Shown: positions 1 to 10,615 of the stretch, piece after piece | How the letters are laid out: every line of letters starts with the position of its first letter | Numbering within the stretch: the first letter of the stretch is position 1 | From: a virus | Lineage: Duplodnaviria > Heunggongvirae > Uroviricota > Caudoviricetes | DNA: 10,615 nt | Reading direction: 5' to 3' (one strand) | Virus record (IMG/VR): IMGVR_UViG_3300028991_000014 | Coordinates: 1 to 10,615 of that record | The notes under the pieces: model-generated | The model's input: the letters and a program-made list of their open reading frames with translations, nothing else | The model's database searches: none | What the model was told of the DNA's origin: nothing | Program-made: the position numbers and the translations under genes

Positions 1-135
1 TTCCTGGAAACGGGCGCGCTAATCGAAAAGGATCGGCATGGATTTGTCAGATGTGCGCTATCCGGTGAAATGCTGGCAGTAAATCCTGAACAGATAGATG
101 CATTGATAGAATTTCTGAAAGGGATCAGGGACTGA
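1..135 (+). CDS. hypothetical protein, C-terminal fragment (gene enters the window from the left)
   Basis: Frame 1 is open from base 1 to TGA at 133-135 (...EFLKGIRD*), followed directly by a hairpin/T-run terminator. The 44 aa give no recognisable family. Confidence 0.4.
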   Translation, partial: FLETGALIEKDRHGFVRCALSGEMLAVNPEQIDALIEFLKGIRD

Positions 136-145
136 GCACCCATAC

Positions 146-179
146 AGCCGGAGCAATCCGGCTTTTTGTAATTTTTTGT
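146..179 (+). terminator. intrinsic terminator downstream of the partial upstream ORF
   Basis: Stem AGCCGGA (146-152) / TCCGGCT (157-163) with GCAA loop, followed by TTTTGTAATTTTTTGT (164-179). Confidence 0.55.
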
Positions 180-291
180 AAATTATTTGTTCGTGGTCGT
201 TCCACGTTGTTCATTGACCGGATCGGCATATTTTACCCGCCCTGAATCATGATTATTCTCGCCAGTGGTGCCAGGACGCTGGGGCCACTTT

Positions 292-333
292 CCCGCCTGT
301 TAATGTGCTCACCAATATTCATTACCAGGCGGG
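292..333. promoter_or_regulatory. 14-bp inverted repeat with 14-bp spacer upstream of the capsid gene (operator or RNA-structure candidate)
   Basis: CCCGCCTGTTAATG (292-305) and CATTACCAGGCGGG (320-333) are reverse complements with one mismatch. No T-run follows on either strand, so it is not a simple terminator. Confidence 0.3.
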
Positions 334-389
334 AAAACGATCGGTGCGATTGCTGATTTCCTTATGAAAAACGGTTGAGTTTTTGCCGC

Positions 390-427
390 GTCCTGGAGTT
401 CCTTACTTAACCCCAGGACTTTTTTTT
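390..427 (+). terminator. terminator-like hairpin plus T8 abutting the capsid start codon (possible regulated terminator or attenuator)
   Basis: Stem GTCCTGG (390-396) / CCAGGAC (413-419) with an inner GTT/AAC extension, followed by TTTTTTTT (420-427) and then ATG at 428. Confidence 0.3.
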
Positions 428-1585
428 ATGCCGAGAATAATCGAATTACGCCAGCAGAAAACCGCCATTAAAAATCAGATGCGCGACATGCTGGAGAACG
501 CGGAAAAAGAAAACCGCAGCCTTAACGATGCAGAGGGCGCAAAATTTGACGAATTACGCGCTAAAGCTGAATCCCTCGATAAAGACATTTCCCGCCTTGA
601 AGCCATTGCAGACGAAGAGCGCAGCAAGCCAGGTAAAAGCAGCCAGACCACTGACCCGGCAGAACTCCGCAACTACATCCTGACAGGTGAAACCCGCGCA
701 TTAAGTACAGGTGTCCCCGCTGATGGTGGTTATACCGTTATCCCTGAACTGAACACCGAAATCATGCGAATGCTGGCGGATGAGTCCACCATGCGCCGCA
801 TCTGTACCGTGAAAAAAATCAGCAGCAACGAGTTTAAGCAGCTTGTTTCCGCTGGCGGTGCGGTCGTTAACCACGGTGAAGAGGGTAAGGCACGCGAACA
901 GACCAGCACCCCGCAGATTAACGAGGTGAGCATTAAGCTGTATCCGGTCTATGCGTACCCGCGCACCACACAGGAAATCGTGGATTTTTCCGATGTGGAC
1001 ATCCTTTCATGGCTGACGGGCGAGATTGGCGACACCTTCACGGAAACCGAAGAAAGTGATCTGGTTGTGGGCGACGGTGACAAAAAAGCAAAAGGTTTTT
1101 TATCCGTACCCCGTGCAGAGAAGAACGACAAAGAACGTGATTTCGGAACGTTGCAGGTTATCAAGCCCGTTGATGATCTTGCCTGGACATCTGCGGACCC
1201 GCTGATCGATCTGAAATTTGCATTACGTAAAAAATACCGCAAGAACGCGGTATGGGTGGTTAACTCCACGACGGCGGCAAAACTCCAGAAGGTGAAGAAT
1301 GCGAACGGGGATTATATATGGCGTGACCGTTTACAGGCGGGTGATCCTGACACATTGCTGGGCCTTCCGGTCGAATATCTGGAGTTTATGCCGGATAACG
1401 TTATTGCCCTGGGCGACTTTAAACGCGGTTACTACATCGTTGATCACGAAACAGGTGTTCGCACCAGACCGGACAACCTGACAGAACCAGGATTCATCAA
1501 AATTTTCACGCAAAAATATTTAGGCGGTGGCGTGGTGGATTCGAACGCGATCAAGATTCTGGAACTGCCACAGGACGACGATTAA
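428..1585 (+). CDS. phage major capsid protein, HK97 family
   Basis: 385-aa product with a charged, coiled-coil-like N-terminal segment (delta-domain-like) followed by a capsid-type body; sits at the head of a protease/portal gene set. The ORF track begins at TTG 383; ATG 428 is chosen as start, but there is no clear SD so the start is uncertain. Confidence 0.8.
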   Translation: MPRIIELRQQKTAIKNQMRDMLENAEKENRSLNDAEGAKFDELRAKAESLDKDISRLEAIADEERSKPGKSSQTTDPAELRNYILTGETRALSTGVPADGGYTVIPELNTEIMRMLADESTMRRICTVKKISSNEFKQLVSAGGAVVNHGEEGKAREQTSTPQINEVSIKLYPVYAYPRTTQEIVDFSDVDILSWLTGEIGDTFTETEESDLVVGDGDKKAKGFLSVPRAEKNDKERDFGTLQVIKPVDDLAWTSADPLIDLKFALRKKYRKNAVWVVNSTTAAKLQKVKNANGDYIWRDRLQAGDPDTLLGLPVEYLEFMPDNVIALGDFKRGYYIVDHETGVRTRPDNLTEPGFIKIFTQKYLGGGVVDSNAIKILELPQDDD

Positions 1586-1595
1586 CAGCATACAG

Positions 1596-1620
1596 AAGGG
1601 GCTAAAAAGCCCCTTTAGTG
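1596..1620 (+). terminator. hairpin between capsid and protease genes (possible partial terminator or attenuator)
   Basis: Stem AAGGGGC (1596-1602) / GCCCCTT (1609-1615) with TAAAAA loop, followed by an interrupted T-run (TAGTGTTTTATG). Confidence 0.3.
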
Positions 1621-1640
1621 TTTTATGGGTGAAAAAAATT

Positions 1641-2198
1641 ATGAAGAGTATGGAAATCCGGTCATCGGAAATCACCACCAGCGCCAGCAACACGCTTACA
1701 GGCTACGTTGTTCGCTGGGATAACCTTTCGGAACTGTTATGGGGGGAGTTTTACGAAAAATTCCAGCGGGGGGCGTTTACTGAGTGGCTTGCGGCGGGTA
1801 ATGACGTTCGCGGCCTGTATGAGCATGACCACAGCATGTTACTGGGGCGCACCCGTTCTGGCACGCTGAAACTGGAAGAGGACGACACAGGGTTACGCTT
1901 TGAACTTACCCCACCGGATACCAGCACAGGGCGTGACGTTATCGAACTGGTTAAACGTGGTGATATATCCGGCATGAGCTTTGGCTTTCGTTCCCGTAAG
2001 GATGTATGGGATACCACAACAGATCCATGCGTGCGCACCGTGCTGGTGGCGGAACTGTACGAAATTACCGTTACATCCGTACCGGCTTACCCCGATTCCG
2101 GCGTGGAGCTGGCCCGCCGTTCCCTGTATGAGCAGCACCCCGAAAAAATGCCGCGTGCGGATAATCGCCGCTGGTGGGCGGATTTAGCGGGGGTGTGA
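1641..2198 (+). CDS. phage prohead (head maturation) protease, HK97 family
   Basis: Translation from ATG 1641 (MKSMEIRSSEITT...) has the HK97 prohead protease layout (LYEHDHS..., KRGDISGMSFGF, VPAYPDS). The 5' part of track ORF 1527 overlaps the capsid gene and is rejected. A GGTGA lies 9 nt upstream. Confidence 0.85.
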   Translation: MKSMEIRSSEITTSASNTLTGYVVRWDNLSELLWGEFYEKFQRGAFTEWLAAGNDVRGLYEHDHSMLLGRTRSGTLKLEEDDTGLRFELTPPDTSTGRDVIELVKRGDISGMSFGFRSRKDVWDTTTDPCVRTVLVAELYEITVTSVPAYPDSGVELARRSLYEQHPEKMPRADNRRWWADLAGV

Positions 2199-2199
2199 T

Positions 2200-3411
2200 A
2201 TGTGGCCTTTCAGAAGAAAAAAAGAGCAGCGCAGCATGACGCTTGATGAATTTATGGCGCTGGCTGGCACATCGAACACGGGGGCGGGTGAGTACGTATC
2301 ATCGGGGACAGCGGAATCACTCCCCGCCGTCATGAACGCCGTCACGGTCATATCTGAGGCGGTGGCTACTATGCCATGCTACCTGTACCTGGTACGCAAT
2401 GAGAAGGGGAAGGAGGCCCGCGAGTGGCTTGATTCTCATCCGGTCGATCATATCCTCAACGAGCGCCCGAACGCATGGCAAACCCCCTACCAGTTTAAGC
2501 GAATGATGATCCGCCACTGCCTGTTAAACGGTAATGCTTACGCGGTGATTCAGTGGGGGCGTGATGGTTTTCCGGCGGCTTTACATCCTTACCCGCCGCA
2601 GTCGGTGAACGTGGAGCAGACAGGAGAACACAACTGGCGCTATTGCATCACTGACGCCTACACCGGAAACACCCGCAACTATTTACCGTGGGAAGTACTT
2701 CACCTTCGTTACTCCACGGATGACGGCTTTATGGGGCGCTCACCTGTAACCATCTGCCGCGAATCGCTGGGGCTTGGGCTGGCCCAACAACGCCACGGCG
2801 CGAGCGTGATGCGTGATGGCATGATGGCAGCAGGGGTTATCACGTCAGGCGAATGGCTGGACGGCGTGAAGGGCAAACAGGCATTAGCCGCACTGGAACG
2901 CTATAAAGGGGCCAAAAACGCCGGAAAAACGCCCATCCTTGAAGGGGGCATGAGTTACCAGCAGCTGGGCATGAGTAACCAGGACGCCGAATGGCTGGCC
3001 TCCCGTCGCTTCACCATTGAAGACATCGCCCGAATGTTCAACGTCTCGCCGATTTTTCTGCAGGAATACAGCAACAGCACCTACAGCAATTTCAGCGAGG
3101 CAAGCCGCGCATTTCTCACCATGACGATGCGCCCGTGGCTGGCGAACTTTGAGCAGCAGATAAAAAACGCCTTGCTGGTGGTCTCGCCTGTACCTGGTAT
3201 CCGGTATCAGGTGGAGTTTGACAGCGCGGACCTGTTACGGGCCACACCTGGCGAACGCTTTGCCACCTATGAGCGAGGCATCAAATCCGGTGTTATGTGC
3301 CCGAACGAAGCCCGCGAACGAGAAGGGTTGTCTCCGCGTGATGGTGGTGATGAGTTCAGCCAGGCATGGAAACAGGAAGTAAAAATCAGCGAGGGAGAAA
3401 AACCGGAATGA
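2200..3411 (+). CDS. phage portal protein, HK97 family
   Basis: 403-aa product with portal hallmarks (ESLPAVMNAVTVISEAVATMP, LLNGNAYAVIQ, GGMSYQQLGMSNQDAEWL, IEDIARMFNVSP). GGGGG SD at 2189-2193; start is 1 nt after the protease stop. Confidence 0.9.
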   Translation: MWPFRRKKEQRSMTLDEFMALAGTSNTGAGEYVSSGTAESLPAVMNAVTVISEAVATMPCYLYLVRNEKGKEAREWLDSHPVDHILNERPNAWQTPYQFKRMMIRHCLLNGNAYAVIQWGRDGFPAALHPYPPQSVNVEQTGEHNWRYCITDAYTGNTRNYLPWEVLHLRYSTDDGFMGRSPVTICRESLGLGLAQQRHGASVMRDGMMAAGVITSGEWLDGVKGKQALAALERYKGAKNAGKTPILEGGMSYQQLGMSNQDAEWLASRRFTIEDIARMFNVSPIFLQEYSNSTYSNFSEASRAFLTMTMRPWLANFEQQIKNALLVVSPVPGIRYQVEFDSADLLRATPGERFATYERGIKSGVMCPNEAREREGLSPRDGGDEFSQAWKQEVKISEGEKPE

Positions 3412-3746
3412 ACATAGGGCGACTGCGTGACAGGGTAACGATTCAGACCCTGAAACAGACCAGAGCCATGACGGGCGAAATACTCGAAACGTGGGAGGAC
3501 GGTCACACACTCTGGGCAAGCGTGAACATGGTCAGCAGCAAGGAGGCCATTTCATCGGGTGCAGAGCTGGCGATTGGTACCGTAAGGATCTGGATACGGT
3601 ACCGGAAGGACATTAACGCCACCAGCCGGATAAAGGTCAATACGGGGCCGCTGGCGGGGCGTGTACTGAATATCATCGGGCAGCCGCTGCCGGATGCCGC
3701 CAGGACACGCCTTGAAATTCTTTGTCGTGAGGGCGCGGAAAAATGA
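3408..3746 (+). CDS. phage head-tail adaptor / head closure protein
   Basis: 112-aa product from ATG 3408 with motifs RVTIQ, TLWASV, RIWIRYRKDI, RLEILCRE typical of this family. Start overlaps the portal stop (ATGA); GAGGGAG SD at 3391-3397. Confidence 0.8.
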   Translation: MNIGRLRDRVTIQTLKQTRAMTGEILETWEDGHTLWASVNMVSSKEAISSGAELAIGTVRIWIRYRKDINATSRIKVNTGPLAGRVLNIIGQPLPDAARTRLEILCREGAEK

Positions 3747-4039
3747 CAGAAGAACTTATCACCCTGGAAGAAGTGAAACTCCATTGCCGCATCGATGGCG
3801 ACGAGGAAGACCAGTTAATCAGCGGATACATTGCCGCATCGCTTGAGGCGTGCCAGATACACATAGGCAGGCGCTTTGATGACGGGCTGGAGTTCACGCC
3901 AGCCATAAAGATTGGCTGCATGATGTTTATCGCTCACCTGTATGAGAATCGCCAGATTGTCGCGGATAACGCAAAAACACACGTACCCATGACGATTGGC
4001 GCACTCTGGACGGCTTACCGTGATGTGGGGGTGTACTGA
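3743..4039 (+). CDS. phage gp6-like head-tail connector protein
   Basis: 98-aa product MTEELITLEEVKLHCRIDGDEEDQLISGYIAAS... matches the gp6-like connector pattern. ATGA overlap with the adaptor stop. Confidence 0.8.
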   Translation: MTEELITLEEVKLHCRIDGDEEDQLISGYIAASLEACQIHIGRRFDDGLEFTPAIKIGCMMFIAHLYENRQIVADNAKTHVPMTIGALWTAYRDVGVY

Positions 4040-4479
4040 TGCCGTGGCAACCATTAAGACGATGTACAGAACCAGGCTGCAACAGGCGCGTGAAGTCCGG
4101 CAAGTGTGAGGAGCACAGACGCAGCGCACGCCAGCAGCAGGACAGCCGGAGAGGCAGCAGCAGGGAGCGAGGGTATACGAGGCAGTGGGAGAAATACCGC
4201 GCCATGTATCTGAGTAAAAACCCGTTATGTGCGCATTGCCTGGAAAAAGGAATATACAAGCCCGCCGTGGTGGTGGATCACATTATCCCAATCGATGGCG
4301 GTAATGATGTTCTCTTCTGGCCTGAGTGGAATCATCAGCCATTGTGCCAGGCGTGTCATAACCAGAAAACGAAATGGCTTGATCCGTCCACAAAAAACAA
4401 GCGTGCTGCGGGTGGATTCCGTGAGGAGGAAGAACGGGCCGCTAACCGCAATAACTGGATGTATGGCGCTGATGAATGA
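4039..4479 (+). CDS. HNH endonuclease (terminase-associated, cos-cleavage accessory type)
   Basis: HNH motif CAHC...VVDHIIPIDGGNDV...NHQPLCQACHNQKT; ATGA overlap with the connector stop; position immediately upstream of terS/terL is typical of HNH-dependent cos packaging. Confidence 0.85.
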   Translation: MPWQPLRRCTEPGCNRRVKSGKCEEHRRSARQQQDSRRGSSRERGYTRQWEKYRAMYLSKNPLCAHCLEKGIYKPAVVVDHIIPIDGGNDVLFWPEWNHQPLCQACHNQKTKWLDPSTKNKRAAGGFREEEERAANRNNWMYGADE

Positions 4480-4645
4480 GCGGGAACAAAACCGCCTTAT
4501 CCGTGGACTTATAAGGCAGCGTGACGCATGGAAGGCACAGGAAACAGGGCATAAAGATAAAGCATCAGGACGCGCAGAACGCATCACAGCGACGCGATTA
4601 AACGACCGTGACCGCGAGGTTATGGAATGTTTCCGCAATCGCTGA
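4472..4645 (+). CDS. hypothetical small basic protein (57 aa)
   Basis: ATG 4472 overlaps the HNH stop by 8 nt; translation MNEREQNRLIRGLIRQRDAWKAQ... is Arg/Lys-rich. It is the non-overlapping distal part of track ORF 4229-4645. No family recognised. Confidence 0.35.
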   Translation: MNEREQNRLIRGLIRQRDAWKAQETGHKDKASGRAERITATRLNDRDREVMECFRNR

Positions 4646-4768
4646 TGAGGCAGCCGGACGGGGTGGGGGGAGTTTTCAGGACGAACCCGACCCCGCCCAG
4701 AACCGACCGCCTCCCCAAATTTTTATGCACGGTAATTTTTTGAAAAATAATCTGGCGAAAAAATAAGC
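4646..4768. other. candidate cos (cohesive-end / terminase recognition) region
   Basis: Non-coding gap between the HNH region and terS with a G-run GGACGGGGTGGGGGGAG (4656-4672) followed by C-runs CCCGACCCCGCCC (4686-4698) and CGCCTCCCC (4708-4716). Position matches where HNH-dependent cos phages carry cos. Confidence 0.4.
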
Positions 4769-5125
4769 ATGGCAAGACCACCGAAAGCCCCCGCCTACCT
4801 GGATGATATCGCCGTGAAGCAGTGGCGGGAAAAATCGCGGCAGCTTGCGGAACGGGGAGACCTGACCCCTGCCGACTGGAGTAATCTGGAACTGTATTGC
4901 GTCAATTACTCGATATACCGGAAAGCCGTCGCAGACCTTGCGGCGCGCGGGTTCAGCATTGTTAACAGTCAGGGCGGAGAGAGCAGAAACCCCGCATTAA
5001 GCGCGAAATCCGACGCGGAAAGAGTGATGATAAAAATGGCCTCTTTGCTCGGTTTTGACCCGATAAGCCGCCGTAAAAATCCACCGGAAACAGAAGAAGA
5101 GGACGAGCTTGACCGCCTGGAATAA
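4769..5125 (+). CDS. phage terminase small subunit, P27 family
   Basis: 118-aa product MARPPKAPAYLDD...LELYCVNYSIYRKAV...GGESRNPAL...LLGFDPISRRK fits the P27-family TerS pattern; immediately upstream of and overlapping the large terminase gene. Confidence 0.85.
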   Translation: MARPPKAPAYLDDIAVKQWREKSRQLAERGDLTPADWSNLELYCVNYSIYRKAVADLAARGFSIVNSQGGESRNPALSAKSDAERVMIKMASLLGFDPISRRKNPPETEEEDELDRLE

Positions 5126-6770
5126 GTACGCAGAAGACGTAAAAACGGGCAAGATTCCGGCCTGTAAACGGCTGAAACAGGCCGTTAAACGATACTTTTC
5201 GGACCTTGAAAACCCCCTTTACATGTTCGATCGTGAGGTTGTTGAGCGGTTTATTGCCTTTTCCAGGGTGTGCCCGCACGTAAAAGGGCCGATGCGTGGA
5301 AGACCCATTGAGCTGGAACCGTGGCAGCAGTTTGCCTTTGCGTGCATCCTCGGCTTTAAGGTTAAGGCCACCGGAAGGCGCAAATACACGAGCGCCTTTA
5401 TCGAAGTGCCGCGCAAAAATGCGAAATCCACGACAGCCGCGATTCTGGCTAACTGGTTTCTGATTATGGAGAACGGGCAGCAGGATATTTACACCGCAGC
5501 GGTGAGCCGCGACCAGGCGCGGATCGTTTTTGATGATGCGCGTCAGATGTGCCTTTTATCCCGACCGTTACGCAAGAGAGTGAATATTCAGGCCCACAAG
5601 GTGATGCACCCGAAAAGCAACAGCCTGTTAAAGCCGCTGGCAGCAAAAGCGGCAACCATCGAGGGCACAAACCCAAGCCTTTCCATCGTGGACGAATACC
5701 ACCTACACCCCGATAACGGCGTTTATTCCGCGCTTGAGCTGGGGATGGGCGCACGTCCCGAAGGGCTGTTATTTGCCATTACCACATCGGGCAGTAACGT
5801 CGTTTCAGCCTGTAAACAGCACTATGATTATTGCTGCCAGATCCTGGACGGCGAAGAGGTCAACGATTCAATTTTTGTGCTGATTTACGAGCTGGACGAC
5901 GAAAACGAGGTTGATGATCCGGCGATGTGGATAAAGGCTAACCCTAACATCGATGTTTCCGTGGATCGTGAAAAACTGGCCTCAACCATCCAGAAAGCGC
6001 GGGGTATTCCGTCGCAATGGGTGGAGATGATGACAAAGCGATTTAATATCTGGTGCCAGGGGGCTACCCCGTGGATGGGTAACGGCGCATGGGCTGAGTG
6101 TGCCGGAACGTTCACGGAGGAAGATTTACACGGGCAGGAGTGTTACGCGGGGCTGGACTTATCATCAACCAGCGATATTTCCAGCGTGTGCTATGCCTTT
6201 CCGGTTGGTAAAACCATTATGCTGATTTCCCGTCATTATCTGCCGGAGTTCCAGCTACAGAACCCCGCCAATAAAAACCGCGCTGTCTATCGCCAGTGGG
6301 CTAAAGCGGGCTGGATACGCACAACGCCAGGTGACTGCATTGATTACGACCGGATCAGAGATGACATCATGCAGGATGCGGAGAAATTTAATATCAGGCT
6401 GGTGGGCTTTGATACGTGGAACGCCACGCACCTGAGAACGCAATTACAGGGGGCTGGTTTTGAGGTGGAGCCGTTCCCGCAAACCTACCTCAGATTCAGT
6501 CCGGCGGCGAAATCGTTCGAAGTTTTTGTTAACCGCAGGGTGATTGTGCATCGTGGCGATCCGGTGTTGTCCTGGTCGATGAGTAACGTCGTGATGCAGA
6601 GTGACGCGAACGCCAATATCAAGCCGAACAAGAAAAAATCACCGAACAAGATAGACCCGAGCGTAGCGGCGCTGATGGCGTTTGGTACATTCCAGGCAGA
6701 GCATGAGGATTTTGCTTTTGATATAAGCGACAGCCACCGCCAGAAACTGGAAGAATTTAGCGGGGTGTAA
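5109..6770 (+). CDS. phage terminase large subunit
   Basis: 553-aa product with an ATPase Walker A-like segment (EVPRKNAKSTTAA), DEYH Walker B-like motif and a C-terminal nuclease-type domain. Apparent TTG start at 5109 with AGAGGA SD 5 nt upstream; overlaps the terS 3' end. The first in-frame ATG would remove the conserved N-terminus. Confidence 0.9.
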   Translation: MTAWNKYAEDVKTGKIPACKRLKQAVKRYFSDLENPLYMFDREVVERFIAFSRVCPHVKGPMRGRPIELEPWQQFAFACILGFKVKATGRRKYTSAFIEVPRKNAKSTTAAILANWFLIMENGQQDIYTAAVSRDQARIVFDDARQMCLLSRPLRKRVNIQAHKVMHPKSNSLLKPLAAKAATIEGTNPSLSIVDEYHLHPDNGVYSALELGMGARPEGLLFAITTSGSNVVSACKQHYDYCCQILDGEEVNDSIFVLIYELDDENEVDDPAMWIKANPNIDVSVDREKLASTIQKARGIPSQWVEMMTKRFNIWCQGATPWMGNGAWAECAGTFTEEDLHGQECYAGLDLSSTSDISSVCYAFPVGKTIMLISRHYLPEFQLQNPANKNRAVYRQWAKAGWIRTTPGDCIDYDRIRDDIMQDAEKFNIRLVGFDTWNATHLRTQLQGAGFEVEPFPQTYLRFSPAAKSFEVFVNRRVIVHRGDPVLSWSMSNVVMQSDANANIKPNKKKSPNKIDPSVAALMAFGTFQAEHEDFAFDISDSHRQKLEEFSGV

Positions 6771-6783
6771 TGAGGTCAGCAGC

Positions 6784-7065
6784 ATGACAGAAGCCGAAAT
6801 ACTGCGATTAATCCGCCGCGTCTCTGGAATCAGCCAGCAGCATGACGAACAGGCCACGCAGCCGGACAGCGTGACCGCCGAAAATTATGCGCGTGTTGTT
6901 GCTGAGGTGATGCGCCGTGATGGTATCCAGCTTAATGATGTGGATATGCGCAACATACGGATCCGCGTTCTTGAAATGCTGGCCTACCGTCGCCGCGTGC
7001 AGACGTACAGGGAAAAAGCAAAAATTACGTACCACTGGAAGAAGCCGGAGCGGTTACGGCGGTAA
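6784..7065 (+). CDS. hypothetical protein (93 aa), last gene of the element
   Basis: ORF with GAGG SD about 8 nt upstream of ATG 6784; basic C-terminus (KKPERLRR); no recognisable family. Its stop abuts the first copy of a 28-bp direct repeat. Confidence 0.45.
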   Translation: MTEAEILRLIRRVSGISQQHDEQATQPDSVTAENYARVVAEVMRRDGIQLNDVDMRNIRIRVLEMLAYRRRVQTYREKAKITYHWKKPERLRR

Positions 7066-7070
7066 CTGGT

Positions 7071-7098
7071 TGAACTTAAAGCAAAGCGCAAAATTGCG
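7071..7098. repeat. 28-bp direct repeat, copy 1 (TGAACTTAAAGCAAAGCGCAAAATTGCG)
   Basis: Identical 28-mer recurs at 7290-7317; flanking bases are also partly similar (CGGTTAC...CTGGTTG). Confidence 0.8.
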
Positions 7099-7111
7099 TT
7101 GGCTGGTGGGT

Positions 7112-7131
7112 GAGTTGCAGATCTGCAACTC
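7112..7131. repeat. perfect 20-bp palindrome GAGTTGCAGATCTGCAACTC
   Basis: Exact self-complementarity read directly from the sequence. It lies between the two direct-repeat copies, together with further hairpins at 7203-7225 (8-bp stem CGATACCC/GGGTATCG) and 7263-7276 (GGCGGAATTCCGCC). Confidence 0.8.
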
Positions 7132-7289
7132 GACCATGAAATTACGGAAAATACCCGTAGTTTGGGTAGTAAGAGTAACACCCAGATTTTGGGGCTTACT
7201 CGCGATACCCAAATAAAGGGTATCGGTGGAAGAAATATCGTTTCTCATATGTGAGTACCGAGGGCGGAATTCCGCCTTCGGTTACTCGC

Positions 7290-7317
7290 TGAACTTAAAG
7301 CAAAGCGCAAAATTGCG
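7290..7317. repeat. 28-bp direct repeat, copy 2
   Basis: Identical to 7071-7098. Confidence 0.8.
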
Positions 7318-7644
7318 CTGATTACTGGTTGGAATTGTTCCAGAGTGCAAATTTACACTATGGCCTAACCCGTTGATATTTCCGGCAACCTCAATTTGAG
7401 GAGGCAGGGAACATCCCCTAAATCCGGTGATGTATTCGGCCCCTTTAACGGGTATTACGATAATCATAACACCTACCGAACAGGTAAAGGCCACCAGCCT
7501 GATTAACGTTTAACCGGAAAAAAAGCCAGGTATCCAATCTCGATATGTGGATCCCCATATCGACAGCAATGCCCCCTTAAAATTATCCGCCTTTATATTT
7601 CTTGTGCCTATTTGTTCCACGTTGTTTCATACAGTGCGCCGAAC

Positions 7645-7668
7645 GGTGTAGTCACTGGTGTAGTCATT
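7645..7668. repeat. tandem 12-bp direct repeats GGTGTAGTCACT / GGTGTAGTCATT near the element end
   Basis: Two adjacent near-identical units about 75 bp from the junction with tqsA. Candidate recombinase arm-type or regulator binding sites (inference). Confidence 0.5.
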
Positions 7669-7712
7669 TTGCGATTTTTGGCACTTTTTGTGGTGCAAAT
7701 TATTTAATTAAA

Positions 7713-7877
7713 TCAATGTGTTAAGTGAAATAAGTTATATATAACAGCAATAAATAATGCGAGAATAAACGGCACGATGATCTCGGCGGCAAAACGGATA
7801 CCGCAGAGAATAATGACCAGCATTCCCAACATAATGACGATTTTTAGGCCATTGAGCGTGATGATCGGCTTTGCCAT
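7713..7877 (-). pseudogene. tqsA: tqsA (ydgG) 5' fragment truncated by the element insertion
   Basis: Minus-strand translation from ATG 7877 gives [46 protein letters not shown], which matches the TqsA N-terminus as recalled. The frame then diverges into AT-rich element DNA (YNLFHLTH, stop at 7713-7715). Divergent from mdtJ as in E. coli. Confidence 0.7.
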
Positions 7878-8288
7878 GCTTGTCCCCGTTTTTTCTTCCT
7901 TTGCTAATAATAATGTCTTTTTCGCTCCGTCATCATAACGAAAATCAAACCGCTCAGGTAAAGAAGTGAAAATATTTTGAGTTAATTCTTAAGCTATGAT
8001 ACAAATCAGGCGTGTTCAACTACCGAGGACAATTATCATCCGCGATGACGAGAAGCAACACTGCGGATAATTGTAATATTATGGACAATTTGTTCAGGAC
8101 GTTATTTTCAACATTTACCCATCTTCGTACCTCATCCACTATCTTGCTCGTAGGTGAGCAGCACTGGCGCAACGCGCTTTAGTCCTTTCTTCTGCCTAAG
8201 CTTGCCCTATGCGCGGGGCTTGACCACTTTACTTTGGTTTCGCTGAATTAAGCGAAAATTAAAATAATTCTCTTGCAGGAGAAGGACA

Positions 8289-8654
8289 ATGTATATTTAT
8301 TGGATTTTATTAGGCCTGGCTATTGCTACAGAAATTACCGGTACGCTGTCAATGAAATGGGCGAGCGTCAGTGAGGGAAATGGCGGCTTTATTTTAATGC
8401 TGGTGATGATTTCTCTGTCGTATATATTTCTCTCTTTCGCCGTTAAAAAGATCGCCTTAGGCGTAGCTTATGCGCTGTGGGAAGGTATCGGTATTTTATT
8501 TATTACCTTGTTTAGCGTTTTGTTATTCGACGAAAGTTTATCGCTGATGAAAATTGCCGGGTTAACCACCCTGGTCGCCGGGATTGTGTTGATCAAATCA
8601 GGTACCCGTAAAGCGCGTAAACCTGAACTGGAGGTGAACCATGGCGCAGTTTGA
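8289..8654 (+). CDS. mdtJ: spermidine export protein MdtJ (SMR family)
   Basis: 121-aa four-TM SMR-type protein matching E. coli MdtJ as recalled; GGAGAAGGA SD upstream; overlaps mdtI start. Confidence 0.95.
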
Positions 8655-8970
8655 ATGGGTTCACGCCGCCTGGCTGGCATTGGCAATCGTGCTGGAAATC
8701 GTTGCTAACGTCTTTTTGAAATTTTCTGACGGCTTTCGTCGCAAAATATTTGGCTTGCTCTCCCTGGCGGCGGTGCTGGCTGCCTTTAGTGCGCTTTCTC
8801 AGGCCGTAAAAGGGATCGACTTGTCTGTCGCTTATGCATTGTGGGGCGGGTTTGGTATTGCCGCCACGTTAGCCGCAGGTTGGATCTTGTTTGGTCAACG
8901 GTTAAATCGTAAAGGCTGGATTGGCCTGGTCTTGCTGTTGGCTGGAATGATCATGGTGAAACTTGCCTGA
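8641..8970 (+). CDS. mdtI: spermidine export protein MdtI (SMR family)
   Basis: 109-aa SMR-type protein ([32 protein letters not shown]...); GGAGGTG SD; 14-nt overlap with mdtJ, consistent with the mdtJI operon. Confidence 0.95.
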
Positions 8971-8976
8971 TGAAGA

Positions 8977-9017
8977 CGCTGCCCGCGCTGTCGGGCAGCG
9001 TTTGAACATTATTTTTG
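8977..9017 (+). terminator. hairpin terminator between convergent mdtI and ydgD
   Basis: Stem CGCTGCCCG (8977-8985) / CGGGCAGCG (8992-9000) with CGCTGT loop, followed by TTTGAACATTATTTTTG. Confidence 0.5.
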
Positions 9018-9830
9018 CGACAGTTGATCCAGCTTGTCGCGAAAACCGGTAACAGAAATGGCCCGGTTATCGGCGCGCCAGCGATCTTTCGCGGCAGGAG
9101 CCGAACTTTGCACCCCAATTAATTGCCAGCCGTCATCGGTATGCAACATCAGAGGCGAACCGCTGTCACCCGGCAAGGTATCGCACTGATGTGACATCAC
9201 CGACGTTTGCGCCCAGCCAGTCACTTCACAGTTTTGATGACTGTATAACGTATCGAGATGATCTTCAGGATATCCCGCCTGAGTCACTTTACGACCAGCC
9301 GATTTTAATGCGGCAGTAAGCGCGGCTTTATCTCCCTCAAATAACGGCAACGGTGTAATGCCAGAAGGGGGATTACGCAGCACAATCAAGCCGAAGTCCC
9401 ATGGTGCAGCTGCGGGAGGAACAATCCAACCATCCCCATCTGCTTTTAACCGCTTTCCCAGTGTCGGATCAACGCGGCCTTCTATGTCGTGGATCTCATA
9501 GCGCCAAAGACCTTTATTTGACACAAAACGCAGCGCCACTGCTTTATCGGCTTTACCCTTTGGAGGTGTCAATAAACAGTGTCCTGCCGTTAATGCCAGA
9601 TTGGGTGCAATCAGCGTCGCCGTACATAAATTGCCGCTGGCCGTTTCCAGTTGCCCAACCGCATCCCACGGTGATTGGGTCGTGTCATTCACTGGCACAC
9701 GATCATCATGACCAAAAAACAGGGTGCTGACCTCATCGTTTGCCGATTTGGCAACGTCTGGTTTATCTGCAAACACAAAAGCAGACGTCAAACTAATTGC
9801 ACCCAACACTACAGCAATGGTTGTACGCAT
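9009..9830 (-). CDS. ydgD: secreted trypsin-like serine protease YdgD (peptidase S1 family)
   Basis: 273-aa product with signal-peptide-like N-terminus and catalytic motifs TAGHCLL (His) and GDSGSPL (Ser); position between mdtI and asr as in E. coli. Confidence 0.9.
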
Positions 9831-9929
9831 ATCACACTCTGGTGGGTAATTATGATTATTAAAAGCAAACCCTCATAAATACTATAGACGGGACGGGATG
9901 AAAGTGGGAGTAAAATCAGATAACTACAG

Positions 9930-10013
9930 TCAGGAAAGATAAAAACGGGCGGCAATCAGTGCGCATAAAATAAGGATGATAAGAATGAACTCAAAGCGAT
10001 AACGGCCCACCAT
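9930..10013 (-). CDS. ydgU: small membrane protein YdgU (27 aa)
   Basis: Minus-strand ATG at 10013 preceded by GGAGGG SD; translation MVGRYRFEFILIILILCALIAARFYLS is hydrophobic and matches the short ydgU ORF known between asr and ydgD. Not in the supplied ORF track (too short). Confidence 0.65.
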   Translation of the reverse strand: MVGRYRFEFILIILILCALIAARFYLS

Positions 10014-10030
10014 ACTACCCTCCGCTAAAG

Positions 10031-10087
10031 GCGGTGCTAAACGTTACCCGCTTAGCACCGTAATTTTCAGGCGCGAGGGGGCGCGCC
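10031..10087 (-). terminator. hairpins in the asr 3' region (candidate asr terminator)
   Basis: Two GC-rich stems: GGTGCTAA (10033-10040) / TTAGCACC (10052-10059), and GGCGCG (10070-10075) / CGCGCC (10082-10087). The U-tract on the minus-strand transcript is weak, so the call is tentative. Confidence 0.3.
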
Positions 10088-10105
10088 AGCATTACTGTTG
10101 AAAAC

Positions 10106-10414
10106 TTACGCTGCGGGTTGTGCAGCAGGTTTTGCCGGTTGCTGATGGCTGTGTTTCCCGGCGTGTTTCTTCGCTGCCTGCGCTTTTTGTTCAGGGGCTT
10201 TCTGTTCAGCTTTCGTATTTTTATGATGCTTTTTAGCCGCCTGCGCTTTCTGGGCAGGTGCTGCTTTATGCTGTTTTTTATGATGTGTCGTTTTCGCCGG
10301 CGCTGCTTTGGTGGTCGTCGCAGTCGGAGCAGGTGTGGTCGCAGTCTCTGCAGCAAAGGCGGCAGAAGACAGACCCATAGCAGCGGCAACAACCAGAGCT
10401 AATACTTTTTTCAT
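10106..10414 (-). CDS. asr: acid shock protein Asr
   Basis: 102-aa product [23 protein letters not shown]... with signal peptide and Lys/Ala/His-rich repeats, matching E. coli Asr as recalled. Start chosen at ATG 10414 (GAGGG SD 7 nt upstream) rather than the track's 10441. Confidence 0.9.
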
Positions 10415-10615
10415 TGTCATACCCTCAATTTGTTTTTTCATTTAACCCCACTGCGGGGCCGTTGAAATAACTATATCCCTGGGAATGGCAGACTTCCGTG
10501 AGTGGTTGGTTTCAGCGTGTAACGATATGTACAAACGCTGGGTAATGACTCCAACTTATTGATAGTGTTTTATGTTCAGATAATGCCCGATGACTTTGTC
10601 ATGCAGCTCCACCGA
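10415..10615 (-). promoter_or_regulatory. asr upstream regulatory region
   Basis: Non-coding DNA 5' of asr on the minus strand. asr is known to be acid-induced via two-component regulators, but no specific binding sites were mapped here. Confidence 0.35.

What the first reader, a model, noticed from the sequence alone, without database searches (positions are those of the whole stretch)
1..7739. Tail-less HK97-type capsid and packaging module at the end of an integrated element: candidate capsid-forming phage satellite (cf-PICI-like)
Seen in sequence: one co-directional block encodes major capsid, prohead protease, portal, head-tail adaptor, gp6-like connector, HNH endonuclease, a cos-like gap, P27-family TerS and TerL. 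It then runs through about 1 kb of non-coding DNA straight into the chromosomal junction. There are no tape-measure, tail tube, tail fibre, baseplate or lysis genes. The order capsid-protease-portal-connectors-HNH-cos-terS-terL is not the canonical HK97 prophage order (terS-terL-portal-protease-capsid-connectors-tail). Established knowledge: capsid-forming PICIs encode their own small capsid and terminase but borrow helper-phage tails. Inference: this is the packaging arm of such a satellite, and the adaptor/connector pair is the docking point for a helper tail.
Basis: partly seen in the sequence, partly recalled or inferred. Interest (0 to 1): 0.8.

Follow-up and report, generated by a model that had tools for sequence, protein, structure and literature searches.

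The report
Known capsid-forming phage satellite (EcCIEDL933-type)

Summary
Window 428-6770 carries, on one strand, capsid, S78 prohead protease, portal, head-closure ("adaptor"), gp6-like connector, HNH, P27-type TerS and TerL. All are intact, and there are no tail or lysis genes. The element ends at 7740/7741, where E. coli tqsA resumes (9-bp att core ATAACAGCA, 7741-7749).

Two details need correcting. The HNH-terS "gap" holds a conserved 60-aa gene (4463-4645), leaving 123 bp of non-coding DNA. The "1 kb non-coding" tail starts with a conserved 93-aa gene (6784-7065).

The interpretation also holds, but the element is already known. Window 1-7073 is 95.55% identical to EcCIEDL933, the experimentally characterised prototype cf-PICI, and the proteins are 88-100% identical. 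The capsid matches the prototype's solved T=4 capsid (PDB 9GYI).

Genomes 99.5-99.9% identical to the window carry AlpA, primase, SSB and PerC on the left; one of the three also reaches the integrase gene. Other relatives with both junctions are 15.06-15.25 kb. None has tail or lysis genes.

New here: the 123-bp gap mirrors the physical cos end of HK97 (G-run; GACCGCC..CCAAA exactly 49 nt before terS), so the cut is predicted near 4710-4720.

Novelty: already known. Interest: low.

The parts
1..135 (+). 3' end of a conserved 74-aa gene that precedes the capsid gene in all relatives; function unknown
   Evidence: phrog_1957, E 3e-22. Corresponds to L001 14911-15135 and to the 74-aa gene in L013-L030.
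428..1585 (+). HK97-fold major capsid protein, 385 aa. Homologue of EcCIEDL933 gene 1786, which forms a T=4, 47.5 nm capsid after N-terminal cleavage.
   Evidence: PF05065 E 2e-61. PDB 9GYI E 4e-253 over the full length. 98.4% identical to the EDL933 protein. Capsid structure described in 10.1101/2025.02.11.637232.
1641..2198 (+). S78 prohead (head maturation) serine protease, 185 aa. An upstream GTG at 1527 is a possible alternative start.
   Evidence: PF04586 E 6e-48. phrog_80 E 4e-66. 96.8% identical to EDL933.
2200..3411 (+). Portal protein, 403 aa
   Evidence: PF04860 E 3e-90. phrog_12 E 8e-116. 98.8% identical to EDL933.
3408..3746 (+). Head closure protein Hc1, 112 aa, called 'head-tail adaptor' in the cf-PICI papers and in PDB 2KZ4. 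It is the distal neck component that would meet the helper tail.
   Evidence: PF05521 E 1e-22. phrog_25 Hc1. PDB 2KZ4 E 3e-68. 96.4% identical to EDL933. 47% identical to HK106 gp07, the highest of the eight module proteins compared with the helper phage.
3743..4039 (+). gp6-like head-tail adaptor Ad1, 98 aa, called 'head-tail connector' in the cf-PICI papers
   Evidence: PF05135 E 3e-12. phrog_40 Ad1 E 3e-35. 99.0% identical to EDL933.
4039..4479 (+). HNH endonuclease, 146 aa, the packaging co-factor of HK97-type cos terminases. It is the most diverged gene of the module.
   Evidence: PF01844. phrog_144 E 1e-42. 87.7% identical to EDL933. dS 0.55 against 0.03-0.25 in the other module genes, which indicates a recombinant patch.
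4463..4645 (+). It is probably the homologue of EcCIEDL933 'hypothetical gene 1792', whose mutation severely reduced transfer. That assignment is an inference from counting genes on from capsid = 1786.
   Evidence: phrog_3173 E 1e-34, full length. Annotated in L001, L006, L008 and L009. Gene 1792 phenotype; capsid = 1786.
4646..4768 (+). True HNH/orf60-terS intergenic region and candidate HK97-type cos site. It has a G-run at 4660-4670, an invariant block GGGGTGGGGG..GTTTTCAGGAC at 4660-4682, and GACCGCCTCCCCAAA at 4705-4719. Cleavage is predicted near 4710-4720.
   Evidence: The block is invariant in five cf-PICI relatives spanning about 70-99% nucleotide identity. The physical right end of HK97 (...G9...GACCGCCGCCAAA|) lies 49 nt before its terS ATG. 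The window motif also ends exactly 49 nt before its terS ATG. The alignment score beats 500 of 500 shuffles.
4769..5125 (+). Small terminase subunit, P27 / Terminase_4 family, 118 aa
   Evidence: PF05119 E 1e-23. 100% identical to the EDL933 protein, WP_000113645.1 in both.
5109..6770 (+). Large terminase subunit (ATPase plus nuclease domains), 553 aa, intact
   Evidence: PF03354 + PF20441. phrog_9 E 2e-179. 98.2% identical to EDL933. Some relatives carry a split TerL (L022, L024, L029); this copy does not.
6784..7065 (+). Conserved 93-aa gene of unknown function, the last gene of the element. It is shared with classical-type PICIs.
   Evidence: phrog_1561 E 1e-56, full length. 89.2% identical to EDL933. 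It is the only matching part of the query in roughly 1000 further E. coli genomes. A homologue sits at the 3' end of a classical-type PICI in L010. No PDB, Pfam or PADLOC match.
7066..7740 (.). Non-coding, mosaic right arm of the element (attR arm). It contains 53-nt direct repeats (7060-7112 and 7279-7331) around a highly structured 219-bp unit, and tandem arm-type repeats GGTGTAGTCA x2 (7645-7666).
   Evidence: Repeats. Fold z-scores -8.9 and -8.45. Window 7451-7722 is 80.8% identical to the EDL933 right arm, and 7074-7450 has no continuous counterpart there. No PHROG hit for the small ORFs. No Rfam hit.
7741..7749 (.). 9-bp att core ATAACAGCA, the right-hand copy, which is also nt 129-137 of tqsA. 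This is the element/chromosome boundary.
   Evidence: Comparison of window, K-12 and L001 junctions. The core occurs exactly twice in five full-length tqsA-type relatives.
7741..7877 (-). 5' remnant (137 nt) of the chromosomal gene tqsA (autoinducer-2 exporter), which the insertion interrupts
   Evidence: Aligns to K-12 L003 4050-3914, the start of tqsA. Annotated as a pseudogene in L001.

Best explanation
Window 1-7749 is the right-hand 7.7 kb, from one upstream gene to attR, of an integrated capsid-forming phage-inducible chromosomal island (cf-PICI). It is of the EcCIEDL933 type and is inserted in the E. coli gene tqsA.

Proposed cycle:
1. An HK97-like, HNH-dependent cos siphophage acts as helper; HK106 and HK446 do so for the prototype. 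It activates the island's AlpA, which lies left of the window.
2. The P4-type integrase excises the island at the 9-bp core ATAACAGCA, and a D5-type primase replicates it into concatemers.
3. The window's operon then builds the head. The HK97-fold capsid protein assembles on the portal, the S78 protease trims its N-terminal domain, and a small T=4 shell results that holds about 15 kb but not the roughly 40 kb helper genome.
4. The island's own TerS, TerL and HNH recognise and cut its own cos site in the 123-bp gap upstream of terS (predicted near 4710-4720). They package unit-length island DNA.
5. Ad1 (3743-4039) and Hc1 (3408-3746) close the portal and present the surface to which a preformed helper tail attaches. 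The helper's lysis genes release the particles.

What is shown and what is inferred:
- Shown here: gene content and order, intact ORFs, the boundary, near-identity to the prototype, purifying selection, and absence of tail and lysis genes.
- Shown elsewhere, for the 95.5%-identical prototype: induction through alpA, the requirement for each packaging gene, T=4 capsids, dependence on helper tails, and adaptor/connector control of tail choice.
- Inferred: that this copy is active, its left arm, the cos position, and that it uses HK106-type tails.
For: Gene families are confirmed.

Relation to the prototype. Window 1-7073 is 95.55% identical to EDL933's own element, with proteins 88-100% identical and TerS 100%. 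The capsid matches PDB 9GYI, the EcCIEDL933 T=4 capsid, at E 4e-253. The adaptor matches PDB 2KZ4 at E 3e-68.

Selection. dN/dS across nine genes against the prototype is 0.09, and every ORF is intact.

Boundary. The junction with tqsA is clean and the 9-bp core is duplicated.

Whole-element context. Relatives 99.5-99.9% identical to the window carry AlpA, primase, SSB and PerC on the left, and one reaches the integrase gene. Other relatives that span both junctions are 15.06-15.25 kb. None has a tail or lysis gene.

Distribution. The same module sits at four or more att sites and in 404 of 5426 complete E. coli genomes.

Distinct from phages. No phage record exceeds 70% nucleotide identity, and four of the six hits are records of 10.7-16.5 kb or short fragments. 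Identity to helper HK106 proteins is only 22-47%, highest for Hc1.

cos site. The gap has HK97-like architecture with identical 49-nt spacing to terS.

SatelliteFinder's definition of the family is.
Against: The window stops inside the element. The integrase, alpA and primase of this particular copy are therefore not seen and are inferred from relatives 99.5-99.9% identical.

Activity of this copy is untested. Some relatives are decayed, with a split TerL in L022, L024 and L029.

HNH is the most diverged protein (87.7%). The replication module in tqsA-type relatives differs from EcCIEDL933, which has DUF927 rather than a D5_N primase. Helper range could therefore differ.

The cos assignment rests on analogy with HK97 termini, not on mapped ends. 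The vB_KppS-Ant record has no counterpart of about 69 alignment columns in the gap, including the GACCGCC..CCAAA motif, and this is unexplained.
Confidence: 0.93

Rival explanations
1. It is a decayed HK97-like prophage that lost its tail, lysis and lysogeny modules by deletion, leaving a head and packaging remnant that is not a mobile satellite.
For: All eight proteins belong to phage head and packaging families. HNH-cos-terS adjacency is the same as in HK97 and HK106.
Against: The element is bounded by a duplicated 9-bp att core and is 15.06-15.25 kb in five relatives. The same compact architecture recurs at four or more att sites and in 404 complete genomes. dN/dS is 0.09. No phage in 50,697 records exceeds 70% identity. 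Proteins are only 22-47% identical to HK106, and the capsid-protease-portal order is reversed. The prototype is experimentally mobile.
Confidence: 0.02
2. It is a genuine cf-PICI by descent, but this copy is an inactive relic. Possible causes are a damaged left arm, loss of a compatible helper, or a non-functional HNH/cos pairing after recombination.
For: The left arm is not in the window. Relatives include decayed copies with a split TerL (L022, L024, L029) and one with a truncated gene downstream of alpA (L001). HNH is a recombinant patch with dS 0.55. orf60 has dN/dS of about 1.1, though from only 5 changes.
Against: All ten complete ORFs in the window, and the partial gene at 1-135, are free of internal stop codons. 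Nine of them align codon-for-codon without gaps to the prototype's genes; the protease is annotated 5 aa shorter than the prototype's (185 against 190 aa). The exact HNH allele is found on 18 contigs, and the eight examined have intact modules. The cos-like motifs are intact.
Confidence: 0.2
3. It is a classical (non-capsid-forming) PICI or a P4-like satellite that redirects helper capsids and the helper terminase.
For: Relatives have a P4-type integrase, AlpA, an Icd-like protein and a D5-type primase on the left. orf93 and the 219-bp unit are shared with a classical-type PICI (L010).
Against: The window encodes its own capsid, portal, Ad1, Hc1 and TerL, which are forbidden components for PICI in SatelliteFinder. 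There is no lambda-type cosN. orf93 has no PDB match at all, so no match to the solved Rpp structures.
Confidence: 0.01

Closest known systems
EcCIEDL933, the prototype cf-PICI of E. coli O157:H7 EDL933 (Alqurainy et al., bioRxiv 10.1101/2022.09.08.507074; He et al., bioRxiv 10.1101/2025.02.11.637232)
   Same: [quoted passage not shown] DNA identity is 95.55% over window 1-7073, and proteins are 88-100% identical, with TerS identical. The capsid sequence matches the solved T=4 capsid 9GYI. The integrase of a tqsA-type relative (L001) is 90.5% identical. The attR arm is 80.8% identical.
   Different: - Insertion site is tqsA (core ATAACAGCA) rather than the roxA-phoQ intergenic region (core GGACATATTT).
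- HNH is only 87.7% identical.
- The accessory stretch 7074-7450 is replaced and includes an extra 219-bp structured unit.
- In tqsA-type relatives the replication region is non-homologous: a 605-aa D5_N primase instead of a 710-aa DUF927 protein.
Helper phages HK106 and HK97 (HNH-dependent cos siphoviruses)
   Same: HK97-fold capsid, S78 protease, portal, Ad1, Hc1, HNH and TerL families. HNH-cos-terS adjacency. The cos region has a G-run and a GACCGCC..CCAAA motif 49 nt before terS.
   Different: Identity to HK106 proteins is only 22-47%, and the two TerS proteins show no significant similarity. The head genes are in reversed order. There is no gp10/neck protein, tail terminator, tube, tape measure, fibres, holin or endolysin. 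Genome size is 15 kb against 40-41 kb, and the capsid is T=4 rather than T=7.
Classical E. coli PICIs (EcCICFT073 type; Fillol-Salom et al. 2018 and 2019, PMC6092414 and PMC6739421)
   Same: Integrase, AlpA and primase left arm. The 93-aa terminal gene and the downstream 219-bp unit are shared with a classical-type island (L010).
   Different: Classical PICIs have no own capsid, portal or TerL. They carry lambda-like cosN sites and Rpp and are packaged by the helper terminase. The window has none of these.
Satellite-sized records filed as phages (Escherichia phage vB_KppS-Ant LR881103, 16.5 kb; Pasteurella phage Pmp8, 15.3 kb)
   Same: In vB_KppS-Ant the packaging-module order is the same at about 70% nucleotide identity, together with an integrase and a primase. 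For Pmp8 only the annotated features under the match were seen (TerL, portal, major head protein, head maturation protease, TerS), at 66.7% identity.
   Different: The sequences are distant. vB_KppS-Ant carries a 765-aa tape-measure-family protein after TerL, where the window has only orf93 and non-coding DNA.

Membership tests
cf-PICI (capsid-forming PICI) | Own major capsid protein | tested here: met
   428-1585: PF05065 E 2e-61; 9GYI E 4e-253.
cf-PICI (capsid-forming PICI) | Prohead serine protease | tested here: met
   1641-2198: PF04586 E 6e-48.
cf-PICI (capsid-forming PICI) | Portal protein | tested here: met
   2200-3411: PF04860 E 3e-90.
cf-PICI (capsid-forming PICI) | [quoted passage not shown] | tested here: met
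   3408-3746 (PF05521 / phrog_25; 2KZ4) and 3743-4039 (PF05135 / phrog_40).
cf-PICI (capsid-forming PICI) | HNH endonuclease plus own TerS and TerL | tested here: met
   4039-4479, 4769-5125 and 5109-6770. All are intact.
cf-PICI (capsid-forming PICI) | Integrase, AlpA-type regulator and primase-replicase in the left arm | tested here: inconclusive
   These lie outside the window, so they were not seen for this copy. The set is present in every relative examined that reaches that far. That includes L016, L017 and L019, which are 99.5-99.9% identical to window 1-10540. Of these three, only L017 reaches the integrase gene, and L016 and L019 start within alpA. L001 was checked directly: integrase PF13356 + PF00589, AlpA PF05930 E 1e-16, primase D5_N / Pox_D5.
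cf-PICI (capsid-forming PICI) | No tail genes and no holin or lysis genes (forbidden components in SatelliteFinder) | tested here: met
   None in window 1-7740. None in the 18 relative loci listed, nor in L001.
cf-PICI (capsid-forming PICI) | Size about 10-18 kb, bounded by att repeats | tested here: met
   The right boundary and core are in the window (7741-7749). Core-to-core distance is 15,057-15,245 bp in five tqsA-type relatives. The size of this copy is by proxy.
cf-PICI (capsid-forming PICI) | Helper-phage induction, small own capsids, exclusive self-packaging, dependence on helper tails | not testable with these tools
   Shown experimentally for EcCIEDL933, which is 95.55% identical. 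Not tested for this copy.
HK97-like temperate phage (complete or defective prophage) | Tail module (terminator, tube, tape measure, tip, fibres) and lysis cassette contiguous with the head genes; genome about 40 kb | tested here: not met
   Compare the HK106 and HK97 maps with the window and its relatives. The element ends 970 bp after TerL.
Classical Gram-negative PICI (EcCICFT073 type) | Lambda-like cosN and Rpp; no portal, connectors or TerL | tested here: not met
   No cosN within 2 mismatches, and none in the 3' arm even at 3 mismatches. orf93 has no PDB match, so no match to the Rpp structures. Portal, connectors and TerL are present.
P4-like satellite | Sid, Psu and Delta capsid-size and transactivation genes; uses the helper P2 capsid protein | tested here: not met
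   No such family among window proteins or L001 left-arm proteins. The element has its own capsid gene.

The most novel reading that the evidence does not exclude
The tqsA-type variant carries something the prototype lacks. This is a 219-bp, very strongly structured unit (window about 7085-7300) bracketed by 53-nt direct repeats, sitting just after the terminal 93-aa gene. The same unit occurs at 93-98.5% identity at the 3' end of a classical, non-capsid-forming PICI and in other E. coli genomes.

The most novel reading not excluded is that it is a small exchangeable cargo cassette, for example a satellite-borne regulatory RNA or a protein-binding module. Such a cassette would move between satellite families by recombination at the repeats. 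A more mundane reading, a cluster of terminators plus recombination scars, is more likely.
Probability: 0.12. Interest if true: 0.4.

Novelty: already known. Interest (0 to 1): 0.1.

Why it matters
As a discovery it matters little. cf-PICIs were described in 2022-23. Their prototype is 95.5% identical to this sequence, its capsid structure is solved, and tools such as SatelliteFinder already detect the family, which they find in 13% of Enterobacteriaceae genomes.

It is useful as a positive control, because a reader working from raw sequence alone identified the element class, its boundary and its missing half correctly.

Three small additions come out of this check:
- a sequence-based prediction of the island's cos site, by analogy with the physical ends of HK97;
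- the observation that the head-closure protein is the module protein most similar to the helper's, which fits its role as the tail-docking surface;
- documentation that this variant interrupts the AI-2 exporter gene tqsA in 191 of 5426 complete E. coli genomes.

Tried and rejected
- **Rfam.** A scan of the whole window at E up to 1 found nothing. The structured 3' unit is therefore not a described RNA family.
- **Classical-PICI cos idea.** I tested whether the 3' structured unit is a classical-PICI, lambda-type cos site. GGGCGGCGACCT has no match within 2 mismatches in the window or in L010, and the 3-mismatch hits are at chance level and lie elsewhere. Rejected.
- **orf93 as an Rpp-like protein.** It has no PDB match even at E 1, no Pfam match and no PADLOC match. 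Function remains unknown.
- **orf60 and orf93 as defence genes.** No PADLOC match.
- **Small ORFs in 7054-7494 as holins or other phage proteins.** No PHROG hit.
- **Promoter and terminator scan of 4400-8300.** Counts were at shuffle level, so it was uninformative.
- **Direct blastn-short of the gap against the HK106 HNH-terS region.** This gave only 7-8-mers at E above 1. The resemblance became clear only when anchored on HK97's physical ends.
- **The vB_KppS-Ant record ends as evidence for cos.** The record breaks within the gap, but it has no counterpart of about 69 alignment columns there, so it is not conclusive.
- **Supplementary Table S2 (attB sites) of the 2022 preprint.** It is not held. 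I could not check whether tqsA is one of the six published sites.
- **Locating the EDL933 element.** My first guess for its position was wrong. It was found on the second try.
- **Large searches not run.** I did not run the large protein-database, structure-prediction or metagenome searches, because identity to a published, structurally solved prototype made them unnecessary.

Full report

Yes. The long + strand ORFs of window 383-6770 each match one phage head or packaging family with strong E-values, in Pfam and PHROGs:

| Gene | Coordinates | Family evidence |
|---|---|---|
| Major capsid | 428-1585 | PF05065, E 2e-61 |
| Prohead protease | 1641-2198 | PF04586 |
| Portal | 2200-3411 | PF04860, E 3e-90 |
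| Head closure Hc1 ("head-tail adaptor") | 3408-3746 | PF05521 / phrog_25 |
| gp6-like Ad1 ("connector") | 3743-4039 | PF05135 / phrog_40 |
| HNH | 4039-4479 | PF01844 |
| TerS (P27 / Terminase_4) | 4769-5125 | PF05119 |
| TerL | 5109-6770 | PF03354 + PF20441 |

Nothing in 1-7740 matches a tail, holin or lysin family.

The window is E. coli chromosome. From 7741 onward it aligns to K-12 at 98.9%, beginning at nt 137 of tqsA and continuing through mdtU, mdtJ, mdtI, ydgD and asr.

**2. Corrections to the description**

- The "cos-like gap" between HNH and terS is not empty. ORF 4463-4645 (60 aa) matches phrog_3173 over its full length (E 1e-34) and is annotated in every relative. The real intergenic stretch is 4646-4768, 123 bp.
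- The "about 1 kb of non-coding DNA" after TerL starts with ORF 6784-7065 (93 aa; phrog_1561, E 1e-56). About 675 bp is truly non-coding.
- Window 1-135 is the tail of another conserved gene (phrog_1957), so the element runs off the left edge.
- Start codons are refined using the solved-structure sequences. The capsid starts at 428 (385 aa, as in 9GYI). The adaptor starts at 3408 (112 aa, as in 2KZ4).

**3. What it is**

A megablast against 5,426 complete E. coli genomes finds at least 80% of the whole window in 191 genomes, and at least 80% of the packaging module in 404.

In the best complete-genome hit (L001, 99.4% identical over the element part) the module is the right half of an island inserted in tqsA. 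The left half there reads integrase, AlpA-type HTH, Icd-like protein, DUF4222, DNA primase, SSB and PerC.

The literature identifies this architecture as the capsid-forming PICI family, whose prototype EcCIEDL933 (15.4 kb) lies in strain EDL933. I located that element in the EDL933 chromosome between roxA and phoQ (L006) and compared it with the window.

- Window 1-7073 is 95.55% identical in DNA and collinear with it.
- Protein identities are capsid 98.4%, protease 96.8%, portal 98.8%, adaptor 96.4%, connector 99.0%, HNH 87.7%, orf60 93.3%, TerS 100%, TerL 98.2% and orf93 89.2%.
- The capsid matches PDB 9GYI at E 4e-253. That entry is the 3.24 Å cryo-EM model of the EcCIEDL933 T=4, 47.5 nm capsid.
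- The adaptor matches PDB 2KZ4, "putative head-tail adaptor".

**4. The missing left half**

The window's HNH allele occurs on 18 contigs. Eight were examined, and all are at the tqsA site with the same organisation. L019 is 99.88% identical to window 1-10540 with no gaps. L016 and L017 are 99.5-99.6% identical. These three loci reach left as far as AlpA, and L017 also reaches the end of the integrase gene.

The window's capsid allele is indexed in 861 blocks of the collection. Ten full-length elements were examined. All read integrase, AlpA, variable small genes, DUF4222, primase (D5_N or DUF927), SSB, PerC, the 74-aa gene, capsid through TerL, then orf93. No tail or lysis gene appears in any of them.

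In five tqsA-type relatives the core ATAACAGCA occurs exactly twice, 15,057-15,245 bp apart. The same capsid allele also occurs in islands next to roxA/phoQ, next to clpS and at a fourth site. More distant relatives sit at allE/allC and beside fis. A remnant fixed by deletion would not be found at many different attachment sites, whereas a mobile element would.

**5. Not a phage remnant**

- Against 50,697 phage records, nothing exceeds 70% nucleotide identity. Four of the six hits are records of 10.7-16.5 kb or short fragments.
- Against the helper phage HK106, protein identities are 22-47%, and the two TerS proteins show no significant similarity.
- dN/dS between the window and the prototype over nine genes is 0.09, and all ORFs are intact. 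The module is therefore under purifying selection.

**6. Gene order**

HK106 and HK97 read terS, terL, portal, protease, capsid, Ad1, Hc1, gp10, tail terminator, then the tail genes, with HNH as the last gene before cos.

The window reads capsid, protease, portal, Hc1, Ad1, HNH, cos, terS, terL. The HNH-cos-terS-terL adjacency, however, is the canonical HK97 arrangement on the circular map.

With cos in the gap, the packaged linear genome would start at terS and end at HNH. The integration and replication genes would lie in the middle.

**7. The cos site (new here; inference)**

Five cf-PICI relatives spanning about 70-99% nucleotide identity keep an invariant block, GGGGTGGGGG..GTTTTCAGGAC, at window 4660-4682.

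The HK97 record is linear with physical ends. Its right end reads ...G9...CCCCAAATGACCGCCGCCAAA, and terS starts 49 nt into the left end. The window has a G-run at 4660-4670 and GACCGCCTCCCCAAA ending at 4719, also exactly 49 nt before the terS ATG. A global alignment of the two regions beats 500 of 500 shuffles.

I therefore predict an HK97-type cos with cleavage near 4710-4720. One loose end remains: the vB_KppS-Ant record breaks inside this gap and has no counterpart of about 69 alignment columns, including the GACCGCC..CCAAA motif.

**8. Tail docking**

Published complementation shows that the cf-PICI adaptor and connector determine which tails can be used. EcCIEDL933's pair works with HK106 tails and not with HK022 tails. 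The window's pair is 96.4% and 99.0% identical to EcCIEDL933's, so HK106-type tails are the expected partner (inference).

Hc1 is also the module protein most similar to its HK106 counterpart, at 47% against 37% or less for the others. That fits a surface constrained to fit the helper's tail.

The island lacks the gp10-family neck protein and the tail terminator that the helper encodes. These would arrive with the tail.

**9. How this copy differs from the prototype**

- The insertion site differs: tqsA with core ATAACAGCA, against roxA-phoQ with core GGACATATTT. The integrase of the tqsA-type relative L001 is 90.5% identical, and the arm-type repeats are slightly different.
- HNH has dS 0.55 against 0.03-0.25 in the other module genes, which marks a recombinant patch (identity dip at 4001-4400).
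- The replication region of tqsA-type relatives is non-homologous to EcCIEDL933's.
- Window 7074-7450 has no continuous counterpart in the prototype.

These are ordinary mosaic differences within a known family.

**10. Verdict**

The element is an EcCIEDL933-type cf-PICI, so it is already known and interest is low.

Remaining uncertainty:
- The left arm of this particular copy has not been seen.
- Its activity has not been tested.
- The cos position is a prediction by analogy with HK97, not a mapped end.

Noticed in passing
window 7060-7340: 53-nt direct repeats (7060-7112 and 7279-7331, 83% identical, each with the hairpin AGCGCAAAATTGCG) bracket a 219-bp unit full of palindromes (7107-7136, 7151-7223, 7257-7282). 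The unit folds far better than shuffles on both strands (z -8.9 and -8.45). It is absent from EcCIEDL933. It is found at 93-98.5% identity in other E. coli genomes, for example after the orf93 homologue of a classical-type PICI next to clpS (L010 9001-9202). There is no Rfam hit and no lambda-type cosN. Its function is unknown.
   Followed up: partly
window 6784-7065: The 93-aa terminal gene (phrog_1561) is far more widespread than the cf-PICI module. In roughly 1000 further E. coli genomes it is the only part of the query that matches, and it also ends a classical-type PICI (L010 8701-8982). It has no Pfam, PDB or PADLOC match.
   Followed up: partly
window 10541-10615: The last 75 bases are, from memory of the IS1 sequence, the terminal inverted repeat of IS1. 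It is inserted between asr and ynfM. Most relatives stop aligning at 10540. Only H9 (strain 14EC001) aligns through to 10615, and it has an IS1A-family transposase annotated under the match.
   Followed up: partly
window 7741-7877 (- strand): The island interrupts tqsA (autoinducer-2 exporter) after nt 137. The short N-terminal remnant runs into island DNA as a 54-aa ORF (7713-7877). The same window, with the island and its tqsA-side chromosomal flank, is held (at least 80% of it) by 191 of 5426 complete E. coli genomes. A phenotype is untested.
   Followed up: partly
window 4001-4400: The HNH gene is a recombinant patch relative to EcCIEDL933. Nucleotide identity is 83-89.5% against 94-100% in the flanking segments, and dS is 0.55.
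   Followed up: yes
L007 (LR881103, Escherichia phage vB_KppS-Ant) 2036-4333: This 16.5 kb record, deposited as a phage, has cf-PICI organisation. Directly after TerL it encodes a 765-aa protein that matches the tape-measure family phrog_2854 almost end to end (E 2e-176). A tape-measure-like gene in an otherwise tail-less satellite is odd. It has no PADLOC match.
   Followed up: partly
L008 (NZ_CM128596.1, strain 100117) 11748-13257: A relative of about 80% identity, inserted between allE and allC, has portal followed directly by the connector gene, with no head-closure (Hc1) gene annotated between them.
   Followed up: no
L022, L024, L029 (islands next to clpS), TerL region about 14680-16340: Islands with the identical capsid allele have TerL split into 257-aa and 231- or 297-aa ORFs. 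L022 also has shortened protease, portal and HNH. These are decaying copies of the same satellite.
   Followed up: no
window 7363-7413; L006 15810-15849, 16090-16126, 16138-16186: A 40-50-nt motif that occurs once in the window's right arm is repeated three times in the EcCIEDL933 right arm and twice in L008. These are possible protein-binding iterons in the attR arm.
   Followed up: no

What the first reader, a model, noticed from the sequence alone, without database searches (positions are those of the whole stretch)
199..211. 13-bp motif GTTCCACGTTGTT shared between the capsid upstream region and the element terminus
GTTCCACGTTGTT at 199-211 is identical to 7614-7626. Both copies are preceded by ATTTGTTC and followed by (T)CAT, and the first copy looks like the second with a 6-8 bp internal insertion. 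The two sites bracket the whole structural block, about 7.4 kb apart, and the second sits about 115 bp from the chromosomal junction. They could be binding sites for one protein (regulator or recombination-directionality/integrase arm sites), or a remnant of an internal duplication.
Basis: seen in the sequence. Interest (0 to 1): 0.35.

Follow-up and report, generated by a model that had tools for sequence, protein, structure and literature searches.

The report
Phased regulator boxes in a phage satellite
The shared 13-base motif is a slice of a 10-base-spaced repeat array found at four fixed places in this capsid-making phage satellite, most likely the docking sites of its small AlpA protein, so one protein would trigger both excision from the chromosome and capsid-gene expression.

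Summary
In detail: GTTCCACGTTGTT occurs at 199-211 and 7614-7626. An exact 13-mer repeat alone is not beyond chance, since 63% of shuffles of this window contain one. Context makes it meaningful.

The window is the right part of a ~15 kb capsid-forming PICI (EcCIEDL933-like) inserted in tqsA. The 13-mer spans two units of a 10-bp-phased array (TTGTTCnnnn). In related islands this array occurs:
- in the attL arm (19/19 loci);
- just 3' of int (58/58);
- in the attR arm (8/8);
- ~220 bp upstream of the capsid gene, in capsid-forming islands only (27/28, versus 0/22 classical PICIs).

Copy 1 equals copy 2 plus exactly one 10-bp unit.

A second repeat next to the array (GGTGTAGTCAC x2) changes in both arms together with the integrase N-terminal allele. 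That repeat is therefore the integrase arm site, and the TTGTT array belongs to another protein.

The layout mirrors the experimentally mapped TorI (excisionase) boxes of prophage KplE1. The best reading is AlpA operator boxes serving excision and capsid-operon activation; this is inferred, not shown. It is a new member of a known kind, of moderate interest.

The parts
1..135 (+). 3' end of the last early-operon ORF (74-aa hypothetical, 'orf225')
   Evidence: RefSeq annotation of the 98.9% identical locus L001. No Pfam hit.
146..168 (+). Intrinsic-terminator-like hairpin plus T run closing the early operon, directly before the array
   Evidence: Terminator scan. The same hairpin is conserved in L002.
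174..184 (+). Box TTTTGTAAATT, invariant in capsid leaders of divergent capsid-forming PICIs
   Evidence: Invariant columns in alignment A1 of 8 leaders from E. coli, Shigella, Rosenbergiella, Erwinia and Citrobacter. Used as a search anchor that recovered at least 120 further leaders.
187..216 (+). Capsid-upstream array of three 10-bp units (TTGTTCGTGG TCGTTCCACG TTGTTCATTG). It contains copy 1 of the 13-mer (199-211). Weaker phased TTGT units extend back to 166.
   Evidence: Present in 27/28 related capsid-forming islands and absent from the equivalent region of 22/22 classical PICIs.
232..259 (+). Promoter-like elements TTTACC-16 nt-TATTCT, read by eye. They would place the array at about -79 to -50.
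   Evidence: Positionally conserved in alignment A1 (TTTACA/TTTTCT ... TATGTT/TATCTT). Not called by the consensus scanner. No transcription-start data.
265..288 (+). Conserved hairpin GTGG..GACG..CCAC at the predicted 5' end of the capsid mRNA
   Evidence: Invariant outer stem and loop in A1. The inner stem is CCAG/CTGG here and CTCA/TGAG in other lineages, which is compensatory.
289..427 (+). Structured leader: a 17-bp-arm hairpin (289-336) and a terminator-like hairpin plus T8 (390-427) abutting the capsid start codon
   Evidence: Inverted repeat I8. RNA fold of 240-440 gives z = -5.7.
428..6770 (+). Packaging operon: capsid, prohead protease, portal, head completion, connector, HNH, TerS, TerL
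   Evidence: RefSeq annotation of L001. Pfam hits Phage_HCP, Phage_connect_1, HNH, Terminase_4.
7602..7631 (+). attR-arm array of three 10-bp units (TTGTGCCTAT TTGTTCCACG TTGTTTCATA). It contains copy 2 of the 13-mer (7614-7626).
   Evidence: The arm module is present in 795 of 5426 E. coli genomes, including CFT073.
7645..7667 (+). Pair of 12-bp-phased repeats GGTGTAGTCACT GGTGTAGTCAT; inferred integrase arm-type sites
   Evidence: The same pair occurs in the attL arm (L001 4902-4924). The variant (TCAC vs TTAA) in both arms follows the Int N-terminal allele in 17/17 attR cases and not the AlpA allele.
7741..7749 (.). att core ATAACAGCA, the junction with the interrupted tqsA gene
   Evidence: Identical 9-mer at the attL junction (L001 ~4768-4776). 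Arm, core and arm are contiguous in the circular contig L133.

Best explanation
The 13-mer is not a unit in itself. It spans the end of one unit and the start of the next in a 10-bp-phased direct-repeat array (consensus TTGTTCnnnn).

The island carries four such arrays: the attL arm just upstream of int, immediately 3' of int on the opposite strand, about 220 bp upstream of the capsid gene (copy 1), and the attR arm (copy 2).

I propose they are cooperative head-to-tail binding sites for the island's 62-aa AlpA protein, a winged-helix relative of excisionases such as TorI and Xis.
- In the two att arms, AlpA bound next to the integrase arm sites (the GGTGTAGTCA pairs) would bend the DNA and direct integrase towards excision.
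- At the capsid leader the same boxes lie just upstream of a weak promoter, after the terminator that ends the early operon. AlpA would switch on the packaging operon from there.
- The array 3' of int is the candidate operator for the known AlpA autoactivation.

Shown here: the arrays, their phasing, their four conserved positions, and their separation from the integrase arm sites. Inferred: that AlpA is the binder, and that its effect at the capsid promoter is activation.
For: - Array specificity: GTTNCACNTTGT occurs 6 times in 34.6 kb, all within the four clusters.
- Conservation across about 70 related islands: attL 19/19, 3' of int 58/58, attR 8/8, capsid-upstream 27/28, and 0/22 in classical PICIs between alpA and the right end.
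- The arrays 3' of int differ in unit sequence between islands but keep TTGTT at an exact 10-bp phase.
- The neighbouring GGTGTAGTCAC/GGTGTAGTTAA pairs follow the Int N-terminal allele in both arms and are independent of the AlpA allele. The TTGTT arrays stay the same across both Int alleles.
- The arrays do not follow the primase (37-98% identity), the capsid (62-100%) or TerS.
- AlpA belongs to PF05930 (E = 1.2e-16) and is 29% identical to TorI over 42 aa.
- TorI boxes in KplE1 attL are CAGTTCGT-ca-TGGTTCGC-tt-CAGATCGT, 10-bp phased, at -93 to -66 from intS, followed by IntS arm sites (PMC2951348). Here there are four TTGT units at -90 to -51 from int, followed by the arm-site pair.
- Other int/alpA families show the same arm-to-capsid-leader sharing with different units. 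Examples are L208/L275/L316, and L269/L296, where the tandem GTTCAT pattern occurs only in the attL arm and the capsid leader. The similarity test placed 12 of 19 loci in the top 3% or better.
- Literature: AlpA activates its own promoter, and its overexpression induces excision and replication of EcCICFT073 (PMC6092414). An alpA mutation abolishes EcCIEDL933 induction. alpA overexpression is used to drive EcCIEDL933 reproduction for purification of the element.
Against: - There is no binding, footprint or transcript data. The promoter downstream of copy 1 is read by eye and was not called by the scanner.
- AlpA was chosen largely by elimination.
- Int and AlpA always co-occur in this family (83-99% and 85-98% identity), so no natural chimera separates the conserved parts of Int from AlpA.
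- Fillol-Salom et al. found no AlpA effect on a Pint fusion in EcCICFT073, although the attL array lies upstream of int.
- The arm-to-leader similarity was not significant in some families: the int-49% family, Erwinia and Gilliamella.
- One leader repeat type (GTACTCATGTTTACCC) occurs with two unrelated excisionase families. This argues that at least some leader repeats are read by something other than the island's excisionase.
- In most AlpA-type islands the first unit after the conserved box is the generic ATTTGTTC. Part of the similarity between copies could therefore reflect a common family half-site rather than a matched operator.
Confidence: 0.55

Rival explanations
1. The TTGTT arrays are a second class of integrase arm-type sites, bound by the Int N-terminal (PF13356) domain. 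Int, not AlpA, would also occupy the capsid leader.
For: The arrays lie in both att arms, next to the other repeat pair. Int has an arm-binding domain. Integrases can autoregulate from attL (PMC2951348). In Gilliamella the leader motif TTTTAGTTA resembles the 12-bp-phased arm pairs.
Against: The GGTGTAGTCA pairs, not the TTGTT units, change with the Int N-terminal allele in both arms. One small arm-binding domain is unlikely to read two unrelated sequences. The arrays also occur outside attP, 3' of int and in the capsid leader. The unit form and phasing match mapped excisionase (TorI) boxes.
Confidence: 0.1
2. The arrays are bound by some other factor: another island protein (PerC, the 74-aa ORF before the capsid leader), a helper-phage inducer, or a host nucleoid protein.
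For: The invariant TTTTGTAAATT box and the generic ATTTGTTC first unit across many families suggest a common reader. One leader type is shared by islands with unrelated excisionases. alpA induction is known to depend on the helper phage.
Against: Islands lacking a perC match still have the arm and int-3' arrays. The ORF before the leader is absent from many islands that have arm arrays. A host or helper factor does not explain why the units differ between AlpA families in both the arm and the leader.
Confidence: 0.17
3. Chance, or a neutral relic: the capsid-upstream copy is a leftover of an att arm or of a tandem-island fusion and has no function.
For: A 13-mer repeat is expected by chance in this window. 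PICIs are mosaic, and attR arm, core and attL arm are contiguous in the circular contig L133.
Against: The array holds a fixed slot after a conserved box, upstream of promoter-like elements. It is kept in 27/28 capsid-forming relatives, including ones with 63-74% identical capsids and diverged flanks, and it is absent from 22/22 classical PICIs.
Confidence: 0.08
4. The arrays are replication iterons, or packaging (cos/TerS) recognition sites.
For: They are direct repeats with helical phasing, as iterons and cosB-type sites often are. The two window copies flank the packaging module.
Against: The arrays are unchanged across primase alleles of 37-98% identity. They are also present in classical PICIs of this int/alpA family that gave no match to this island's TerS or TerL. 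Two of the arrays are in att arms.
Confidence: 0.03

Closest known systems
TorI (excisionase) boxes in attL of E. coli prophage KplE1/CPS-53
   Same: Short boxes with a GTTC(G) core. Three of them are direct repeats at a 10-bp phase (CAGTTCGT ca TGGTTCGC tt CAGATCGT), about 90-65 bp upstream of the integrase start codon, followed by integrase arm-type sites over the int promoter. The binder is a ~65-aa winged-helix protein distantly related to AlpA.
   Different: In the papers read here, TorI sites are described only on attL, and their known transcriptional effect is repression of intS. This island has arrays in both arms, one 3' of int, and one in front of a capsid operon. Binding here is untested.
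Excisionases that double as transcription regulators: P2 Cox (cox-boxes) and P4 Vis (from my own knowledge; Vis is also mentioned in PMC2951348)
   Same: A small DNA-bending protein binds tandem direct repeats in attP and also at promoters, so excision is coupled to a transcriptional switch. Vis acts on P4 late promoters, and P4 is also a satellite with a related integrase.
   Different: Cox belongs to a different family, and its boxes are unrelated in sequence. According to PMC2951348, Vis may act on int at the RNA level. Neither controls a satellite-encoded capsid operon.
AlpA of classical Gram-negative PICIs (EcCICFT073)
   Same: Int and AlpA belong to the same family. AlpA activates its own promoter and triggers excision and replication (PMC6092414). 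CFT073 carries the same attR arm module.
   Different: I found no AlpA binding site described in the papers searched. Classical PICIs lack the fourth array, the one before the packaging genes.
Lambda Xis sites X1-X1.5-X2, and BldC direct-repeat multimers
   Same: Small winged-helix/MerR-like proteins bind head to tail on direct repeats with roughly one helical turn of spacing (lambda from my own knowledge; BldC from the abstract of PMC5859096).
   Different: Lambda Xis sites are on one arm only. There is no sequence similarity.

Membership tests
Capsid-forming PICI (cf-PICI, EcCIEDL933 type) | About 15 kb island with int, alpA and a primase/replication gene, plus its own capsid, protease, portal, connectors, HNH, TerS and TerL, and no tail or lysis genes | tested here: met
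   Annotation of L001, which is 98.9% identical to the window. Pfam hits. Definition taken from 10.1101/2022.09.08.507074.
Excisionase (RDF) binding-site array in an att arm | Lies within the att arms, next to integrase arm-type sites | tested here: met
   attL: units at L001 4859-4898, then the pair at 4902-4924. attR: 7602-7631, then 7645-7667. The core is 114 bp further on.
Excisionase (RDF) binding-site array in an att arm | Two or more direct repeats with helical (~10 bp) phasing | tested here: met
   3-6 units at an exact 10-bp phase at all sites, in about 70 islands.
Excisionase (RDF) binding-site array in an att arm | The element encodes a cognate Xis/AlpA-type winged-helix protein | tested here: met
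   62-aa AlpA, PF05930 E = 1.2e-16. Matches PDB 8c3t 'AlpA family phage regulatory protein'. 29% identical to TorI.
Excisionase (RDF) binding-site array in an att arm | The protein binds these sites and is required for excision | not testable with these tools
   Only indirect support: alpA overexpression causes excision of EcCICFT073 (PMC6092414).
Integrase arm-type sites | Sequence covaries with the integrase arm-binding domain | tested here: not met
   The TTGTT arrays are identical across the two Int N-terminal alleles. The adjacent GGTGTAGT(CAC/TAA) pairs covary instead, in 17/17 attR cases.
Integrase arm-type sites | Confined to the attP arms | tested here: not met
   Arrays are also found 3' of int and upstream of the capsid gene.
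Activator-dependent promoter operator | Repeats just upstream of the -35 of a weak promoter that follows a terminator | tested here: inconclusive
   The terminator at 146-168 was called. TTTACC-16-TATTCT is positionally conserved but was read by eye and not called by the scanner. No transcription-start data.
Activator-dependent promoter operator | Downstream genes require the activator | not testable with these tools
   Literature only: an alpA mutant is not induced or transferred, and alpA overexpression drives EcCIEDL933 reproduction.
Replication iterons / cos-TerS sites | Repeats covary with the initiator or terminase | tested here: not met
   The arrays are constant across primase alleles of 37-98% identity and in islands that gave no match to this island's TerS or TerL.
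P. aeruginosa AlpA antiterminator / AlpA-binding element | Q-like protein of more than 140 aa that reads GGGACG between -35 and -10 | tested here: not met
   The PICI AlpA is 62 aa and belongs to PF05930. The Pseudomonas protein has DNA contacts at residues 128-142 and a 21Q-like fold (PMC9371919). The two share only a name.

The most novel reading that the evidence does not exclude
Capsid-forming PICIs share a conserved capsid-promoter scaffold: the TTTTGTAAATT box, a weak promoter and a 5' hairpin. This scaffold has an exchangeable operator slot that each island fills with the same boxes its own excisionase-like AlpA reads in the att arms. A single ~60-aa protein would then couple excision, its own amplification and capsid production, and swapping the slot would let packaging modules move between islands with different integration modules.
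Probability: 0.4. Interest if true: 0.55.

Novelty: new member of a known kind. Interest (0 to 1): 0.42.

Why it matters
AlpA is the master switch of Gram-negative PICIs, but I found no description of where it binds in the papers I could search. These arrays give a concrete operator candidate that can be mutated in the two experimentally used islands, EcCICFT073 and EcCIEDL933.

They also suggest how a satellite that builds its own capsids ties capsid production to excision. A further result is a clean assignment of the integrase arm sites from natural covariation.

If the assignment is wrong, the arrays remain a reliable sequence signature of this island family: the attR arm module that carries one of them is present in 795 of 5426 complete E. 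coli genomes.

Tried and rejected
- **Antitermination by AlpA.** I considered the Pseudomonas AlpA/binding-element model because of the terminator-like hairpin before the capsid ATG. I dropped it because the Pseudomonas protein is an unrelated, larger Q-like protein.
- **Rfam.** A scan of the window gave no match at gathering thresholds.
- **Natural chimeras.** I looked for islands with this AlpA but an unrelated Int. None turned up among 69 loci found with AlpA.
- **Exact 10-mer sharing** between the capsid leader and the rest of each locus was too noisy to use.
- **Motif-first scan of IMG/VR** returned mostly chance hits. Only about 25 of the matching contigs were PICIs.
- **Generalising to remote families.** The shared TTTACCC in Erwinia and TTTTAGTTA in Gilliamella looked suggestive by eye but were not significant in the objective similarity test.
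- **Megablast with the 103-bp capsid-leader fragment** found only 16 genomes, because variants lack a 28-bp exact word. That number is not a prevalence estimate.
- **Structure prediction of AlpA** was not attempted. The gene lies outside the window, so the tool would refuse it.

Full report
**Observation.** GTTCCACGTTGTT is present exactly at 199-211 and 7614-7626 on the + strand, with no further match at up to 2 mismatches. However, copy 1 (ATTTGTTC-GTGGTCGTTC-CACGTTGTTCAT) equals copy 2 (ATTTGTTC-CACGTTGTTTCAT) plus exactly 10 bp, not 6-8. As a bare statistic the repeat is unremarkable: 63% of Markov-1 shuffles of the window contain a 13-mer direct repeat, and the window has several unrelated ones.

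**What the window is.** The window matches 191 complete E. coli genomes over at least 80% of its length. In the best match (L001, 98.9% identity) it is the right part of a ~15 kb island inserted in tqsA. From left to right the island carries:
- int (P4-type, with a PF13356 arm-binding domain);
- a 62-aa AlpA (PF05930), an Icd-like protein, a primase, SSB and PerC;
- then capsid, prohead protease, portal, head completion protein, connector, HNH, TerS and TerL.

There are no tail or lysis genes. This is the gene set of the capsid-forming PICIs typified by EcCIEDL933 (10.1101/2022.09.08.507074). The att core is ATAACAGCA, at window 7741-7749. Copy 2 therefore ends 114 bp inside the attR arm.

**The motif is part of a phased array with four locations.** In L001 the looser pattern GTTNCACNTTGT occurs six times in 34.6 kb. 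All six fall in four clusters:

| Site | Position | Strand |
|---|---|---|
| attL arm | L001 4859-4898, -90 to -51 from the int start | + |
| 3' of int | L001 6221-6270 | - |
| Upstream of capsid | window 187-216 | + |
| attR arm | window 7602-7631 | + |

Each cluster is a run of 3-6 direct repeats at an exact 10-bp phase, with consensus TTGTTCnnnn. The 13-mer is the end of one unit plus the start of the next.

I fetched about 70 islands with the same int/alpA family from IMG/VR. A detector that asks only for at least three phased TTGT units gave:

| Site | Loci with an array |
|---|---|
| Upstream of int | 19/19 |
| 3' of int | 58/58 |
| attR arm | 8/8 |
| Upstream of capsid (capsid-forming islands) | 27/28 |
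| Between alpA and the right end (classical PICIs) | 0/22 |

The same detector gave one hit in 209 kb of unrelated sequence. The arrays 3' of int differ considerably in unit sequence between islands yet keep TTGTT in phase. That pattern is what selection on a repeated protein contact would produce.

The attR arm module occurs in 795 of 5426 E. coli genomes, including CFT073. A classical PICI of O157:H7 has three arrays and none before its late genes. Contig L133 is circular, with a 119-bp terminal overlap. It shows the excised attP as [array + pair]-core-[array + pair], all in one orientation.

**Which protein?** Next to the array in both arms is a second repeat, GGTGTAGTCACT GGTGTAGTCAy, at a 12-bp phase.
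- Across islands this pair exists in two versions, GTAGTCAC and GTAGTTAA.
- In both the attL arm and the distant attR arm, the version follows the integrase N-terminal allele: 8 and 9 attR cases, with no exception.
- Identical AlpA alleles occur with either version.
- The two Int alleles differ mainly in residues 1-60, within the arm-binding domain.

The pairs are therefore the integrase arm-type sites. The TTGTT arrays are unchanged across both Int alleles, so they belong to something else. They also do not follow the primase (37-98% identity), the capsid or TerS, which excludes iterons and packaging sites.

AlpA is the remaining conserved DNA-binding protein of the module. It is a distant relative of the KplE1 excisionase TorI (29% identity over 42 aa). 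The experimentally mapped TorI boxes in KplE1 attL read CAGTTCGT ca TGGTTCGC tt CAGATCGT. They have a 10-bp phase and a GTTCG core, lie at -93 to -66 from intS, and are followed by IntS arm sites over the promoter (PMC2951348; sequence read). This is the same architecture, and nearly the same core, as the attL arm here.

**The capsid-upstream copy.** Copy 1 follows the terminator of the early operon (146-168). It sits immediately after the box TTTTGTAAATT (174-184), which is invariant in leaders of capsid-forming islands from five genera (alignment A1). Downstream there are:
- positionally conserved promoter-like hexamers (TTTACC-16-TATTCT, 232-259), read by eye and not called by the scanner;
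- a conserved hairpin (265-288) whose inner stem shows compensatory changes between lineages;
- a strongly structured leader (z = -5.7).

This would put the array at about -79 to -50, a usual place for an activator.

Islands of this int/alpA family whose capsid is only 63-74% identical, and whose leader flanks differ, keep the array. I recovered 120 more leaders through the box and the hairpin. In these, the slot after the box holds different phased repeats.

In several other families the slot repeats resemble the island's own attL arm:
- The L208/L275/L316 family (int 41% identical) has a collinear arm, TTGTTCGTCG...TTCTGGCTG.
- In the family with AlpA helix ICRTTRYMMEK, a tandem GTTCAT pattern occurs only twice per locus, in the arm and in the leader.
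- An objective similarity test placed the attL arm in the top 3% or better of windows for 12 of 19 loci tested.

The test was not significant for the int-49% family, Erwinia or Gilliamella. One leader type is also shared by islands with unrelated excisionase families. The general rule is therefore supported but not universal.

**Mechanism proposed.** AlpA binds head to tail on the TTGTTC units.
- In the arms it acts as the directionality factor alongside integrase bound to the adjacent pairs.
- At the array 3' of int it accounts for the reported autoactivation of alpA.
- At the capsid leader it activates the packaging operon.

This fits published genetics. AlpA activates its own promoter, and its overexpression causes excision and replication of EcCICFT073 (PMC6092414). 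An alpA mutation abolishes EcCIEDL933 induction and transfer. alpA overexpression is used to drive EcCIEDL933 reproduction for purification of the element (10.1101/2025.02.11.637232).

One published result does not fit easily: AlpA had no effect on a Pint fusion. I found no paper in the searchable library that defines an AlpA binding site in PICIs.

**Verdict.** It is best read as excisionase/activator (AlpA) boxes rather than integrase arm sites or a duplication relic. Binding and regulatory effect remain inferred. The principle, an excisionase that doubles as a regulator and binds phased repeats, is known from TorI, Cox, Vis and Xis. Its wiring to a satellite's own capsid operon, and the arm-site assignment, appear to be new details.

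Noticed in passing
window 174-184 and 265-288 (alignment A1; loci L203-L322): Capsid leaders of capsid-forming PICIs from several genera share an invariant box TTTTGTAAATT and, about 80 nt downstream, a hairpin GTGG..GACG..CCAC. The hairpin's inner stem shows compensatory changes (CCAG/CTGG here, CTCA/TGAG elsewhere). It may be a 5' mRNA element or a protein site. There was no Rfam match.
   Followed up: partly
window 390-427: A terminator-like hairpin (GTCCTGG...CCAGGAC) plus T8 ends one base before the capsid ATG, with no clear Shine-Dalgarno sequence. The whole 240-440 leader folds with z = -5.7. This suggests attenuation or translational control of the capsid gene.
   Followed up: partly
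window 7645-7667; L001 4902-4924: The GGTGTAGTCAC x2 pairs in both arms switch to GGTGTAGTTAA x2 together with the Int N-terminal allele (residues 1-60). This is a natural specificity swap of arm site and arm-binding domain. The core resembles the lambda arm-site consensus (AGTCACTAT, from memory).
   Followed up: yes
window 7060-7112 and 7279-7331: A 53-nt direct repeat (83% identity), each copy containing the palindrome AGCGCAAAATTGCG, lies in the variable region between the 93-aa ORF after terL and the attR arm. Its function is unknown.
   Followed up: no
L133 1-119 and 10980-11098: This metagenomic viral contig has a 119-bp terminal overlap, so it is a circular (excised) classical PICI. 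Its attP junction is intact: arm, core and arm are contiguous.
   Followed up: yes
L002 2780-4006: The integrase of the Shigella flexneri copy has an in-frame stop at about codon 116, so that island is probably immobile.
   Followed up: no
L202 4925-6138: In O157:H7 strain MB9-1 an IS3-family element is inserted between the attL arm repeats and the int gene of a classical PICI. The insertion separates int from its presumed promoter and operator.
   Followed up: no
window 336-346; L001 4895-4905: The 11-mer AACGATCGGTG, which precedes the arm-site pair in attL, also occurs in the capsid leader 125 nt downstream of copy 1, in both L001 and L002. It may be chance.
   Followed up: no
L208 3571-3726 and 3883-4032 (also L211, L252, L275, L316): Some capsid-forming islands carry two AlpA-like genes, one directly after int and a second further on. 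This is reminiscent of the alpA/alpA_1 split (regulator versus excisionase) reported for EcCIMP1 (PMC11773190).
   Followed up: no
window 4646-4768: The non-coding gap between the HNH-associated ORF and terS is where an HK97-type cos site would be expected. It was not examined.
   Followed up: no

What the first reader, a model, noticed from the sequence alone, without database searches (positions are those of the whole stretch)
292..333. Long inverted repeat (14-bp arms, 14-bp spacer) upstream of the capsid gene
CCCGCCTGTTAATG and CATTACCAGGCGGG are reverse complements with a single mismatch, about 95 bp upstream of the capsid start and not followed by a T-run. The geometry suits binding by a dimeric regulator or formation of an RNA stem-loop in the leader. 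Together with the flanking terminators it suggests a regulated entry point to the packaging operon.
Basis: seen in the sequence. Interest (0 to 1): 0.4.

Follow-up and report, generated by a model that had tools for sequence, protein, structure and literature searches.

The report
Hairpin in satellite capsid leader RNA
The inverted repeat is real. It is the middle stem-loop of a conserved structured leader RNA, not found in Rfam or the papers searched, that lies between a weak promoter and a terminator just ahead of the capsid gene of a phage satellite (cf-PICI), so it most likely belongs to an RNA switch gating capsid expression and is not a protein-binding site.

Summary
Observation confirmed. 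The arms extend to 17 nt (289-305 / 320-336) with one U·C mismatch and a 14-nt loop, and this is the only such repeat in the window. The window is an EcCIEDL933-like capsid-forming PICI of E. coli. In about 100 distinct leaders from related cf-PICIs the same position holds a hairpin whose sequence and loop length differ between lineages but whose pairing is kept: 11 of 12 pairs show compensatory changes. Within the E. coli type, changes in the arms are only C-to-U wobbles, while the loop takes substitutions and a 4-nt insertion. This fits an RNA stem on the + strand and argues against a dimeric-protein operator. The hairpin (SL2) sits between SL1 (264-289, invariant GACG loop) and SL3 (390-419 plus U8), an intrinsic-terminator-like hairpin that abuts the capsid ATG and contains its Shine-Dalgarno. 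Part of SL1 (271-279) is perfectly complementary to the 5' arm of SL3 (388-396), and this long-range pairing covaries in three lineages and encloses SL2. Best reading: a terminator/antiterminator leader switch with SL2 as its structural core. The effector, the transcription start and the switching itself are inferred. No Rfam family matches, and the cf-PICI papers read do not mention it.

The parts
146..170 (+). Intrinsic-terminator-like hairpin plus T-run ending the upstream operon (74-aa ORF, stop codon 133-135)
   Evidence: Terminator scan. Sequence. Annotation of the near-identical locus.
174..212 (+). Conserved box TTTTGTAAATTAT followed by phased TTGTWC repeats starting at 176, 187, 197 and 207. 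Putative activator or architectural site upstream of the capsid promoter.
   Evidence: Present at a constant distance of about 93 nt from SL1 in most lineages that carry SL1, and ahead of the promoter-like element in short-leader lineages. Function inferred.
232..259 (+). Weak sigma-70-like promoter, TTTACC-N16-TATTCT. Inferred start at A264/G265.
   Evidence: The pattern TTTACN-N16-TAnnnT sits in the same register in the lineages aligned by eye. It is below the threshold of the consensus scan. The start site is inferred, not measured.
264..289 (+). SL1: 5'-terminal stem-loop with an invariant GACG tetraloop (275-278). Acts as anti-antiterminator in the model.
   Evidence: Fold -17.2 kcal/mol, z = -3.6. 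Compensatory changes in both of its stems across lineages.
289..336 (+). SL2: the reported inverted repeat. It is a stem of 10 bp + U·C mismatch + 5 bp (290-305 paired with 320-335; U289·A336 can add a 17th position, but 289 is also used by SL1) with a 14-nt loop, and forms the central hairpin of the leader.
   Evidence: Positional homologue with covarying arms in related elements. A covariance model built without this lineage lays the repeat on its SL2.
271..279 (+). CCAGGACGC: 5' strand of the long-range antiterminator helix. It overlaps the upper stem and loop of SL1.
   Evidence: Perfect 9-nt complement of 388-396. Covaries with its partner in three lineages. It is the minimum-energy pairing of nascent transcripts ending at 396-412.
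364..378 (+). Mini-ORF ATG AAA AAC GGT TGA in the linker. Found only in E. coli-type leaders, with no Shine-Dalgarno. Role unknown.
388..396 (+). GCGTCCTGG: 3' strand of the long-range helix. Bases 390-396 are also the 5' arm of the terminator.
390..427 (+). SL3: terminator-like hairpin (390-400 / 409-419, 11 positions with one mismatch, 8-nt loop) followed by U8. The Shine-Dalgarno AGGA (415-418) lies in its 3' arm.
   Evidence: -14.1 kcal/mol, z = -5.0. Substitutions in related E. coli elements keep or improve the pairing.
428..1585 (+). Major capsid protein gene, first gene of the packaging module.

Best explanation
The inverted repeat is an RNA hairpin (SL2), the central stem-loop of a roughly 165-nt structured 5' leader of the capsid/packaging operon of a capsid-forming PICI. 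The leader is probably transcribed from a weak promoter (TTTACC-N16-TATTCT, 232-259) and starts at about 264. It can adopt two folds. State A is SL1 (264-289) + SL2 + SL3 (390-419 followed by U8). SL3 is an intrinsic terminator that ends transcripts just before the capsid AUG and also buries the Shine-Dalgarno. In state B, CCAGGACGC of SL1 (271-279) pairs with GCGUCCUGG (388-396). This takes away the 5' arm of the terminator and leaves the Shine-Dalgarno free. SL2 forms in both states and lies inside the long-range helix. It keeps the roughly 100 intervening nucleotides compact, so state B closes a multibranch loop and not a large open loop. The exposed, invariant GACG loop of SL1 would serve as the toehold for pairing with the invariant CGUC downstream. 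State B is predicted to be favoured while the polymerase is between 396 and 412, and state A once the 3' arm of SL3 is made. The outcome would therefore be kinetic and open to control by an unidentified factor. Shown computationally: the repeat, the three stems, their covariation, the complementarity and the predicted energies. Inferred: the promoter and start site, that switching occurs, its effect on termination and translation, and the existence of an effector.
For: Element identity: int, alpA, primase, PerC-like gene, capsid, protease, portal, connectors, HNH, terS and terL, inserted in tqsA. SL2 conservation by structure: on a MAFFT alignment of 42 leaders, 7 of 8 SL2 pairs show double changes. 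Across the SL1+SL2 structure tested, 97% of cells are paired against 83% in shuffles and 32-52% when partners are slid. On 58 leaders aligned to a covariance model, 11 of 12 SL2 pairs show double changes, and all five measures beat 500 of 500 shuffles. There are 26 distinct basal stems among 53 leaders, all near-perfect. A model built only from other lineages finds window 263-366 as its best hit (21.8 bits, E about 9e-5) and aligns the repeat to its SL2. Within the E. coli type, all 4 variable stem pairs are C-to-U changes giving G·U, while the SL2 loop carries 3 substitutions and a 4-nt insertion. Long-range helix: the pair at alignment columns 17-136 is U-A in 33 sequences, C-G in 7 and G-C in 2, with none unpaired, and the GACG/CGUC core is invariant. 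It is the predicted minimum-energy fold of nascent transcripts in the window and in most other lineages tested, while the full leader prefers SL1+SL3 by about 9 kcal/mol. Blocking SL2 removes the predicted preference for state B, a shift of 2-3 kcal/mol. The whole leader folds with z = -5.4.
Against: There is no transcript data, so the start site is inferred and the promoter is too weak for the consensus scan. Covariation of the long-range helix rests on only three lineages, that is two independent events, and its variable columns are also tied to SL1 pairing. Most other lineages have no U-run after SL3, and in the L027 lineage SL3 does not clearly cover the Shine-Dalgarno. The output of the switch therefore cannot be the same everywhere. 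At equilibrium the full leader is predicted to be in the off state, and no effector has been identified. The G·U versus A·C asymmetry in SL2 across the family is only 12 to 5. The predicted energetic contribution of SL2 is modest.
Confidence: 0.6

Rival explanations
1. SL2 is a passive RNA element. It would be a stabilising, folding or processing hairpin of the capsid mRNA leader that protects against RNases or spaces the other stems, with no part in any switch. The SL1/SL3 complementarity would then be incidental or serve another purpose.
For: The structure is conserved but the sequence and loop are not, as expected for a purely structural hairpin. The predicted energetic effect on the alternative fold is small. 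Some cf-PICI lineages manage with a roughly 40-nt leader that has no SL1-SL3.
Against: SL2 always comes together with SL1 and the CGUC segment, whose complementarity covaries. In the window lineage a canonical terminator that needs bypassing lies downstream.
Confidence: 0.2
2. SL1 and SL2 together (264-336, 73 nt) form a put-like cis-acting RNA that binds the transcribing polymerase. This would make it resistant to the terminator at 390-427 and to the one after the capsid gene (1595-1616).
For: The geometry matches HK022 put: two adjacent stem-loops of about 70 nt starting at the transcript's 5' end, upstream of terminators.
Against: The leader covariance model R1 gives no match at HK022 putL, and no resemblance to putL was seen on reading its sequence. 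The sequence and interior of SL2 vary freely, which is unlike a surface that must dock on RNA polymerase. The covarying SL1:SL3 complementarity is not explained.
Confidence: 0.1
3. The repeat is a DNA operator bound by a dimeric regulator of the satellite (for example AlpA or the PerC-like protein) or of the helper phage.
For: There is a near-perfect dyad close to a promoter. AlpA- and PerC-family regulators are encoded in the left part of the element.
Against: Arm sequences differ between lineages while pairing is kept. The spacer is 14-49 nt across the family, and 14 versus 18 nt within the E. coli type with identical arms. The centre-to-centre distance of about 31 bp is atypical for a dimer. 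Arm polymorphisms are G·U-compatible on one strand only. The site lies downstream of the inferred start.
Confidence: 0.05
4. The repeat is a chance repeat or a DNA-level hairpin (cruciform, single-strand initiation or packaging signal) unrelated to expression.
For: The element replicates and is packaged, and hairpins can serve such roles.
Against: A chance origin is unlikely. The position is fixed relative to the promoter and the capsid start in many lineages. By gene order the cos site is expected between the HNH and terS genes, far from here (own knowledge of HK97-type packaging).
Confidence: 0.03

Closest known systems
Terminator/antiterminator/anti-antiterminator leaders (transcription attenuators and protein-dependent antiterminator leaders such as bgl/sac RAT, pyr, trp)
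   Same: A promoter-proximal leader carries an intrinsic terminator just before the first gene. An upstream segment is complementary to the terminator's 5' arm. A third structure (SL1) sequesters that segment.
   Different: No leader peptide, T-box, known aptamer or RAT-like motif was found, and no Rfam family matches. The antiterminator is a long-range helix spanning about 110 nt and enclosing a separate hairpin (SL2). In most sister lineages the last stem has no U-run, so the output there would be translational or something else.
Lambda PR'-6S RNA-tR' late-gene control by Q
   Same: A short leader transcript ends at a strong terminator placed in front of the virion structural genes, so structural-gene expression needs read-through (own knowledge).
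   Different: The element has no annotated Q-like gene. No conserved -10-like pause element was seen by eye in the first 25 transcribed bases. The leader carries its own covarying alternative pairing, which Q-dependent systems do not need.
HK022 put RNA (processive antitermination by a nascent RNA)
   Same: Two adjacent stem-loops of about 70 nt at the 5' end of the transcript, upstream of terminators.
   Different: The leader model gives no match at putL and no resemblance was seen by eye. The second stem here is free to vary.
Satellite phage P4 immunity (CI RNA pairing with seqA/seqC in the leader causes premature termination)
   Same: A phage satellite controls an operon through RNA-RNA complementarity within or against a leader transcript and through premature termination (own knowledge).
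   Different: No P4-type CI RNA was found (no Rfam hit). Here the complementary segments are in cis, and the controlled operon is the capsid/packaging module that P4 lacks.

Membership tests
Capsid-forming PICI (cf-PICI, EcCIEDL933 type): the element that carries the feature | int, alpA and pri-rep genes plus its own capsid, protease, portal, head-tail connectors, HNH, terS and terL. About 15 kb, with no tail or lysis genes. | tested here: met
   Annotation of the 99.4%-identical E. coli locus. AlpA and PerC Pfam hits. Family description in 10.1101/2022.09.08.507074.
cf-PICI capsid leader RNA (SL1-SL2-SL3 family defined here) | A stem-loop with a GACG tetraloop at the inferred 5' end, immediately followed by a long hairpin, upstream of the capsid ATG. 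| tested here: met
   The covariance model built without the window lineage hits 263-366 as its top hit (21.8 bits, E about 9e-5) with the repeat aligned to SL2. The weaker model R1 gave only 10.5 bits.
cf-PICI capsid leader RNA (SL1-SL2-SL3 family defined here) | A downstream CGUC-containing segment complementary to the loop and one arm of SL1. | tested here: met
   271-279 / 388-396, a 9-nt perfect complement. GACG and CGUC are invariant and the flanking pair covaries.
Transcription attenuator / terminator-antiterminator leader | An intrinsic terminator (GC-rich hairpin plus U-tract) between the promoter and the first gene. | tested here: met
   390-419 hairpin, -14.1 kcal/mol, followed by U8. 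Termination itself was not measured.
Transcription attenuator / terminator-antiterminator leader | A mutually exclusive alternative helix that uses the terminator's 5' arm, with evidence of selection. | tested here: met
   Support comes from only three lineages.
Transcription attenuator / terminator-antiterminator leader | An identified sensor or effector (leader peptide, tRNA, ligand, RNA-binding protein). | tested here: inconclusive
   There is only a 4-codon mini-ORF without a Shine-Dalgarno, absent from other lineages. No Rfam aptamer. No trans complementarity found in the element.
Operator for a dimeric DNA-binding regulator | Half-site sequence conserved among elements and a fixed half-site spacing. 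| tested here: not met
   26 different basal stems. Spacer of 14 to about 49 nt across the family. A 4-bp spacer insertion within the E. coli type with the arms unchanged.
HK022 put RNA | Sequence and structure similarity to putL/putR. | tested here: not met
   The putL region was read. The leader model gives no hit there. Only the two-stem geometry is shared.
HK022 put RNA | Acts on the RNA polymerase beta' zinc-binding domain to give processive antitermination. | not testable with these tools
   Needs in vitro transcription or rpoC mutants.
Q-type (lambda, 82, 21, P. aeruginosa AlpA) antitermination site | A Q-family protein encoded by the element, plus a binding element and a -10-like pause site at the promoter. 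| tested here: inconclusive
   The PICI AlpA is a 62-aa PF05930 protein. P. aeruginosa AlpA has functional residues up to at least position 142, and to my knowledge it is an unrelated protein that shares only the name. No conserved TAnnnT was seen by eye in the first 25 transcribed bases. A helper-phage Q cannot be excluded.
Any Rfam family | Match to a curated covariance model. | tested here: not met
   Nothing near significance at the leader in the window or in six related loci.

The most novel reading that the evidence does not exclude
The SL1-SL2-SL3 leader is a new class of riboregulator. Through it a phage satellite would license synthesis of its own capsids only when a specific trans-acting factor is present, either from the helper phage or induced in the satellite. 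That factor would recognise the invariant GACG loop or the SL1/SL2 junction and lock the antiterminated fold. Alternatively, SL1 and SL2 would themselves modify RNA polymerase. Either way this would be an RNA-level checkpoint coupling the satellite's capsid production to the helper's cycle.
Probability: 0.25. Interest if true: 0.7.

Novelty: new member of a known kind. Interest (0 to 1): 0.5.

Why it matters
How cf-PICIs time and control expression of their own capsid and packaging genes is not addressed in the two cf-PICI papers read here. Neither text contains the words promoter or terminator, and the second also lacks transcript, leader and UTR. A conserved promoter-proximal leader with a terminator abutting the capsid start, and a covarying alternative pairing, gives a concrete hypothesis that can be tested by mutation. 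Capsid production would be gated after transcription initiation by an RNA switch, and the reported hairpin is its structural core. The leader is also a candidate new cis-regulatory RNA family and a sequence marker for the many cf-PICI capsid modules that carry it.

Tried and rejected
- **Rfam searches** of the window leader and six related loci found nothing relevant.
- **Phage-collection BLAST** with the window leader found no match. The main-lineage leader matched only three records, which look like cf-PICIs.
- **HK022 put:** the putL region was read and searched with the leader model, and showed no similarity.
- **AlpA as a Q-like antiterminator:** rejected. The characterised antiterminator AlpA of P. 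aeruginosa is a much larger protein than the 62-aa PF05930 AlpA of PICIs.
- **More lineages for the long-range pair:** a viral-contig pattern scan found only the A and C variants already seen. A metagenome scan for SL1 variants was saturated by chance GC-rich hits and was uninformative.
- **Trans-acting partner:** a search of the element for a copy of the 9-mer found nothing above chance.
- **First covariance model:** with a sparse RNAalifold structure it gave only a marginal hit in the window (10.5 bits). A model with the full structure did better. With default filters in a larger search, the window lineage did not pass E <= 0.01.
- **Consensus promoter scan:** it found no promoter in 1-700. 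The promoter proposed here rests on conservation only.
- **RNase III site:** rejected as the main role, on my own knowledge of RNase III substrates, because SL2 in most lineages is a 12-bp stem capped by a three-way junction.

Full report
**The observation.** CCCGCCTGTTAATG (292-305) and CATTACCAGGCGGG (320-333) are complementary except for T300 opposite C325, with 14 nt between them. It extends by TTT/AAA to 17-nt arms at 289-305 / 320-336. It is the only repeat of this strength in the 10.6-kb window. Only 2 of 60 dinucleotide-preserving shuffles contain any repeat with 14-nt arms, at most one mismatch and a 3-40 nt spacer. As RNA it folds at -22.6 kcal/mol (z = -5.6). No ORF of 40 aa or more that lies wholly within the window overlaps it on either strand, and no T-run follows it. 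It ends 95 nt before the capsid ATG at 428.

**The element.** Bases 1-1600 are 99.4% identical to an E. coli chromosome and 95.9% identical to O157:H7 genomes. The annotated locus shows a roughly 15-kb island inserted in tqsA. It carries an integrase, a 62-aa AlpA-family regulator, a primase, SSB, a PerC-family regulator, small ORFs, then capsid, prohead protease, portal, head closure, connector, HNH, terS and terL, with no tail or lysis genes. This is the architecture of the capsid-forming PICIs typified by EcCIEDL933. The leader region 170-430 is present at 92.7% identity or more in 360 of 5426 complete E. coli genomes.

**Anatomy around the repeat (+ strand).**
- The upstream 74-aa ORF stops at 133-135 and is followed by a terminator (146-163 plus Ts).
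- A box TTTTGTAAATTAT (174-186) follows, with TTGTWC repeats every 10-11 nt up to 212.
- Next is a weak promoter-like element, TTTACC-N16-TATTCT (232-259).
- SL1 (264-289) has the arrangement GUGG-UG-CCAG-[GACG]-CUGG-GG-CCAC.
- The repeat, SL2 (289-336), comes immediately after SL1.
- A 50-nt linker contains a 4-codon mini-ORF (364-378).
- SL3 (390-400 / 409-419) is followed directly by U8 (420-427) and the ATG at 428. The only Shine-Dalgarno-like sequence, AGGA (415-418), lies in the 3' arm of SL3.
- SL3 plus U8 has the form of a canonical intrinsic terminator. The simple scan missed it, probably because of one internal mismatch.

**Related elements.** The capsid protein was used to fetch upstream regions from five other genera in reference genomes, and from 160 IMG/VR loci, some of which recur between the two searches. 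About 100 distinct leaders share the same layout.
- A nearly invariant SL1 (GUGGC-A-CUCA-[GACG]-UGAG-CC-GCCAC) comes first.
- Within 0-4 nt there is a long hairpin in the position of the reported repeat.
- A short C-rich linker follows.
- The last stem lies just before the ATG.

The hairpin at the SL2 position has a different sequence and a different interior in each lineage. Examples of its arms are GGCCGUUUAAUC/GAUUAAACGGCC, GUCCACCCGG/CCGGGUGGAC, GUCCACCUGG/CCAGGUGGAC, GCCGCCUGAC/GUCGGGCGGC, GCCCGCCCC/GGGGCGGGC and GACCGUUUAAU/GUUAAACGGUC. There are 26 distinct basal stems among 53 leaders, and the loop or junction ranges from 14 to about 49 nt.

**Covariation of SL2.**
- On an ordinary MAFFT alignment, RNAalifold recovers SL1 and SL2. 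Seven of the 8 SL2 pairs show changes on both sides. Across the SL1+SL2 structure tested, 97% of cells are paired against 83% in shuffles and 32-52% when partners are slid. In that alignment the 3' arm of the window lineage is misplaced, so those numbers speak for the other lineages.
- On 58 leaders aligned to a covariance model, 11 of 12 SL2 pairs show double changes. All five measures, including the two strict ones, exceed all 500 shuffles.
- That model was built only from other lineages. It finds window 263-366 as its best hit in the window (21.8 bits, rough E of 9e-5) and lays the repeat on its SL2 stem.

**RNA or DNA, and which strand.** Within the E. coli type (8 distinct sequences), the four variable stem pairs in SL1, SL2 and SL3 are all C-to-U changes that give G·U. 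One further C-to-U change, at an internal A·C mismatch of SL3, creates an A-U pair. None breaks a pair. The 14-nt SL2 loop carries three substitutions and a 4-nt insertion. G·U is tolerated only in RNA read from the + strand, because on the other strand these would be A·C mismatches. Across the family the SL2 stems hold 12 G·U against 5 A·C positions, a weaker signal in the same direction. A change of spacer length with the arms intact, arms that differ between lineages, and a half-site distance of about 31 bp are all hard to reconcile with a dimeric DNA-binding protein.

**The switch.** CCAGGACGC (271-279; 5' arm and loop of SL1 plus the first base of its 3' arm) is a perfect complement of GCGUCCUGG (388-396), and the last seven bases of that segment are the 5' arm of SL3. 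In the main lineages the corresponding pairing is AGACGUGA / UCACGUCU. In the L060 lineage it is GACGGGA / UCCCGUC. GACG and CGUC are invariant. The flanking pair (alignment columns 17-136) is U-A in 33, C-G in 7 and G-C in 2 sequences, with none unpaired. Pairs in the outer stem of SL1, which take no part in this helix, also covary (G-C to A-U). Both folds therefore appear to be under selection.

Folding predictions agree with this.
- For transcripts ending between 396 and 412, the long-range helix enclosing SL2 is the minimum-energy structure.
- Once 413-419 is present, SL1 plus the terminator is more stable by 7-9 kcal/mol.
- The same holds for most other lineages tested.
- If SL2 is prevented from forming, the predicted preference for the long-range helix in the nascent transcript disappears, a shift of 2-3 kcal/mol. 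This fits a role as a strut that shortens the loop the helix must close, though the effect is modest.

**Mechanism proposed.** Transcription starts at the base of SL1, and SL1 and SL2 fold first. When CGUC emerges it can nucleate on the open GACG loop and displace the upper stem of SL1. This forms the antiterminator and leaves the 3' arm of SL3, with the Shine-Dalgarno, unpaired. If SL1 re-forms in time, SL3 folds, transcription ends in the U-tract one base before the AUG, and any read-through message has its ribosome-binding site buried. The equilibrium fold is the off state, so a factor that stabilises the long-range fold, or slows SL1 re-formation, would be needed for full expression. That factor is unknown. 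In sister lineages without a U-run, the same rearrangement could act on translation or stability only. In the L027 lineage even Shine-Dalgarno occlusion is unclear. The common output is therefore the least certain part of the model.

**Comparison with known systems.** No Rfam family matches. The logic is that of terminator/antiterminator/anti-antiterminator leaders, but with a long-range antiterminator around an internal hairpin and without a recognisable sensor. The layout of promoter, short leader, strong terminator and structural genes recalls lambda PR'-6S-tR'. No Q-like gene is annotated in the element. The PICI AlpA is a 62-aa PF05930 protein, whereas the antiterminator AlpA of P. aeruginosa is much larger. 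SL1 plus SL2 resemble HK022 put in size and position, but there is no similarity of sequence or model. The two cf-PICI papers read do not mention a promoter or terminator for the packaging module, and the founding PICI paper describes only AlpA autoactivation.

**Verdict.** The 'RNA stem-loop in the leader' and 'regulated entry point' readings are supported, and the 'dimeric regulator' reading is not. The hairpin itself is an ordinary kind of object. Its interest lies in belonging to a conserved leader RNA, not found in Rfam or the papers searched, that probably gates capsid synthesis in a widespread family of phage satellites.

Noticed in passing
window 174-212: Box TTTTGTAAATTAT followed by TTGTWC repeats starting at 176, 187, 197 and 207 (11, 10 and 10 nt apart). 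The box is found in most cf-PICI lineages examined, and in SL1-bearing ones it lies about 93 nt from SL1. It looks like the site of an activator or architectural protein for the capsid promoter.
   Followed up: partly
window 390-427: A terminator-like hairpin with U8 directly abuts the capsid ATG (428) and contains its Shine-Dalgarno (415-418). Every capsid transcript must pass through it. The simple terminator scan missed it.
   Followed up: yes
window 1595-1616: A second terminator-like hairpin (GAAGGGGCT...AGCCCCTTT followed by a T-rich tail) lies right after the capsid stop codon (1585), before the protease gene. It is possibly a partial terminator that sets the ratio of capsid to other proteins.
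   Followed up: no
window 364-378: Mini-ORF ATG AAA AAC GGT TGA in the leader linker, with no Shine-Dalgarno. It occurs only in E. coli-type leaders. A variant (AAG CGT) keeps the frame and the stop codon.
   Followed up: partly
window 1-135 and L001 11911-12135: A 74-aa protein of unknown function (phrog_1957, no Pfam hit) is encoded directly upstream of the capsid leader. Similar C-terminal sequences appear upstream of the leader in several, but not all, other lineages.
   Followed up: partly
L001 11513-11785 and 6543-6731 (left part of the same element, outside the window): A PerC-family transcriptional activator (PF06069, E = 1e-43) and a 62-aa AlpA (PF05930). These are candidate regulators of the capsid promoter. 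PerC homologues regulate the LEE in pathogenic E. coli (own knowledge).
   Followed up: no
L041, L042, L049, L050; L046, L051, L052; L006, L057, L068, L082, L084 (upstream of capsid ATG): Other cf-PICI lineages have different leaders. One type is a roughly 40-nt leader without SL1-SL3. A second type is a long leader in which a long-range helix encloses a hairpin (followed by a U-run in L051 and L052). A third, AT-rich type has a UAGACUGC...GCAGUCUA hairpin and a repeated AGCGCAG.
   Followed up: partly
window 4646-4768: The intergenic gap between the HNH gene and terS is where an HK97-type cos site would be expected. It was not examined.
   Followed up: no
main-lineage leaders, e.g. L063 1385-1445: In most lineages SL2 is a three-way junction, not a simple hairpin. 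It has two small covarying inner hairpins and a conserved AGAAAAAG strand, and the E. coli-type element has lost this interior.
   Followed up: partly

What the first reader, a model, noticed from the sequence alone, without database searches (positions are those of the whole stretch)
390..430. Terminator-like hairpin and T8 tract placed directly against the capsid start codon, with no Shine-Dalgarno sequence
A 7-bp GC stem with a 3-bp inner extension is followed by eight T residues ending at the base before ATG 428. Any transcript reaching the capsid gene must pass through this structure, so capsid and downstream packaging genes may depend on antitermination or another read-through mechanism. 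That would fit a satellite whose packaging operon is switched on by a helper or element-encoded factor. Alternatively, translation could begin at the upstream TTG 383, placing the hairpin inside the coding region.
Basis: partly seen in the sequence, partly recalled or inferred. Interest (0 to 1): 0.45.

Follow-up and report, generated by a model that had tools for sequence, protein, structure and literature searches.

The report
Terminator hairpin gating satellite capsid operon
A phage satellite of E. coli makes a short, highly folded RNA from an always-on promoter, and that RNA ends in a transcription-stop hairpin placed directly against the capsid gene, so the head and packaging genes are reached only by polymerases that read through the stop.

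Summary
The hairpin is real: G390-C419 is a 7-bp stem, then an A397/C412 mismatch, then 3 more pairs, then T420-427, then ATG 428. A stem of this kind followed by seven or more T arose in 8 of 2000 shuffles of the window.

The window is a capsid-forming PICI (CP-933C/Sp7 type). Published Cappable-seq data for EDL933 place a primary transcription start 206 nt upstream of the capsid ATG. That position is window A222, and the start was seen in 7 of 8 uninduced conditions. The hairpin and T-run are therefore the 3' end of a 206-nt structured leader (z = -5.2), and there is no room for a promoter behind them.

Stem and T-run are kept in 22 sequence variants and in a diverged subtype whose loop was replaced.

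ATG 428 is the start, not TTG 383. All homologues begin there, and the T-run varies between T7 and T8.

"No SD" is not quite right. AGGA at 415-418, 9 nt before the ATG, lies in the 3' arm of the hairpin.

My best reading is an intrinsic terminator or attenuator of the lambda PR'-tR' type that gates the packaging operon. How read-through happens is unresolved. No Q-like factor was found. TTGTTC repeats that look like binding sites for the island regulator AlpA overlap the promoter. This is a new member of a known kind, of moderate interest.

The parts
146..169 (+). Terminator 1. It follows the upstream small gene (phrog_1957 family, stop codon 133-135). The hairpin is AGCCGGA-GCAA-TCCGGCT, followed by T5.
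   Evidence: different but equivalent terminators at the same place in L083 and L087
176..183 (+). TTGTAAAT box in an A/T-rich stretch, at -46 to -39 from the mapped start (the position of an UP element). It is conserved upstream of capsid genes in many genera.
187..212 (+). Triple direct repeat TTGTTC-gtgg-TCGTTC-cacg-TTGTTC with a 10-bp period. It spans the -35 to -10 region of the mapped promoter. Inferred to be binding sites for the island's Xis-like regulator AlpA.
   Evidence: The motif TYGTTYN4TYGTTY occurs 3 times in the window and 5 times in L001, against 0.07 expected. Copies lie near attL, upstream of alpA, at this promoter and near attR, and in sister islands.
187..222 (+). Promoter of the leader. 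The -35 is TTGTTC (187-192), the spacer is 17 bp, the -10 is TTCATT (210-215; TTCACT in EDL933), and the start is A222.
   Evidence: Cappable-seq start at EDL933 1687918, which is 206 nt before the capsid start at 1688124, seen in 7 of 8 uninduced conditions
222..427 (+). A 206-nt structured leader RNA. It has hairpins at about 264-288, 289-336 and 339-358, a long-range closure at 224-228/384-388, and the terminator as its 3' domain.
   Evidence: Minimum free energy -73.9 kcal/mol, z = -5.15, 0 of 200 shuffles as stable. The diverged L083 subtype gives z = -4.75. No Rfam match.
232..259 (+). Candidate second promoter, untested. The -35 is TTTACC (232-237), the spacer is 16 bp and the -10 is TATTCT (254-259). 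It would place the TTGTTC repeats at about -54 to -79.
   Evidence: Both hexamers are kept in the L083 subtype (TTTATC / TATTCT) while 6 of 16 spacer bases differ. No start was mapped here in uninduced cells.
271..279 (+). CCAGGACGC, a perfect complement of 388-396 (the 5' arm of the terminator plus 2 nt). Possible antiterminator strand.
   Evidence: Sequence. Conserved in both subtypes. It wins in silico only if the RNA starts at 268 or later.
390..419 (+). Terminator hairpin: 7 bp, a 1x1 mismatch, 3 bp, and an 8-nt loop.
   Evidence: Natural variants keep pairing: C412T creates an A-U pair, and C413T and C411T give G-U pairs. The L083 subtype keeps the stem with a new loop.
415..418 (+). AGGA, a weak Shine-Dalgarno-like motif 9 nt before the ATG, sequestered in the 3' arm of the hairpin.
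   Evidence: invariant in all variants
420..427 (+). T8 tract (T7 in many relatives), ending at the base before the start codon.
   Evidence: T7 in 26 loci, T8 in 15 loci
428..1585 (+). HK97-type major capsid gene, the first gene of the packaging operon. It is followed by protease, portal, head completion protein, connector, HNH, TerS and TerL.
   Evidence: Pfam PF05065, E = 2e-61, and the other families. PGAP uses the same start. M1 is invariant in 13 homologues.
1595..1626 (+). Second terminator-like hairpin (GAAGGGGCT-AAAA-AGCCCCTTT, then a T-rich stretch) between capsid and protease.
7602..7627 (+). Copy of the triple repeat (TTGTGC-ctat-TTGTTC-cacg-TTGTTT) near the right end of the island.

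Best explanation
The hairpin and T-run form an intrinsic (Rho-independent) terminator, and it is the last 38 nt of a 206-nt leader RNA. A promoter that is active without induction (start at A222) makes this leader continuously. Most polymerases stop in the U-tract, one base before the capsid AUG. The capsid, protease, portal, connector, HNH and terminase genes are therefore transcribed only by polymerases that read through. In read-through mRNA the same hairpin holds the only SD-like motif (AGGA) in its 3' arm and leaves a U-rich tract in front of the AUG, so it probably damps translation as well.

What is shown:
- the structure, its conservation, and its rarity by chance
- the position of the primary 5' end
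- the absence of room for a downstream promoter
- the start codon

What is inferred:
- that termination actually occurs in vivo
- that induction overcomes the gate through the island regulator AlpA acting at the TTGTTC repeats in the promoter, helped by island replication and by a leaky terminator

Whether read-through also needs a dedicated antitermination factor or an alternative leader fold is open.
For: - Structure and statistics.
- Transcription start: a primary 5' end 206 nt upstream, in 7 of 8 uninduced conditions in EDL933, whose leader carries the same hairpin, T8 and ATG. The T-run abuts the ATG, so no promoter can lie between them.
- Leader folding: the leader folds far better than shuffles, with the terminator as a separate 3' domain. 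The probability of the terminator stem is above 0.99 for 5' ends from 222 to 267.
- Conservation: stem and T7/T8 are kept in 22 distinct leader variants from 41 loci, and most changes preserve pairing. They are also kept in a subtype whose capsid is only 70% identical and whose loop is entirely different.
- Frequency: about 360 of 5426 complete E. coli genomes carry this leader.
- Context: the element is a cf-PICI whose cycle needs AlpA. AlpA-type repeats overlap the promoter and recur at the island ends and upstream of alpA.
- Spontaneous production of tail-less capsids without a helper phage fits a constitutive promoter with a leaky gate.
Against: - No 3'-end mapping, Northern blot or RNA-seq coverage was available, so termination is predicted and not observed.
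- The 8-nt loop and the internal mismatch suggest a terminator of only moderate strength.
- Sister lineages have hairpins at the same place without a T-run (class A in 31 loci, and class B). A start-proximal hairpin can therefore be selected for a reason other than termination.
- No Q, N or RfaH-like factor was identified in the island.
- The -10 of the mapped promoter is poor, and it is not kept in the L083 subtype (TTCAGC).
Confidence: 0.6

Rival explanations
1. Translational or structural 5'-UTR element only. The hairpin sequesters the weak SD (AGGA) or protects the mRNA 5' region. The U-tract serves as a binding or standby site for ribosomal protein S1. Little transcription termination occurs.
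For: AGGA lies in the 3' arm, 9 nt before the AUG. Related islands place T-less hairpins 4-7 nt before the same start codon, or carry a 14-nt complement of the start region, and most lack a strong SD.
Against: A 5-G-C stem directly followed by 7-8 U is the canonical terminator signature and is rare by chance. The T-run is at least 7 in all 41 loci and in both subtypes. A constitutive start upstream of genes that should be mostly silent calls for a transcriptional stop.
Confidence: 0.15
2. The 206-nt RNA is a stand-alone regulatory small RNA, a by-product turned regulator like lambda 6S or StxS. The hairpin with its U8 tail is simply its terminator and Hfq-type 3' end. On this view, gating of the capsid is secondary.
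For: The start is constitutive. The fold is very stable and conserved. The 3' hairpin with a long U tail is preceded by a U-rich stretch. There is precedent in EHEC prophages.
Against: No Rfam family matches. No target or Hfq-binding data were found. The internal U-run is not conserved (GAGUGUUUG and GAGUCUUG in variants). This explanation is compatible with the main one and is not exclusive of it.
Confidence: 0.15
3. Leader riboswitch or attenuator with a built-in antiterminator. Bases 271-279 (CCAGGACGC) pair with 388-396 (GCGUCCUGG). This prevents the terminator from forming and also frees AGGA. The switch would be set by which promoter is used or by an RNA-binding factor.
For: A 9-nt perfect complement, longer than the 7-bp terminator stem, is conserved in both subtypes. 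In silico the antiterminator dominates (P = 0.5-0.8) when the RNA begins at 268-271, close to the start predicted for the second candidate promoter.
Against: For all 5' ends from 222 to 267 the terminator has P > 0.99. There is no sequence variation in either strand, so covariation cannot be tested. No start is mapped near 266. No leader peptide is supported: the 35-aa ORF is not conserved and lacks an SD.
Confidence: 0.07
4. The hairpin lies inside the coding sequence because translation starts at TTG 383.
For: The frame is open from 383 in this window.
Against: M1 at ATG 428 is invariant in 13 homologues from several genera, and none has an N-terminal extension. T7/T8 length polymorphism and loop replacement would shift the frame. 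PGAP starts at 428.
Confidence: 0.01

Closest known systems
Lambdoid late-gene control: PR' promoter, 6S/StxS short RNA, tR' terminator, Q antitermination
   Same: A promoter that is active in the uninduced state. A short structured RNA of about 200 nt that ends at an intrinsic terminator. All late (head and packaging) genes lie behind that terminator. A protein-binding element lies within the -35/-10 region.
   Different: No Q-family protein was found in the island. The repeats in the promoter match the island's small Xis-like AlpA, not a Q-binding element. The terminator touches the start codon of the first late gene and contains its SD-like motif. Read-through may simply be leak combined with higher gene dosage.
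P. aeruginosa AlpA/alpBCDE antitermination
   Same: An intrinsic terminator lies immediately upstream of the first gene of the controlled operon. A regulator site lies between -35 and -10. The regulator has the same name.
   Different: P. aeruginosa AlpA is a protein of more than 140 aa with a 21Q-like fold (PMC9371919). The PICI AlpA is 62 aa and belongs to Pfam PF05930. It matches only PDB 8c3t and no antiterminator structure. The shared name is not homology.
P2 Cox / 186 Apl / P4 Vis: small excisionase-type proteins that also regulate promoters through in-phase direct repeats
   Same: A small Xis-like protein. Direct repeats with a 10-bp period occur both near the attachment sites and in promoters. 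Control of a satellite.
   Different: Binding of AlpA to the TTGTTC repeats is inferred from their distribution only. No terminator is part of those systems.
Terminator-type expression platforms of riboswitches and attenuators
   Same: A terminator at the end of a long structured leader, close to the start codon. An upstream strand is complementary to the 5' arm of the terminator. The SD is hidden in the same hairpin.
   Different: No ligand domain, leader peptide or known RNA family was found (Rfam negative). The alternative fold is not favoured for the mapped transcript.

Membership tests
Intrinsic (Rho-independent) terminator | G+C-rich stem-loop directly followed by a U-tract on the transcribed strand | tested here: met
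   7-bp stem with 5 G-C, an inner extension, -14.1 kcal/mol, and U8 with no spacer. Found in 8 of 2000 shuffles.
Intrinsic (Rho-independent) terminator | Lies inside a transcription unit, downstream of a start on the same strand | tested here: met
   Cappable-seq start 206 nt upstream in EDL933
Intrinsic (Rho-independent) terminator | RNA 3' ends form in the U-tract in vivo or in vitro | not testable with these tools
   No Term-seq or 3'-end tables were held for EHEC
Lambda-type Q antitermination module | Constitutive promoter, short leader and terminator ahead of the late genes | tested here: met
Lambda-type Q antitermination module | A Q-family antiterminator encoded next to the promoter | tested here: not met
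   No island protein is annotated as Q or matches a Q family. The adjacent 74-aa protein (phrog_1957) has no Pfam family and no PDB fold match.
Lambda-type Q antitermination module | Sigma-dependent promoter-proximal pause and a Q-binding element | not tested
   A -10-like CATATT occurs at +6 to +11, but such hexamers are common.
P. aeruginosa AlpA antitermination | Regulator homologous to PA0907 AlpA (21Q-like fold) | tested here: not met
   PICI AlpA is 62 aa and PF05930. A PDB sequence search finds only 8c3t. PA0907 is described as having more than 140 residues and a 21Q-like fold.
Attenuator/riboswitch with antiterminator | Mutually exclusive antiterminator helix supported by conservation or covariation | tested here: inconclusive
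   The 9-nt complement 271-279/388-396 is conserved, but it is invariant, so no covariation is possible. It is disfavoured for the mapped transcript.
Attenuator/riboswitch with antiterminator | Known aptamer or leader peptide | tested here: not met
   Rfam gave 0 matches at E <= 1. The small ORFs are not conserved and lack an SD.
Capsid-forming PICI (cf-PICI) | int, alpA and primase, plus capsid, protease, portal, connectors, HNH, TerS and TerL. No tail or lysis genes. About 15 kb. | tested here: met
   97% identical to Sp7/CP-933C, the prototype EcCIEDL933.
Hfq-type small RNA | Terminator hairpin with a long U tail and experimental Hfq binding or a target | tested here: inconclusive
   The 3' module is present. 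No binding data were found.

The most novel reading that the evidence does not exclude
The leader is a self-contained switch that depends on promoter choice. The constitutive transcript from A222 folds so that CCAGGACGC (271-279) is masked and the terminator forms. When AlpA occupies the TTGTTC repeats it blocks that promoter and activates the downstream one (-10 at 254-259). The shorter RNA then exposes 271-279, which pairs with the 5' arm of the terminator. That abolishes termination and at the same time frees the AGGA for translation. No protein antiterminator would be needed. In addition, the terminated 206-nt RNA could act in trans, like StxS or IsrK.
Probability: 0.08. Interest if true: 0.75.

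Novelty: new member of a known kind. Interest (0 to 1): 0.45.

Why it matters
cf-PICIs are satellites that build their own heads and borrow only tails. How their packaging operon is kept quiet and then switched on is not described in the papers I could read.

A constitutive promoter followed by a terminator set against the capsid ATG gives a concrete gate that can be tested. It could explain two reported behaviours: dependence on AlpA, and spontaneous production of tail-less capsids without a helper phage.

It also predicts an abundant RNA of about 200 nt from Sp7/CP-933C in O157:H7. That RNA would be comparable to the StxS RNA made at the Shiga-toxin phage late promoter.

The mechanism class itself is classical.

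Tried and rejected
- Rfam at E <= 1 gave no family.
- The generic terminator scan missed the site because of its loop limit.
- Transferring function from P. aeruginosa AlpA was rejected. The two proteins are unrelated.
- The conserved 74-aa protein just upstream (phrog_1957) was tested as a possible Q-like factor. Only 23 representative relatives were found. The AlphaFold model is confident (pLDDT 90), but it has no significant PDB fold match. This was a dead end.
- The leader-peptide idea (35-aa ORF at 249-356, and MKNG at 364-378) was rejected. There is no SD, the ORFs are not conserved in the L083 subtype, and they are absent from a Sakai small-ORF list.
The viral-contig scan gave the useful variants.
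- Covariation in the window-type leader could not be assessed, because there is too little variation.
- The 14-nt complement of the start codon in Xenorhabdus relatives is conserved (12.4 of 14 positions paired). It shows no significant covariation, since 203 of 1000 column shuffles reach the observed value.
- Term-seq and translatome supplements were not available or held nothing for this locus.
- One literature search was wasted on locus tags.
- Another PICI type shares the upstream gene but has an ordinary leader with a good SD. The device therefore belongs to this capsid module, not to PICIs in general.

Full report
**Observation.**
The sequence at 390-430 reads GTCCTGG-A-GTT-CCTTACTT-AAC-C-CCAGGAC-TTTTTTTT-ATG. 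RNAfold returns the described hairpin as both the minimum-energy and the centroid structure. It has 7 bp with 5 G-C, an A397/C412 mismatch, 3 inner pairs and an 8-nt loop. The energy is -14.1 kcal/mol, z = -2.66.

The generic scan did not list the site, because the mismatch makes the enclosed segment longer than its loop limit. In my own test, a perfect 7-bp stem with at least 4 G-C directly followed by at least 7 T occurs once in the window. It occurs in 8 of 2000 dinucleotide shuffles on either strand. This is the only run of T>=7 on the + strand. No U-tract follows the hairpin on the minus strand.

One detail of the finding needs correcting. AGGA at 415-418 lies 9 nt before the ATG, a workable spacing for a weak Shine-Dalgarno sequence. 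It sits inside the 3' arm of the hairpin.

**Context.**
The ORFs behind the hairpin are an HK97-type capsid, prohead protease, portal, head completion protein, connector, HNH, TerS and TerL. In the closest complete genome they follow int, a 62-aa AlpA, a primase, SSB, a PerC-family protein and small unknowns. All are on one strand, and the island is inserted in tqsA.

The region is 97% identical to prophage Sp7 of Sakai and to CP-933C of EDL933. CP-933C is the prototype capsid-forming PICI, EcCIEDL933. About 360 of 5426 complete E. coli genomes carry this leader.

The cf-PICI papers I could read say nothing about a promoter or terminator for the packaging operon. They do say that alpA is required for induction and that AlpA is an activator that also activates its own gene. 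They report that a strain overexpressing alpA is used to produce particles. They also report that tail-less capsids are produced spontaneously without a helper phage.

**Start codon.**
Thirteen capsid homologues at 67-74% identity, from Escherichia, Citrobacter, Morganella, Salmonella, Proteus, Xenorhabdus and Photorhabdus, all begin at the methionine encoded by ATG 428. None has an N-terminal extension. PGAP uses the same start.

Among 41 loci with this leader the T-run is T7 in 26 and T8 in 15. In a diverged subtype the loop has a different length. Both facts are incompatible with a reading frame running from TTG 383, so that alternative is rejected.

**Where transcription starts.**
Table S5 of a Cappable-seq study of EDL933 (PMC10469882) lists one gene-specific primary start for the capsid gene EDL933_RS08700. 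It is at 1687918 on the + strand and was present in 7 of 8 conditions: exponential and stationary phase in LB, M9, acid and salt, all uninduced. The gene starts at 1688124, so the start lies 206 nt upstream. In the EDL933 sequence it is the A of CAGGATCGG, which corresponds to window A222.

The geometry fits a sigma-70 promoter. The -35 is TTGTTC (187-192), the spacer is 17 bp and the -10 is TTCATT (210-215; TTCACT in EDL933). An A/T-rich stretch that includes a TTGTAAAT box lies at -46 to -39. No other start is listed between that point and the ATG.

The hairpin and T-run are therefore the 3' end of a 206-nt leader.

**The leader.**
RNA 222-427 folds to -73.9 kcal/mol with z = -5.15, and 0 of 200 shuffles fold as well. 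It has hairpins at about 264-288, 289-336 and 339-358, and the terminator forms a separate 3' domain.

A subtype found with a capsid that is only 70% identical (L083-L086) has a leader that has diverged in many places, and it still folds with z = -4.75. That subtype keeps three segments:
- TATTCTCGCCA..TG.TGCCAGGACGCTGGG
- the stem of the second hairpin
- TTGCCGCGTCCTGG ... CAGGAC-T8-ATGCCGAGAAT

The loop of the terminator is completely replaced.

A scan of viral contigs gave 22 distinct leader variants. Within the hairpin:
- C412T turns the A/C mismatch into an A-U pair.
- C413T and C411T give G-U pairs.
- One variant has a G/G mismatch.
- One variant has a 1-nt insertion.

The T-run is never shorter than 7. 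Variation is too low for a formal covariation test.

**Relatives with other leaders.**
Eighty loci from other genera were recovered with the capsid alignment. They show that the 5' boundary of the capsid gene is a mosaic point:
- 31 loci have a conserved hairpin, TGGTTTC-a-CGT ... ACG-GAAACCA, that ends 4-5 nt before the ATG and has no T-run.
- 8 loci have CTGCATG ... CATGCAG followed by AGGCACC-ATG.
- 36 Xenorhabdus-type loci have a terminator 65-75 nt upstream, plus a 14-nt segment complementary to AACACCAUGAAAAA. On average 12.4 of 14 positions are paired, against about 7.5 in shifted registers. Column shuffles reach the observed value in 203 of 1000 trials, so there is conservation without proven covariation.
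- A few loci have a T6 terminator about 45 nt upstream.

Structure at or around the capsid start is therefore a recurrent theme, and most of these genes lack a strong SD. This keeps open a translational role for the window's hairpin. Only the window type combines the hairpin with a long T-run.

A different PICI type shares the upstream small gene and its terminator, but it has an ordinary leader with a good SD.

**Who might act on the promoter.**
The promoter is spanned by TTGTTC-gtgg-TCGTTC-cacg-TTGTTC, three direct repeats with a 10-bp period. The motif TYGTTYN4TYGTTY occurs 5 times in the 19-kb locus, against 0.07 expected, and 0 of 200 shuffles reach that count. The copies lie next to the left end, between int and alpA, at this promoter, and near the right end. 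In the window it occurs 3 times, including a second triple repeat at 7602-7627. Sister islands show the same distribution.

Repeats near both attachment sites, upstream of the autoregulated alpA gene and in the late promoter are what one expects for a small excisionase-type protein that also regulates promoters, such as P2 Cox, 186 Apl or P4 Vis. That comparison rests on my own knowledge, and notes that AlpA is remotely related to Vis. I therefore infer that these repeats are AlpA sites. Nothing here tests binding.

The P. aeruginosa antiterminator that is also called AlpA is a different protein. It has more than 140 residues and a 21Q-like fold. The PICI AlpA is 62 aa, belongs to PF05930, and matches only PDB 8c3t. 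Function must not be transferred by name.

No Q-like protein was found. The conserved 74-aa protein encoded just upstream (phrog_1957) gave a confident model but no fold match.

**Mechanism.**
The best-supported reading is that the hairpin and U-tract act as an intrinsic terminator or attenuator. It ends a constitutively made leader one base before the capsid AUG. This is the same logic as lambda PR'-6S-tR', and as the terminator placed immediately upstream of alpB in P. aeruginosa. It insulates the packaging operon from a promoter that is active in uninduced cells.

How polymerases get through is unresolved. There are three possibilities:
- Leak through a moderately strong terminator, multiplied by AlpA-dependent activation and by island replication. 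This fits the reported spontaneous capsid production.
- An unidentified factor.
- An alternative leader fold.

For the third possibility, CCAGGACGC (271-279) is a perfect 9-nt complement of the terminator's 5' arm plus two bases. That is longer than the 7-bp terminator stem, and pairing would also free AGGA. However, for RNAs that start anywhere from 222 to 267 the terminator has a probability above 0.99. The antiterminator wins (0.5-0.8) only for starts at 268-271.

A candidate second promoter (-35 TTTACC at 232-237, -10 TATTCT at 254-259) is conserved in both subtypes and would start transcription near 266. No start has been mapped there.

A second terminator-like hairpin sits right after the capsid gene, at 1595-1616.

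**Verdict.**
The proposed dependence on antitermination is plausible but unproven. The TTG 383 alternative is rejected, and 'no SD' needs qualifying.

This is a new example of a classical kind of control, found in a satellite family where it had not been described in the papers I could read. Interest is moderate.

Noticed in passing
window 187-212 and 7602-7627; L001 1859-1874, 3255-3270 (- strand), 16694-16709: TTGTTC-type direct repeats with a 10-bp period occur at the late promoter, near both ends of the island and upstream of alpA. They are far above chance (5 observed against 0.07 expected). They are probably binding sites of the Xis-like AlpA. The copy at the right end is followed by CAT, like the late promoter, and may be a second promoter.
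   Followed up: partly
window 1595-1626: A terminator-like hairpin (GAAGGGGCT-AAAA-AGCCCCTTT, then a T-rich tail) lies between the capsid stop codon and the protease gene. It may set the capsid:protease ratio or act as another read-through point.
   Followed up: no
L087:4958-5488 (also L088-L090): Sister cf-PICIs carry a ProQ/FinO-domain protein where this island has the PerC-family gene (pchE in Sakai). ProQ/FinO proteins are RNA chaperones that recognise terminator hairpins with U tails.
   Followed up: no
L003-L081, last 75 nt before the capsid ATG: Related islands have swapped the 3' end of the leader for other structures at the capsid start. These are a conserved TGGTTTC...GAAACCA hairpin (31 loci), a CTGCATG...CATGCAG hairpin (8 loci), or a 14-nt complement of the start region (36 loci). 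Most have no strong SD.
   Followed up: partly
window 1-135; L001:8911-9135: A small conserved protein (phrog_1957, 74-86 aa) is encoded just upstream of the leader in several island types. The AlphaFold model is confident (pLDDT 90), but it has no Pfam family and no PDB fold match.
   Followed up: yes
window 364-371 versus 422-429: AUGAAAAA upstream can pair with the U-tract plus the AU of the start codon. It resembles the ATGAAAAAA start of capsid genes in other lineages. It is not conserved in the L083 subtype.
   Followed up: partly
window about 7800-7960 versus EDL933 1681-1697 kb: In the window the island sits in tqsA, with mdtJI downstream. In EDL933 the next TSS entry after the island's genes is phoQ. 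The same packaging module and leader may therefore be coupled to different integration sites. In some genomes similarity to the window begins only at about 141.
   Followed up: partly
EDL933 NZ_CP008957.1 1692589: Cappable-seq also lists a start assigned to the large terminase gene in two conditions. This suggests an internal promoter in the packaging operon.
   Followed up: no
L245 and L271 (viral-contig loci): Two natural variants weaken the hairpin: a 1-nt insertion in the 3' arm and a G/G mismatch at 396/413. They could serve as natural tests of terminator strength.
   Followed up: no

What the first reader, a model, noticed from the sequence alone, without database searches (positions are those of the whole stretch)
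4472..4645. Unassigned small basic ORF wedged between the HNH gene and the cos-like gap
A 57-codon ORF starts 8 nt before the HNH stop and ends exactly where the GC-skewed gap begins. The product is rich in Arg/Lys/Glu and has no family I can recognise. If real, its position next to cos and the terminase genes suggests a packaging accessory or DNA-binding factor, but it could equally be a spurious frame.
Basis: inference. Interest (0 to 1): 0.35.

Follow-up and report, generated by a model that had tools for sequence, protein, structure and literature searches.

The report
Small conserved packaging-module gene of cf-PICI
The 57-codon frame is a real, conserved gene for a tiny basic helical protein that sits between the HNH nuclease gene and the cos site of a capsid-forming phage satellite (cf-PICI); it is almost certainly the "hypothetical gene 1792" whose knockout was already reported to cripple satellite transfer, but how it works is still unknown.

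Summary
The ORF is there as described: ATG 4472, TGA 4643-4645, 57 codons, 8-nt overlap with the HNH gene. The window is the packaging module of a capsid-forming PICI, an EcCIEDL933 relative.

It is a genuine gene.
- The frame is open in 25 of 25 distinct sequences from at least 12 enterobacterial genera.
- Length changes are in whole codons, and the ATGnnTGA overlap with the HNH stop is kept in 27 of 28 loci.
- The C-terminal motif RDRE[LV]MECFRNR is under strong protein-level selection (pN/pS 0.14 while pS is 0.59).

The family is PHROG 3173, function unknown. It is always found connector-HNH-small-gap-TerS-TerL and is never fused to another domain. AlphaFold2 gives helix-linker-helix; pI is about 11; there is no fold or sequence match to anything characterised.

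Counting from "gene 1786 = capsid" places it as EcCIEDL933 "hypothetical gene 1792". That mutant replicated normally, its transfer was severely reduced, and it was complemented.

Best reading: an HNH-coupled, non-essential accessory of the HNH/TerS/TerL cos-packaging machine. The molecular mechanism is inferred, not shown. It is already known as a gene, and moderately interesting as an uncharacterised satellite-specific packaging factor.

The parts
4472..4645 (+). Small ORF of 57 aa plus stop. Basic helix-linker-helix protein, PHROG 3173, probable ortholog of EcCIEDL933 gene 1792.
   Evidence: Translation. Frame and motif conservation. pN/pS. PHROG match E=7.9e-35. AlphaFold2 models. Numbering inference.
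4463..4471 (+). Three extra in-frame codons (MAL) used by PGAP as the start. They exist only in the E. coli long subtype.
   Evidence: L001 9464-9646 corresponds to window 4463-4645. The 50-aa subtypes have no such upstream ATG.
4472..4479 (+). ATGAATGA overlap of the small-ORF start with the HNH stop. This is a translational-coupling arrangement.
   Evidence: The 8-nt overlap is kept in 27 of 28 loci and is 4 nt in one.
4039..4479 (+). HNH endonuclease gene (146 aa). It carries a conserved C-terminal tail (..FREEEERAANRNNWMY..) that is present only in elements that also have the small ORF.
   Evidence: Pfam PF01844. Tail sequences. Phage and Pasteurella homologues match only residues 1-115/120.
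4646..4768 (.). Non-coding gap with conserved cos-like blocks: G-box 4660-4672 plus TTTTCAGGAC, a variable core, then about 4702-4750 (CCGCCTCCCCAAATTTTTATGCACGGTAATTTTTTGAAAAATAA).
   Evidence: Alignments. The virion-derived record LR881103.1 ends inside this gap. No covariation for an RNA structure. No Rfam hit.
4769..5125 (+). Small terminase subunit, P27 family (Terminase_4).
5109..6770 (+). Large terminase subunit.
383..4039 (+). Upstream cf-PICI head genes: capsid, prohead protease, portal, head closure, head-tail connector.

Best explanation
The ORF encodes a roughly 6-7 kDa, strongly basic protein made of two amphipathic helices joined by a short basic, usually proline-containing linker. 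It is a fixed component of the packaging module of enterobacterial capsid-forming PICIs.

It is translated by coupling to the HNH nuclease gene, through a conserved 8-nt start/stop overlap. It is the last gene before the cos region.

I propose that it is a non-essential accessory subunit of the HNH-TerS-TerL cos-cleavage and packaging machine that raises the efficiency of satellite DNA packaging. The most likely way is by docking on the lineage-specific C-terminal tail of HNH and/or on terminase through its invariant C-terminal RDRE[LV]MECFRNR helix, while the basic linker contacts cos DNA.

Status of each step:
- **Shown:** it is a real protein-coding gene under purifying selection, strictly syntenic and satellite-restricted.
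- **Inferred with high probability:** it is EcCIEDL933 gene 1792, whose loss severely lowers transfer without affecting replication.
- **Inferred only:** the partner and the biochemical step.
For: **Coding.**
- The sense frame is open in 25 of 25 distinct sequences; the antisense frame is open in only 15 of 25.
- Indels are in whole codons.
- pN/pS is 0.14 in the last 14 codons with pS 0.59, and about 0.2-0.5 overall.
- 75 of 79 IMG/VR relatives are intact.

**Synteny.** All 17 genome loci from at least 12 genera, and the most distant metagenomic members, read connector-HNH-small-gap-TerS-TerL.

**Coupling.** The ATGnnTGA overlap is kept in 27 of 28 loci.

**Restricted family.** There are only 26 clusters among 1.84 billion representatives, all 46-89 aa apart from one 437-aa weak partial hit, and none is a fusion to another domain. 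In the phage collection only cf-PICI-derived records match.

**Genetics.**
- Capsid is gene 1786. The EDL933 gene order then puts this ORF at 1792.
- The 1792 mutant replicated, its transfer was "severely affected", and the mutants were complemented.

**Structure and charge.** Helix 3-29, linker, helix 38-48 at pLDDT 84. pI is 10.5-11.2.

**HNH link.**
- The Pasteurella cf-PICI Pmp8 lacks both the small ORF and the roughly 28-aa HNH tail, yet keeps the cos-like gap.
- Pairwise divergence of the small protein tracks HNH best (rho 0.46, against 0.26 for TerS). This is weak evidence.
Against: - There is no direct evidence for any partner or for DNA binding.
- The identification with gene 1792 rests on assuming consecutive locus tags. 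The supplementary tables and figure that would confirm it are not held as text.
- The correlation with HNH is confounded by physical linkage.
- The HNH-tail co-occurrence rests on essentially two lineages.
- 4 of 79 relatives carry premature stops, and Pasteurella elements do without the gene, so the function is dispensable.
- No similarity to any characterised packaging factor was found.
Confidence: 0.6

Rival explanations
1. It is a spurious frame. The region would be non-coding packaging-signal DNA, or a 3' extension of HNH, and its conservation would reflect DNA-level constraint from the adjacent cos site.
For: ORFs of this size are common by chance in the window. The ORF abuts a highly conserved non-coding cos-like region. 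The protein matches no Pfam or NCBIfam family.
Against: Synonymous sites are nearly saturated (pS about 0.6) while the C-terminal 14 residues are almost invariant (pN 0.08). Indels come in multiples of three and the frame is open in 25 of 25 sequences. The 15 nt after the stop are variable, so the conserved cos blocks do not extend into the ORF. The published mutant was complemented, which implies a diffusible product.
Confidence: 0.02
2. It is a regulator of late gene expression rather than a packaging-machine subunit. One form would be an arginine-rich RNA- or DNA-binding peptide (lambda N-like) that lets transcription or translation proceed across the GC-rich, T-tailed gap into terS-terL.
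For: The N-terminal helix is Arg-rich (..RLIRGLIRQRDAWKAQ..), and the gene lies immediately upstream of a G-box/C-box region followed by a T-run. The mutant phenotype is leaky and complementable. TerS has no obvious Shine-Dalgarno sequence in the window.
Against: The gap has no significant or covarying RNA structure: z = -1.1, and 0 compensatory pairs among 10. No terminator or promoter call lies in the gap on the + strand. The same gap is kept in Pasteurella elements that lack the protein. The most conserved part of the protein is the C-terminal helix, not the Arg-rich N-terminus.
Confidence: 0.15
3. It is an interference or specificity factor directed at the helper phage, of the Ppi or Rpp type. 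It would bind helper TerS, HNH or TerL to stop them acting on the satellite cos site, or redirect them to it.
For: Small satellite-specific proteins with such roles exist in other PICIs (introduction of 10.1101/2022.09.08.507074). The family is restricted to satellites.
Against: EcCIEDL933 does not reduce helper titres or plating. Helper transfer was unchanged in all packaging-module mutants. The satellite encodes its own TerS, TerL and HNH and does not need the helper's. The protein is not homologous to Ppi or Rpp in any library searched.
Confidence: 0.08
4. It is a capsid-internal or DNA-end-associated protein. It would be packaged with the DNA, or cap the right cohesive end, and would be needed for stability or injection rather than for cos cleavage.
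For: It is very basic and small, and it is encoded at the extreme right end of the packaged genome. The mutant affects transfer but not replication.
Against: The text I could read gives no report of such a component in the cryo-EM and mass-spectrometry description of EcCIEDL933 particles, which names only the capsid gene product. Translational coupling to HNH points to a shared step with the nuclease.
Confidence: 0.07

Closest known systems
EcCIEDL933 'hypothetical gene 1792' (Alqurainy et al., bioRxiv 10.1101/2022.09.08.507074; cf-PICI prototype)
   Same: The position is the same: between hnh and terS, with an 8-nt overlap with hnh. The sequences share 54 of 57 identical residues. The flanking module is the same. 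The gene belongs to the module whose members were each knocked out.
   Different: The element in the window sits at another chromosomal site, next to a tqsA fragment and ydgV-mdtJI rather than between roxA and phoQ. The equation with '1792' is my inference from 'capsid = gene 1786', not a statement in the papers.
PHROG phrog_3173 (unknown function)
   Same: Full-length HMM match, positions 1-57 of 57, E=7.9e-35. The 50-aa subtypes also match.
   Different: The PHROG entry carries no function or context. It gives no information beyond membership.
HNH accessory of cos terminases (HK97 gp74; Kala et al. 2014, as cited)
   Same: It acts in the same kind of HNH-dependent cos packaging system and is encoded next to cos. 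Like gp74 it would be an extra factor beyond TerS and TerL.
   Different: It is not a nuclease, has no HNH motif and has no homologue in HK97-type phages. Its knockout is leaky, whereas the hnh knockout abolishes transfer.
Bacillus phage phi105 ORF20 (phi105_51)
   Same: It is a positional analogue: an uncharacterised ORF that overlaps the 3' end of the HNH gene and is the last gene before the annotated cos site.
   Different: It is 108 aa with two CxxC pairs and shows no sequence similarity. The analogy is in position only.
SaPI Ppi / PICI Rpp (satellite packaging-redirection proteins)
   Same: They are small satellite-encoded proteins that act on the packaging step.
   Different: They act on helper TerS and block the helper. 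EcCIEDL933 does not interfere with its helper. No homology was found.

Membership tests
Proteobacterial cf-PICI packaging module | Gene order capsid-protease-portal-head connectors followed by hnh-terS-terL on one strand | tested here: met
   Pfam assignments for window ORFs 383-6770. The same order holds in EDL933 and in 17 genome loci. The order is described.
Proteobacterial cf-PICI packaging module | No tail or lysis genes, and PICI-type integrase, regulation and primase modules upstream | tested here: met
   In the 99.7%-identical locus L001 the upstream genes are Icd-like, DUF4222, primase, SSB and PerC. Downstream of terL there is only a 93-aa ORF and then host genes. The integrase lies outside the fetched stretch. 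The window itself begins at the capsid gene.
Orthologue of EcCIEDL933 gene 1792 | Same position and near-identical sequence to the EDL933 ORF between hnh and terS | tested here: met
   WP_000174068.1 at L008 22159-22341. There are three substitutions in 57 residues.
Orthologue of EcCIEDL933 gene 1792 | That ORF carries locus number 1792 in the annotation used by the authors | tested here: inconclusive
   Capsid is gene 1786. Protease, portal, closure, connector and HNH fill 1787-1791, so the small ORF is 1792. The 93-aa ORF after terL cannot be 1792 under consecutive numbering. The primer and strain tables are not held as text.
PHROG phrog_3173 | Significant full-length match to the family HMM | tested here: met
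   E=7.9e-35, 120 bits, positions 1-57 of 57.
   No Pfam or NCBIfam hit. AlphaFold2 gives one long helix, or two helices with an 8-residue linker. Foldseek against the PDB returned 0 hits.
Lambda N-type arginine-rich antiterminators | A conserved RNA hairpin target (boxB-like) next to the gene | tested here: not met
   No covarying or significant structure in the downstream gap. No Rfam match.
Ppi/Rpp-type helper-packaging interference proteins | Binds helper TerS and reduces helper packaging | not testable with these tools
   Only indirect evidence is available: EcCIEDL933 does not lower helper titres, and packaging-module mutants leave helper transfer unchanged.
Anti-phage defence proteins (PADLOC) | Match to a defence-system model | tested here: not met
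   0 families at E<=1.

The most novel reading that the evidence does not exclude
The small protein would be a fourth, satellite-specific subunit of an HNH-dependent terminase. It would dock on the lineage-specific HNH tail and confer cos specificity or efficiency. The cf-PICI machinery would then cut only the satellite cos, and that would explain how satellite and helper packaging stay mutually exclusive.
Probability: 0.2. Interest if true: 0.6.

Novelty: already known. Interest (0 to 1): 0.35.

Why it matters
cf-PICIs are a recently recognised and widespread class of phage satellites that build their own capsids and package their own DNA. All other genes in their packaging module have textbook roles.

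This small gene is the one universally conserved enterobacterial module member with no assigned role. It has a reported transfer defect when mutated.

Working out what it does would fill the last gap in the parts list of an HNH-dependent cos packaging machine. It could also explain satellite-versus-helper specificity.

For annotation, it shows that the conserved start is the ATG overlapping the HNH stop, and that the gene should not be discarded as a short hypothetical ORF.

Tried and rejected
- **Family and structure searches, all negative.** Pfam, NCBIfam and PADLOC scans gave nothing for the small protein. A PDB sequence-profile search gave only chance hits at E>=0.1. Foldseek of the AlphaFold2 model against the PDB gave 0 hits.
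- **Profile search for fusions or remote homologues.** An exhaustive search of 1.84 billion representatives, looking for a fusion to a larger domain, found only 26 clusters. All were small stand-alone proteins apart from one 437-aa weak partial hit.
- **Homologues in true phages.** Only cf-PICI-derived records in the phage collection match.
- **RNA explanations.** There was no Rfam family, no significant fold of the gap and no covariation. The promoter and terminator scan was not above shuffles.
- **Antisense ORF 4225-4638.** Its frame is broken in 10 of 25 relatives, so I rejected it.
- **HNH-small fusion by frameshifting.** The small frame is +1 relative to HNH and is open upstream for a variable 16-127 codons. 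The universally conserved ATG in an 8-nt overlap argues for separate initiation, so I did not adopt this reading.
- **Partner inference from distance correlations.** These gave only a weak signal, confounded by linkage.
- **Confirming the locus number.** The supplementary tables are not held, cluster names did not include EDL933 tags, and a text search for EDL933_1792 found nothing.

Full report
**1. The observation**

Window 4472-4645 is an ATG-initiated frame of 57 codons plus TGA. Its product is MNEREQNRLIRGLIRQRDAWKAQETGHKDKASGRAERITATRLNDRDREVMECFRNR.

- The preceding gene (4039-4479) is an HNH endonuclease (Pfam PF01844). Its TGA lies at 4477-4479, so the two genes overlap by 8 nt (ATGAATGA).
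- After the stop comes a 123-nt gap, and then a P27-family small terminase (4769-5125) and a large terminase (5109-6770).
- The gap starts G-rich and turns C-rich: GC skew is +0.26, then -0.41.
- The protein has 12 Arg and a pI of 10.7.

The description is therefore accurate. An ORF of this size is not significant on its own, because the window holds 81 ORFs of at least 40 aa. RefSeq/PGAP already annotates this frame as a 60-aa hypothetical protein starting at ATG 4463.

**2. What the window is**

The gene order on the + strand is capsid, prohead protease, portal, head closure, head-tail connector, HNH, small ORF, gap, TerS, TerL. A 93-aa ORF and host genes follow. In a 99.7%-identical E. coli locus, a primase/SSB/PerC-type module lies upstream, and there are no tail or lysis genes.

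[quoted passage not shown] The prototype EcCIEDL933 lies at NZ_CP008957.1 1,680,329-1,694,760 and has the same module. Its small ORF (WP_000174068.1) differs from the window's at three of 57 residues. About 534 of 5,426 complete E. coli genomes carry the region.

**3. Is the ORF a gene?**

Yes, on five lines of evidence.

- **Frame conservation.** I collected homologous regions from E. coli at 67-99% nucleotide identity. I added 17 species-representative genomes from Shigella, Enterobacter, Intestinirhabdus, Xenorhabdus, Phytobacter, Proteus, Kluyvera, Pluralibacter, Kosakonia and Klebsiella, plus metagenomic contigs holding the most distant family members. In every case an ORF of 46-58 codons starts at the ATG that overlaps the HNH stop and ends in ..RDRE[LV]MECFRNR(W). 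The single exception, in Kosakonia cowanii, has merely lost its stop codon.
- **Length differences.** Subtypes of 57/58, 50 and 46/47 aa differ by whole codons in the middle of the protein.
- **Open frames.** Of the six frames, only the sense frame is open in all 25 distinct sequences. The antisense frame that gives the 137-aa ORF 4225-4638 in the window is broken in 10 of 25.
- **Substitution pattern.** This is the decisive test against DNA-level conservation from cos. In the last 14 codons pooled pS is 0.59 and pN is 0.083, a ratio of 0.14. The ratio is 0.58 for the N-terminal helix and 0.74 for the linker. Whole-gene dN/dS against the window is 0.2-0.5. The 15 nt after the stop codon are variable, so the conserved cos blocks do not reach into the ORF.
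- **Integrity in relatives.** In 79 IMG/VR relatives, 75 copies are intact. Four have premature stops at codon 20 or 42, which fits a useful but dispensable gene in elements that often decay.

**4. The family**

- A word-indexed search with a six-sequence profile found 115 proteins. All are short, all are "hypothetical", and all come from Enterobacterales.
- An exhaustive HMM search of 1.84 billion cluster representatives found only 26 clusters. All are 46-89 aa apart from one 437-aa protein that matched weakly over short partial stretches, and none is a fusion to another domain.
- The protein is a full-length member of PHROG phrog_3173, function unknown (E=7.9e-35).
- It has no Pfam, NCBIfam, PADLOC, PDB-sequence or Foldseek match.
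- In the phage collection, the only matches are records that are themselves cf-PICI DNA: LR881103.1, PQ569648.1 and OR845787.1.

Invariant or near-invariant positions are M1, E3, L9, L13, R42, R46, R48, E49, E52, C53, F54, R55, N56 and R57. Distant members replace C53 with Ala and F54 with Met.

AlphaFold2 predicts a single long helix for the 57-aa form, with a low-confidence middle (pLDDT 78). For the common 50-aa form it predicts helix 3-29, linker 30-37 and helix 38-48 (pLDDT 84). All subtypes are strongly basic, with pI 10.5-11.2 and net charge +5 to +7.

**5. Context-derived clues**

- **Translational coupling.** The 8-nt overlap with the HNH stop is kept in 27 of 28 loci, and a 4-nt overlap is found in the other. 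The 50-aa subtypes also have a GAGG 7-10 nt upstream. This is the classic arrangement for coupled, roughly stoichiometric synthesis with HNH.
- **The cos-like gap.**
  - Its length is conserved at 119-130 nt, apart from one 173-nt case with an insertion.
  - Its blocks are nearly invariant across genera: GGGGTGGGGGAGG-TTTTCAGGAC, a variable core, then CACC.CC.GCCCCCTCAAATTTTTACGCACGG..ATTTTTTTGAAAATAA.
  - The blocks show no covariation as RNA and no significant fold.
  - The virion-derived record LR881103.1 ends 37 nt after the small-ORF stop and begins 22 nt before terS. About 70 nt of the gap are missing from it, which fits physical DNA ends (cos) inside the gap.
  - The small ORF is therefore the last gene at the right end of the packaged genome.
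- **Link to the HNH tail.**
  - Pasteurella cf-PICIs (Pmp8) keep a recognisably similar gap.
  - They lack the small ORF, and their HNH stops about 28 residues earlier.
  - Phage HNH homologues likewise match only residues 1-115/120.
  - The conserved enterobacterial HNH tail (..[FY]RE[QE]EE.AA.R[NT][ND]W[MI][YH]..) and the small ORF thus co-occur.
- **Distance correlations.** Pairwise divergence of the small protein correlates best with HNH (Spearman 0.46). The values are 0.34 for connector, 0.32 for TerL and 0.26 for TerS. E. coli elements with an identical TerS (WP_000113647.1) carry different small-protein subtypes. These two points are weak and are confounded by linkage.

**6. Published genetics**

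Alqurainy et al. mutated each gene of the EcCIEDL933 packaging module.

- Replication was unaffected.
- Complementation restored titres, and helper transfer was unchanged.

[quoted passage not shown] In EDL933 the genes after the capsid are protease, portal, head closure, connector, HNH, small ORF, TerS, TerL and a 93-aa ORF. With consecutive locus tags the small ORF is 1792. The 93-aa ORF would be 1795 and cannot be 1792.

I could not verify this in the figure or the primer table, because they are not held as text. It remains a well-constrained inference. EcCIEDL933 also does not inhibit its helper.

**7. Mechanism**

*Shown:* this is a real, satellite-restricted, HNH-coupled small basic helical protein encoded next to cos.

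*Inferred with high probability:* its loss strongly reduces satellite transfer at a post-replication step, and it acts in trans.

*Inferred:* it is an accessory of the HNH/TerS/TerL cos-cleavage and packaging complex. My preferred model has three parts:
- The invariant C-terminal amphipathic helix binds a conserved partner, either terminase or the HNH core.
- The N-terminal helix and the HNH tail co-evolve.
- The basic linker contacts cos DNA.

Rivals:
- **A regulator of terS-terL expression.** Not excluded, and weakened by the absence of a conserved RNA element and by Pasteurella elements that keep the gap without the protein.
- **A helper-directed interference factor.** Disfavoured by the lack of any helper phenotype.
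- **A packaged or DNA-end protein.** No evidence either way.
- **A spurious ORF.** Refuted.

**8. Comparison with known systems, and verdict**

The closest known entity is the gene itself in the prototype cf-PICI (gene 1792) and its PHROG family. In function it resembles extra terminase cofactors such as the HNH protein gp74 of HK97-like phages, but it is not homologous to them. Phage phi105 has a non-homologous ORF (ORF20) in the same place, between HNH and cos. That hints that this slot may recurrently hold accessory factors.

The finding is real and correctly located. As a gene it is already known: it is annotated, catalogued and (by inference) knocked out. Its mechanism is not known. Interest is moderate.

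Noticed in passing
window 4463-4474: PGAP starts the small gene at ATG 4463 (60 aa). The only start shared by all subtypes and genera is ATG 4472, which overlaps the HNH stop. In the window's subtype the GAGG found upstream of the start in other subtypes is replaced by TGGCG, so either start could be used here.
   Followed up: partly
window 4646-4768; L026 (LR881103.1) ends: The gap holds blocks that are nearly invariant from Escherichia to Proteus, and recognisable in Pasteurella. The virion-derived 16.5-kb record vB_KppS-Ant stops and starts inside the gap, with about 70 nt missing, which suggests the cohesive ends lie in the variable core between the G-box and the C-box.
   Followed up: partly
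L031 (Pasteurella phage Pmp8, OR544139.1) 1501-1985: This Pasteurella cf-PICI has no small ORF, and its HNH lacks the roughly 28-aa C-terminal tail seen in enterobacterial elements. The HNH tail and the small ORF therefore co-occur.
   Followed up: partly
L009 (Shigella flexneri CP182556.1) 4175-4225: A deletion of about 100 nt between two CCCCGCC microhomologies removes the right half of the cos-like gap and the first 7 codons of terS. This is a decayed, presumably non-packageable element whose small ORF is still intact.
   Followed up: partly
L021 (Kosakonia cowanii) 4001-4327: The stop codon of the small ORF is lost, and the frame reads through the cos-like gap to give 108 aa.
   Followed up: no
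L023 (Klebsiella sp. WOUb02) 3781-5841: Only partial matches to HNH (73 aa), TerS (39 aa) and TerL, and no head genes upstream. This is a degraded element that still has an intact small ORF.
   Followed up: no
L044, L073, L083, L111 (IMG/VR): Four of 79 close relatives have premature stops in the small ORF, at codon 20 or codon 42. I did not check whether the rest of those elements is intact.
   Followed up: no
L032 (phage phi105 NC_004167.1) 1132-1458: ORF20 of phi105 (108 aa, two CxxC pairs, helical C-terminus) overlaps the end of the HNH gene and is the last gene before the annotated cos. It is a non-homologous positional analogue of the small ORF.
   Followed up: partly
window 6784-7065: The 93-aa ORF just after terL is PHROG phrog_1561 (unknown function). 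It is only weakly or partly matched in a few of the other genera. By the numbering argument it is not gene 1792, and I found no mention of it being tested.
   Followed up: partly
window ~7100-10615; L001 12565-14661: This island abuts a truncated tqsA (autoinducer-2 transporter) fragment, ydgV, mdtJI and ydgD. EcCIEDL933 lies between roxA and phoQ, so the two are closely related modules at different attachment sites.
   Followed up: no
L026 (LR881103.1) 2036-4333; L027 1-787: In some cf-PICI relatives a gene of about 765 aa follows terL, and it is annotated "tail length tape measure protein" in LR881103.1. That is odd for an element class defined by having no tail genes, and it may be a misannotation.
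   Followed up: no
L008 (EDL933) 21735-22341: In RefSeq the EDL933 HNH gene and small ORF carry late-issued locus tags (RS29200, RS34035) in place of the expected RS08725 and RS08730. Their annotation has been revised over time.
   Followed up: no

What the first reader, a model, noticed from the sequence alone, without database searches (positions are those of the whole stretch)
4646..4768. Candidate cos site between the HNH region and terS, implying a packaged genome that starts with terS-terL
The only sizeable non-coding gap inside the structural block (123 bp) has strand-asymmetric G-runs (4656-4672) followed by C-runs (4686-4716) and then an AT-rich stretch before terS. In HNH-dependent cos phages the HNH gene is the last gene, cos follows, and terS-terL are the first genes of the linear genome; the layout here matches that. 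A private cos and terminase would let the element package its own DNA selectively.
Basis: partly seen in the sequence, partly recalled or inferred. Interest (0 to 1): 0.5.

Follow-up and report, generated by a model that had tools for sequence, protein, structure and literature searches.

The report
Cos packaging site of a cf-PICI
The 123-bp gap between the HNH and small-terminase genes of this capsid-forming phage satellite holds a deeply conserved DNA signal of about 95 bp that is very probably the site where the satellite's own terminase cuts and starts packaging its genome; it is an expected part of a known system whose place and sequence had not been described in the papers I could read.

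Summary
The window is an EcCIEDL933-like capsid-forming PICI (cf-PICI) of E. coli. The 123-bp gap is the largest in the structural block. It holds the most G-rich 17-mer and the most C-rich 31-mer of the whole window.

In 38 related elements the gap carries one copy of a roughly 95-bp non-coding motif, always upstream of terS. The motif (window 4657-4750) has four parts:
- a G box;
- a 17-18-nt spacer of variable sequence and fixed length;
- a C box;
- an AT block with a T-run.

These blocks are better conserved than terS codon positions 1 and 2. No RNA structure, open reading frame, promoter or terminator is conserved.

A profile of the motif, searched against the circularised HK97 genome, puts its best hit on HK97's mapped cos cleavage site, in the same orientation. 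Two independent lysate-derived assemblies of Klebsiella cf-PICIs are linear. Both start at terS, end after HNH and the small ORF, and lack exactly this motif.

The exact nick positions (predicted 4713-4719) and the overhang type are not shown. Published work already showed that cf-PICIs package exclusively with their own terminase, so this is a new member of a known kind. Interest is modest.

The parts
4039..4479 (+). HNH endonuclease gene, the presumed accessory nuclease for cos cleavage
   Evidence: PF01844 HNH, E 1.3e-07. It is 37% identical to HK97 gp74 HNH, E 9e-18. Mutation of the packaging genes of EcCIEDL933 abolished transfer.
4463..4645 (+). 60-aa ORF of unknown function, the last gene before the gap; it overlaps the HNH stop by 17 nt
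   Evidence: Annotated as a hypothetical protein in a 99.6%-identical RefSeq genome. No Pfam hit. Its C-terminal codons are conserved in Enterobacterales relatives.
4657..4750 (+). Whole conserved non-coding motif, the proposed cos region
   Evidence: It is the only hit of the motif profile in the window, at 83.3 bits and E 2e-24. There is one hit per element in all 39 related genome loci, always upstream of terS on the same strand.
4660..4682 (+). G box, GGGGTGGGGGGAGTTTTCAGGAC
   Evidence: Mean majority fraction is 0.82 across 27 sequences from three orders. It aligns with the G9 run that ends about 40 nt upstream of the HK97 cleavage site. Its function is inferred: an upstream terminase/HNH contact or a termination element.
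4683..4700 (+). Spacer of variable sequence but fixed length
   Evidence: Majority fraction is 0.61, with essentially no indels across 27 sequences.
4701..4719 (+). C box, AACCGACCGCCTCCCCAAA; predicted cleavage zone with the top-strand nick at about 4713-4719
   Evidence: Majority fraction is 0.88. It aligns with HK97 GACCGCCGCCAAA, which ends at the mapped cleavage site (PMC11331095). It lies at the centre of the 69 bp missing from the vB_KppS-Ant record. The nick position is inferred, not shown.
4720..4750 (+). [quoted passage not shown]
   Evidence: This is the most conserved segment, with a majority fraction of 0.91. Its T-run aligns with the A-tract of the HK97 TerS site at +15..+29. 119 of 120 exact matches in IMG/VR are followed by a terS homologue within 400 nt. 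Binding itself was not tested.
4751..4768 (+). Poorly conserved leader and ribosome-binding region of terS
   Evidence: Majority fraction is 0.56 and indels are present.
4769..5125 (+). terS, small terminase of the P27 family
   Evidence: PF05119 Terminase_4, E 1.3e-23. Annotated as P27 family in RefSeq.
5109..6770 (+). terL, large terminase
   Evidence: PF03354 and PF20441. It is 27% identical to HK97 TerL, E 6e-47.

Best explanation
The gap holds the cos site of a capsid-forming PICI (EcCIEDL933-like). After induction the excised element replicates into concatemers, or into circles in which terL is followed by attP, int, the replication and capsid genes, HNH and this gap. The element's own P27-family TerS is proposed to bind the AT block (4720-4750), just downstream of the cut. 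TerL together with the HNH protein would make staggered nicks in or at the 3' edge of the C box (about 4713-4719), probably leaving a short 3' overhang as in HK97. Packaging then runs rightwards from the AT block through terS-terL. It ends at the next cos, so that the small ORF, the G box and the C box form the right end. The G box (4660-4682), held at a fixed distance upstream, is a second protein contact, for cleavage or termination. The AT block differs from the TerS site of the HK97-type helper, so the helper terminase should not use this site and the satellite terminase should not use the phage's. Shown here: the motif, its conservation, its linkage to terS, its resemblance to the HK97 cos, and assembly breaks in relatives. 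Inferred: which protein binds which block, the nick positions, and the overhang.
For: 1. Identity of the element. The gene order is capsid, protease, portal, head closure, connector, HNH, terS, terL, by Pfam, inside an island with int, alpA-type and primase genes. This is the published cf-PICI layout.

2. Conservation. In 27 sequences from Enterobacterales, Aeromonas and Pasteurellaceae (TerS 61-84% identical), the G box, C box and AT block have majority fractions of 0.82, 0.88 and 0.91. terS codon positions 1, 2 and 3 have 0.83, 0.82 and 0.63. The spacer between the boxes keeps its length.

3. One copy per element. The motif always lies upstream of terS in 39 of 39 genome loci and in 119 of 120 IMG/VR matches.

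4. Match to HK97. A profile of the motif, searched against both strands of the circularised 39.7-kb HK97 genome, gives its top hit (E 0.035) across the mapped cos junction in the same orientation. None of 2000 dinucleotide shuffles of the HK97 cos reaches that score. The HK97 cleavage site, the TerS site at +15..+29 and the 10-nt 3' overhang are experimental (PMC11331095; PMC9410871).

5. vB_KppS-Ant (LR881103). This record came from Nextera XT and SPAdes assembly of lysate DNA (PMC8006926) and equals the K. pneumoniae DSM 30104/ATCC 13883 element. It is linear, starts 22 bp before terS and ends in the G box. It lacks 69 bp centred on the C box.

6. Klebsiella phage P12620-1. This record carries an appended cf-PICI in the same permutation and lacks 134 bp that include the whole motif.

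7. Published gel evidence. Packaged DNA of the DSM 30104 element forms concatemers ascribed to cohesive ends (10.1101/2025.02.11.637232).

8. Not the helper's cos. The HK97-type cos is not in the window, although the helper HK106 has it at 96.9% identity.
Against: - The physical ends of this E. coli element were not mapped.
- The assembly evidence comes from Klebsiella relatives (TerS 84% identical). It also rests on how tagmentation libraries and assemblers treat linear ends.
- Pairwise similarity of the gap to the HK97 cos is not significant: 215 of 1000 shuffles reach the local score, and a single-sequence nhmmer search finds nothing. Only the profile hit is significant, and at E 0.035 it is weak.
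- HK97 TerS and this TerS show no detectable sequence similarity, and HK97 gp1 is not in PF05119. The analogy between the TerS sites therefore rests on position and the T-run only.
- Three alignment anchors place the nick at 4713, 4717 or 4719, so it is unresolved.
- No IMG/VR contig ends at the motif, although most of those contigs are prophage calls from genomes.
Confidence: 0.85

Rival explanations
1. The cos site is in the gap, but the cut lies in the variable 17-18-nt spacer (4683-4700). On this view the G box and C box are flanking recognition sites, and the cohesive-end sequence is free to vary between elements.
For: The spacer keeps its length while its sequence varies, as expected if only geometry matters there. 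The vB_KppS-Ant record ends exactly at the G box/spacer boundary.
Against: In the profile alignment to HK97 the mapped cleavage falls in the C box, not the spacer. A cut in the spacer would require very unequal loss of sequence at the two ends of the Ant assembly: about 0-10 nt at one end against 60-69 nt at the other. Cohesive ends of related cos phages are usually conserved (general knowledge).
Confidence: 0.12
2. The motif is a pac site. On this view TerS binds here, but packaging is headful, with imprecise and circularly permuted ends.
For: TerS recognition sites of pac phages also lie in or near terS. No direct end mapping exists for this element.
Against: An HNH gene adjacent to terS-terL is the signature of HNH-dependent cos phages (Kala et al. 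2014, as cited). TerL is homologous to HK97 TerL, and its nearest phage relatives include phi105-type and HK97-type phages. Two lysate assemblies are linear with the break at the same place, rather than permuted or circular. Cohesive-end concatemers were reported for the Klebsiella element.
Confidence: 0.03
3. The motif is a transcriptional or RNA element for terS-terL, such as a promoter, terminator, antiterminator or leader RNA, and not a packaging site.
For: It is an AT-rich stretch just upstream of terS that contains TTGAAA. It lies within a long co-directional operon.
Against: The scan found no promoter-like site on the + strand and no terminator in the gap. The region between the motif and the ATG is variable, and in some Pasteurellaceae it is 140-220 nt long. 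RNAalifold predicts no conserved pairs. There is no Rfam match above noise. This reading does not explain the HK97 cos match or the assembly breaks.
Confidence: 0.04
4. The G-run and C-run are a chance compositional oddity of an ordinary intergenic spacer.
For: The gap folds no better than shuffled sequence, and this window's inverted repeat is not conserved.
Against: The non-coding blocks are more conserved than the coding flank across three orders, and profile hits reach E 1e-17 to 1e-29.
Confidence: 0.01

Closest known systems
cos site of phage HK97 (HNH-dependent; TerS gp1, TerL gp2, HNH gp74; 10-nt 3' overhang)
   Same: It sits between the HNH gene and terS. It has a G run about 40-55 nt upstream of the cut, a C-rich box (GACCGCC...CAAA) at the cut, and a T-run downstream where TerS binds. 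The distance from CAAA to the terS ATG is 49 nt in both. TerL and HNH are homologous (27% and 37% identity).
   Different: The sequences differ too much for pairwise detection. The T-run lies about 6-7 nt closer to the C box. TerS belongs to another family (PF05119, against none for gp1). In HK97 the cos separates the last and first genes of a phage genome, whereas here it lies inside the structural operon of an integrated 15-kb satellite.
cos of phage lambda (cosQ, cosN, cosB)
   Same: It has the same three-part logic: an upstream element, a GC-rich nicking site, and a downstream small-terminase binding region next to the terminase genes.
   Different: Lambda makes 12-nt 5' overhangs, needs no HNH protein, and uses IHF with repeated R sites. 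No repeated TerS sites or IHF consensus were seen here. The lambda details rest on general knowledge and were not tested.
Satellites that carry the helper's cos (P4, cos-type SaPIs such as SaPIbov5) or retarget the helper's TerS (Rpp in EcCICFT073-type PICIs)
   Same: Each is a satellite with a cos site that decides what is packaged.
   Different: Those satellites use the helper's terminase. This element has its own TerS, TerL and HNH, and a cos that lacks the helper-type TerS site.
Klebsiella cf-PICI KpCIDSM30104, equal to the record vB_KppS-Ant
   Same: It has the same motif and gene order (TerS 84% identical). Its lysate-derived record starts at terS and ends in the G box.
   Different: It has different accessory genes after terL and a different host genus.

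Membership tests
Capsid-forming PICI (cf-PICI, Proteobacteria type) | Gene order capsid, protease, portal, head connectors, then hnh, terS, terL, with no tail or lysis genes | tested here: met
   Pfam assignments. The annotated island in a 99.6%-identical genome has no tail or lysis genes. The layout is as published.
Capsid-forming PICI (cf-PICI, Proteobacteria type) | PICI backbone (integrase, alpA-type regulator, primase/replication module) and a size of about 10-18 kb | tested here: met
   In L001 the integrase, an HTH regulator and a DNA primase lie upstream, spanning about 15 kb from int to the last gene. The same layout recurs at other integration sites.
Capsid-forming PICI (cf-PICI, Proteobacteria type) | Induction by a helper phage and transfer in its own small capsids with helper tails | not testable with these tools
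   Shown experimentally for EcCIEDL933 but not for this exact copy.
HK97-type, HNH-dependent cos site | Lies between an HNH endonuclease gene and terS-terL | tested here: met
   A 60-aa ORF intervenes between HNH and the site.
HK97-type, HNH-dependent cos site | Sequence or profile similarity to a mapped cos of the family | tested here: inconclusive
   The profile's top hit in the HK97 genome is the cos junction (E 0.035, and 0 of 2000 shuffles reach it). Pairwise searches are not significant.
HK97-type, HNH-dependent cos site | Unique, non-permuted ends of virion DNA at the site | tested here: inconclusive
   Two lysate-derived assemblies of Klebsiella relatives break in the homologous gap. 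There are no data for this element, and reads were not available.
HK97-type, HNH-dependent cos site | Staggered cleavage that leaves a roughly 10-nt 3' overhang and needs TerL plus HNH | not testable with these tools
   Cohesive-end concatemers were reported for the Klebsiella element. The overhang type is unknown.
HK97-type, HNH-dependent cos site | TerS binds a specific site just downstream of the cut | not testable with these tools
   The AT block is the best-conserved segment and is tied to terS. No binding data exist.
Headful (pac) packaging signal | Circularly permuted, terminally redundant virion DNA | tested here: not met
   The Ant and P12620-1 assemblies are linear with the same break and no terminal overlap. 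This is indirect evidence.

The most novel reading that the evidence does not exclude
The cos may be modular, and private only with respect to the helper. On this reading the G box and C box are read by TerL and HNH and are shared in outline with HK97-type phages. The AT block is read by the P27-family TerS and supplies the discrimination. The whole motif is nearly invariant from E. coli to Pasteurellaceae, so cf-PICIs of this lineage would share one common cos. Any of them could then package any other, or any DNA that picks up these roughly 95 bp. That would help explain why identical cf-PICIs occur across genera. A hint comes from Klebsiella phage ST13-OXA48phi12.4. It combines an HK97-like upstream half with a P27-family TerS, and it carries TTTTTGTGCAC at the same offset from GACCGCC as TTTTTATGCAC in this window. 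The motif profile, however, does not detect that phage's gap.
Probability: 0.35. Interest if true: 0.55.

Novelty: new member of a known kind. Interest (0 to 1): 0.35.

Why it matters
cf-PICIs are known to package only their own DNA with their own TerS, TerL and HNH. The papers I could read treat the cos as implied and do not say where it is or what it looks like. A defined 95-bp motif gives several practical things:
- a search handle for cf-PICIs and for DNA they could mobilise;
- a minimal cassette for making plasmids transducible by cf-PICI capsids;
- a natural comparison with the structurally characterised HK97 system, to ask how cos specificity is divided between TerS and TerL/HNH.

It is a useful detail, not a new principle.

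Tried and rejected
1. Pairwise alignment of the gap to the HK97 cos was not significant: 215 of 1000 shuffles reached the local score, and a single-sequence nhmmer search found nothing. Only the profile search worked.

2. I looked for virome contigs that end at the motif. An IMG/VR scan with TerS and one with the AT-block pattern gave no contig end at the motif. Most of those contigs are prophage calls from isolate genomes, so this is uninformative.

3. The look-up of encoding contigs with the exact TerS returned only long chromosomal contigs.

4. Rfam gave only a noise hit, mir-483 at E 0.41. RNAalifold predicted no pairs. The single-strand fold is no better than shuffles. An RNA or hairpin element is rejected.

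5. The ORFs that cross the gap (4608-4766 on + and 4620-4781 on -) are rejected as coding. No frame is open in all 27 relatives; the best is 17 of 27. Conservation shows blocks, not codon periodicity.

6. The promoter and terminator scan found nothing relevant in the gap on the + strand.

7. The motif profile did not detect the gap of Klebsiella phage phi12.4. The pairwise window-to-phi12.4 similarity is modest (18 of 2000 shuffles) and vanishes when the family consensus is used. I keep it only as a lead.

8. A profile of four TerS sequences found no solved structure. A single-sequence AlphaFold model of TerS had a mean pLDDT of 55.8 and was not used for fold search.

9. I could not tell which gene is the 'hypothetical gene 1792' of the EcCIEDL933 paper.

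Full report
**What the window is.** Pfam assigns the ORFs as follows:
- 383-1585: HK97-fold major capsid protein
- 1527-2198: S78 prohead protease
- 2200-3411: portal
- 3366-3746: head completion protein
- 3743-4039: head-tail connector
- 4039-4479: HNH endonuclease
- 4769-5125: P27-family small terminase (PF05119)
- 5109-6770: large terminase

The region 4400-5200 is present in 506 of 5426 complete E. coli genomes, always on the chromosome. In a 99.6%-identical genome it lies in an island of about 15 kb. That island has an integrase, an HTH regulator, a primase and SSB, and no tail or lysis genes. It sits next to mdtJI/ydgD. This is the published layout of Proteobacterial capsid-forming PICIs, whose prototype is EcCIEDL933 (10.1101/2022.09.08.507074).

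**Checking the observation.** The sequence is as described. The 17-mer at 4656 (76% G) and the 31-mer at 4686 (65% C) are each the single most extreme of their kind in the window. The 123-bp gap is the largest in the structural block, the next being 55 bp. One correction applies: a 60-aa ORF (4463-4645, annotated in RefSeq) lies between HNH and the gap. The imperfect inverted repeat 4656-4668 / 4686-4698 gives no unusual fold (z = -0.67) and is not conserved.

**Comparative anatomy.** A TerS alignment retrieved 39 loci from one-genome-per-species bacterial genomes. They cover many Enterobacterales genera, Aeromonas simiae and many Pasteurellaceae, with TerS 63-100% identical. An alignment of 27 gap regions shows the following segments in window coordinates:
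- G box, 4660-4682: GGGGTGGGGGGAGTTTTCAGGAC
- spacer, 4683-4700: variable in sequence but essentially free of indels
- C box, 4701-4719: consensus AACCGCCCGCCCCCTCAAA, here AACCGACCGCCTCCCCAAA
- AT block, 4720-4750: consensus TTTTTACGCACGGTGATTTTTTTGAAAATAA
- leader, 4751-4768: poorly conserved, running up to the ATG

Majority fractions are 0.82 for the G box, 0.61 for the spacer, 0.88 for the C box, 0.91 for the AT block and 0.56 for the leader. For terS codon positions 1, 2 and 3 they are 0.83, 0.82 and 0.63. The non-coding blocks are therefore under stronger constraint than the protein next to them.

A profile of window 4656-4752 finds one hit in the window (4657-4750, 83 bits). It also finds exactly one hit in each of the 39 loci, always upstream of terS on the same strand and 10-221 nt from it. 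Of 120 exact matches to the AT block in IMG/VR, 119 are followed by a terS homologue within 400 nt, and the last is cut off by the end of the locus.

**What it is not.**
- Not an RNA: Rfam gives only noise, and RNAalifold predicts no conserved pair.
- Not coding: no reading frame is open in all relatives.
- Not a promoter or terminator: the scan finds no + strand promoter or terminator in the gap.
- In some Pasteurellaceae the motif is separated from terS by 140-220 nt of unrelated sequence. This argues against a leader or RBS function.

**Comparison with a mapped cos.** The HK97 record starts and ends at its cohesive ends. HNH gp74 is the last gene and terS starts at +50. Published experiments place the cleavage between -1 and +1, the TerS site at +15..+29 with an A-tract, and a 10-nt 3' overhang. 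They also show that gp74 stimulates cleavage (PMC11331095; PMC9410871).

Read across its junction, HK97 has a G9 run, then about 30 nt, then GACCGCCGCCAAA|GTTTGAATTTAACGCTAACCCGATTTTTTT. The window has a G box, then about 32 nt, then GACCGCCTCCCCAAATTTTTATGCACGGTAATTTTTT. The terS ATG lies 49 nt after CAAA in both.

Pairwise alignment is not significant. The motif profile was then searched against both strands of the circularised 39.7-kb HK97 genome. Its best hit (E 0.035, 9.1 bits, model positions 5-87) lies across the cos junction in the same orientation, and all other hits have E > 1. None of 2000 dinucleotide shuffles of the HK97 cos region reaches that score.

TerL and HNH are homologous to those of HK97 (27% identity with E 6e-47, and 37% with E 9e-18). 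TerS is not detectably similar. The helper used for EcCIEDL933, HK106, has the HK97-type cos at 96.9% identity. That sequence is absent from the window.

**Evidence from packaged DNA of relatives.** The GenBank record LR881103 (vB_KppS-Ant) was assembled with SPAdes from a Nextera XT library of lysate DNA. It is more than 99% identical to part of the K. pneumoniae DSM 30104 genome (PMC8006926). It is a 16.5-kb cf-PICI. The linear record starts 22 bp before terS and ends at ...GGGGTGGGGGAGGTTTTCAGGAC. Both ends match the ATCC 13883 (= DSM 30104) chromosome exactly, but 69 bp between them are missing. The missing piece is the spacer, C box and AT block, centred on ...CCCCCTCAAATTT.... A circular or permuted template would give an arbitrary break with a terminal overlap. 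A loss of some tens of bases at each end is what tagmentation does to fixed linear ends (general knowledge).

A second record is independent: Klebsiella phage P12620-1. It is a phage contig with baseplate genes to which a 15.9-kb cf-PICI is appended in the same permutation. The cf-PICI part starts at the terS ATG and ends 5 nt before the stop of the small ORF. It lacks 134 bp that include the whole motif. Neither record has a profile hit.

The 2025 preprint on the DSM 30104 element also reports a high-molecular-weight band of packaged DNA, ascribed to annealed cohesive ends.

**Mechanism and its uncertain parts.** The best reading is an HK97-type cos:
- TerS binds the AT block.
- TerL plus HNH nick in or at the edge of the C box.
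- The genome is packaged from the terS side and ends with the small ORF, G box and C box.

Three anchors place the top-strand nick after three different positions. The profile alignment, or equal spacing from the T-run, gives 4713. The shared GACCGCC gives 4717. The shared CAAA gives 4719. The midpoint of the Ant gap falls between them. A cut in the variable spacer is a minor alternative. The roles of the G box and of the fixed spacer length are inferred only.

**Novelty.** Exclusive packaging by the satellite's own TerS, TerL and HNH is published, and cos-type packaging is assumed there. The papers available to me do not locate or describe the site. The finding is therefore a correct and useful annotation of a known system: a new member of the HK97-type cos sites.

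The most novel reading still open is a modular cos that is shared by all cf-PICIs of this lineage while being closed to the helper. The near-invariance of the motif across three orders is compatible with this. Klebsiella phage ST13-OXA48phi12.4 pairs an HK97-like upstream half with a P27-family TerS, and it has a window-like TTTTTGTGCAC at the same offset. The motif profile, however, does not detect that phage's gap.

Noticed in passing
L088 2966-3010 (Shigella flexneri SFBU1023); corresponds to window 4691-4793: The Shigella copy has a 96-bp deletion between two CCCCGCC repeats (window 4691-4697 and 4787-4793). It removes the C box, the AT block and the first codons of terS, so this copy has probably lost its packaging site and its TerS.
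   Followed up: partly
L247 (PQ569648.1, Klebsiella phage P12620-1), record 90645-106503: This 'complete genome' of 106.5 kb looks like a chimeric assembly. A phage part with baseplate genes is joined to a whole cf-PICI in virion permutation, which shows that cf-PICI DNA was in the lysate.
   Followed up: partly
L002 (LR881103.1, vB_KppS-Ant): The record is described in its paper as a filamentous ssDNA prophage. Its gene content is that of a cf-PICI identical to the K. pneumoniae DSM 30104/ATCC 13883 island. A 2.3-kb gene after terL is annotated as a tape measure protein, which seems doubtful.
   Followed up: partly
window 4463-4645: A 60-aa ORF overlaps the HNH stop and ends at the gap. Its C-terminal codons (...ECFRNR) are conserved in Enterobacterales relatives, and it has no Pfam family. 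It might be the 'hypothetical gene 1792' whose loss reduced EcCIEDL933 transfer, but I could not establish this.
   Followed up: partly
L109-L116, L126 (Pasteurellaceae bacterium Macca); L108, L117, L122: One Pasteurellaceae genome holds at least ten copies of the terS locus. In most of them, and in three other species, 140-220 nt with short palindromic repeats are inserted between the motif and terS.
   Followed up: no
L250-L259: Elements with an identical TerS and the same 123-bp gap are integrated at three or more different chromosomal sites (next to mdtJI, next to phoQ, next to clpS). They carry different replication modules (D5_N primase, AAA_25, DUF927). The exact TerS sequence is listed in 30,708 blocks of the collection.
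   Followed up: no
L249 1222-1351 (Klebsiella phage ST13-OXA48phi12.4): A phage whose HNH-terS gap has an upstream half 75% identical to HK97, including the G run and GACCGCCGCC. It has a P27-family TerS and a different downstream half, which suggests that cos halves can be exchanged together with TerS.
   Followed up: partly
window about 7100-8200: G+C drops to 37-45% after the last island gene (6784-7065). In the near-identical genome a truncated autoinducer-2 transporter pseudogene lies at a position equal to window 7564-7707. This suggests that the right attachment site and a disrupted or remnant host gene are here.
   Followed up: no

What the first reader, a model, noticed from the sequence alone, without database searches (positions are those of the whole stretch)
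6784..7065. Unassigned 93-aa protein encoded after terL as the terminal gene of the element
The gene has a reasonable ribosome-binding site and lies where a conventional phage would place portal or head genes, yet it resembles none of them. Its stop codon abuts the first 28-bp repeat. Function unknown; in a satellite this position could hold a helper-interaction or packaging-specificity factor.
Basis: inference. Interest (0 to 1): 0.35.

Follow-up and report, generated by a model that had tools for sequence, protein, structure and literature searches.

The report
Conserved last gene of E. coli satellites
The 93-codon gene after the large terminase is a real, widespread but uncharacterised "backbone" gene that closes the late operon of several kinds of E. 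coli phage satellites (PICIs); it is not tied to any one packaging system, and its function remains unknown.

Summary
The ORF is exactly as described: ATG 6784, TAA 7063-7065, 93 aa, GAGG 8 nt upstream, 13 nt after terL. It is a real gene. Over 49 alleles dN/dS is 0.23 in frame, and 76 of 77 full-length copies are intact. It matches PHROG 1561 (unknown function) full-length and matches no Pfam, NCBIfam, PADLOC, PDB or fold-library entry.

The element is a capsid-forming PICI inserted in tqsA. The same gene, about 90% identical, is also the last gene of PICIs with quite different morphogenesis modules (Nu1-like Rpp, ClpP-capsid fusion with DUF1441). It also occurs in PICIs whose integrases and AlpA proteins are only 24-29% identical. 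18 of 62 satellites with ≥92%-identical terL lack it.

So it is a backbone gene, not a packaging-specificity factor and not an integrase-matched excisionase. The protein is a small helical domain plus a strongly basic tail (net +9) ending in an invariant WKKP motif within YxWKKPERLRR.

Its stop codon is the first three bases of an array of ~45-nt units. Each unit has an IHF-consensus-like head and a palindrome whose stem sequence varies. The array co-occurs with the gene.

My best guess (about 0.35) is a nucleic-acid-binding protein working with this right-end module. No test of this gene turned up in the papers I could search. Ordinary as an object, moderately interesting as an open question.

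The parts
6772..6775 (+). Shine-Dalgarno-like GAGG, 8 nt before the ATG, inside the 13-nt gap after the terL stop codon
   Evidence: Read directly from the sequence.
6784..7065 (+). The 93-aa gene ('ORF93'): 11.2 kDa, pI 10.4. Predicted helices at residues 3-13, 32-45 and 52-80, then a basic tail (residues 67-93, net +9) ending in the invariant WKKP motif of YxWKKPERLRR.
   Evidence: ORF. PHROG 1561 full length, E 1.4e-56. dN/dS 0.225. 76/77 copies intact. Invariant columns. AlphaFold2 model, pLDDT 66.9. Charge and pI.
5109..6770 (+). terL, the upstream neighbour. In capsid-forming PICIs, homology to other PICI classes stops at its end and resumes at the ORF93 ATG.
   Evidence: Pfam TerL_ATPase and TerL_nuclease. 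Alignment with L002.
7063..7099 (+). Repeat unit 1. The head TAACTGGTTGAA (7063-7074) begins with the ORF93 stop codon. Palindrome CGCAAAATTGCG at 7087-7098. Contains the first 28-nt repeat (7071-7098).
7104..7281 (.). Hairpin-rich cassette of about 180 nt inserted between units 1 and 2. It is absent from many related PICIs.
   Evidence: Folding 7060-7340 gives z = -8.9 (+ strand) and -8.5 (- strand). Window 7085-7286 is present, unannotated, in many of the 753 E. coli genomes matched by a 7066-7330 query. Mosaic presence or absence among loci. No Rfam match.
7282..7319 (+). Repeat unit 2. Head TTACTCGCTGAA, palindrome AGCGCAAAATTGCGCT (7304-7319). Contains the second 28-nt repeat (7290-7317).
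7322..7359 (+). Repeat unit 3. Degenerate head TTACTGGTTGGA and imperfect palindrome AGTGCAAATTTACACT.
   Evidence: last row of alignment A3.
7366..7401 (+). Repeat unit 4. The reverse complement of head TAACCCGTTGATA is a perfect IHF consensus (7366-7378, minus strand). Palindrome CCTCAATTTGAGG at 7389-7401.
7541..7562 (.). 22-bp near-perfect palindrome CGATATGTGGATCCCCATATCG. It is conserved in 37 of 51 related right ends, including PICIs with an unrelated integrase and the Citrobacter element.
7645..7666 (+). Two direct repeats GGTGTAGTCA (7645-7654 and 7657-7666). They are probably arm-type sites of this integrase family, being present only in PICIs with the related integrase.
   Evidence: The function is inferred.
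7711..7740 (.). IHF-consensus match (7711-7723, + strand) and the right junction of the element with the interrupted tqsA gene (about 7740).

Best explanation
SHOWN. 6784-7065 is a genuine protein-coding gene under purifying selection. It is the conserved last gene of the backbone of Escherichia-type phage-inducible chromosomal islands (PICIs). It follows whatever morphogenesis/packaging module the island carries. It does not co-vary with the packaging module, replication genes, integrase or AlpA. It travels together with a non-coding right-end module that starts at its own stop codon: an array of ~45-nt units (head TAAC-N4-TGAT, then a palindrome whose stem sequence varies) and a 22-bp palindrome.

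INFERRED.
- It is co-transcribed as the last cistron of the helper-induced late operon (13-nt gap with an RBS after terL).
- The protein is a small three-helix domain carrying an Arg/Lys-rich C-terminal tail (net +9, with an invariant WKKP motif), so it most likely binds nucleic acid.
- My preferred mechanism: it binds DNA or RNA of the adjacent right-end module and organises or insulates that end. For example, it could control what happens to late-operon transcription as it runs out of the island. In the integrated state that transcription runs into host DNA. In the excised circle or concatemer it runs across attP into int, which lies about 720 nt downstream on the same strand.

That it is a real backbone gene and not packaging-specific I hold at about 0.9. 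The mechanism I hold at about 0.3-0.35.
For: - Coding: dN/dS 0.225, codon-position bias 28/18/54; 76/77 copies intact.
- Prevalence: 1515 of 5426 complete E. coli genomes; 207 IMG/VR contigs; this exact protein on 497 contigs.
- Backbone status: the upstream neighbour is cf terL (20 loci), the Nu1-like Rpp (33), or other modules including a ClpP-capsid fusion and DUF1441. Alleles are shuffled among these classes.
- No co-variation: ORF93 is 88-90% identical where Int is 27-29% and AlpA 24-26% identical.
- Protein features: basic tail and invariant residues are kept in the homologues of only about 40-53% identity. Three-helix model.
- Link to the array: a unit head lies at the end of the gene in all 51 loci with at least 700 nt of downstream sequence (overlapping the stop codon in most), and the Citrobacter homologue also has a unit head at its stop codon. 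The palindrome centre sits at a fixed position in 24 of 26 unit types, with 23 different stems; stems of 5 bp or more occur in 73% of units against 8% of shuffles.
- Co-occurrence: among cf-type satellites, 0 of the 17 loci without ORF93 (all that had downstream sequence) have units, against 15 of 20 sampled loci with it.
- IHF-consensus matches cluster just after the gene: 4 of the 6 in 31 kb of L084, against 1.4 expected.
- Circular form: a 10.79-kb circular PICI record shows ORF93, then 721 nt, then int, all on one strand.
Against: - No homology or fold match gives a DNA- or RNA-binding domain. The structural model is only moderately confident (pLDDT 66.9).
- The co-occurrence of gene and array may reflect physical linkage only, with the whole right end gained or lost together.
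- Eleven loci carry ORF93 followed by a different downstream sequence (GTGAC repeats) rather than typical units.
- The number and spacing of units vary widely.
- The palindromes differ within a single array, so the palindrome itself cannot be the site of one sequence-specific protein.
- There are no expression data.
- One near-identical island (L001) carries a premature stop in the gene, so it is dispensable for carriage of the island.
Confidence: 0.35

Rival explanations
1. A trans-acting takeover or interference protein. The conserved helical core and the invariant C-terminal motif dock onto a component common to all hosts or helpers of these islands (for example RNA polymerase, a lambdoid late-gene regulator or another conserved machine). 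The arginine-rich tail would work somewhat like the RNA-binding motifs of lambda N or HK022 Nun. The adjacent repeats would be unrelated.
For: - The gene is independent of every island-specific module, as expected if the target lies outside the island.
- Alleles are mosaic. Variable positions are concentrated in a few patches, and the gene diverges faster than its neighbours: 89-94% identical where terL is 95-99%. This is typical of genes facing a changing partner.
- The N-terminal 30 residues are replaceable while the core and tail are invariant.
- Other satellites place small interference proteins in the same operon: Rpp (PMC6739421) and Ppi in SaPIs.
Against: - There is no similarity to any known interference or antitermination protein. 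The N/Nun resemblance is compositional and recalled from memory, not tested.
- In PMC6739421, individual expression of the EcCICFT073 genes downstream of ori showed that only rppA blocked lambda. I could not confirm that the ORF93 homologue was among the clones.
- Overall dN/dS is 0.23, with no demonstrated positive selection.
Confidence: 0.25
2. One reading: a packaging or head-completion accessory factor. This would be a positional analogue of lambda gpW after the terminase genes, or a cos-associated factor.
For: - It always follows a terminase-related gene where one is present: terL (5-13 nt gap), the Nu1-like Rpp, or DUF1441 (2-nt gap).
- In Rpp-type islands an inverted lambda-like cosQ-cosN lies 65 nt upstream of its ATG.
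Against: - The same alleles serve islands that build their own capsids and cut their own cos with HNH/TerS/TerL, and islands that hijack lambda-type terminase.
- 18 of 62 satellites with at least 92%-identical terL lack it.
- The capsid-forming module already has gp6-like and head-closure proteins.
- There is no lambda-type cosN in this window.
- The published 9-gene packaging module seems not to include it.
- It has no sequence or fold similarity to any virion or terminase protein.
Confidence: 0.1
3. A recombination directionality factor or architectural protein for excision and integration, binding the arm next to attR together with IHF.
For: - It is small and basic, encoded at the far end from int and next to the right arm, as in some islands.
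- IHF-consensus sites and arm-type repeats lie downstream.
- In the circular form it sits just upstream of attP-int.
Against: - It is about 90% identical in islands whose integrases are only 27-29% identical and whose arm motifs differ. AlpA, the excisionase-like HTH protein next to int, co-varies with Int instead.
- The predicted fold is all-helical and there is no excisionase/HTH_17 match.
- The distance from the gene to the arm varies from about 240 to 1000 nt.
Confidence: 0.07
4. Not a functional protein: the ORF is kept open by chance, or conserved only because of overlapping DNA or RNA elements.
For: - One natural copy has a premature stop.
- The last codons overlap a repeated DNA unit.
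- No homologue has a known function.
Against: - dN/dS is 0.225 in frame against more than 1.2 in the alternative forward frames, and third-position changes dominate.
- 76 of 77 copies are intact.
- Homologues down to about 40-45% identity keep length, the invariant core and the tail.
Confidence: 0.05

Closest known systems
PHROG 1561 and the 'hypothetical / prophage protein' at the right end of E. coli O157:H7 CP-933C (O-island 51 = EcCIEDL933), e.g. WP_000133425
   Same: Full-length match to the family profile (E 1.4e-56). 89% identical to the O157:H7 copy, in the same position after terL. The exact window protein is already in public collections on 497 contigs.
   Different: Nothing of substance: it is a member. 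The family has no known function, and I found no paper that tests it.
Rpp (redirecting phage packaging) of E. coli PICIs and Ppi of SaPIs: small satellite proteins that bind helper TerS
   Same: A small protein encoded at the end of the satellite's helper-induced operon. In many islands ORF93 is the gene immediately after rpp.
   Different: Rpp is a Nu1-like DNA-binding mimic (PF07471). ORF93 has no such domain, occurs together with Rpp rather than in its place, and also occurs in islands with their own terminase.
Lambda gpW (head-completion protein encoded directly after the terminase genes)
   Same: Position directly after terL, small size, basic character (from my own knowledge of lambda).
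   Different: No sequence or fold similarity was detected. The predicted fold is all-helical. The module already encodes gp6-like and head-closure proteins. The gene is present in islands that make no capsid of their own.
Arginine-rich-motif transcription factors of lambdoid phages (lambda N, HK022 Nun)
   Same: About 100 aa, very basic. An arginine-rich helix is followed by an aromatic-plus-lysine motif, and short stem-loops lie next to the gene (composition and sequence reading only; my recollection of N and Nun).
   Different: The motif is at the C-terminus, not the N-terminus. No alignment is significant. The adjacent hairpins have A/T-rich loops rather than boxB-type loops. There is no evidence of antitermination or arrest.
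Excisionases / AlpA-Vis family recombination directionality factors
   Same: A small basic protein of an integrative element, encoded next to an att arm.
   Different: No HTH_17/excisionase match, an all-helical model, and no co-variation with the integrase. The island's own AlpA-like protein fills that role better.

Membership tests
PHROG 1561 (uncharacterised family from phage and prophage genomes) | Full-length, significant match to the family profile | tested here: met
   E 1.4e-56, residues 1-93 against profile positions 1-93 of 93.
Capsid-forming PICI (the element that carries the gene) | Own HK97-type capsid, prohead protease, portal, head-closure and connector proteins, then HNH, TerS and TerL, in that order | tested here: met
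   Pfam and PHROG assignments for 383-6770. The order matches the description in 10.1101/2022.09.08.507074.
Capsid-forming PICI (the element that carries the gene) | Integrase, AlpA-type regulator and primase/replication module; no tail or lysis genes; size 10-18 kb; own attachment site | tested here: met
   The left part is outside the window. The 96%-identical complete copy L001 at the same tqsA site has int, an HTH regulator, primase, SSB and PerC, with about 15 kb between the tqsA fragments.
cf-PICI packaging module (is ORF93 one of its genes?) | Present wherever the module is present | tested here: not met
   18 of 62 loci with terL at least 92% identical lack it. It also occurs behind three other kinds of module.
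cf-PICI packaging module (is ORF93 one of its genes?) | Mutation abolishes transfer without affecting replication | not testable with these tools
   Published mutants cover a 9-gene module. From EDL933_1785 being the 9-kDa gene just upstream of the capsid gene, I infer that 'hypothetical gene 1792' is the 60-aa ORF between HNH and terS, and that ORF93 would be 1795, untested.
Terminase small subunit / Rpp-like proteins | Match to Terminase_4, Phage_Nu1 or DUF1441 profiles | tested here: not met
   No Pfam family at E up to 0.1. The neighbouring genes in other islands do match.
Excisionase / recombination directionality factor | Excisionase-type winged-helix / HTH_17 domain | tested here: not met
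   No Pfam or NCBIfam match. The model has three helices and no strands.
Excisionase / recombination directionality factor | Co-variation with the cognate integrase and its arm sites | tested here: not met
   ORF93 is 88-90% identical where Int is 27-29% identical. AlpA co-varies with Int instead. The arm motif is absent from L083 while ORF93 is kept.
Known anti-phage defence proteins | Match to a PADLOC model | tested here: not met
   0 families at E up to 1.
Lambda N / HK022 Nun type arginine-rich-motif proteins | Arginine-rich motif that binds a boxB hairpin, with an effect on transcription elongation | tested here: inconclusive
   Only composition could be examined: the tail has net +9 and short hairpins lie downstream. 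There is no significant alignment. Binding and function cannot be tested here.

The most novel reading that the evidence does not exclude
ORF93 and the repeat array that begins at its stop codon form a previously undescribed protein-plus-site module at the right end of enterobacterial PICIs. The array consists of ~45-nt units with an IHF-consensus-like head and a palindrome whose stem sequence varies, followed by a conserved 22-bp palindrome. The small basic protein, possibly with IHF, would assemble on the array as DNA or RNA. This could gate transcription from the late operon across attP into int in the excised form. Alternatively it could mark a recombination hotspot where right-end cassettes and whole packaging modules are exchanged between satellite classes.
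Probability: 0.2. Interest if true: 0.55.

Novelty: already known. Interest (0 to 1): 0.3.

Why it matters
PICIs are a well-studied model of molecular piracy and a major vehicle of gene transfer in E. coli. Almost every gene of the E. coli islands' late operons has been assigned a role. This one has not, although it is present in more than a quarter of complete E. coli genomes and is kept across satellite classes that otherwise share only the replication and integration backbone.

Two practical consequences follow from showing that it is independent of the packaging system and linked to a conserved non-coding array:
- It removes one tempting annotation (packaging factor).
- It points experiments at the right end of the island: transcription exit, int expression in the circular form, and module exchange.

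If the gene turns out to be dispensable, it is simply a conserved hitchhiker and the finding is ordinary.

Tried and rejected
Searches that gave nothing:
- Pfam, NCBIfam and PADLOC.
- tblastn against 50,697 phage genomes.
- PDB sequence-profile search; the only hit was at E 1.6.
- Foldseek of the AlphaFold2 model against PDB and BFVD; best E values 0.41 and 0.28, no hit at E ≤ 0.001.
- Rfam on 6500-8300; only chance-level hits.
- tRNA scan of the window.

Searches for distant relatives:
- An exhaustive phmmer scan of 1.8 billion cluster representatives found only 39, mostly fragments or frameshift products. The most distant real one is about 45% identical.
- A profile search added no named relatives.
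- A scan of one genome per species found only Shigella flexneri.

Literature:
- No paper names the protein.
- RgdR of O-island 51 is a different gene, near alpA.
- The Tai defence systems sit next to pri, not here.
- The EcCIMP1 and ciprofloxacin papers gave nothing specific.

Ideas rejected:
- The cos site of this element lies downstream of ORF93. There is no lambda-type cosN in the window, and the region is shared by islands with different packaging systems.
- The 28-nt repeat always abuts the stop codon. In other islands it lies 11 to 250 nt away, or is absent.
- The 28-nt repeat is simply a minus-strand terminator. This is plausible for this variant, but other unit variants have no T-run.
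- The units are integron-like attC sites. Only a superficial resemblance of the head, and no integron integrase is present.

Full report
**The observation**

The ORF runs from ATG 6784 to TAA 7063-7065 and encodes 93 residues. It starts 13 nt after the terL stop codon (6768-6770), with GAGG at 6772-6775. The exact 28-nt repeat lies at 7071-7098 and 7290-7317. A longer imperfect copy pair (7060-7112 / 7279-7331) overlaps the stop codon. The description is therefore accurate.

**What the element is**

The window holds, in order, an HK97-type major capsid gene, prohead protease, portal, head-closure protein, gp6-like connector, HNH endonuclease, TerS, TerL and then the ORF. It is followed by an N-terminal fragment of tqsA on the other strand, then mdtJI, ydgD and asr. 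A 96%-identical complete copy at the same site (L001) has an integrase, an HTH regulator, an Icd-like protein, DUF4222, a primase, SSB and PerC upstream, and the rest of tqsA beyond the integrase. This is the architecture of the capsid-forming PICIs described for EcCIEDL933 (10.1101/2022.09.08.507074).

**Is it a gene?**

From 82 loci fetched from E. coli genomes and IMG/VR I obtained 77 full-length copies.
- 76 are intact. L001 has CAG changed to TAG at codon 73.
- Over 49 distinct alleles, pairwise dN/dS is 0.225 in the annotated frame and 1.4-1.7 in the other two forward frames. Variable sites by codon position number 28/18/54.
- The open antisense frame 6808-7035 is the mirror frame and is less conserved.
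- The gene is found in 1515 of 5426 complete E. coli genomes and in 207 IMG/VR contigs. The exact window protein is on 497 contigs, always called hypothetical or 'prophage protein'.

**What family?**

It matches PHROG 1561 (unknown function) over its full length, E 1.4e-56. It has no Pfam, NCBIfam or PADLOC match, no tblastn match in 50,697 phage genomes and no PDB sequence match.

The family is narrow. An exhaustive scan of 1.8 billion cluster representatives gave 39 hits, mostly fragments. The most distant genuine relatives (about 39-45% identity) come from Citrobacter. A scan of one genome per species found only a Shigella genome.

**The protein**

An AlphaFold2 model (pLDDT 66.9) has three helices (residues 3-13, 32-45, 52-80), a disordered linker and a C-terminal tail. 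It has no significant structural neighbour in PDB or BFVD.

The protein is 11.2 kDa with pI 10.4. Residues 67-93 carry net charge +9, and the distant homologues keep +8 there. Across the family the N-terminal ~30 residues are replaceable. Y35, V38, M43, N51, D54, I58, R59, R61, L66 and the WKKP motif of the C-terminal YxWKKPERLRR are invariant.

**Context: the main result**

Homology between this island and other PICIs starts exactly at the ORF's ATG. Among the 82 loci, the gene directly upstream falls into these classes:

| Upstream context | Loci | Gap to ORF93 |
|---|---|---|
| cf-type terL | 20 | 13 nt to the terL stop codon |
| Nu1-like 'terminase small subunit' (Rpp type, PF07471) | 33 | not uniform |
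| Other modules, including a ClpP-protease/capsid fusion with a DUF1441 protein | remainder | 2 nt in a 10.79-kb circular PICI record |

Further points:
- In the Citrobacter element, and in E. coli islands carrying ProQ and PerC genes, the homologue is again at or near the right end.
- Allelic blocks of the protein are shuffled among these classes.
- Within cf-type islands, terL is 95-99% identical while ORF93 is 89-94%.
- The gene is 88-90% identical between islands whose integrases are 27-29% and whose AlpA proteins are 24-26% identical.
- Among 62 satellites with terL at least 92% identical and enough downstream sequence, 44 have the gene 5-13 nt after terL (68-100% identity) and 18 lack it. 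In the one of these I examined (L141), the satellite sits next to a truncated prophage terL and a portal gene. That suggests a helper-embedded type.

Hence the gene belongs to the island backbone and right end, not to any packaging system. It is not an integrase-matched excisionase.

**Literature**

Every gene of the EcCIEDL933 'packaging module' was mutated. All mutations abolished transfer except the one in 'hypothetical gene 1792', which reduced it severely. The module is later said to have 9 genes, and the regions before and after it are called variable and expected to hold immune systems.

EDL933_1785 is a 9-kDa protein of CP-933C with a 406-nt upstream intergenic region (PMC5120812). This fits the 74-aa ORF just upstream of the capsid gene once the unannotated perC/pchE gene is skipped (map of L084). 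Counting on from it gives:
- capsid = 1786
- HNH = 1791
- 1792 = the 60-aa ORF between HNH and terS (window 4463-4645)
- terS = 1793
- terL = 1794
- this gene = 1795

On this inference the gene has not been tested. No paper in the library names it. RgdR of the same island is a different gene, near alpA.

**What lies after the gene**

The stop codon TAA is the first three bases of a unit head, TAAC-N4-TGA(T/A). A short palindrome follows about 20 nt later.
- The window has four such units, at about 7063, 7282, 7322 and 7366. A hairpin-rich 180-nt cassette is inserted between the first two.
- Across loci I found 135 hairpin-bearing units of 54 sequence types. The palindrome centre is at a fixed column in 24 of 26 types. 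There are 23 different stems. Stems of 5 bp or more occur in 73% of units against 8% of shuffled controls.
- Head matches number 170 on the + strand and 27 on the - strand of the same regions.
- The commonest heads are the reverse complement of the IHF consensus WATCAANNNNTTR. 4 of the 6 matches in 31 kb of L084 lie in the 400 nt after the gene. In the window, 2 of 3 matches lie at 7366-7378 and 7711-7723.
- A unit head lies at the end of the gene (offset -3 or -12) in all 51 loci with at least 700 nt downstream, and at the stop codon of the Citrobacter homologue.
- Among cf-type satellites, none of the 17 without the gene (that had downstream sequence) has units, whereas 15 of 20 sampled loci with it do.
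- A 22-bp palindrome (window 7541-7562) is present in 37 of 51 right ends, including islands with an unrelated integrase.
- The direct repeats GGTGTAGTCA (7645-7666) occur only with the related integrase and are probably its arm sites.
- The number and order of cassettes between the gene and the arm vary widely. The 28-nt repeat abutting the stop codon is particular to this variant.
- In Rpp-type islands an inverted lambda-like cosQ-cosN lies 65 nt upstream of the gene's ATG. The window has none.

**Interpretation**

Firmly established:
- It is a real, conserved, uncharacterised backbone gene.
- It is the last cistron of the late operon of Escherichia-type PICIs.
- It is unrelated to packaging specificity.

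The mechanism is inference only. A small helical domain with a conserved, highly basic tail suggests nucleic-acid binding. Linkage to a conserved non-coding module that begins at its stop codon suggests that module is its substrate. In the circular form the gene, the array, attP and int lie in series on one strand. I therefore favour a role in organising or insulating the right end and its transcription, at about 0.3-0.35.

The rivals are:
- a trans-acting interference or takeover protein (0.25)
- a packaging or head-completion accessory (0.1)
- a recombination directionality factor (0.07)
- no function (0.05)

The remaining probability is 'something else'.

**Verdict**

The finding is correct as an observation and ordinary as an object. 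It is an annotated hypothetical protein of a known satellite family. Its value is as a pointer to an untested conserved gene and to an undescribed repeat array next to it.

Noticed in passing
window 7063-7401 (units at about 7063, 7282, 7322, 7366); also L084 15564-15960 and L085 10258-10310: An array of ~45-nt units downstream of the gene. Each unit has a head TAAC-N4-TGAT, whose reverse complement in the commonest variants is the IHF consensus, and a palindrome at a fixed distance whose stem sequence differs from unit to unit (23 stems seen). Many internal units start with GCGGTAAC, the same bases as the 3' end of the gene. I found no description of these units.
   Followed up: partly
window 7104-7281: A hairpin-rich cassette of about 180 nt between units 1 and 2. 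Folding 7060-7340 gives z = -8.9 on the + strand and -8.5 on the - strand. The cassette (window 7085-7286) is present, unannotated, in many of the 753 complete E. coli genomes matched by a 7066-7330 query, and has no Rfam match. It could be a small RNA gene or a mobile structured cassette.
   Followed up: partly
window 7541-7562: A 22-bp near-perfect palindrome, CGATATGTGGATCCCCATATCG, at a fixed distance (103-127 nt) from the putative integrase arm repeats. It is conserved in 37 of 51 related right ends, including islands with an unrelated integrase and a Citrobacter island. It looks like an operator, but no binding protein is known.
   Followed up: partly
window 7645-7666, 7711-7723 and about 7740; tqsA fragment 7713-7877 (minus strand): The right attachment region. 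It has two direct repeats GGTGTAGTCA (probable integrase arm sites), an IHF-consensus match and the junction with tqsA. The island therefore disrupts the autoinducer-2 exporter gene.
   Followed up: partly
window 4463-4645 (+), between HNH and terS: A 60-aa ORF, annotated as hypothetical in L001 and L084. By locus-tag counting it is probably the 'hypothetical gene 1792' whose mutation severely reduces EcCIEDL933 transfer. By analogy with HK97-type phages, the island's cos site probably lies in this HNH-terS interval.
   Followed up: partly
L002 11058-11069 (+) and 11925-11936 (-); the same arrangement in about 40 other loci: Rpp-type PICIs carry two lambda-like cosN sequences in inverted orientation flanking the Nu1-like rpp gene. 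These are presumably the published cos1 and cos2. The second, with a cosQ-like GGGTCCT, lies 65 nt upstream of the ORF93 start.
   Followed up: partly
L001 14285-14566: A nearly identical island at the same tqsA site, in a bovine E. coli strain, has a premature stop (CAG to TAG, codon 73) in this gene. The gene is therefore not needed for carriage of the island.
   Followed up: yes
L141 4660-7350 and 17 similar loci: In L141, a satellite with 92-94%-identical terL but without ORF93 or the unit array lies next to a truncated prophage terL and a portal gene. This suggests a helper-embedded satellite. The 17 other loci without ORF93 were not examined in this way; most begin with the same sequence after terL.
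   Followed up: partly
L002 12414-12527 (minus strand); the corresponding window region around 7405-7480 is rearranged: A 37-codon ORF for a very hydrophobic peptide (MFVVVALMVCVVIMTIQ...) lies in the right-end non-coding region of some islands. It may be a small membrane or toxin-like peptide. It is disrupted in the window.
   Followed up: no
L084 versus L002 (both between roxA and phoQ in O157:H7 strains): Two O157:H7 strains carry different satellite classes (capsid-forming versus Rpp-type) at the same attachment site, with 99.5%-identical integrases. The exchanged block is bounded on the right by the ORF93 start codon. This is evidence for whole-module swapping between satellite classes.
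   Followed up: partly

What the first reader, a model, noticed from the sequence alone, without database searches (positions are those of the whole stretch)
7066..7330. Palindrome-dense 190-bp segment bracketed by identical 28-bp direct repeats downstream of the last element gene
TGAACTTAAAGCAAAGCGCAAAATTGCG occurs at 7071-7098 and again at 7290-7317. Between the copies lie a perfect 20-bp palindrome (7112-7131), nested stems AGTAAG/CTTACT around CCCA/TGGG, an 8-bp stem CGATACCC/GGGTATCG (7203-7225) and the palindrome GGCGGAATTCCGCC (7263-7276). Track ORFs on the minus strand here (7054-7248, 7282-7494) merely echo the repeat and are unlikely to be genes. Possible roles are a structured non-coding RNA, a protein-binding array (recombination or regulation), or a small duplicated cassette. 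None can be decided from sequence alone.
Basis: seen in the sequence. Interest (0 to 1): 0.6.

Follow-up and report, generated by a model that had tools for sequence, protein, structure and literature searches.

The report
Hairpin-repeat mosaic at a satellite's end
The repeats and palindromes are real, but they are not a self-contained cassette: they are one arrangement of a variable, dispensable patchwork of small hairpin modules that fills the untranslated stretch between the last gene and the integration site of E. coli phage satellites (PICIs), and its function is still unproven.

Summary
Observation confirmed to the base. The window is the right end of a capsid-forming phage-inducible chromosomal island (cf-PICI) inserted next to tqsA/mdtJI. 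The segment lies just after the last gene (orf93, 6784-7065) and about 330-580 bp before the integrase arm sites (7645-7666).

The two 28-nt repeats are two copies (R1, R2) of a repeat unit found 0-7 times, always co-oriented, downstream of orf93 in 89 distinct PICI right ends. Each unit has a head matching the IHF consensus and, about 10 nt on, a short hairpin whose stem covaries. R1 and R2 carry degenerate heads.

The 180 nt between them is a separate six-hairpin module. It stays about 91-92% identical where neighbouring orf93 third codon positions are only 65-72% identical. It occurs in four PICI packaging types, is usually not followed by a second repeat, and is absent from 13 of 24 cf-PICI right ends.

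It is therefore not cos, not attP, not a MITE and not an Rfam family. No phage record matches it.

Best guess, at low confidence: a REP/BIME-like tail of the late operon that ends or stabilises the transcript, with IHF-binding units, kept mosaic by recombination. Covariation, strand bias and promoter scans do not decide between RNA and DNA roles.

The parts
6784..7065 (+). orf93, the last gene of the island (93 aa, function unknown). Its stop codon lies inside the first repeat-unit head.
   Evidence: PHROG phrog_1561, E = 1.4e-56, with no Pfam match. 74 protein variants at 68-100% identity sit in the same position in all PICI types. AlphaFold2 gives three helices at pLDDT 68, with no fold match.
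7059..7107 (+). Repeat unit R1: a degenerate IHF-like head (GGTAACTGGTTGAAC) followed by the hairpin GCGCA-AAAT-TGCG. It contains copy 1 of the 28-mer (7071-7098).
   Evidence: A sequence profile built only from units of other PICIs matches it over its full length, E = 8.4e-6. The repeat itself is reported.
7102..7109 (+). Chi site (GCTGGTGG) in the tail of R1, immediately before hairpin B.
   Evidence: The same position holds Chi in 27 of 89 right ends.
7112..7131 (.). Hairpin B: a perfect 20-bp palindrome centred on GATC.
   Evidence: It is found exactly in 67 IMG/VR loci, and a 79%-identical copy shows one compensatory change.
7143..7168 (+). Hairpin C: two mutually exclusive 5-bp stems (TACGG/CCGTA or TACCC/GGGTA).
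   Evidence: This is the least conserved part, with 9-nt deletions in some copies.
7168..7200 (+). Hairpin D: AGTAAG/CTTACT enclosing CCCA/TGGG.
   Evidence: It is disrupted in the 79%-identical copy L259.
7203..7225 (.). Hairpin E: an 8-bp stem with a 7-nt loop.
   Evidence: Compensatory changes C-G to T-A and A-T to C-G are seen in variants.
7231..7245 (+). Hairpin F: the weak stem AGAAA/TTTCT.
   Evidence: An A-T to G.T change occurs in L259.
7253..7287 (+). Hairpin G: the strongest stem, -30.6 kcal/mol on + and -23.5 on -. In the commonest arrangement elsewhere it is followed by TACTTATTGT, which looks like an intrinsic terminator. Here R2 has replaced that tail.
7279..7331 (+). Repeat unit R2: a further degenerated head (GGTTACTCGCTGAAC) followed by the hairpin AGCGCA-AAAT-TGCGCT. 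It contains copy 2 of the 28-mer (7290-7317).
   Evidence: The profile matches only its hairpin half, E = 0.013. On the minus strand it looks like a weak terminator.
7340..7363 (.). Hairpin H: a decayed copy of a 24-bp palindrome that is perfect in L001 and L002.
7364..7408 (+). Repeat unit U3: an intact unit with a perfect IHF consensus (TATCAACGGGTTA, minus strand, 7366-7378) and the hairpin CCTCA-ATT-TGAGG.
   Evidence: Profile match E = 3.9e-13; IHF pattern match.
7491..7498 (-). Chi site in a conserved module close to attP.
   Evidence: There are 69 such minus-orientation Chi sites in the 89 right ends, mostly 300-600 nt past the orf93 stop.
7540..7563 (.). Hairpin L: a near-palindrome centred on GATC.
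7645..7666 (+). Doubled motif GGTGTAGTCA-CT-GGTGTAGTCA, the arm-type site of attP. It marks where the recombination site begins.
   Evidence: The same doubled motif lies on both arms of attP in the circular PICI record L258. PMC10111431 places it 81 +/- 2 bp upstream of the attP centre.
7711..7723 (+). IHF consensus next to the attR core, in the opposite orientation to the unit heads.
   Evidence: Forward-orientation hits occur 40 times against 3.5 expected across the right ends; in the examples printed they lie 646-912 nt past the orf93 stop.

Best explanation
The segment is part of a PICI-specific extragenic hairpin mosaic. It occupies the untranslated tail of the late (capsid and packaging) operon, between orf93 and attP.

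Shown:
- The two 28-nt repeats are two copies of a repeat unit, made of a head resembling an IHF site plus a short hairpin whose stem covaries.
- Elsewhere this unit occurs in co-oriented arrays of 0-7 copies.
- The 180 nt between the repeats is an independent, unusually conserved six-hairpin module.
- Both components are optional and are shuffled among islands with different packaging genes.

Inferred:
- The mosaic works as REP/BIME elements do at the ends of chromosomal operons.
- When the late operon is transcribed, the hairpins (G above all) would stop or pause RNA polymerase.
- They would also protect the 3' end of the long mRNA.
- Transcription would thereby be kept from running across attP into int, or into host genes when the island is integrated.
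- Intact unit heads would bind IHF and bend the DNA.
- The repeated heads, hairpins and Chi sites make the region recombine readily. That would account for the duplication seen here and for the exchange of late-gene modules between islands.
For: - Context: this is the cf-PICI gene set, with orf93 as the last gene.
- Unit family: a profile built from other islands finds U3 (E = 4e-13), R1 (E = 8e-6) and half of R2 (E = 0.013) in the window and nothing else. In other loci the units form multi-copy arrays on a single strand.
- Heads: the IHF consensus occurs 146 times against 3.7 expected, in one orientation. Variable positions in the heads fall on the consensus N positions.
- Hairpin: it lies at a fixed distance from the head, the loop is 3 or 4 nt, and pair levels 3 and 5 covary (GC 23, TA 17, CG 5, AT 3 at level 3).
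- Module conservation: about 91-92% identity where orf93 third codon positions are 65-72% identical. In L004 the module is 98.9% identical while the whole 6783-7286 stretch, which includes it, is 86%.
- Persistence: hairpins B, E, F and G survive in a 79%-identical copy that sits between convergent genes.
- Terminator-like form: hairpin G plus a T-rich tail scores as a plus-strand terminator in the commonest arrangement. No sigma-70-like promoter was found ahead of or inside the module; the nearest plus-strand one is downstream at 7352-7380.
- Strand: within the finding's span the plus strand folds better, -97 against -80 kcal/mol summed over the hairpins.
- Position: the orf93-to-arm spacer is always non-coding and varies from 369 to 1122 nt.
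Against: - There are no transcript data of any kind.
- Only 10 of 39 right ends have a canonical plus-strand intrinsic terminator, while 27 of 39 have minus-strand terminator-like sites.
- Over all hairpins, G.T and A.C mismatches are balanced, 15 against 18, so there is no general sign of selection on a plus-strand RNA.
- RNAalifold gives no covariation credit for the module: the covariation term is +0.74, with 2 compensatory pairs out of 57.
- In this window the T-rich tail after hairpin G has been replaced by R2.
- R1 and R2 have degenerate IHF heads.
- Units and module are both absent from many apparently intact islands, so any function is non-essential.
- The high conservation of the module could reflect recent horizontal spread rather than constraint. 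The correlation between its divergence and that of orf93 is only 0.15.
Confidence: 0.4

Rival explanations
1. It is a DNA-level architectural array. IHF bound to the co-oriented unit heads bends and compacts the DNA beside attP. This would assist the integrase/AlpA complex, or packaging or replication. The hairpins would be incidental, or would serve as cruciform or flexible elements.
For: The IHF consensus is about 40-fold enriched and strictly co-oriented. A separate IHF consensus lies at the attR core. The array always lies on the arm side of attP. The hairpin apex is an A/T tract flanked by flexible CA/TG steps. Stem mismatches show no strand bias, as expected for a DNA-level feature.
Against: attP as defined by the doubled arm motif and the TTGTTCG repeats spans only about 300 bp, and the units begin 200-700 bp beyond it. 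Copy number runs from 0 to 7 within one packaging type. The loop is 3 or 4 nt long, which fits a folded single strand better than a fixed duplex site. R1 and R2 in this segment do not match the consensus. The A/T tract lies 3 bp further from the core than in the lambda H' site (my own reading of the sequence against the published H' site).
Confidence: 0.2
2. The 180-nt module is an accessory non-coding RNA gene carried as cargo, for example a regulatory or anti-phage/anti-defence RNA. It would be made either from the 3' end of the late transcript or from the minus strand.
For: The fold is strong (z about -9). The module is conserved well above neighbouring synonymous sites. It is optional and moves between islands like cargo. 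It sits where cargo such as an Abi gene is inserted. A minus-strand promoter-like site lies at 7610-7582, and R2 and R1 look like weak minus-strand terminators. Hairpins to the right of R2 fold better on the minus strand.
Against: There is no Rfam match even at E <= 10. No sigma-70-like promoter lies next to or inside the module. The sigma-54-like match at 7103-7120 does not keep its spacing in variants (alignment). Covariation support is lacking. Hairpins C and D are not kept in the divergent copy. Truncated forms ending after hairpin D or E are common.
Confidence: 0.15
3. It has no function of its own. The spacer would be a graveyard of recombination scars, duplicated gene-end fragments and leftover terminators of lost cargo, tolerated because nothing essential lies there.
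For: The mosaicism is extreme: 34 different module orders among 89 right ends. Spacer length varies from 369 to 1122 nt. Some islands of every type lack both units and module. Type-1 heads repeat the last codons of orf93 (CGG CGG TAA), as expected for local duplication. IS elements and deletions are seen in the spacer.
Against: Heads keep the consensus positions while the N positions drift. Stems are kept by compensatory change. The module is far more conserved than adjacent synonymous sites. Orientation is invariant.
Confidence: 0.2
4. It is the packaging (cos or pac) site of the capsid-forming island, recognised by its own TerS/TerL/HNH.
For: It lies just downstream of terL and orf93. It contains direct repeats and IHF-like boxes, as lambda cosB does. 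It is flanked by Chi sites that face inwards.
Against: 13 of 24 cf-PICI right ends lack the module entirely, and 6 of 24 have no units. The identical sequence occurs in islands with other packaging systems, including Rpp-type islands whose lambda-like cosN lies elsewhere. There is no lambda cosN in the window. In HK97-type HNH-dependent systems cos lies upstream of terS (established knowledge, not tested here).
Confidence: 0.02
5. It is a small mobile insertion (MITE-like, or an integrated cassette) whose insertion duplicated the 28-53-nt target.
For: The layout is direct repeats flanking an insert. 'Empty' sites with a single repeat exist in L003 and L005.
Against: The module has no terminal inverted repeats. 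The same module is preceded by homologous but diverged sequence in all contexts and usually has no second repeat. The flanks of the single-repeat loci differ, so they are not precise empty sites. Matches in E. coli genomes are few per genome (median 1, at most 6), and every locus inspected was a PICI right end. No phage record matches.
Confidence: 0.03

Closest known systems
REP/BIME elements of enterobacteria, especially BIME-1 (RIP/RIB: an IHF site between palindromic units)
   Same: Both are extragenic and lie just after the last gene of an operon. Both are mosaics of short imperfect palindromes interleaved with conserved linkers that carry an IHF consensus. In both, copy number varies by local duplication and deletion, and the elements are dispensable.
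   Different: There is no REP consensus here. The palindromes differ in sequence from unit to unit. All units point the same way, rather than alternating. The family is confined to PICI right ends instead of being spread in hundreds of chromosomal copies.
Lambda sib/tI retroregulator and other hairpins placed beside attP
   Same: Both are stable hairpins in untranslated DNA next to the phage attachment site, so their linkage to neighbouring genes changes on integration.
   Different: In lambda, sib lies downstream of int and acts on int mRNA through RNase III. Here int is transcribed away from attP and the hairpins follow the late operon. No RNase III evidence exists.
IHF sites in lambda cosB (I1) and in the attP arms (H1, H2, H')
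   Same: The unit heads carry the same consensus, WATCARNNNNTTR. One classical site lies at the attR core in this window (7711-7723).
   Different: The units lie outside the roughly 300-bp attP and are absent from many islands. They are not tied to any packaging type.
Capsid-forming PICIs (EcCIEDL933 type) and Rpp-type E. coli PICIs (EcCICFT073)
   Same: The window is such an island, and the gene order matches the published descriptions.
   Different: The papers I could search and read do not describe this non-coding spacer or orf93.

Membership tests
Rfam RNA families | A match to a curated covariance model at its gathering score. | tested here: not met
   There were no matches at gathering thresholds over the whole window. 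The best permissive hits were tfoR (E = 0.35) and SSRC10 (E = 1.4), far below their thresholds.
REP/BIME | The REP palindromic-unit consensus (...CTTATCMGGCCTAC). | tested here: not met
   The region has no match with up to 3 mismatches. The only window hit is at 1386-1399, at chance level.
REP/BIME | Extragenic, at the 3' end of an operon, as a mosaic of palindromes with linker motifs that include an IHF site. | tested here: met
REP/BIME | Dispersed in many copies around the chromosome. | tested here: not met
   The median is 1 place per genome and the maximum 6, and every locus inspected was a PICI right end. Multi-unit arrays were found only in PICI-like loci.
Intrinsic (Rho-independent) terminator | A G+C-rich hairpin followed directly by a T run on the transcribed strand. 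| tested here: inconclusive
   No plus-strand site lies within 7066-7330. Weak minus-strand sites occur at R2 and hairpin C. Hairpin G followed by TACTTATTGT qualifies in the commonest arrangement elsewhere.
IHF binding site | The consensus WATCARNNNNTTR. | tested here: inconclusive
   The match is perfect in U3 (7366-7378) and in 146 unit heads elsewhere. R1 and R2 have 2 and 3 mismatches. Binding was not tested.
Lambda-type cos site | The cosN sequence GGGCGGCGACCT. | tested here: not met
   The window has no match with fewer than 3 mismatches, which is chance level. Exact cosN is found elsewhere in the Rpp-type loci L003 and L004.
Packaging site of the cf-PICI | Present in every functional island that has the same terminase. 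| tested here: not met
   13 of 24 cf-PICI right ends lack the module, and 6 of 24 lack units.
attP arm of the PICI integrase | Contains the arm-type repeats and lies within about 150 bp of the crossover. | tested here: not met
   The arm motif is at 7645-7666, and the segment ends 315 bp before it.
MITE or insertion with target duplication | Terminal inverted repeats, precise empty sites, and copies at unrelated loci. | tested here: not met
Integron attC | RYYYAAC and GTTRRRY core sites at opposite ends of an imperfect palindrome, with an IntI integrase nearby. | tested here: not met
   GCCTAAC-like and GTTGA motifs do occur, but they lie 2-3 nt apart at one end of the unit. No IntI gene is present.
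Type III toxin-antitoxin RNA repeats / CRISPR-like arrays | Near-identical tandem repeats next to a toxin or cas gene. | tested here: not met
   The units are degenerate and irregularly spaced, at 48-144 nt. No such gene is present.
Protein-coding gene (minus-strand ORFs 7054-7248 and 7282-7494) | A family match, a conserved start, and protein-like substitution. | tested here: not met
   There is no PHROG hit. The C-terminus changes with context, and stem-compensating changes cause runs of amino-acid changes.

The most novel reading that the evidence does not exclude
E. coli phage satellites carry a previously undescribed class of non-coding elements with two components. The first is a repeat unit made of an IHF box plus a covarying hairpin, forming arrays beside attP. 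Together with the Chi sites, these arrays would act as the recombination landing pad through which islands swap whole late-gene (capsid and packaging) modules. The second is a conserved, roughly 180-nt, six-hairpin RNA carried as cargo that acts in trans, for instance against helper phage or host defence.
Probability: 0.15. Interest if true: 0.7.

Novelty: new variant of a known kind. Interest (0 to 1): 0.38.

Why it matters
PICIs are studied for how they hijack phages and spread virulence and defence genes. How they exchange packaging modules is still open (PMC10111431 proposes capture of late genes from prophages). This work shows that four packaging types share one constant right flank, made of orf93 plus a hairpin and IHF-box spacer. 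Parts of that flank are 100% identical between islands at different chromosomal sites. That gives a concrete candidate for the right-hand recombination anchor. It also gives people who engineer PICIs as delivery vehicles a defined set of elements to delete or keep. If the module proves to be an RNA, it would be a new satellite-borne regulator. If nothing happens on deletion, up to about 1 kb of spacer can be freed for cargo, which matters for size-limited cos packaging.

Tried and rejected
- Rfam at gathering and permissive thresholds found nothing usable. ARAGORN found no tRNA or tmRNA.
- Lambda cosN is absent.
- The phage collection has no match. The plasmid collection holds only five records, of which the one inspected is a circular PICI.
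- A literature search for three of the sequences returned no paper. The cf-PICI, Rpp, EcCIMP1 and HE-PICI papers do not mention the region.
- CsrA sponge: 8 GGA in 495 nt, about the 1-in-64 random rate (my arithmetic), and 7 TCC, so no strand bias.
- Sigma-54 promoter at 7103-7120: the GG-N10-GC spacing is not kept in variants (alignment).
- Sigma-70 promoter for the module: none found.
- Minus-strand ORF as a gene: rejected.
- orf93 function: AlphaFold2 gave pLDDT 68. There was no significant match against the BFVD viral structure library, and the PDB sequence search gave E = 1.1 at best.
- Resemblances recalled from memory were treated as leads only: the PurR box (half-sites match, spacing is wrong), P1 parS boxB, the P2 cox-box, the phiX174/pC194 nick site TTGATATT, and the E. 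coli CRISPR repeat. None fits in spacing or context, and no cognate gene is present.
- A search of one genome per species with the orf93 protein returned only one locus, in Shigella, so no cross-genus test of the hairpins was possible.
- A degenerate unit pattern scanned over IMG/VR found arrays only in isolate-derived (PICI-like) loci.

Full report
**Observation.**
- The 28-mer occurs at 7071-7098 and 7290-7317. About 8e-10 such pairs are expected by chance in 10.6 kb. It is the core of a 53-nt repeat at 83% identity (7060-7112 / 7279-7331).
- Between the copies lie six hairpins, which I call B to G:
  - B: 7112-7131, a perfect 20-bp palindrome
  - C: 7143-7168
  - D: 7168-7200
  - E: 7203-7225
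  - F: 7231-7245
  - G: 7253-7287
- The 276-nt stretch folds nine standard deviations better than dinucleotide shuffles on either strand, at -115.5 kcal/mol on + and -99.2 on -.

**Context.**
- Pfam and RefSeq annotation of near-identical E. coli loci show that the window is the right half of a capsid-forming phage-inducible chromosomal island.
- The gene order is capsid, prohead protease, portal, head closure, connector, HNH, small ORF, P27-type TerS and TerL, then a 93-aa gene of unknown function (orf93, 6784-7065, phrog_1561).
- The island is inserted beside a tqsA remnant, followed by mdtJI, ydgD and asr.
- The segment is therefore the first 265 nt of the non-coding stretch after the last gene.
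- A circular PICI record (NZ_CP148328.1, L258) defines attP for this integrase family. It has a doubled GGTGTAGTYA motif on each arm plus TTGTTCG repeats, about 300 bp in all. PMC10111431 places that doubled motif 81 +/- 2 bp from the attP centre.
- In the window the motif is at 7645-7666, so the finding ends 315 bp before attP begins.

**The same right end serves different islands.**
- The sequence 7050-7340 is 100% identical in an island of another type in O157:H7 PV15-279. That island has terS plus a capsid-like gene and sits between cspD and clpS.
- orf93 followed by related spacers also closes Rpp-type islands, whose lambda-like cosN sites lie elsewhere.
- It also closes a type with a protease-capsid fusion and DUF1441, and a helper-embedded island inside a prophage capsid gene.
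- The window has no lambda cosN.
- No phage record matches the spacer.

**What the 28-nt repeats are.**
- I collected 89 distinct sequences downstream of orf93 from E. coli genomes and IMG/VR. Reading them showed tandem, co-oriented arrays of a degenerate unit of 50-100 nt.
- Each unit starts with a head of the form TAAC-NNN-YTGAT-ATT. There are two sub-types, GCGGTAAC..., which copies the orf93 stop context, and GCCTAACCC...; in L110 they alternate along the array.
- About 10 nt after the head comes a short hairpin with consensus S-C-N-C-A / AAAT, ATT or AAAA / T-G-N'-G-S'. Pair levels 3 and 5 covary, and the loop is 3 or 4 nt.
- The head is the reverse complement of the IHF consensus WATCARNNNNTTR. 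That consensus occurs 146 times in this orientation in 82 kb, against 3.7 expected. Positions that vary between heads fall on the consensus N positions.
- A sequence profile built from 23 units of other islands, none of the 'TTAAAGCA' type, finds exactly three places in the window:
  - U3, 7364-7408, E = 3.9e-13
  - R1, 7059-7107, full length, E = 8.4e-6
  - the hairpin half of R2, 7302-7322, E = 0.013
- The 'identical direct repeats' are thus two members of this family. Their heads are degenerate (TTGAAC in place of TTGATA).
- In other loci the profile finds arrays of up to four or five units, always on one strand.

**What lies between the repeats.**
- Hairpins B to G form a separate module.
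  - Most often (24 distinct right ends) it follows a single unit and has no second repeat.
  - It also occurs truncated after D or E, duplicated, or with a G-like hairpin placed before B.
  - Only 3 of 89 right ends have the R1-module-R2 layout.
- Its presence is independent of packaging type.
  - Among cf-PICIs, 13 lack it, 5 carry hairpin B but not G, and 6 carry both.
  - Rpp-type islands split 11, 6 and 5 in the same way.
- Units number 0-7 within each type.
- The spacer from the orf93 stop to the arm motif is 369-1122 nt, median 630.
- The module is strikingly conserved.
  - In pairs of islands whose orf93 third positions are only 65-72% identical, it stays about 91-92% identical.
  - In L004 it is 98.9% identical, while the whole 6783-7286 stretch, which includes it, is 86%.
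- A 79%-identical copy in L259 keeps hairpins B, E, F and G, through one compensatory change and some wobble changes. It loses C and D.
- E shows C-G to T-A and A-T to C-G compensation in other variants.

**What it is not.**
- It is not an Rfam family, a tRNA or tmRNA, or REP.
- It is not cos or pac, because it is dispensable within one terminase type and shared across types.
- It is not attP.
- It is not a MITE or a cassette with target duplication. It has no inverted termini and no precise empty sites, and it was found only at PICI right ends.
- It is not a coding region.
- It is not a CsrA sponge.
- It is not a sigma-54 promoter, since the spacing is not conserved.

**RNA or DNA?** The evidence is mixed.
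- For an RNA on the plus strand:
  - The module follows the late operon in the same orientation, and no promoter of its own was found ahead of or inside it.
  - Within the finding's span the plus strand folds better, -97 against -80 kcal/mol summed over the hairpins.
  - Hairpin G, at -30.6 kcal/mol, is followed by a T-rich tail in the commonest arrangement and then scores as a terminator.
  - The unit loop length varies between 3 and 4 nt, which suits a folded single strand.
- Against:
  - Over 137 distinct hairpins, G.T and A.C mismatches are 15 against 18.
  - RNAalifold finds 2 compensatory pairs of 57 and gives no covariation bonus.
  - Canonical plus-strand terminators occur in only 10 of 39 right ends.
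  - Hairpins to the right of R2 fold better on the minus strand. A promoter-like site (7610-7582) and weak terminator-like sites at R2 and hairpin C also lie on that strand.
- No transcript data were available to me.

**Most likely mechanism (confidence about 0.4).**
- The spacer is a PICI-specific counterpart of chromosomal REP/BIME mosaics. It is an untranslated operon tail made of hairpins that end, pause or stabilise the late transcript.
- It would thereby insulate attP, int and flanking host genes, with interleaved IHF-binding units.
- Its repeats and Chi sites make it recombine often.
- The structure, family membership, distribution and dispensability are shown. Transcript ending, IHF binding and the recombination role are inferred.
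- Rival explanations:
  - a purely DNA-level IHF architecture: 0.2
  - an accessory RNA gene: 0.15
  - non-functional scars: 0.2
  - cos: 0.02
  - a mobile insertion: 0.03

**Novelty and interest.**
- PICIs, cf-PICIs, REP/BIME elements and IHF sites are all known.
- In the papers I could search, I found no description of this unit family, of the six-hairpin module, or of their role as a constant right flank.
- I rate it a new variant of a known kind. It is of moderate interest to people who work on satellites, and of low general interest until a function is shown.

Noticed in passing
window 1675, 2042, 2170, 3174, 3619, 6398, 7102, 7491: There are eight Chi sites (GCTGGTGG), all inside the island and none in the 2.9 kb of chromosome. 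Shuffles predict 0.36, and roughly 1.7 would be expected at the E. coli genome average. The island encodes no obvious RecBCD inhibitor in this window, so Chi may protect its linear or rolling-circle DNA. 69 minus-orientation Chi sites, mostly 300-600 nt past the orf93 stop, occur in the 89 right ends.
   Followed up: partly
window 179-211 and 7594-7628; L258 10663-10689 and 95-111: TTGTTC(G/C) repeats occur both just upstream of the capsid gene and in both arms of attP. One DNA-binding protein, with AlpA an obvious candidate, might control both late-operon expression and excision. The motif also recalls the P4 alpha iteron TGTTCACC (from memory).
   Followed up: partly
window 289-336: A 17-nt inverted repeat at 94% complementarity, with a 14-nt spacer (TTTCCCGCCTGTTAATG / CATTACCAGGCGGGAAA), lies just before the capsid gene. 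It could be a terminator or an operator of the late operon.
   Followed up: no
L001 12085-12366: In the closest relative of this island (E. coli 88_1577), orf93 carries an internal stop codon and is annotated as a pseudogene, so orf93 may itself be dispensable.
   Followed up: no
L005 4500-4640; also L196, L208, L220: Alternative spacer modules carry four GTGAC repeats about 11 nt apart, followed by a canonical plus-strand terminator (TGACGTGGCCAACGTCATTTTTT). This window lacks that module.
   Followed up: no
L259 2758-3519: A helper-embedded PICI, inserted in a lambdoid major capsid gene, carries an abortive-infection family gene on the opposite strand right after a 79%-identical copy of the hairpin module. 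This shows that the spacer is also a cargo insertion zone.
   Followed up: partly
L181, about 70 nt after the orf93 stop: Sequence resembling the end and first ORF of an IS3-family insertion sequence (judged by eye, not searched) begins one base after the hairpin of the first repeat unit.
   Followed up: no
L030, about 300-345 nt after the orf93 stop: Hairpin B stands alone there, followed by four tandem copies of an 11-nt repeat (GCATGTATTGCA...). The hairpins therefore behave as separate modules.
   Followed up: no
window 10155-10304: There are 57- to 63-nt direct repeats on the minus strand inside asr. They correspond to the known repetitive Asr protein and are unrelated to the island.
   Followed up: no
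window 4646-4768: A 123-bp gap lies between the small ORF after HNH and terS. By analogy with HK97-type phages, this is where the island's own cos site would be expected. It was not examined.
   Followed up: no

What the first reader, a model, noticed from the sequence alone, without database searches (positions are those of the whole stretch)
7645..7668. Tandem 12-bp direct repeats adjacent to the integration junction
GGTGTAGTCACT is immediately followed by GGTGTAGTCATT about 75-95 bp inside the element from the tqsA junction, in AT-rich DNA. Position and form resemble arm-type integrase sites or iterons.
Basis: partly seen in the sequence, partly recalled or inferred. Interest (0 to 1): 0.35.

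Follow-up and report, generated by a model that had tools for sequence, protein, structure and literature searches.

The report
Integrase arm sites of a phage satellite
The two adjacent 12-base repeats are almost certainly the docking sites where a mobile island's integrase grips one arm of its attachment site, a layout known from phage P4, so the feature is real but ordinary.

Summary
GGTGTAGTCACT (7645-7656) is followed directly by GGTGTAGTCATT (7657-7668), 72-96 bp inside a capsid-forming phage-inducible chromosomal island (cf-PICI) inserted in tqsA. The crossover core is ATAACAGCA at 7741-7749.

Within the window alone the repeat is only marginally significant: 17 of 1000 shuffles give such a tandem. 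Comparison with relatives is what decides it.
- All 16 related E. coli islands, at four integration sites, carry one co-oriented 12-bp pair in each arm.
- The second pair ends 22-36 bp before the integrase start codon.
- The reconstructed attP spacing between the pairs is 231-233 bp. An excised circular island in a metagenome shows this directly.
- The motif changes in concert in all half-sites when the integrase type changes (for example TGTGTGGTCAGT). It follows the integrase's N-terminal arm-binding domain (Pfam PF13356), not AlpA, the replicase or the terminase.
- The island's true origin iterons lie next to the primase gene.
- The phage P4 reference record annotates tandem 12-bp "attP arm sequence repeats" in the same layout.

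Verdict: these are arm-type integrase sites of a P4-type attP. This is a new member of a known kind. Binding has not been shown experimentally. Interest is low to moderate.

The parts
7645..7656 (+). Arm-type half-site 1, GGTGTAGTCACT (integrase-distal arm, prophage attR)
   Evidence: Read directly. Exact GGTGTAGTYA occurs only at the four half-sites in the whole 21-kb relative locus L021. Conserved in 16/16 related islands.
7657..7668 (+). Arm-type half-site 2, GGTGTAGTCATT
   Evidence: Same as half-site 1. The pair ends 72 bp before the core.
7602..7629 (+). Three TTGTnnCn units at 10-bp period (TTGTGCCT, TTGTTCCA, TTGTTTCA), 15 bp upstream of the pair. Candidate binding sites for AlpA (a recombination directionality factor, RDF) (inferred)
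   Evidence: The same module (3 units at 10 bp, a 15-bp spacer, then 2 units at 12 bp) occurs in the integrase-proximal arm of relatives. (T)GTTC-type repeats persist even in fis-site islands of other genera whose flanks are otherwise unrelated.
7711..7723 (+). Exact match to the IHF consensus, AATCAATGTGTTA, between the pair and the core (inferred bending site)
   Evidence: One of 3 exact WATCAANNNNTTR matches in the window, against 0.42 expected. The same position is kept in tqsA- and phoQ-type arms.
7741..7749 (.). Core identity block ATAACAGCA shared by attR, attL, attB and attP. It contains the strand-exchange region
   Evidence: Alignment with K-12 tqsA and both junctions of the CFSAN027343 island. 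Longest block shared by attL and attR in 10 tqsA islands. Present in the excised circular attP of L064.
7713..7877 (-). 5' remnant of host tqsA (host DNA from the core rightwards). The reading frame runs into the island and stops
   Evidence: ORF list. RefSeq annotates the pieces as partial 'pheromone autoinducer 2 transporter' / tqsA pseudogenes. K-12 homology begins at 7741.
428..7065 (+). Packaging half of the cf-PICI that owns the arm: capsid, protease, portal, head closure, connector, HNH, TerS, TerL and a 93-aa ORF
   Evidence: Pfam families of the called genes in collinear loci. RefSeq annotation of the relative. Element family described in bioRxiv 10.1101/2022.09.08.507074.

Best explanation
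The pair forms the two arm-type binding sites of the integrase-distal arm of the attachment site of a capsid-forming PICI inserted in tqsA. In the prophage this arm is attR.

The island's integrase has two DNA-binding parts. It lies outside the window; in relatives it is 409 aa, a P4-family tyrosine recombinase. Its N-terminal arm-binding domain (residues 8-95, PF13356) recognises GGTGTAGTYAnT. Its C-terminal part recognises and cuts the core at ATAACAGCA. A second co-oriented pair lies in the other arm, just upstream of the int gene.

In the excised circle the two pairs flank the core, 233 bp apart start to start. This gives four half-sites for the four subunits of an integrase tetramer. DNA bending would bring the arms to the core. 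The likely bending agents are IHF at 7711-7723 and AlpA on the TTGT repeats at 7602-7629. During excision the attR pair would hold integrase subunits that act on the attR and attL cores.

Shown: the sites, their duplication in both arms, the fixed geometry, and the concerted variation with integrase type. Inferred: that Int binds them, that IHF and AlpA bend the DNA, and that the proximal pair also represses int.
For: (1) A pair occurs in both arms, co-oriented with int, in 16/16 related E. coli islands found through identical capsid or portal proteins, that is, without using the motif. No other period-12 tandem occurs in either arm.

(2) Geometry is fixed across four different cores. The distal pair ends 65-74 bp before the core. 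The proximal pair starts 125-128 bp after it. Start-to-start distance in attP is 231-233 bp.

(3) attP is observed directly. The circular metagenome contig L064 has pairs at 16 and 249 flanking ATAACAGCA, with the int start 23 bp after the second pair. L056 shows the same for the cspD/clpS type.

(4) The half-sites change together. TGTGTGGTCAGT occurs four times in the rcnR/thiM type. In the integrase-proximal arm of fis-site islands of other genera (Int 50-54% identical), both halves carry GTGCAGTCAGT (Buttiauxella), GTGTATCACAA (Phytobacter) or GTGTAGTCAGT (Raoultella).

(5) The motif follows Int, not AlpA. L011 and L017 have 100% identical Int N-domains and the same motif, but AlpA proteins only 62% identical. 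L011 and L014/L016 share AlpA (98%) but have different motifs.

(6) All these integrases have PF13356 Arm-DNA-bind_3 plus PF00589. The most divergent motif goes with the most divergent N-domain.

(7) In IMG/VR, of 51 motif hits with an int in the same locus, 25 are proximal, 26 distal and 0 in opposite orientation. About 88 of 93 distinct contexts are PICI att arms.

(8) Precedent exists. The P4 RefSeq record annotates tandem 12-bp 'attP arm sequence repeats' in both arms, with the proximal pair 16 bp upstream of int. HE-PICIs have a doubled motif at -81/+132. The P4-family integrase IntS of the integrative conjugative element ICEMlSymR7A needs its five arm-type sites for efficient integration.
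Against: No binding or mutational data exist for these sites.

The covariation is weakened by linkage. In the circular form both arms, the core and the 5' end of int lie within about 400 bp and can move together as one block.

In the window's own lineage (L004, L009, L019, L021) the Int N-domain and the proximal pair (GGTGTAGTTAAT twice) look like an import from a phoQ-type island, while the distal pair stays GGTGTAGTCACT/CATT. The four half-sites therefore agree only in GGTGTAGTYAnT. This requires tolerance at positions 9 and 11, which mixed pairs in other islands suggest but do not prove.

The window's own integrase end was not seen. It is inferred from a 99.57% identical relative.
Confidence: 0.82

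Rival explanations
1. The 12-mers are binding sites of the island's AlpA protein (a winged-helix recombination directionality factor and transcription activator), not of the integrase. AlpA would bend both arms and regulate int.
For: The HE-PICI paper leaves this open for its doubled motif. RDFs typically bind direct repeats (PMC7498355 abstract; five TorI sites in KplE1 attL). The proximal pair lies just upstream of int, which AlpA-like proteins are reported to control.
Against: The motif does not follow AlpA. Nearly identical AlpA (98%) goes with different motifs, and different AlpA (62%) goes with the same motif and identical Int N-domains. The 12-bp period is longer than the one-helical-turn spacing usual for RDF arrays. 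A separate 10-bp-period TTGT/GTTC array next to the pair is a better RDF candidate.
Confidence: 0.08
2. The repeats are iterons of a replication origin bound by the island's replicase.
For: Direct repeats in AT-rich DNA.
Against: There are only two 12-bp copies per arm. Islands with three unrelated replicase types (D5_N primase, DUF927, AAA_25) carry the same motif, and islands with the same primase type carry different motifs. PICI origins lie immediately 3' of the replication gene, with two iteron sets (PMC6092414). The relative L021 has exactly that: at least 11 copies of GGTGAACAGT in the 288-bp gap after the primase gene.
Confidence: 0.01
3. The repeats are a packaging signal (a terminase or HNH recognition site, part of cos).
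For: They lie about 900 bp downstream of terL, in a non-coding stretch rich in palindromes.
Against: Islands whose terS-terL region is 97-99% identical to the window's carry different 12-mers according to their integrase. A second pair lies upstream of int at the far end of the integrated element. In HNH-dependent cos systems the site is expected next to terS (general knowledge, not tested here).
Confidence: 0.01
4. The tandem is a chance or neutral duplication without function.
For: Within the window alone such a tandem appears in 1.7% of shuffles, and more often if all periods are allowed. Flanking arm DNA is also well conserved among close relatives, so conservation among them proves little.
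Against: The pair persists, with both halves kept alike, in arms whose flanks have diverged beyond recognition and in integrases only 50% identical. Its distance to the core is fixed within a few bp across four cores.
Confidence: 0.03

Closest known systems
Phage P4 attP arm repeats (Pierson & Kahn 1987, as annotated in RefSeq NC_001609)
   Same: Tandem pairs of 12-bp repeats lie in both arms, all co-oriented with int. The proximal pair sits a few bp upstream of the int start codon (16 bp in P4, 22-36 bp here). The integrase has the same domain layout, an arm-binding N-domain plus a tyrosine recombinase. An AlpA/Vis-type RDF is encoded nearby. P4 int is reported to be repressed by Int and Vis (Piazzolla 2006, cited).
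   Different: The repeat sequence is unrelated (TTGGGGGCATnn against GGTGTAGTYAnT). P4 is more compact (209 against 233 bp start to start; gaps of 53 and 112 bp against 72 and 128 bp). P4 has extra single or inverted copies, while here there are exactly four half-sites. Int is only 24% identical. P4 integrates in a tRNA-Leu gene, whereas this island integrates inside tqsA and disrupts it.
HE-PICI 'doubled motif' tgTGTATTGCantgTGTATTGCa (PMC10111431, 2023)
   Same: A 12-nt unit is doubled. Two co-oriented copies lie about 81 bp upstream and 132 bp downstream of the attP centre. Here the distances are about 77 and 132.5 bp. The elements are PICIs with AlpA and a related integrase clade. That paper gave the same functional hypothesis (Int arm domains or AlpA).
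   Different: The motif sequence differs. That paper states its motif was not found in other PICIs, including fis PICIs. Here analogous doubled motifs with other sequences are found in cf-PICIs, classical PICI-sized elements and fis-site islands, and AlpA is disfavoured as the binder.
Lambda Int arm-type sites P'1-P'2-P'3 and P1, P2
   Same: Arm sites are distinct from core sites and are bound by a separate N-terminal domain. Adjacent direct copies lie in one arm. IHF sites lie between arm and core. The heptamer AGTCACT of the first half-site also occurs in lambda P2 and nearly in P'1; this may be coincidence.
   Different: Lambda has five sites, with a 10-11 bp period in P', mixed orientation and unequal arms. 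Its int gene points towards attP, so there is no promoter overlap. Its arm domain belongs to a different Pfam family.
KplE1 IntS/TorI attL (PMC2951348) and ICEMlSymR7A IntS/RdfS (PMC11963761)
   Same: The integrase promoter overlaps the arm that carries the arm-type sites and RDF sites, giving negative autoregulation. The proximal pair of this island family sits in the same place.
   Different: Those systems have been tested experimentally. The copy in the window is the distal one and is not next to any gene start. No promoter was detected by the simple scan of the proximal arm.

Membership tests
Arm-type sites of a heterobivalent tyrosine integrase attP | The element encodes a tyrosine recombinase with a separate N-terminal arm-binding domain | tested here: met
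   PF13356 Arm-DNA-bind_3 (residues 8-95, E 8e-19) plus PF00589 in the integrase of L021 (99.57% relative) and of all related islands. The int gene itself lies outside the window.
Arm-type sites of a heterobivalent tyrosine integrase attP | The repeated motif lies outside the crossover core and differs from it | tested here: met
   The pair is 72-96 bp from the core ATAACAGCA. The motif is absent from the core region.
Arm-type sites of a heterobivalent tyrosine integrase attP | Copies lie on both sides of the core in attP, with fixed orientation and distance | tested here: met
   16/16 islands; 231-233 bp start to start; 0 of 51 hits in opposite orientation; excised attP seen in L064.
Arm-type sites of a heterobivalent tyrosine integrase attP | The motif co-varies with the integrase arm domain rather than with other DNA-binding proteins | tested here: met
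   It follows the Int N-domain and not AlpA, the replicase or the terminase. Caveat: arms and int are physically linked in the circular form.
Arm-type sites of a heterobivalent tyrosine integrase attP | The integrase N-domain physically binds the sites, and the sites are required for recombination | not testable with these tools
   Needs EMSA or footprinting and att-site mutagenesis.
P4-type attP | Tandem 12-bp arm repeats in both arms, co-oriented with int, proximal pair just upstream of int | tested here: met
   P4 record: pairs at 4174-4151 and 3965-3942, core 4097-4078, int start 3926. The layout here is the same.
P4-type attP | P4 arm-repeat sequence (TTGGGGGCAT) and close Int homology | tested here: not met
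   The repeat sequence is unrelated. Int is 24% identical, E 2e-14. It works like P4 but is not P4.
HE-PICI doubled motif | Doubled 12-nt unit at about -81 and +132 from the attP centre, co-oriented | tested here: met
   About -77 and +132.5 here.
HE-PICI doubled motif | Motif core TGTATTGC | tested here: not met
   The core here is GTGTAGTYA.
PICI replication-origin iterons | Two iteron sets flanking AT-rich DNA immediately 3' of the replication gene, specific to the replicase | tested here: not met
   The pair lies about 9 kb from the primase at the element's end. The motif is independent of replicase type. True iterons are at L021 6048-6336.
RDF (AlpA/Xis/TorI) binding array | Direct repeats about one helical turn apart that follow the RDF | tested here: not met
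   The period is 12 bp and the motif does not follow AlpA. The adjacent 10-bp-period TTGT array fits better.

The most novel reading that the evidence does not exclude
The whole PICI/P4-like integrase clade of enterobacteria would use one minimal, symmetric attP plan. The same module sits in both arms: three 10-bp RDF-type repeats, a 15-bp spacer, and two 12-bp arm sites. That gives exactly four arm half-sites for one integrase tetramer, at a spacing fixed within 2 bp whatever the core. The N-domain plus proximal arm could then be swapped as a cassette between islands, as in the window's lineage, without loss of function. Direction would be set only by AlpA, and the proximal pair would also act as the int operator. 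If so, this would be a simpler and more modular intasome than lambda's, and arm specificity could be read from sequence alone.
Probability: 0.3. Interest if true: 0.45.

Novelty: new member of a known kind. Interest (0 to 1): 0.3.

Why it matters
It pins down the functional attachment site of a cf-PICI, a recently described and widespread family of phage satellites. The site comprises the core, two arm-site pairs, a probable IHF site and probable AlpA sites within about 330 bp. That is useful for engineering int-attP vectors and for calling island boundaries.

It also shows that the 'doubled motif' reported as peculiar to helper-embedded PICIs is a general feature of this integrase clade. The feature is inherited from, or shared with, phage P4, and its sequence varies with the integrase arm domain.

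It does not change how site-specific recombination is understood.

Tried and rejected
- Iterons: rejected. The motif is independent of replicase type, and the real iterons lie next to the primase.
- AlpA as the binder: disfavoured by mismatched AlpA/motif combinations.
- Packaging signal: rejected. Near-identical terS-terL goes with different motifs.
- A 'third copy' at 10544-10555: it lies in an IS1 end.
- Known RNA families: none in the window.
- Sigma-70 promoter scan: nothing at the pair in the window and nothing in the proximal arm of L021, so the autoregulation idea rests on analogy only.
- Search for the window's own source: no identical contig was found. The best is L021 at 99.57%.
- Scan of species genomes with the Int alignment: only 8 loci, and none reached the distal arm, so both-arm evidence outside E. 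coli comes from IMG/VR contexts only.
- Literature search for the exact doubled sequences: no paper.
- PDB: only a DNA-free CP4-like integrase N-domain structure, E 7e-4.
- The shared AGTCACT with lambda arm sites is noted but not treated as evidence.

Full report
**1. The observation**

The window reads GGTGTAGTCACT at 7645-7656 and GGTGTAGTCATT at 7657-7668, head to tail. The DNA around it is AT-rich, GC 0.38. It is the only period-12 tandem with at least 11/12 identity in the window. A tandem of that quality turns up in 17 of 1000 dinucleotide-preserving shuffles. On its own the repeat is therefore suggestive, not compelling. TRF does not report it. A 2-mismatch match at 10544-10555 lies inside the end of an IS1 element and is irrelevant.

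**2. Context**

The window holds the right half of a roughly 15-kb capsid-forming phage-inducible chromosomal island (cf-PICI).
- Its genes are capsid (428-1585), protease, portal (2200-3411), head closure, connector, HNH, TerS, TerL (5109-6770) and a 93-aa ORF.
- This is the EcCIEDL933 family described in bioRxiv 10.1101/2022.09.08.507074.
- The island is inserted in tqsA. The 5' end of tqsA runs leftwards from 7877 and is followed by ydgV, mdtJ, mdtI, ydgD and asr.
- Alignment with intact K-12 tqsA and with both junctions of a related island in E. coli CFSAN027343 shows one block common to attB, attL and attR: ATAACAGCA at 7741-7749.
- The integrase end of the island is outside the window.

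**3. The other arm**

I looked up the window's capsid and portal proteins by exact sequence. This returned 16 distinct full islands (L004-L011, L013-L017, L019-L021), found without any reference to the repeat.
- They have near-identical packaging genes but sit at four chromosomal sites: tqsA, cspD/clpS, roxA/phoQ and rcnR/thiM.
- They carry three unrelated replicase types.
- L021 is 99.57% identical to the window over 1-10540, and identical across 7400-7760.
- In all 16, the only period-12 tandems in either arm are one pair in the distal arm and one co-oriented pair ending 22-36 bp before the int start codon.
- In the whole 21-kb L021 locus, exact GGTGTAGTYA occurs at those four half-sites and nowhere else.

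**4. Geometry**

| Measure | Value across the four cores |
|---|---|
| Distal pair end to core start | 65-74 bp |
| Core end to proximal pair start | 125-128 bp |
| Start-to-start distance in the reconstructed attP | 231-233 bp |

The four cores are ATAACAGCA, ATGATAGTTAT, GGACATATTT and AGAAATACCCGTAT.

An IMG/VR scan for the doubled motif found L064, an 11,098-bp circular metagenome contig with a 119-bp terminal overlap. It is an excised tqsA-type island. Its pairs lie at 16 and 249, flanking ATAACAGCA, and the int start codon comes 23 bp after the second pair. This is direct sight of the predicted attP. L056 shows the same for the cspD/clpS type.

Of the 51 IMG/VR motif hits with an integrase in the same locus, 25 are proximal, 26 are distal and none is in the opposite orientation. 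About 88 of 93 distinct contexts are PICI att arms, covering at least seven different cores including the 3' end of fis. The remaining five contexts are unrelated coding repeats.

**5. Who binds the pair**

All the integrases carry PF13356 (arm DNA-binding domain, residues 8-95) plus PF00589. The motif changes in concert in every half-site when the integrase changes.

| Island type | 12-mer | Where seen |
|---|---|---|
| rcnR/thiM | TGTGTGGTCAGT | four half-sites, both arms |
| fis site, Buttiauxella | GTGCAGTCAGT | both halves of the proximal pair |
| fis site, Phytobacter | GTGTATCACAA | both halves of the proximal pair |
| fis site, Raoultella | GTGTAGTCAGT | both halves of the proximal pair |

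The fis-site integrases are 50-54% identical to those of the E. coli islands. The most deviant motif (Phytobacter) goes with the most deviant N-domain.

AlpA does not fit as the binder.
- L011 and L017 have 100% identical Int N-domains and the same motif, but their AlpA proteins are 62% identical.
- L011 and L014/L016 share AlpA (98%) but have different motifs.

Neither the replicase type nor the terminase sequence tracks the motif.

There is a caveat. In the circular form both arms and the 5' end of int are contiguous, so part of the covariation may reflect linkage.

**6. A wrinkle in the window's own lineage**

Among tqsA islands the integrases differ almost only in residues 1-66. One set has a proximal GGTGTAGTCACT pair. 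The other set (L004, L009, L019 and L021, the window's nearest relatives) has the N-domain and the proximal pair (GGTGTAGTTAAT twice) of phoQ-type islands. Yet this second set keeps the GTCACT/GTCATT distal pair.

The four half-sites there agree only in GGTGTAGTYAnT. Mixed pairs such as GTTAAT+GTCAAT are common in other islands. Positions 9 and 11 of the 12-mer are therefore probably not read by the protein.

**7. Other parts of the arm**

- Fifteen bp upstream of the pair lie three TTGTnnCn units at a 10-bp period (7602-7629).
- The same module of three 10-bp units, a 15-bp spacer and two 12-bp units occurs in the proximal arm.
- (T)GTTC-type repeats persist in fis islands whose flanks are otherwise unrelated.
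- I take these as candidate AlpA (RDF) sites. This is an inference.
- An exact IHF consensus, AATCAATGTGTTA, lies at 7711-7723 between the pair and the core.

**8. Rivals**

- *Iterons.* PICI origins lie immediately 3' of the replication gene (PMC6092414). L021 has at least 11 copies of GGTGAACAGT in the 288-bp gap after its primase.
- *Packaging signal.* Rejected, because islands with near-identical terS-terL have different motifs.
- *Chance.* Rejected, because the pair persists in arms that have otherwise diverged.
- *Known RNAs.* No Rfam family matches the window.

**9. Comparison with what is known**

- **Phage P4.** The RefSeq record of P4 annotates 12-bp 'attP arm sequence repeats' as tandem pairs in both arms. 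These are 4174-4151 (GTGGGGGCACAA AAGGGGGCATAT) and 3965-3942 (TTGGGGGCATAA TTGGGGGCATCT). The core is at 4097-4078 and int starts at 3926. This is the same plan with a different sequence and tighter spacing. P4 Int is 24% identical to the island's integrase.
- **HE-PICIs.** PMC10111431 reported a doubled motif, tgTGTATTGCantgTGTATTGCa, at -81 and +132 in helper-embedded PICIs. It proposed Int arm domains or AlpA as binders and stated that the motif was absent from other PICIs, including fis PICIs. The present data show that analogous doubled motifs are general in this clade, and they favour Int.
- **Promoter overlap.** KplE1 IntS and ICEMlSymR7A IntS show experimentally that arm sites overlapping the int promoter give autoregulation, and that arm sites are needed for integration. 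P4 int is reported to be repressed by Int and Vis (reference list).
- **Exact sequence in the literature.** No paper in the library contains the exact doubled sequences found here.

**10. Verdict**

The iteron reading is rejected. The feature is a new member of a known kind, a P4-type attP arm in a cf-PICI. It is useful for defining the island's attachment site, and it corrects a published statement about the motif's distribution. It is not surprising. Binding and functional requirement remain to be shown.

Noticed in passing
window 10541-10615: The last 75 bases are the end of an IS1 element (GGTAATGACTCCAACTTATTGAT...), 100% identical to IS1 copies in thousands of plasmids. It is inserted upstream of asr, at the point where relatives and K-12 continue with other sequence. 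The weak third match to the 12-mer and one IHF-consensus hit both fall inside it.
   Followed up: yes
window 7602-7629, and the integrase-proximal arms of L006, L021, L005, L011, L022-L027: A second repeat family lies 15 bp upstream of the 12-mer pair: three TTGTnnCn / (T)GTTC(G/A) units at a 10-bp period. It is present in both arms and in distant fis-site islands. TTGTTYCA goes with the 62-aa AlpA type and TTGTTCG with the other AlpA types. These are candidate AlpA (RDF) sites.
   Followed up: partly
window 7713-7877 (minus strand) and 7741-7749: The island splits tqsA (AI-2 exporter) after about codon 43 and does not supply a replacement end. RefSeq calls both pieces pseudogenes in relatives, so carriers of this island should lack TqsA.
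   Followed up: partly
window 7066-7600: A gene-poor stretch between the last island gene and the att arm is full of perfect palindromes (7107-7136, 7257-7282, 7540-7563). It also holds a 53-nt direct repeat (7060-7112 and 7279-7331). It differs between otherwise near-identical islands by whole-module insertions and deletions. Its function is unknown, and no Rfam family matches it.
   Followed up: no
L004, L009, L019, L021 compared with L006, L008, L015 (int residues 1-66 and the proximal arm): tqsA-specific integrases come in two forms that differ almost only in the arm-binding N-domain. One form carries the N-domain and proximal 12-mers of phoQ-site islands. This looks like a cassette exchange of 'proximal arm plus N-domain' between islands with different core specificity.
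   Followed up: partly
L021 6048-6336 (outside the window): The 288-bp gap 3' of the primase gene holds at least 11 copies of GGTGAACAGT(T) in both orientations around AT-rich DNA. This is the typical PICI origin.
   Followed up: yes
L056 (IMGVR_UViG_3300019373_000108) and L064 (IMGVR_UViG_3300045988_152974): Metagenome contigs capture these islands in excised form. L064 is circular with an intact attP. L056 carries an attP junction at one end and an attR junction at the other, which suggests both excised and integrated copies in the sample.
   Followed up: partly
window 7681-7696: A short hairpin followed by a T-rich run, GCACTTTTTGTGGTGC AAATTATTTA, lies between the 12-mer pair and the IHF-like site. 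It is terminator-like by the simple scan, and its stem is partly kept in other arm types.
   Followed up: no
window 163-190: TTTTTGTAAAT is repeated 2.6 times about 240 bp upstream of the capsid gene start. It may be part of the control region of the packaging operon.
   Followed up: no
window 7650-7656 compared with lambda attP (L139 66-85 and 235-245): The first half-site contains AGTCACT, the same heptamer as in lambda's arm-type sites P2 and (nearly) P'1, although the two arm-binding domains belong to different Pfam families. This is probably coincidence.
   Followed up: partly

What the first reader, a model, noticed from the sequence alone, without database searches (positions are those of the whole stretch)
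7713..7877. Element is inserted inside the 5' coding region of tqsA, leaving a 46-codon stump
Reading the minus strand from ATG 7877 gives the N-terminus of the AI-2 exporter TqsA as recalled, through ...FIAVI. From about 7740 the frame runs into AT-rich foreign DNA and stops after 8 more codons. The rest of tqsA should lie at the far end of the element, outside the window. Insertion within a protein-coding 5' region, rather than a tRNA or a gene 3' end, is less usual and should inactivate tqsA unless the element supplies a replacement N-terminus at its other junction.
Basis: partly seen in the sequence, partly recalled or inferred. Interest (0 to 1): 0.6.

Follow-up and report, generated by a model that had tools for sequence, protein, structure and literature searches.

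The report
Phage satellite inserted in tqsA gene
A 15-kb phage satellite (a capsid-forming PICI closely related to the E. coli O157 prototype) sits inside the AI-2 exporter gene tqsA and splits it after codon 46; this is real, but both the satellite family and this insertion site are already published.

Summary
The minus-strand ORF 7877..7713 is the first 46 codons of E. coli tqsA, followed by 8 foreign codons and a stop. Its first 137 nt are identical to native tqsA.

Window 1-7740 is the right half of a roughly 15-kb capsid-forming phage-inducible chromosomal island (cf-PICI). It carries capsid, protease, portal, head closure, connector, HNH, TerS and TerL genes and no tail or lysis genes. 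It is 95.5% identical to Sakai Sp7 (CP-933C/OI-51), which I infer to be the EcCIEDL933 prototype.

The crossover core is 9 bp, ATAACAGCA, at 7741-7749. Two integrase arm-type repeats lie at 7645-7666.

Six related genomes hold the whole element (14.9-15.3 kb). In each, the other 298 codons of tqsA lie beyond the integrase end, and TGA TAA stops sit in the tqsA frame just before the core. The element therefore supplies no replacement N-terminus, and the AI-2E transporter domain is split.

About 4.5-4.7% of 5,423 complete E. coli genomes carry this insertion; 5,167 have the empty site.

The tqsA site is already reported (Bobay 2013; Flockhart 2012; Mageeney 2020, as a "regulated gene integrity" candidate). 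The window's own left junction was not seen. Interest is low.

The parts
1..135 (+). 3' end of a small hypothetical gene of the element (74 aa in relatives)
   Evidence: Corresponds to L004 9911-10135. The partial product is identical to that of L011.
428..1585 (+). Major capsid protein (385 aa from the ATG at 428; the mechanical ORF starts at TTG 383)
   Evidence: Pfam Phage_capsid E=2.3e-61. PHROG 10, major head protein. 98.4% identical to Sakai Sp7 ECs_1590.
1641..2198 (+). HK97-type prohead serine protease
   Evidence: Pfam Peptidase_S78 E=5.8e-48. 96.8% identical to Sp7.
2200..3411 (+). Portal protein
   Evidence: Pfam Phage_portal E=3e-90. The exact protein also occurs in islands at other att sites.
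3408..3746 (+). Head closure (head completion) protein
   Evidence: Pfam Phage_HCP E=1e-22.
3743..4039 (+). Head-tail connector protein
   Evidence: Pfam Phage_connect_1 E=3.2e-12.
4039..4479 (+). HNH endonuclease of the packaging module
   Evidence: Pfam HNH E=1.3e-07.
4463..4645 (+). Small conserved hypothetical gene (60 aa)
   Evidence: PHROG 3173 E=9.6e-35. Annotated in relatives.
4769..5125 (+). Small terminase subunit (P27 family)
   Evidence: Pfam Terminase_4 E=1.3e-23. 100% identical to Sp7.
5109..6770 (+). Large terminase subunit (TTG start)
   Evidence: Pfam TerL_ATPase and TerL_nuclease. 98.0% identical to Sp7.
6784..7065 (+). Last ORF of the element, 93 aa, function unknown
   Evidence: PHROG 1561 E=1.4e-56. 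Also the last gene of a classical PICI at the clpS site.
7066..7740 (.). Non-coding right arm of the element. It includes a hairpin-rich repeat region (7060-7340) and the attP P-arm. No tail or lysis genes.
   Evidence: Only short ORFs without family hits. Repeats and hairpins. Fold z = -8.9.
7645..7666 (+). Two tandem integrase arm-type repeats, GGTGTAGTCA, 12-bp period, 96 and 84 bp from the core
   Evidence: the repeat finder family D7. The same pair recurs on the other arm of the reconstructed attP at +137/+149. The repeats co-vary with the integrase N-terminal domain in the sister element.
7741..7749 (.). attR crossover core ATAACAGCA (TGCTGTTAT in the tqsA sense; last base of codon 43 to second base of codon 46)
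   Evidence: Shared by attB, attL and attR.
7713..7877 (-). tqsA stump ORF: 46 native codons (7740-7877), 8 element-derived codons and TGA
   Evidence: PGAP marks the equivalent as a pseudogene 'missing C-terminus'.
7878..10615 (.). Unaltered chromosomal flank: tqsA upstream region, ydgV (8012-8182 +), mdtJ (8289-8654 +), mdtI (8641-8970 +), ydgD (9009-9830 -), asr (10106-10441 -)
   Evidence: Collinear with annotated E. coli genomes.

Best explanation
The window holds the right-hand 7.74 kb of a roughly 15-kb capsid-forming phage-inducible chromosomal island (cf-PICI) of the EcCIEDL933 / CP-933C / Sp7 family, plus its attR junction with the E. coli chromosome.

Shown here. The element encodes its own capsid, protease, portal, connectors, HNH and terminase, and no tail or lysis genes. 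The junction is a 9-bp core (ATAACAGCA) inside tqsA codons 43-46. Two arm-type repeats lie about 90 bp inside the element.

Shown in related genomes. The other end of the element carries a P4-type tyrosine integrase with an arm-binding domain, AlpA, a D5-type primase, SSB and PerC. It also carries the same core, followed by the remaining 298 tqsA codons. In-frame TGA TAA stops immediately precede that core.

Inferred. The integrase binds the arm and core sites and recombines attP with attB in tqsA. This separates the promoter and the first 46 codons (TM1 and most of TM2, by my reading of the hydrophobic segments) from the rest of the AI-2E transporter domain, so TqsA is not made while the island is integrated. 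Excision restores tqsA exactly, because the core is identical in attL and attR. By analogy with EcCIEDL933, excision would be AlpA-dependent and triggered by a helper phage. The island would then package itself in its own small capsids and borrow helper tails.
For: - Stump and breakpoint.
- Packaging genes. No larger ORFs between TerL and attR.
- Similarity to the prototype: 95.5% nt identity over 7,073 bp, with intact proteins 88-100% identical to Sakai Sp7. Sp7 is CP-933C/OI-51 of EDL933 (PMC3378721). The cf-PICI prototype EcCIEDL933 is described as a 15.4-kb element with this gene set, shown experimentally to make its own small capsids and to need only helper tails (bioRxiv 10.1101/2022.09.08.507074).
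- Whole elements in tqsA in six genomes, 14,944-15,303 bp, with int, AlpA, primase, SSB and PerC.
- Core and att anatomy.
- No N-terminal replacement.
- Domain split. The TqsA structure 7nb6 confirms the identity of the full-length protein.
- Empty site in 5,167 of 5,423 genomes; window-type junction in 243.
Against: The window stops inside the element. Its own integrase, attL and the tqsA remainder were never seen, and the exact source contig was not recovered. Loss of TqsA function is inferred from sequence only. Re-initiation at GTG51 or ATG54 after the TGA TAA stops cannot be excluded, although it would give a protein lacking TM1 and most of TM2. Mobility and helper dependence are extrapolated from a 95%-identical relative integrated at a different site. 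The equation of EcCIEDL933 with CP-933C/Sp7 is my inference from size, gene content and strain; no paper I read states it.
Confidence: 0.9

Rival explanations
1. The integration preserves the gene: the element brings a substitute 5' end, so a functional chimeric TqsA is made from attL. Many islands that target coding sequences work this way.
For: At attL an open frame of 74 codons from the element lies in the same frame as tqsA. PGAP annotates a 60-aa hypothetical protein there.
Against: That frame ends in tandem TGA TAA stops one codon before the core in all six genomes examined. It has no similarity to the TqsA N-terminus and no Pfam hit. It lies antisense over the integrase start. PGAP calls the remainder a pseudogene lacking its N-terminus. 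TIGER's domain-disruption test scored these islands as 'disrupted without restoration'.
Confidence: 0.03
2. The element is an ordinary or decayed prophage, not a satellite. On this view, tail and lysis genes were lost or lie in the unseen half.
For: Earlier literature called the family 'cryptic/degraded prophage' (PMC3378721). Bobay 2013 counted the tqsA insertion as a prophage. The packaging genes have phage homologues.
Against: Complete relatives are only 14.9-15.3 kb. They have a fixed int-alpA-primase-SSB-PerC plus head/packaging gene set and no tail or lysis genes. Every packaging ORF in the window is intact. The family was shown experimentally to be a helper-dependent satellite. The non-coding right end has no match among 50,697 phage records.
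Confidence: 0.05
3. The insertion is an adaptive switch ('regulated gene integrity'). On this view, integration turns AI-2 export off and regulated excision turns it back on in a defined physiological situation, rather than tqsA being merely a tolerated landing site.
For: The site is specific and recurs in diverse strains with differing elements. Excision would restore the gene exactly. Mageeney et al. 2020 list tqsA among 19 new candidates.
Against: There are no data on excision without loss or on phenotype. The 89%-identical sister integrase targets the stretch between roxA and phoQ without interrupting either annotated gene, so gene disruption is not a family trait. tqsA also carries an unrelated internal deletion in one genome, which suggests it is dispensable.
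Confidence: 0.12
4. The truncation arose from a non-site-specific event (an IS or transposon hit, a deletion or an assembly chimera) that happens to abut an island.
For: Only one junction is visible in the window.
Against: The identical breakpoint and 9-bp core occur at both ends of the element in six independent assemblies and in 243 complete genomes. Arm-type integrase sites flank the core. No transposase or terminal inverted repeats are present.
Confidence: 0.01

Closest known systems
EcCIEDL933 (inferred to be CP-933C / O-island 51 of EDL933 and Sp7 of Sakai), the prototype capsid-forming PICI
   Same: The order and content of the packaging module are the same. Nucleotide identity is 95.5% over 7,073 bp, and the proteins are 88-100% identical. 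In relatives of the window element the left half has the same int-alpA-DUF4222(RgdR)-primase-SSB-PerC(PchE) layout. Size is about 15 kb.
   Different: The prototype lies between roxA (ycfD) and phoQ and interrupts neither gene. Its core is GGACATATTT and its arm repeats are GGTGTAGTTA. Its integrase is 89% identical, with about half of the differences in the N-terminal arm-binding domain. The non-coding stretch between the last ORF and attR also differs.
tqsA-targeting integrative elements Eco282.16.tqsA, Eco33.11.tqsA and Eco557.15.tqsA (TIGER; Mageeney et al. 2020, PMC7192596)
   Same: These are E. coli islands of 11-16 kb in tqsA that disrupt the UPF0118/AI-2E domain without restoring it. 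They are very probably the same element family and site.
   Different: That study did not classify them as PICI or cf-PICI. I could not compare their sequences directly.
Element of E. coli ED1a lying between ydgD and ydgG (tqsA) (Flockhart et al. 2012, PMC3378721); EcCIED1a in the PICI literature
   Same: It occupies the same chromosomal location and is related to CP-933C. Its int, alpA and rep genes are described as identical to those of EcCIEDL933.
   Different: EcCIED1a is described as a classical PICI without a full capsid module. The ED1a record was not in the collection, so its core could not be checked.
Classical cases of genes split by integrated elements and restored on excision (comK, sigK, mlrA, hlb)
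   Same: A site-specific integrase core lies inside a conserved coding region, the gene is not restored at attL or attR, and excision is exact.
   Different: For tqsA there is no experimental evidence of regulated excision or of a phenotype. Here the element is a phage satellite, not a prophage or skin-type element.

Membership tests
Capsid-forming PICI (cf-PICI) | Packaging module like EcCIEDL933: capsid, prohead protease, portal, head-tail connectors, HNH, TerS, TerL | tested here: met
   All eight genes are present, intact and in the same order. They are 88-100% identical to the Sp7 proteins.
Capsid-forming PICI (cf-PICI) | No phage tail or lysis genes | tested here: met
   In the window, nothing but short ORFs without family hits lies between TerL/ORF93 and attR. 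Complete relatives have no such genes. The window's own left half was not seen.
Capsid-forming PICI (cf-PICI) | Integrase at one end, alpA regulator, replication (primase) gene; size about 10-15 kb | tested here: inconclusive
   This region is outside the window. The feature is met in six related genomes that match window 1-7760 (or the part of it aligned) at 94-99% identity. They have Arm-DNA-bind_3 + Phage_integrase, Phage_AlpA and a D5_N/Pox_D5 primase and sizes of 14,944-15,303 bp.
Capsid-forming PICI (cf-PICI) | Own attachment site that is not used by prophages | tested here: inconclusive
   256 genomes lack the intact site, and 243 of them have the window-type junction. The one further genome I inspected has an internal deletion in tqsA. 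I did not survey all 13 remaining genomes.
Capsid-forming PICI (cf-PICI) | Induction by a helper phage, formation of small capsids, dependence on helper tails | not testable with these tools
   Shown experimentally only for EcCIEDL933 with helpers HK106 and HK446.
AI-2E transporter TqsA (the interrupted gene) | Sequence identity with E. coli tqsA and the AI-2E_transport domain | tested here: met
   Nt 1-137 are identical to annotated tqsA. The full-length protein matches PDB 7nb6 'AI-2 transport protein TqsA' over residues 1-344 and Pfam PF01594 over residues 14-328. The stump covers only profile positions 2-36.
Regulated gene integrity (gene switched by integration and excision) | Conserved domain disrupted and not restored by the element | tested here: met
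   The domain is cut at residue 46. TGA TAA stops precede the core at attL in six genomes.
Regulated gene integrity (gene switched by integration and excision) | Same site used in multiple independent integrations by a tight integrase clade | tested here: met
   The core is identical in elements that differ in their accessory and regulatory genes and in their non-coding regions, across diverse strains. The tqsA-type integrases differ at 12 of 409 residues.
Regulated gene integrity (gene switched by integration and excision) | Excision under a defined condition restores the gene in surviving cells, with a phenotype | not testable with these tools
   No data. Exact restoration is only predicted, from the identical core.

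The most novel reading that the evidence does not exclude
The cf-PICI acts as a reversible switch on quorum-signal export. While integrated it abolishes TqsA, which should change AI-2 retention and biofilm behaviour. AlpA-driven excision on contact with a helper phage rebuilds tqsA in cells that survive. The tqsA promoter left at attR may also express the 54-aa two-helix stump or read antisense into the packaging genes. The switch idea was already raised as a candidate by Mageeney et al. 2020, so only its demonstration, and the link to a phage satellite, would be new.
Probability: 0.1. Interest if true: 0.5.

Novelty: already known. Interest (0 to 1): 0.15.

Why it matters
This is mainly an annotation point. 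The 54-codon ORF is a pseudogene fragment, the strain is predicted to lack the TqsA AI-2 exporter, and the adjacent 7.7 kb is half of a phage satellite, not a defective prophage.

About one complete E. coli genome in twenty carries this insertion. The 40 closest matches to the element half of the window include serotype-labelled O26, O103, O55:H7 and O157:H7 strains. Studies of AI-2 signalling or biofilm in such strains should therefore take it into account.

The pair of 89%-identical integrases is a convenient natural system for mapping integrase site specificity. One targets tqsA and the other the roxA-phoQ site, with different cores and co-varying arm repeats. None of this changes current understanding.

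Tried and rejected
- The source contig, with the window's own attL, was not recovered. An exact-protein look-up with the portal returned six contigs, the best 99.4% identical. The window's TerL is unique among all loci fetched, and no look-up was made with any other window protein, TerL included. TerL lies too far right for a 10-kb flank to reach attL, and the capsid, the leftmost complete gene, has a sequence shared by five of the fetched loci.
- The integrase scan of one-genome-per-species contigs found only a Shigella flexneri locus of the roxA-phoQ type. It gave no information on tqsA targeting outside E. coli.
- The ED1a record (NC_011745.1) is not in the collection. The classical PICI at this site could not be compared.
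- The first EDL933 fetch failed on the range limit. Sakai Sp7 was used instead.
- Rfam found nothing in the window at gathering thresholds, and only two chance-level hits at E about 0.5 in 6900-8300.
- The non-coding right end has no match in the phage collection.
- The consensus promoter/terminator scan around the junction was at or below shuffle expectation for promoters, and gave no clear terminator directly after the stump.
- The covariation test on the hairpin cluster was uninformative because the pairs are almost invariant.
- A full-text search for tqsA together with 'phage-inducible chromosomal island' found no paper. The link between the cf-PICI literature and the tqsA-site literature is therefore my own synthesis.
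- Genome CFSAN004176, which lacks the intact site, turned out to have an unrelated internal tqsA deletion, not another element.

Full report
**Observation**

The minus-strand ORF 7713..7877 (54 aa, ATG start) exists as described. It translates to [46 protein letters not shown] followed by YNLFHLTH and a stop. I compared it base by base with the annotated tqsA of E. coli R1 (L003). Nucleotides 1-137 are identical and the first mismatch is nt 138, which is window 7740. Codon 46 is ATA instead of ATT, which is synonymous.

Megablast of 7400-8300 against 5,426 complete E. coli genomes found the right-hand part, from window 7741 onward, in 5,423 genomes. There it is annotated as tqsA, ydgV and mdtJ.

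**What lies to the left**

Window 1-7740 encodes the following genes in one direction:
- a major capsid protein
- an S78 prohead protease
- a portal protein
- a head-closure protein
- a gp6-like connector
- an HNH endonuclease
- a small conserved ORF
- a P27-family small terminase
- a large terminase
- a 93-aa ORF of unknown function

Between that last ORF and the junction lie 675 bp holding only short ORFs without family hits. No tail or lysis gene is present.

The whole stretch is 95.5% identical over 7,073 bp to prophage-like element Sp7 of E. coli O157:H7 Sakai. Every protein is intact and 88-100% identical. Flockhart et al. 2012 state that Sp7 is the Sakai counterpart of CP-933C/O-island 51 of EDL933 and that it lies between ycfD (roxA) and phoQ (PMC3378721). 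The cf-PICI preprint describes EcCIEDL933 as a 15.4-kb element of EDL933. It has int, alpA and rep genes plus exactly this capsid and packaging set and no tail genes. Experiments there showed that it builds its own small capsids and takes only tails from helper phages HK106 and HK446 (10.1101/2022.09.08.507074). I infer that EcCIEDL933 is CP-933C/Sp7 from strain, size and gene content. No paper I read says so explicitly.

**The complete element in relatives**

The closest complete genomes (NZ_CP144926.1, 98.9% over window 1-7760; NZ_CP144930.1, 98.0%) show the following order: pntB, then tqsA lacking its N-terminus, tyrosine integrase, AlpA-type regulator, small genes, a DUF4222 protein, a D5-type primase, SSB, PerC, and then the packaging module. 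After that come the tqsA stump, ydgV and mdtJ.

The same arrangement occurs in PCN033 and in three further assemblies found through the exact portal protein. These elements differ in their accessory genes. Element lengths, measured core to core, are 14,944 to 15,303 bp.

**The att site**

I aligned the empty site, attR and attL.
- The perfect common core is 9 bp: ATAACAGCA on the + strand (window 7741-7749), or TGCTGTTAT in the tqsA sense. It runs from the last base of codon 43 to the second base of codon 46.
- Weaker similarity surrounds it (attB TGCTGTTATtctTAAC against attR TGCTGTTATataTAAC).
- In the reconstructed attP, two tandem copies of GGTGTAGTCA with a 12-bp period lie at -96/-84 and again at +137/+149 relative to the core, all in the same orientation.
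- The first pair is window 7645-7666.

The integrase has an Arm-DNA-bind_3 domain as well as the catalytic Phage_integrase domain. I read these repeats as arm-type binding sites; that is an inference.

**Sister element**

A cf-PICI in O157:H7 strain F3113, and Sakai Sp7, have an integrase 89% identical to the tqsA-type enzyme. They sit between roxA and phoQ, interrupting neither gene, with a different core (GGACATATTT) and arm repeats GGTGTAGTTA. Between the two integrase types, 20-21 of the 37-46 differences fall in the first 95 residues, which is the arm-binding domain. The co-variation of protein and repeats supports the arm-site reading. It also shows that disrupting a gene is a property of this particular site choice and not of the family.

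**Does the element repair tqsA?**

In all six genomes, attL read in the tqsA sense is ...CACTAAATGATAAAATGCTGTTATTCTTAACCCGCTGGTG... In the native frame this reads ACT AAA TGA TAA AAT GCT GTT ATT. Two stop codons therefore sit one codon before the core.
- An element-derived open frame of 74 codons lies in the same frame, and PGAP annotates 60 aa of it. It ends at those stops, has no family hit and lies antisense over the integrase start.
- The first in-frame start candidates after the stops are GTG at codon 51 and ATG at codon 54. Neither is preceded by a Shine-Dalgarno-like sequence.
- The Pfam AI-2E_transport domain spans residues 14-328 of TqsA. The stump covers profile positions 2-36 and the remainder covers 32-326.
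- By my reading of the hydrophobic segments, the cut falls within the second transmembrane helix.

This rests on relatives, because the window's own left end could not be retrieved.

**Frequency**

A 401-bp probe centred on the empty site is intact in 5,167 of 5,423 genomes. The window-type junction is present in 243 genomes. About 4.5-4.7% of complete E. coli genomes therefore carry this insertion. The 40 closest matches to window 1-7760 include serotype-labelled O26, O103, O55:H7 and O157:H7 strains, mostly from humans and cattle. The one further genome without an intact site that I inspected has an internal deletion in tqsA and no island.

**What is already known**

- Bobay et al. 2013 list tqsA among core genes disrupted by prophage integration (PMC3603311).
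- Flockhart et al. 2012 note a CP-933C-related element between ydgD and ydgG (tqsA) in strain ED1a.
- Mageeney et al. 2020 mapped E. coli islands of 11-16 kb in tqsA (Eco282.16.tqsA, Eco33.11.tqsA, Eco557.15.tqsA). They scored them as domain-disrupting without restoration and named tqsA among 19 new candidates for 'regulated gene integrity' (PMC7192596).
- The cf-PICI preprint says that family members use six attB sites in E. coli, four of them shared with classical PICIs. Its supplementary table is not held, so I could not confirm that tqsA is one of the six.
- No paper in the library combines 'tqsA' with 'phage-inducible chromosomal island'. The explicit statement that the tqsA-splitting island is a cf-PICI is my synthesis. 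It adds a label, not a new phenomenon.

**Mechanism and rivals**

The best-supported account is site-specific integration of a cf-PICI by a P4-type tyrosine integrase at a 9-bp core in tqsA. This leads to loss of TqsA while the island is integrated and exact restoration on excision (confidence 0.9).

Three alternatives are contradicted by the data above: gene-preserving integration, a conventional or decayed prophage, and a non-specific insertion or deletion. An adaptive switch function remains possible but has no direct support. I put it at about 0.1.

**Verdict**

The element family and the insertion site are both already described, so novelty is 'already known' and interest is low (0.15).

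Noticed in passing
window 7060-7340: A hairpin-rich non-coding block lies after the last ORF of the element. Two 53-nt direct repeats (7060-7112 and 7279-7331, 83% identical) each contain the palindrome AAAGCGCAAAATTGCGC and flank several near-perfect hairpins. The RNA fold z-score is -8.9 on the + strand and -8.45 on the - strand. There is no Rfam family and no match in phage records. The ~45-nt repeat unit recurs one to three times in every related island and bounds cassettes that differ between islands. The 200-nt hairpin core also follows the same 93-aa ORF in a classical PICI at the clpS site and matches in about 1,100 E. coli genomes. Covariation was uninformative because the pairs are nearly invariant. 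Function unknown.
   Followed up: partly
window 7645-7666; L004 2902-2925 and 17727-17750; L005 3086-3109 and 17745-17768: The integrase arm repeats co-vary with the integrase. tqsA-type islands have GGTGTAGTCA, and roxA-phoQ-type islands have GGTGTAGTTA. The two integrases are 89% identical, and about half of their differences lie in the 95-residue arm-binding domain. This is a natural pair for studying site specificity.
   Followed up: partly
L011-L016 (loci found through the exact portal protein of window 2200-3411): The identical 403-aa portal protein occurs in cf-PICIs at three or more chromosomal sites. These are tqsA (409-aa integrase), next to cspD/clpS (412-aa integrase), and a third site next to genes with hydroxyethylthiazole-kinase and phosphomethylpyrimidine-kinase domains (406-aa integrase). 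Packaging and integration modules are evidently exchanged between islands.
   Followed up: partly
window 7420-7600: This stretch is polymorphic for insertions and deletions among otherwise 98-99% identical islands. The window lacks segments of about 46 and 24 nt that are present in NZ_CP144926.1. It contains a 24-nt palindrome, TCGATATGTGGA/TCCCCATATCGA, at 7540-7563.
   Followed up: no
window 7282-7494, minus strand: A 70-aa ORF with a hydrophobic N-terminus (MAFTCSVGVMIIVIPV...) has no PHROG hit. It runs into the terminator-like hairpin of the second repeat unit. It may be spurious or a small membrane peptide.
   Followed up: no
window 10106-10441, minus strand: The asr gene (acid-shock repetitive basic protein) is 111 aa here and in L011, but 102 aa in several other genomes. 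This is length variation in a repeat protein of the chromosomal flank.
   Followed up: no
L004 6134-6433 and 9513-9785; L009 6305-6604 and 9773-10045 (outside the window): The unseen left half of such islands carries a 99-aa DUF4222 protein at the position of ECs1581 (RgdR) and a PerC-family protein at the position of PchE. Both are reported regulators of the LEE type III secretion system in O157. The island may therefore affect virulence-gene expression as well as tqsA.
   Followed up: no
L008 (NZ_CP014583.1) 19723-20119: Strain CFSAN004176 has an independent internal deletion in tqsA with no island. This suggests the gene is dispensable in some lineages.
   Followed up: no
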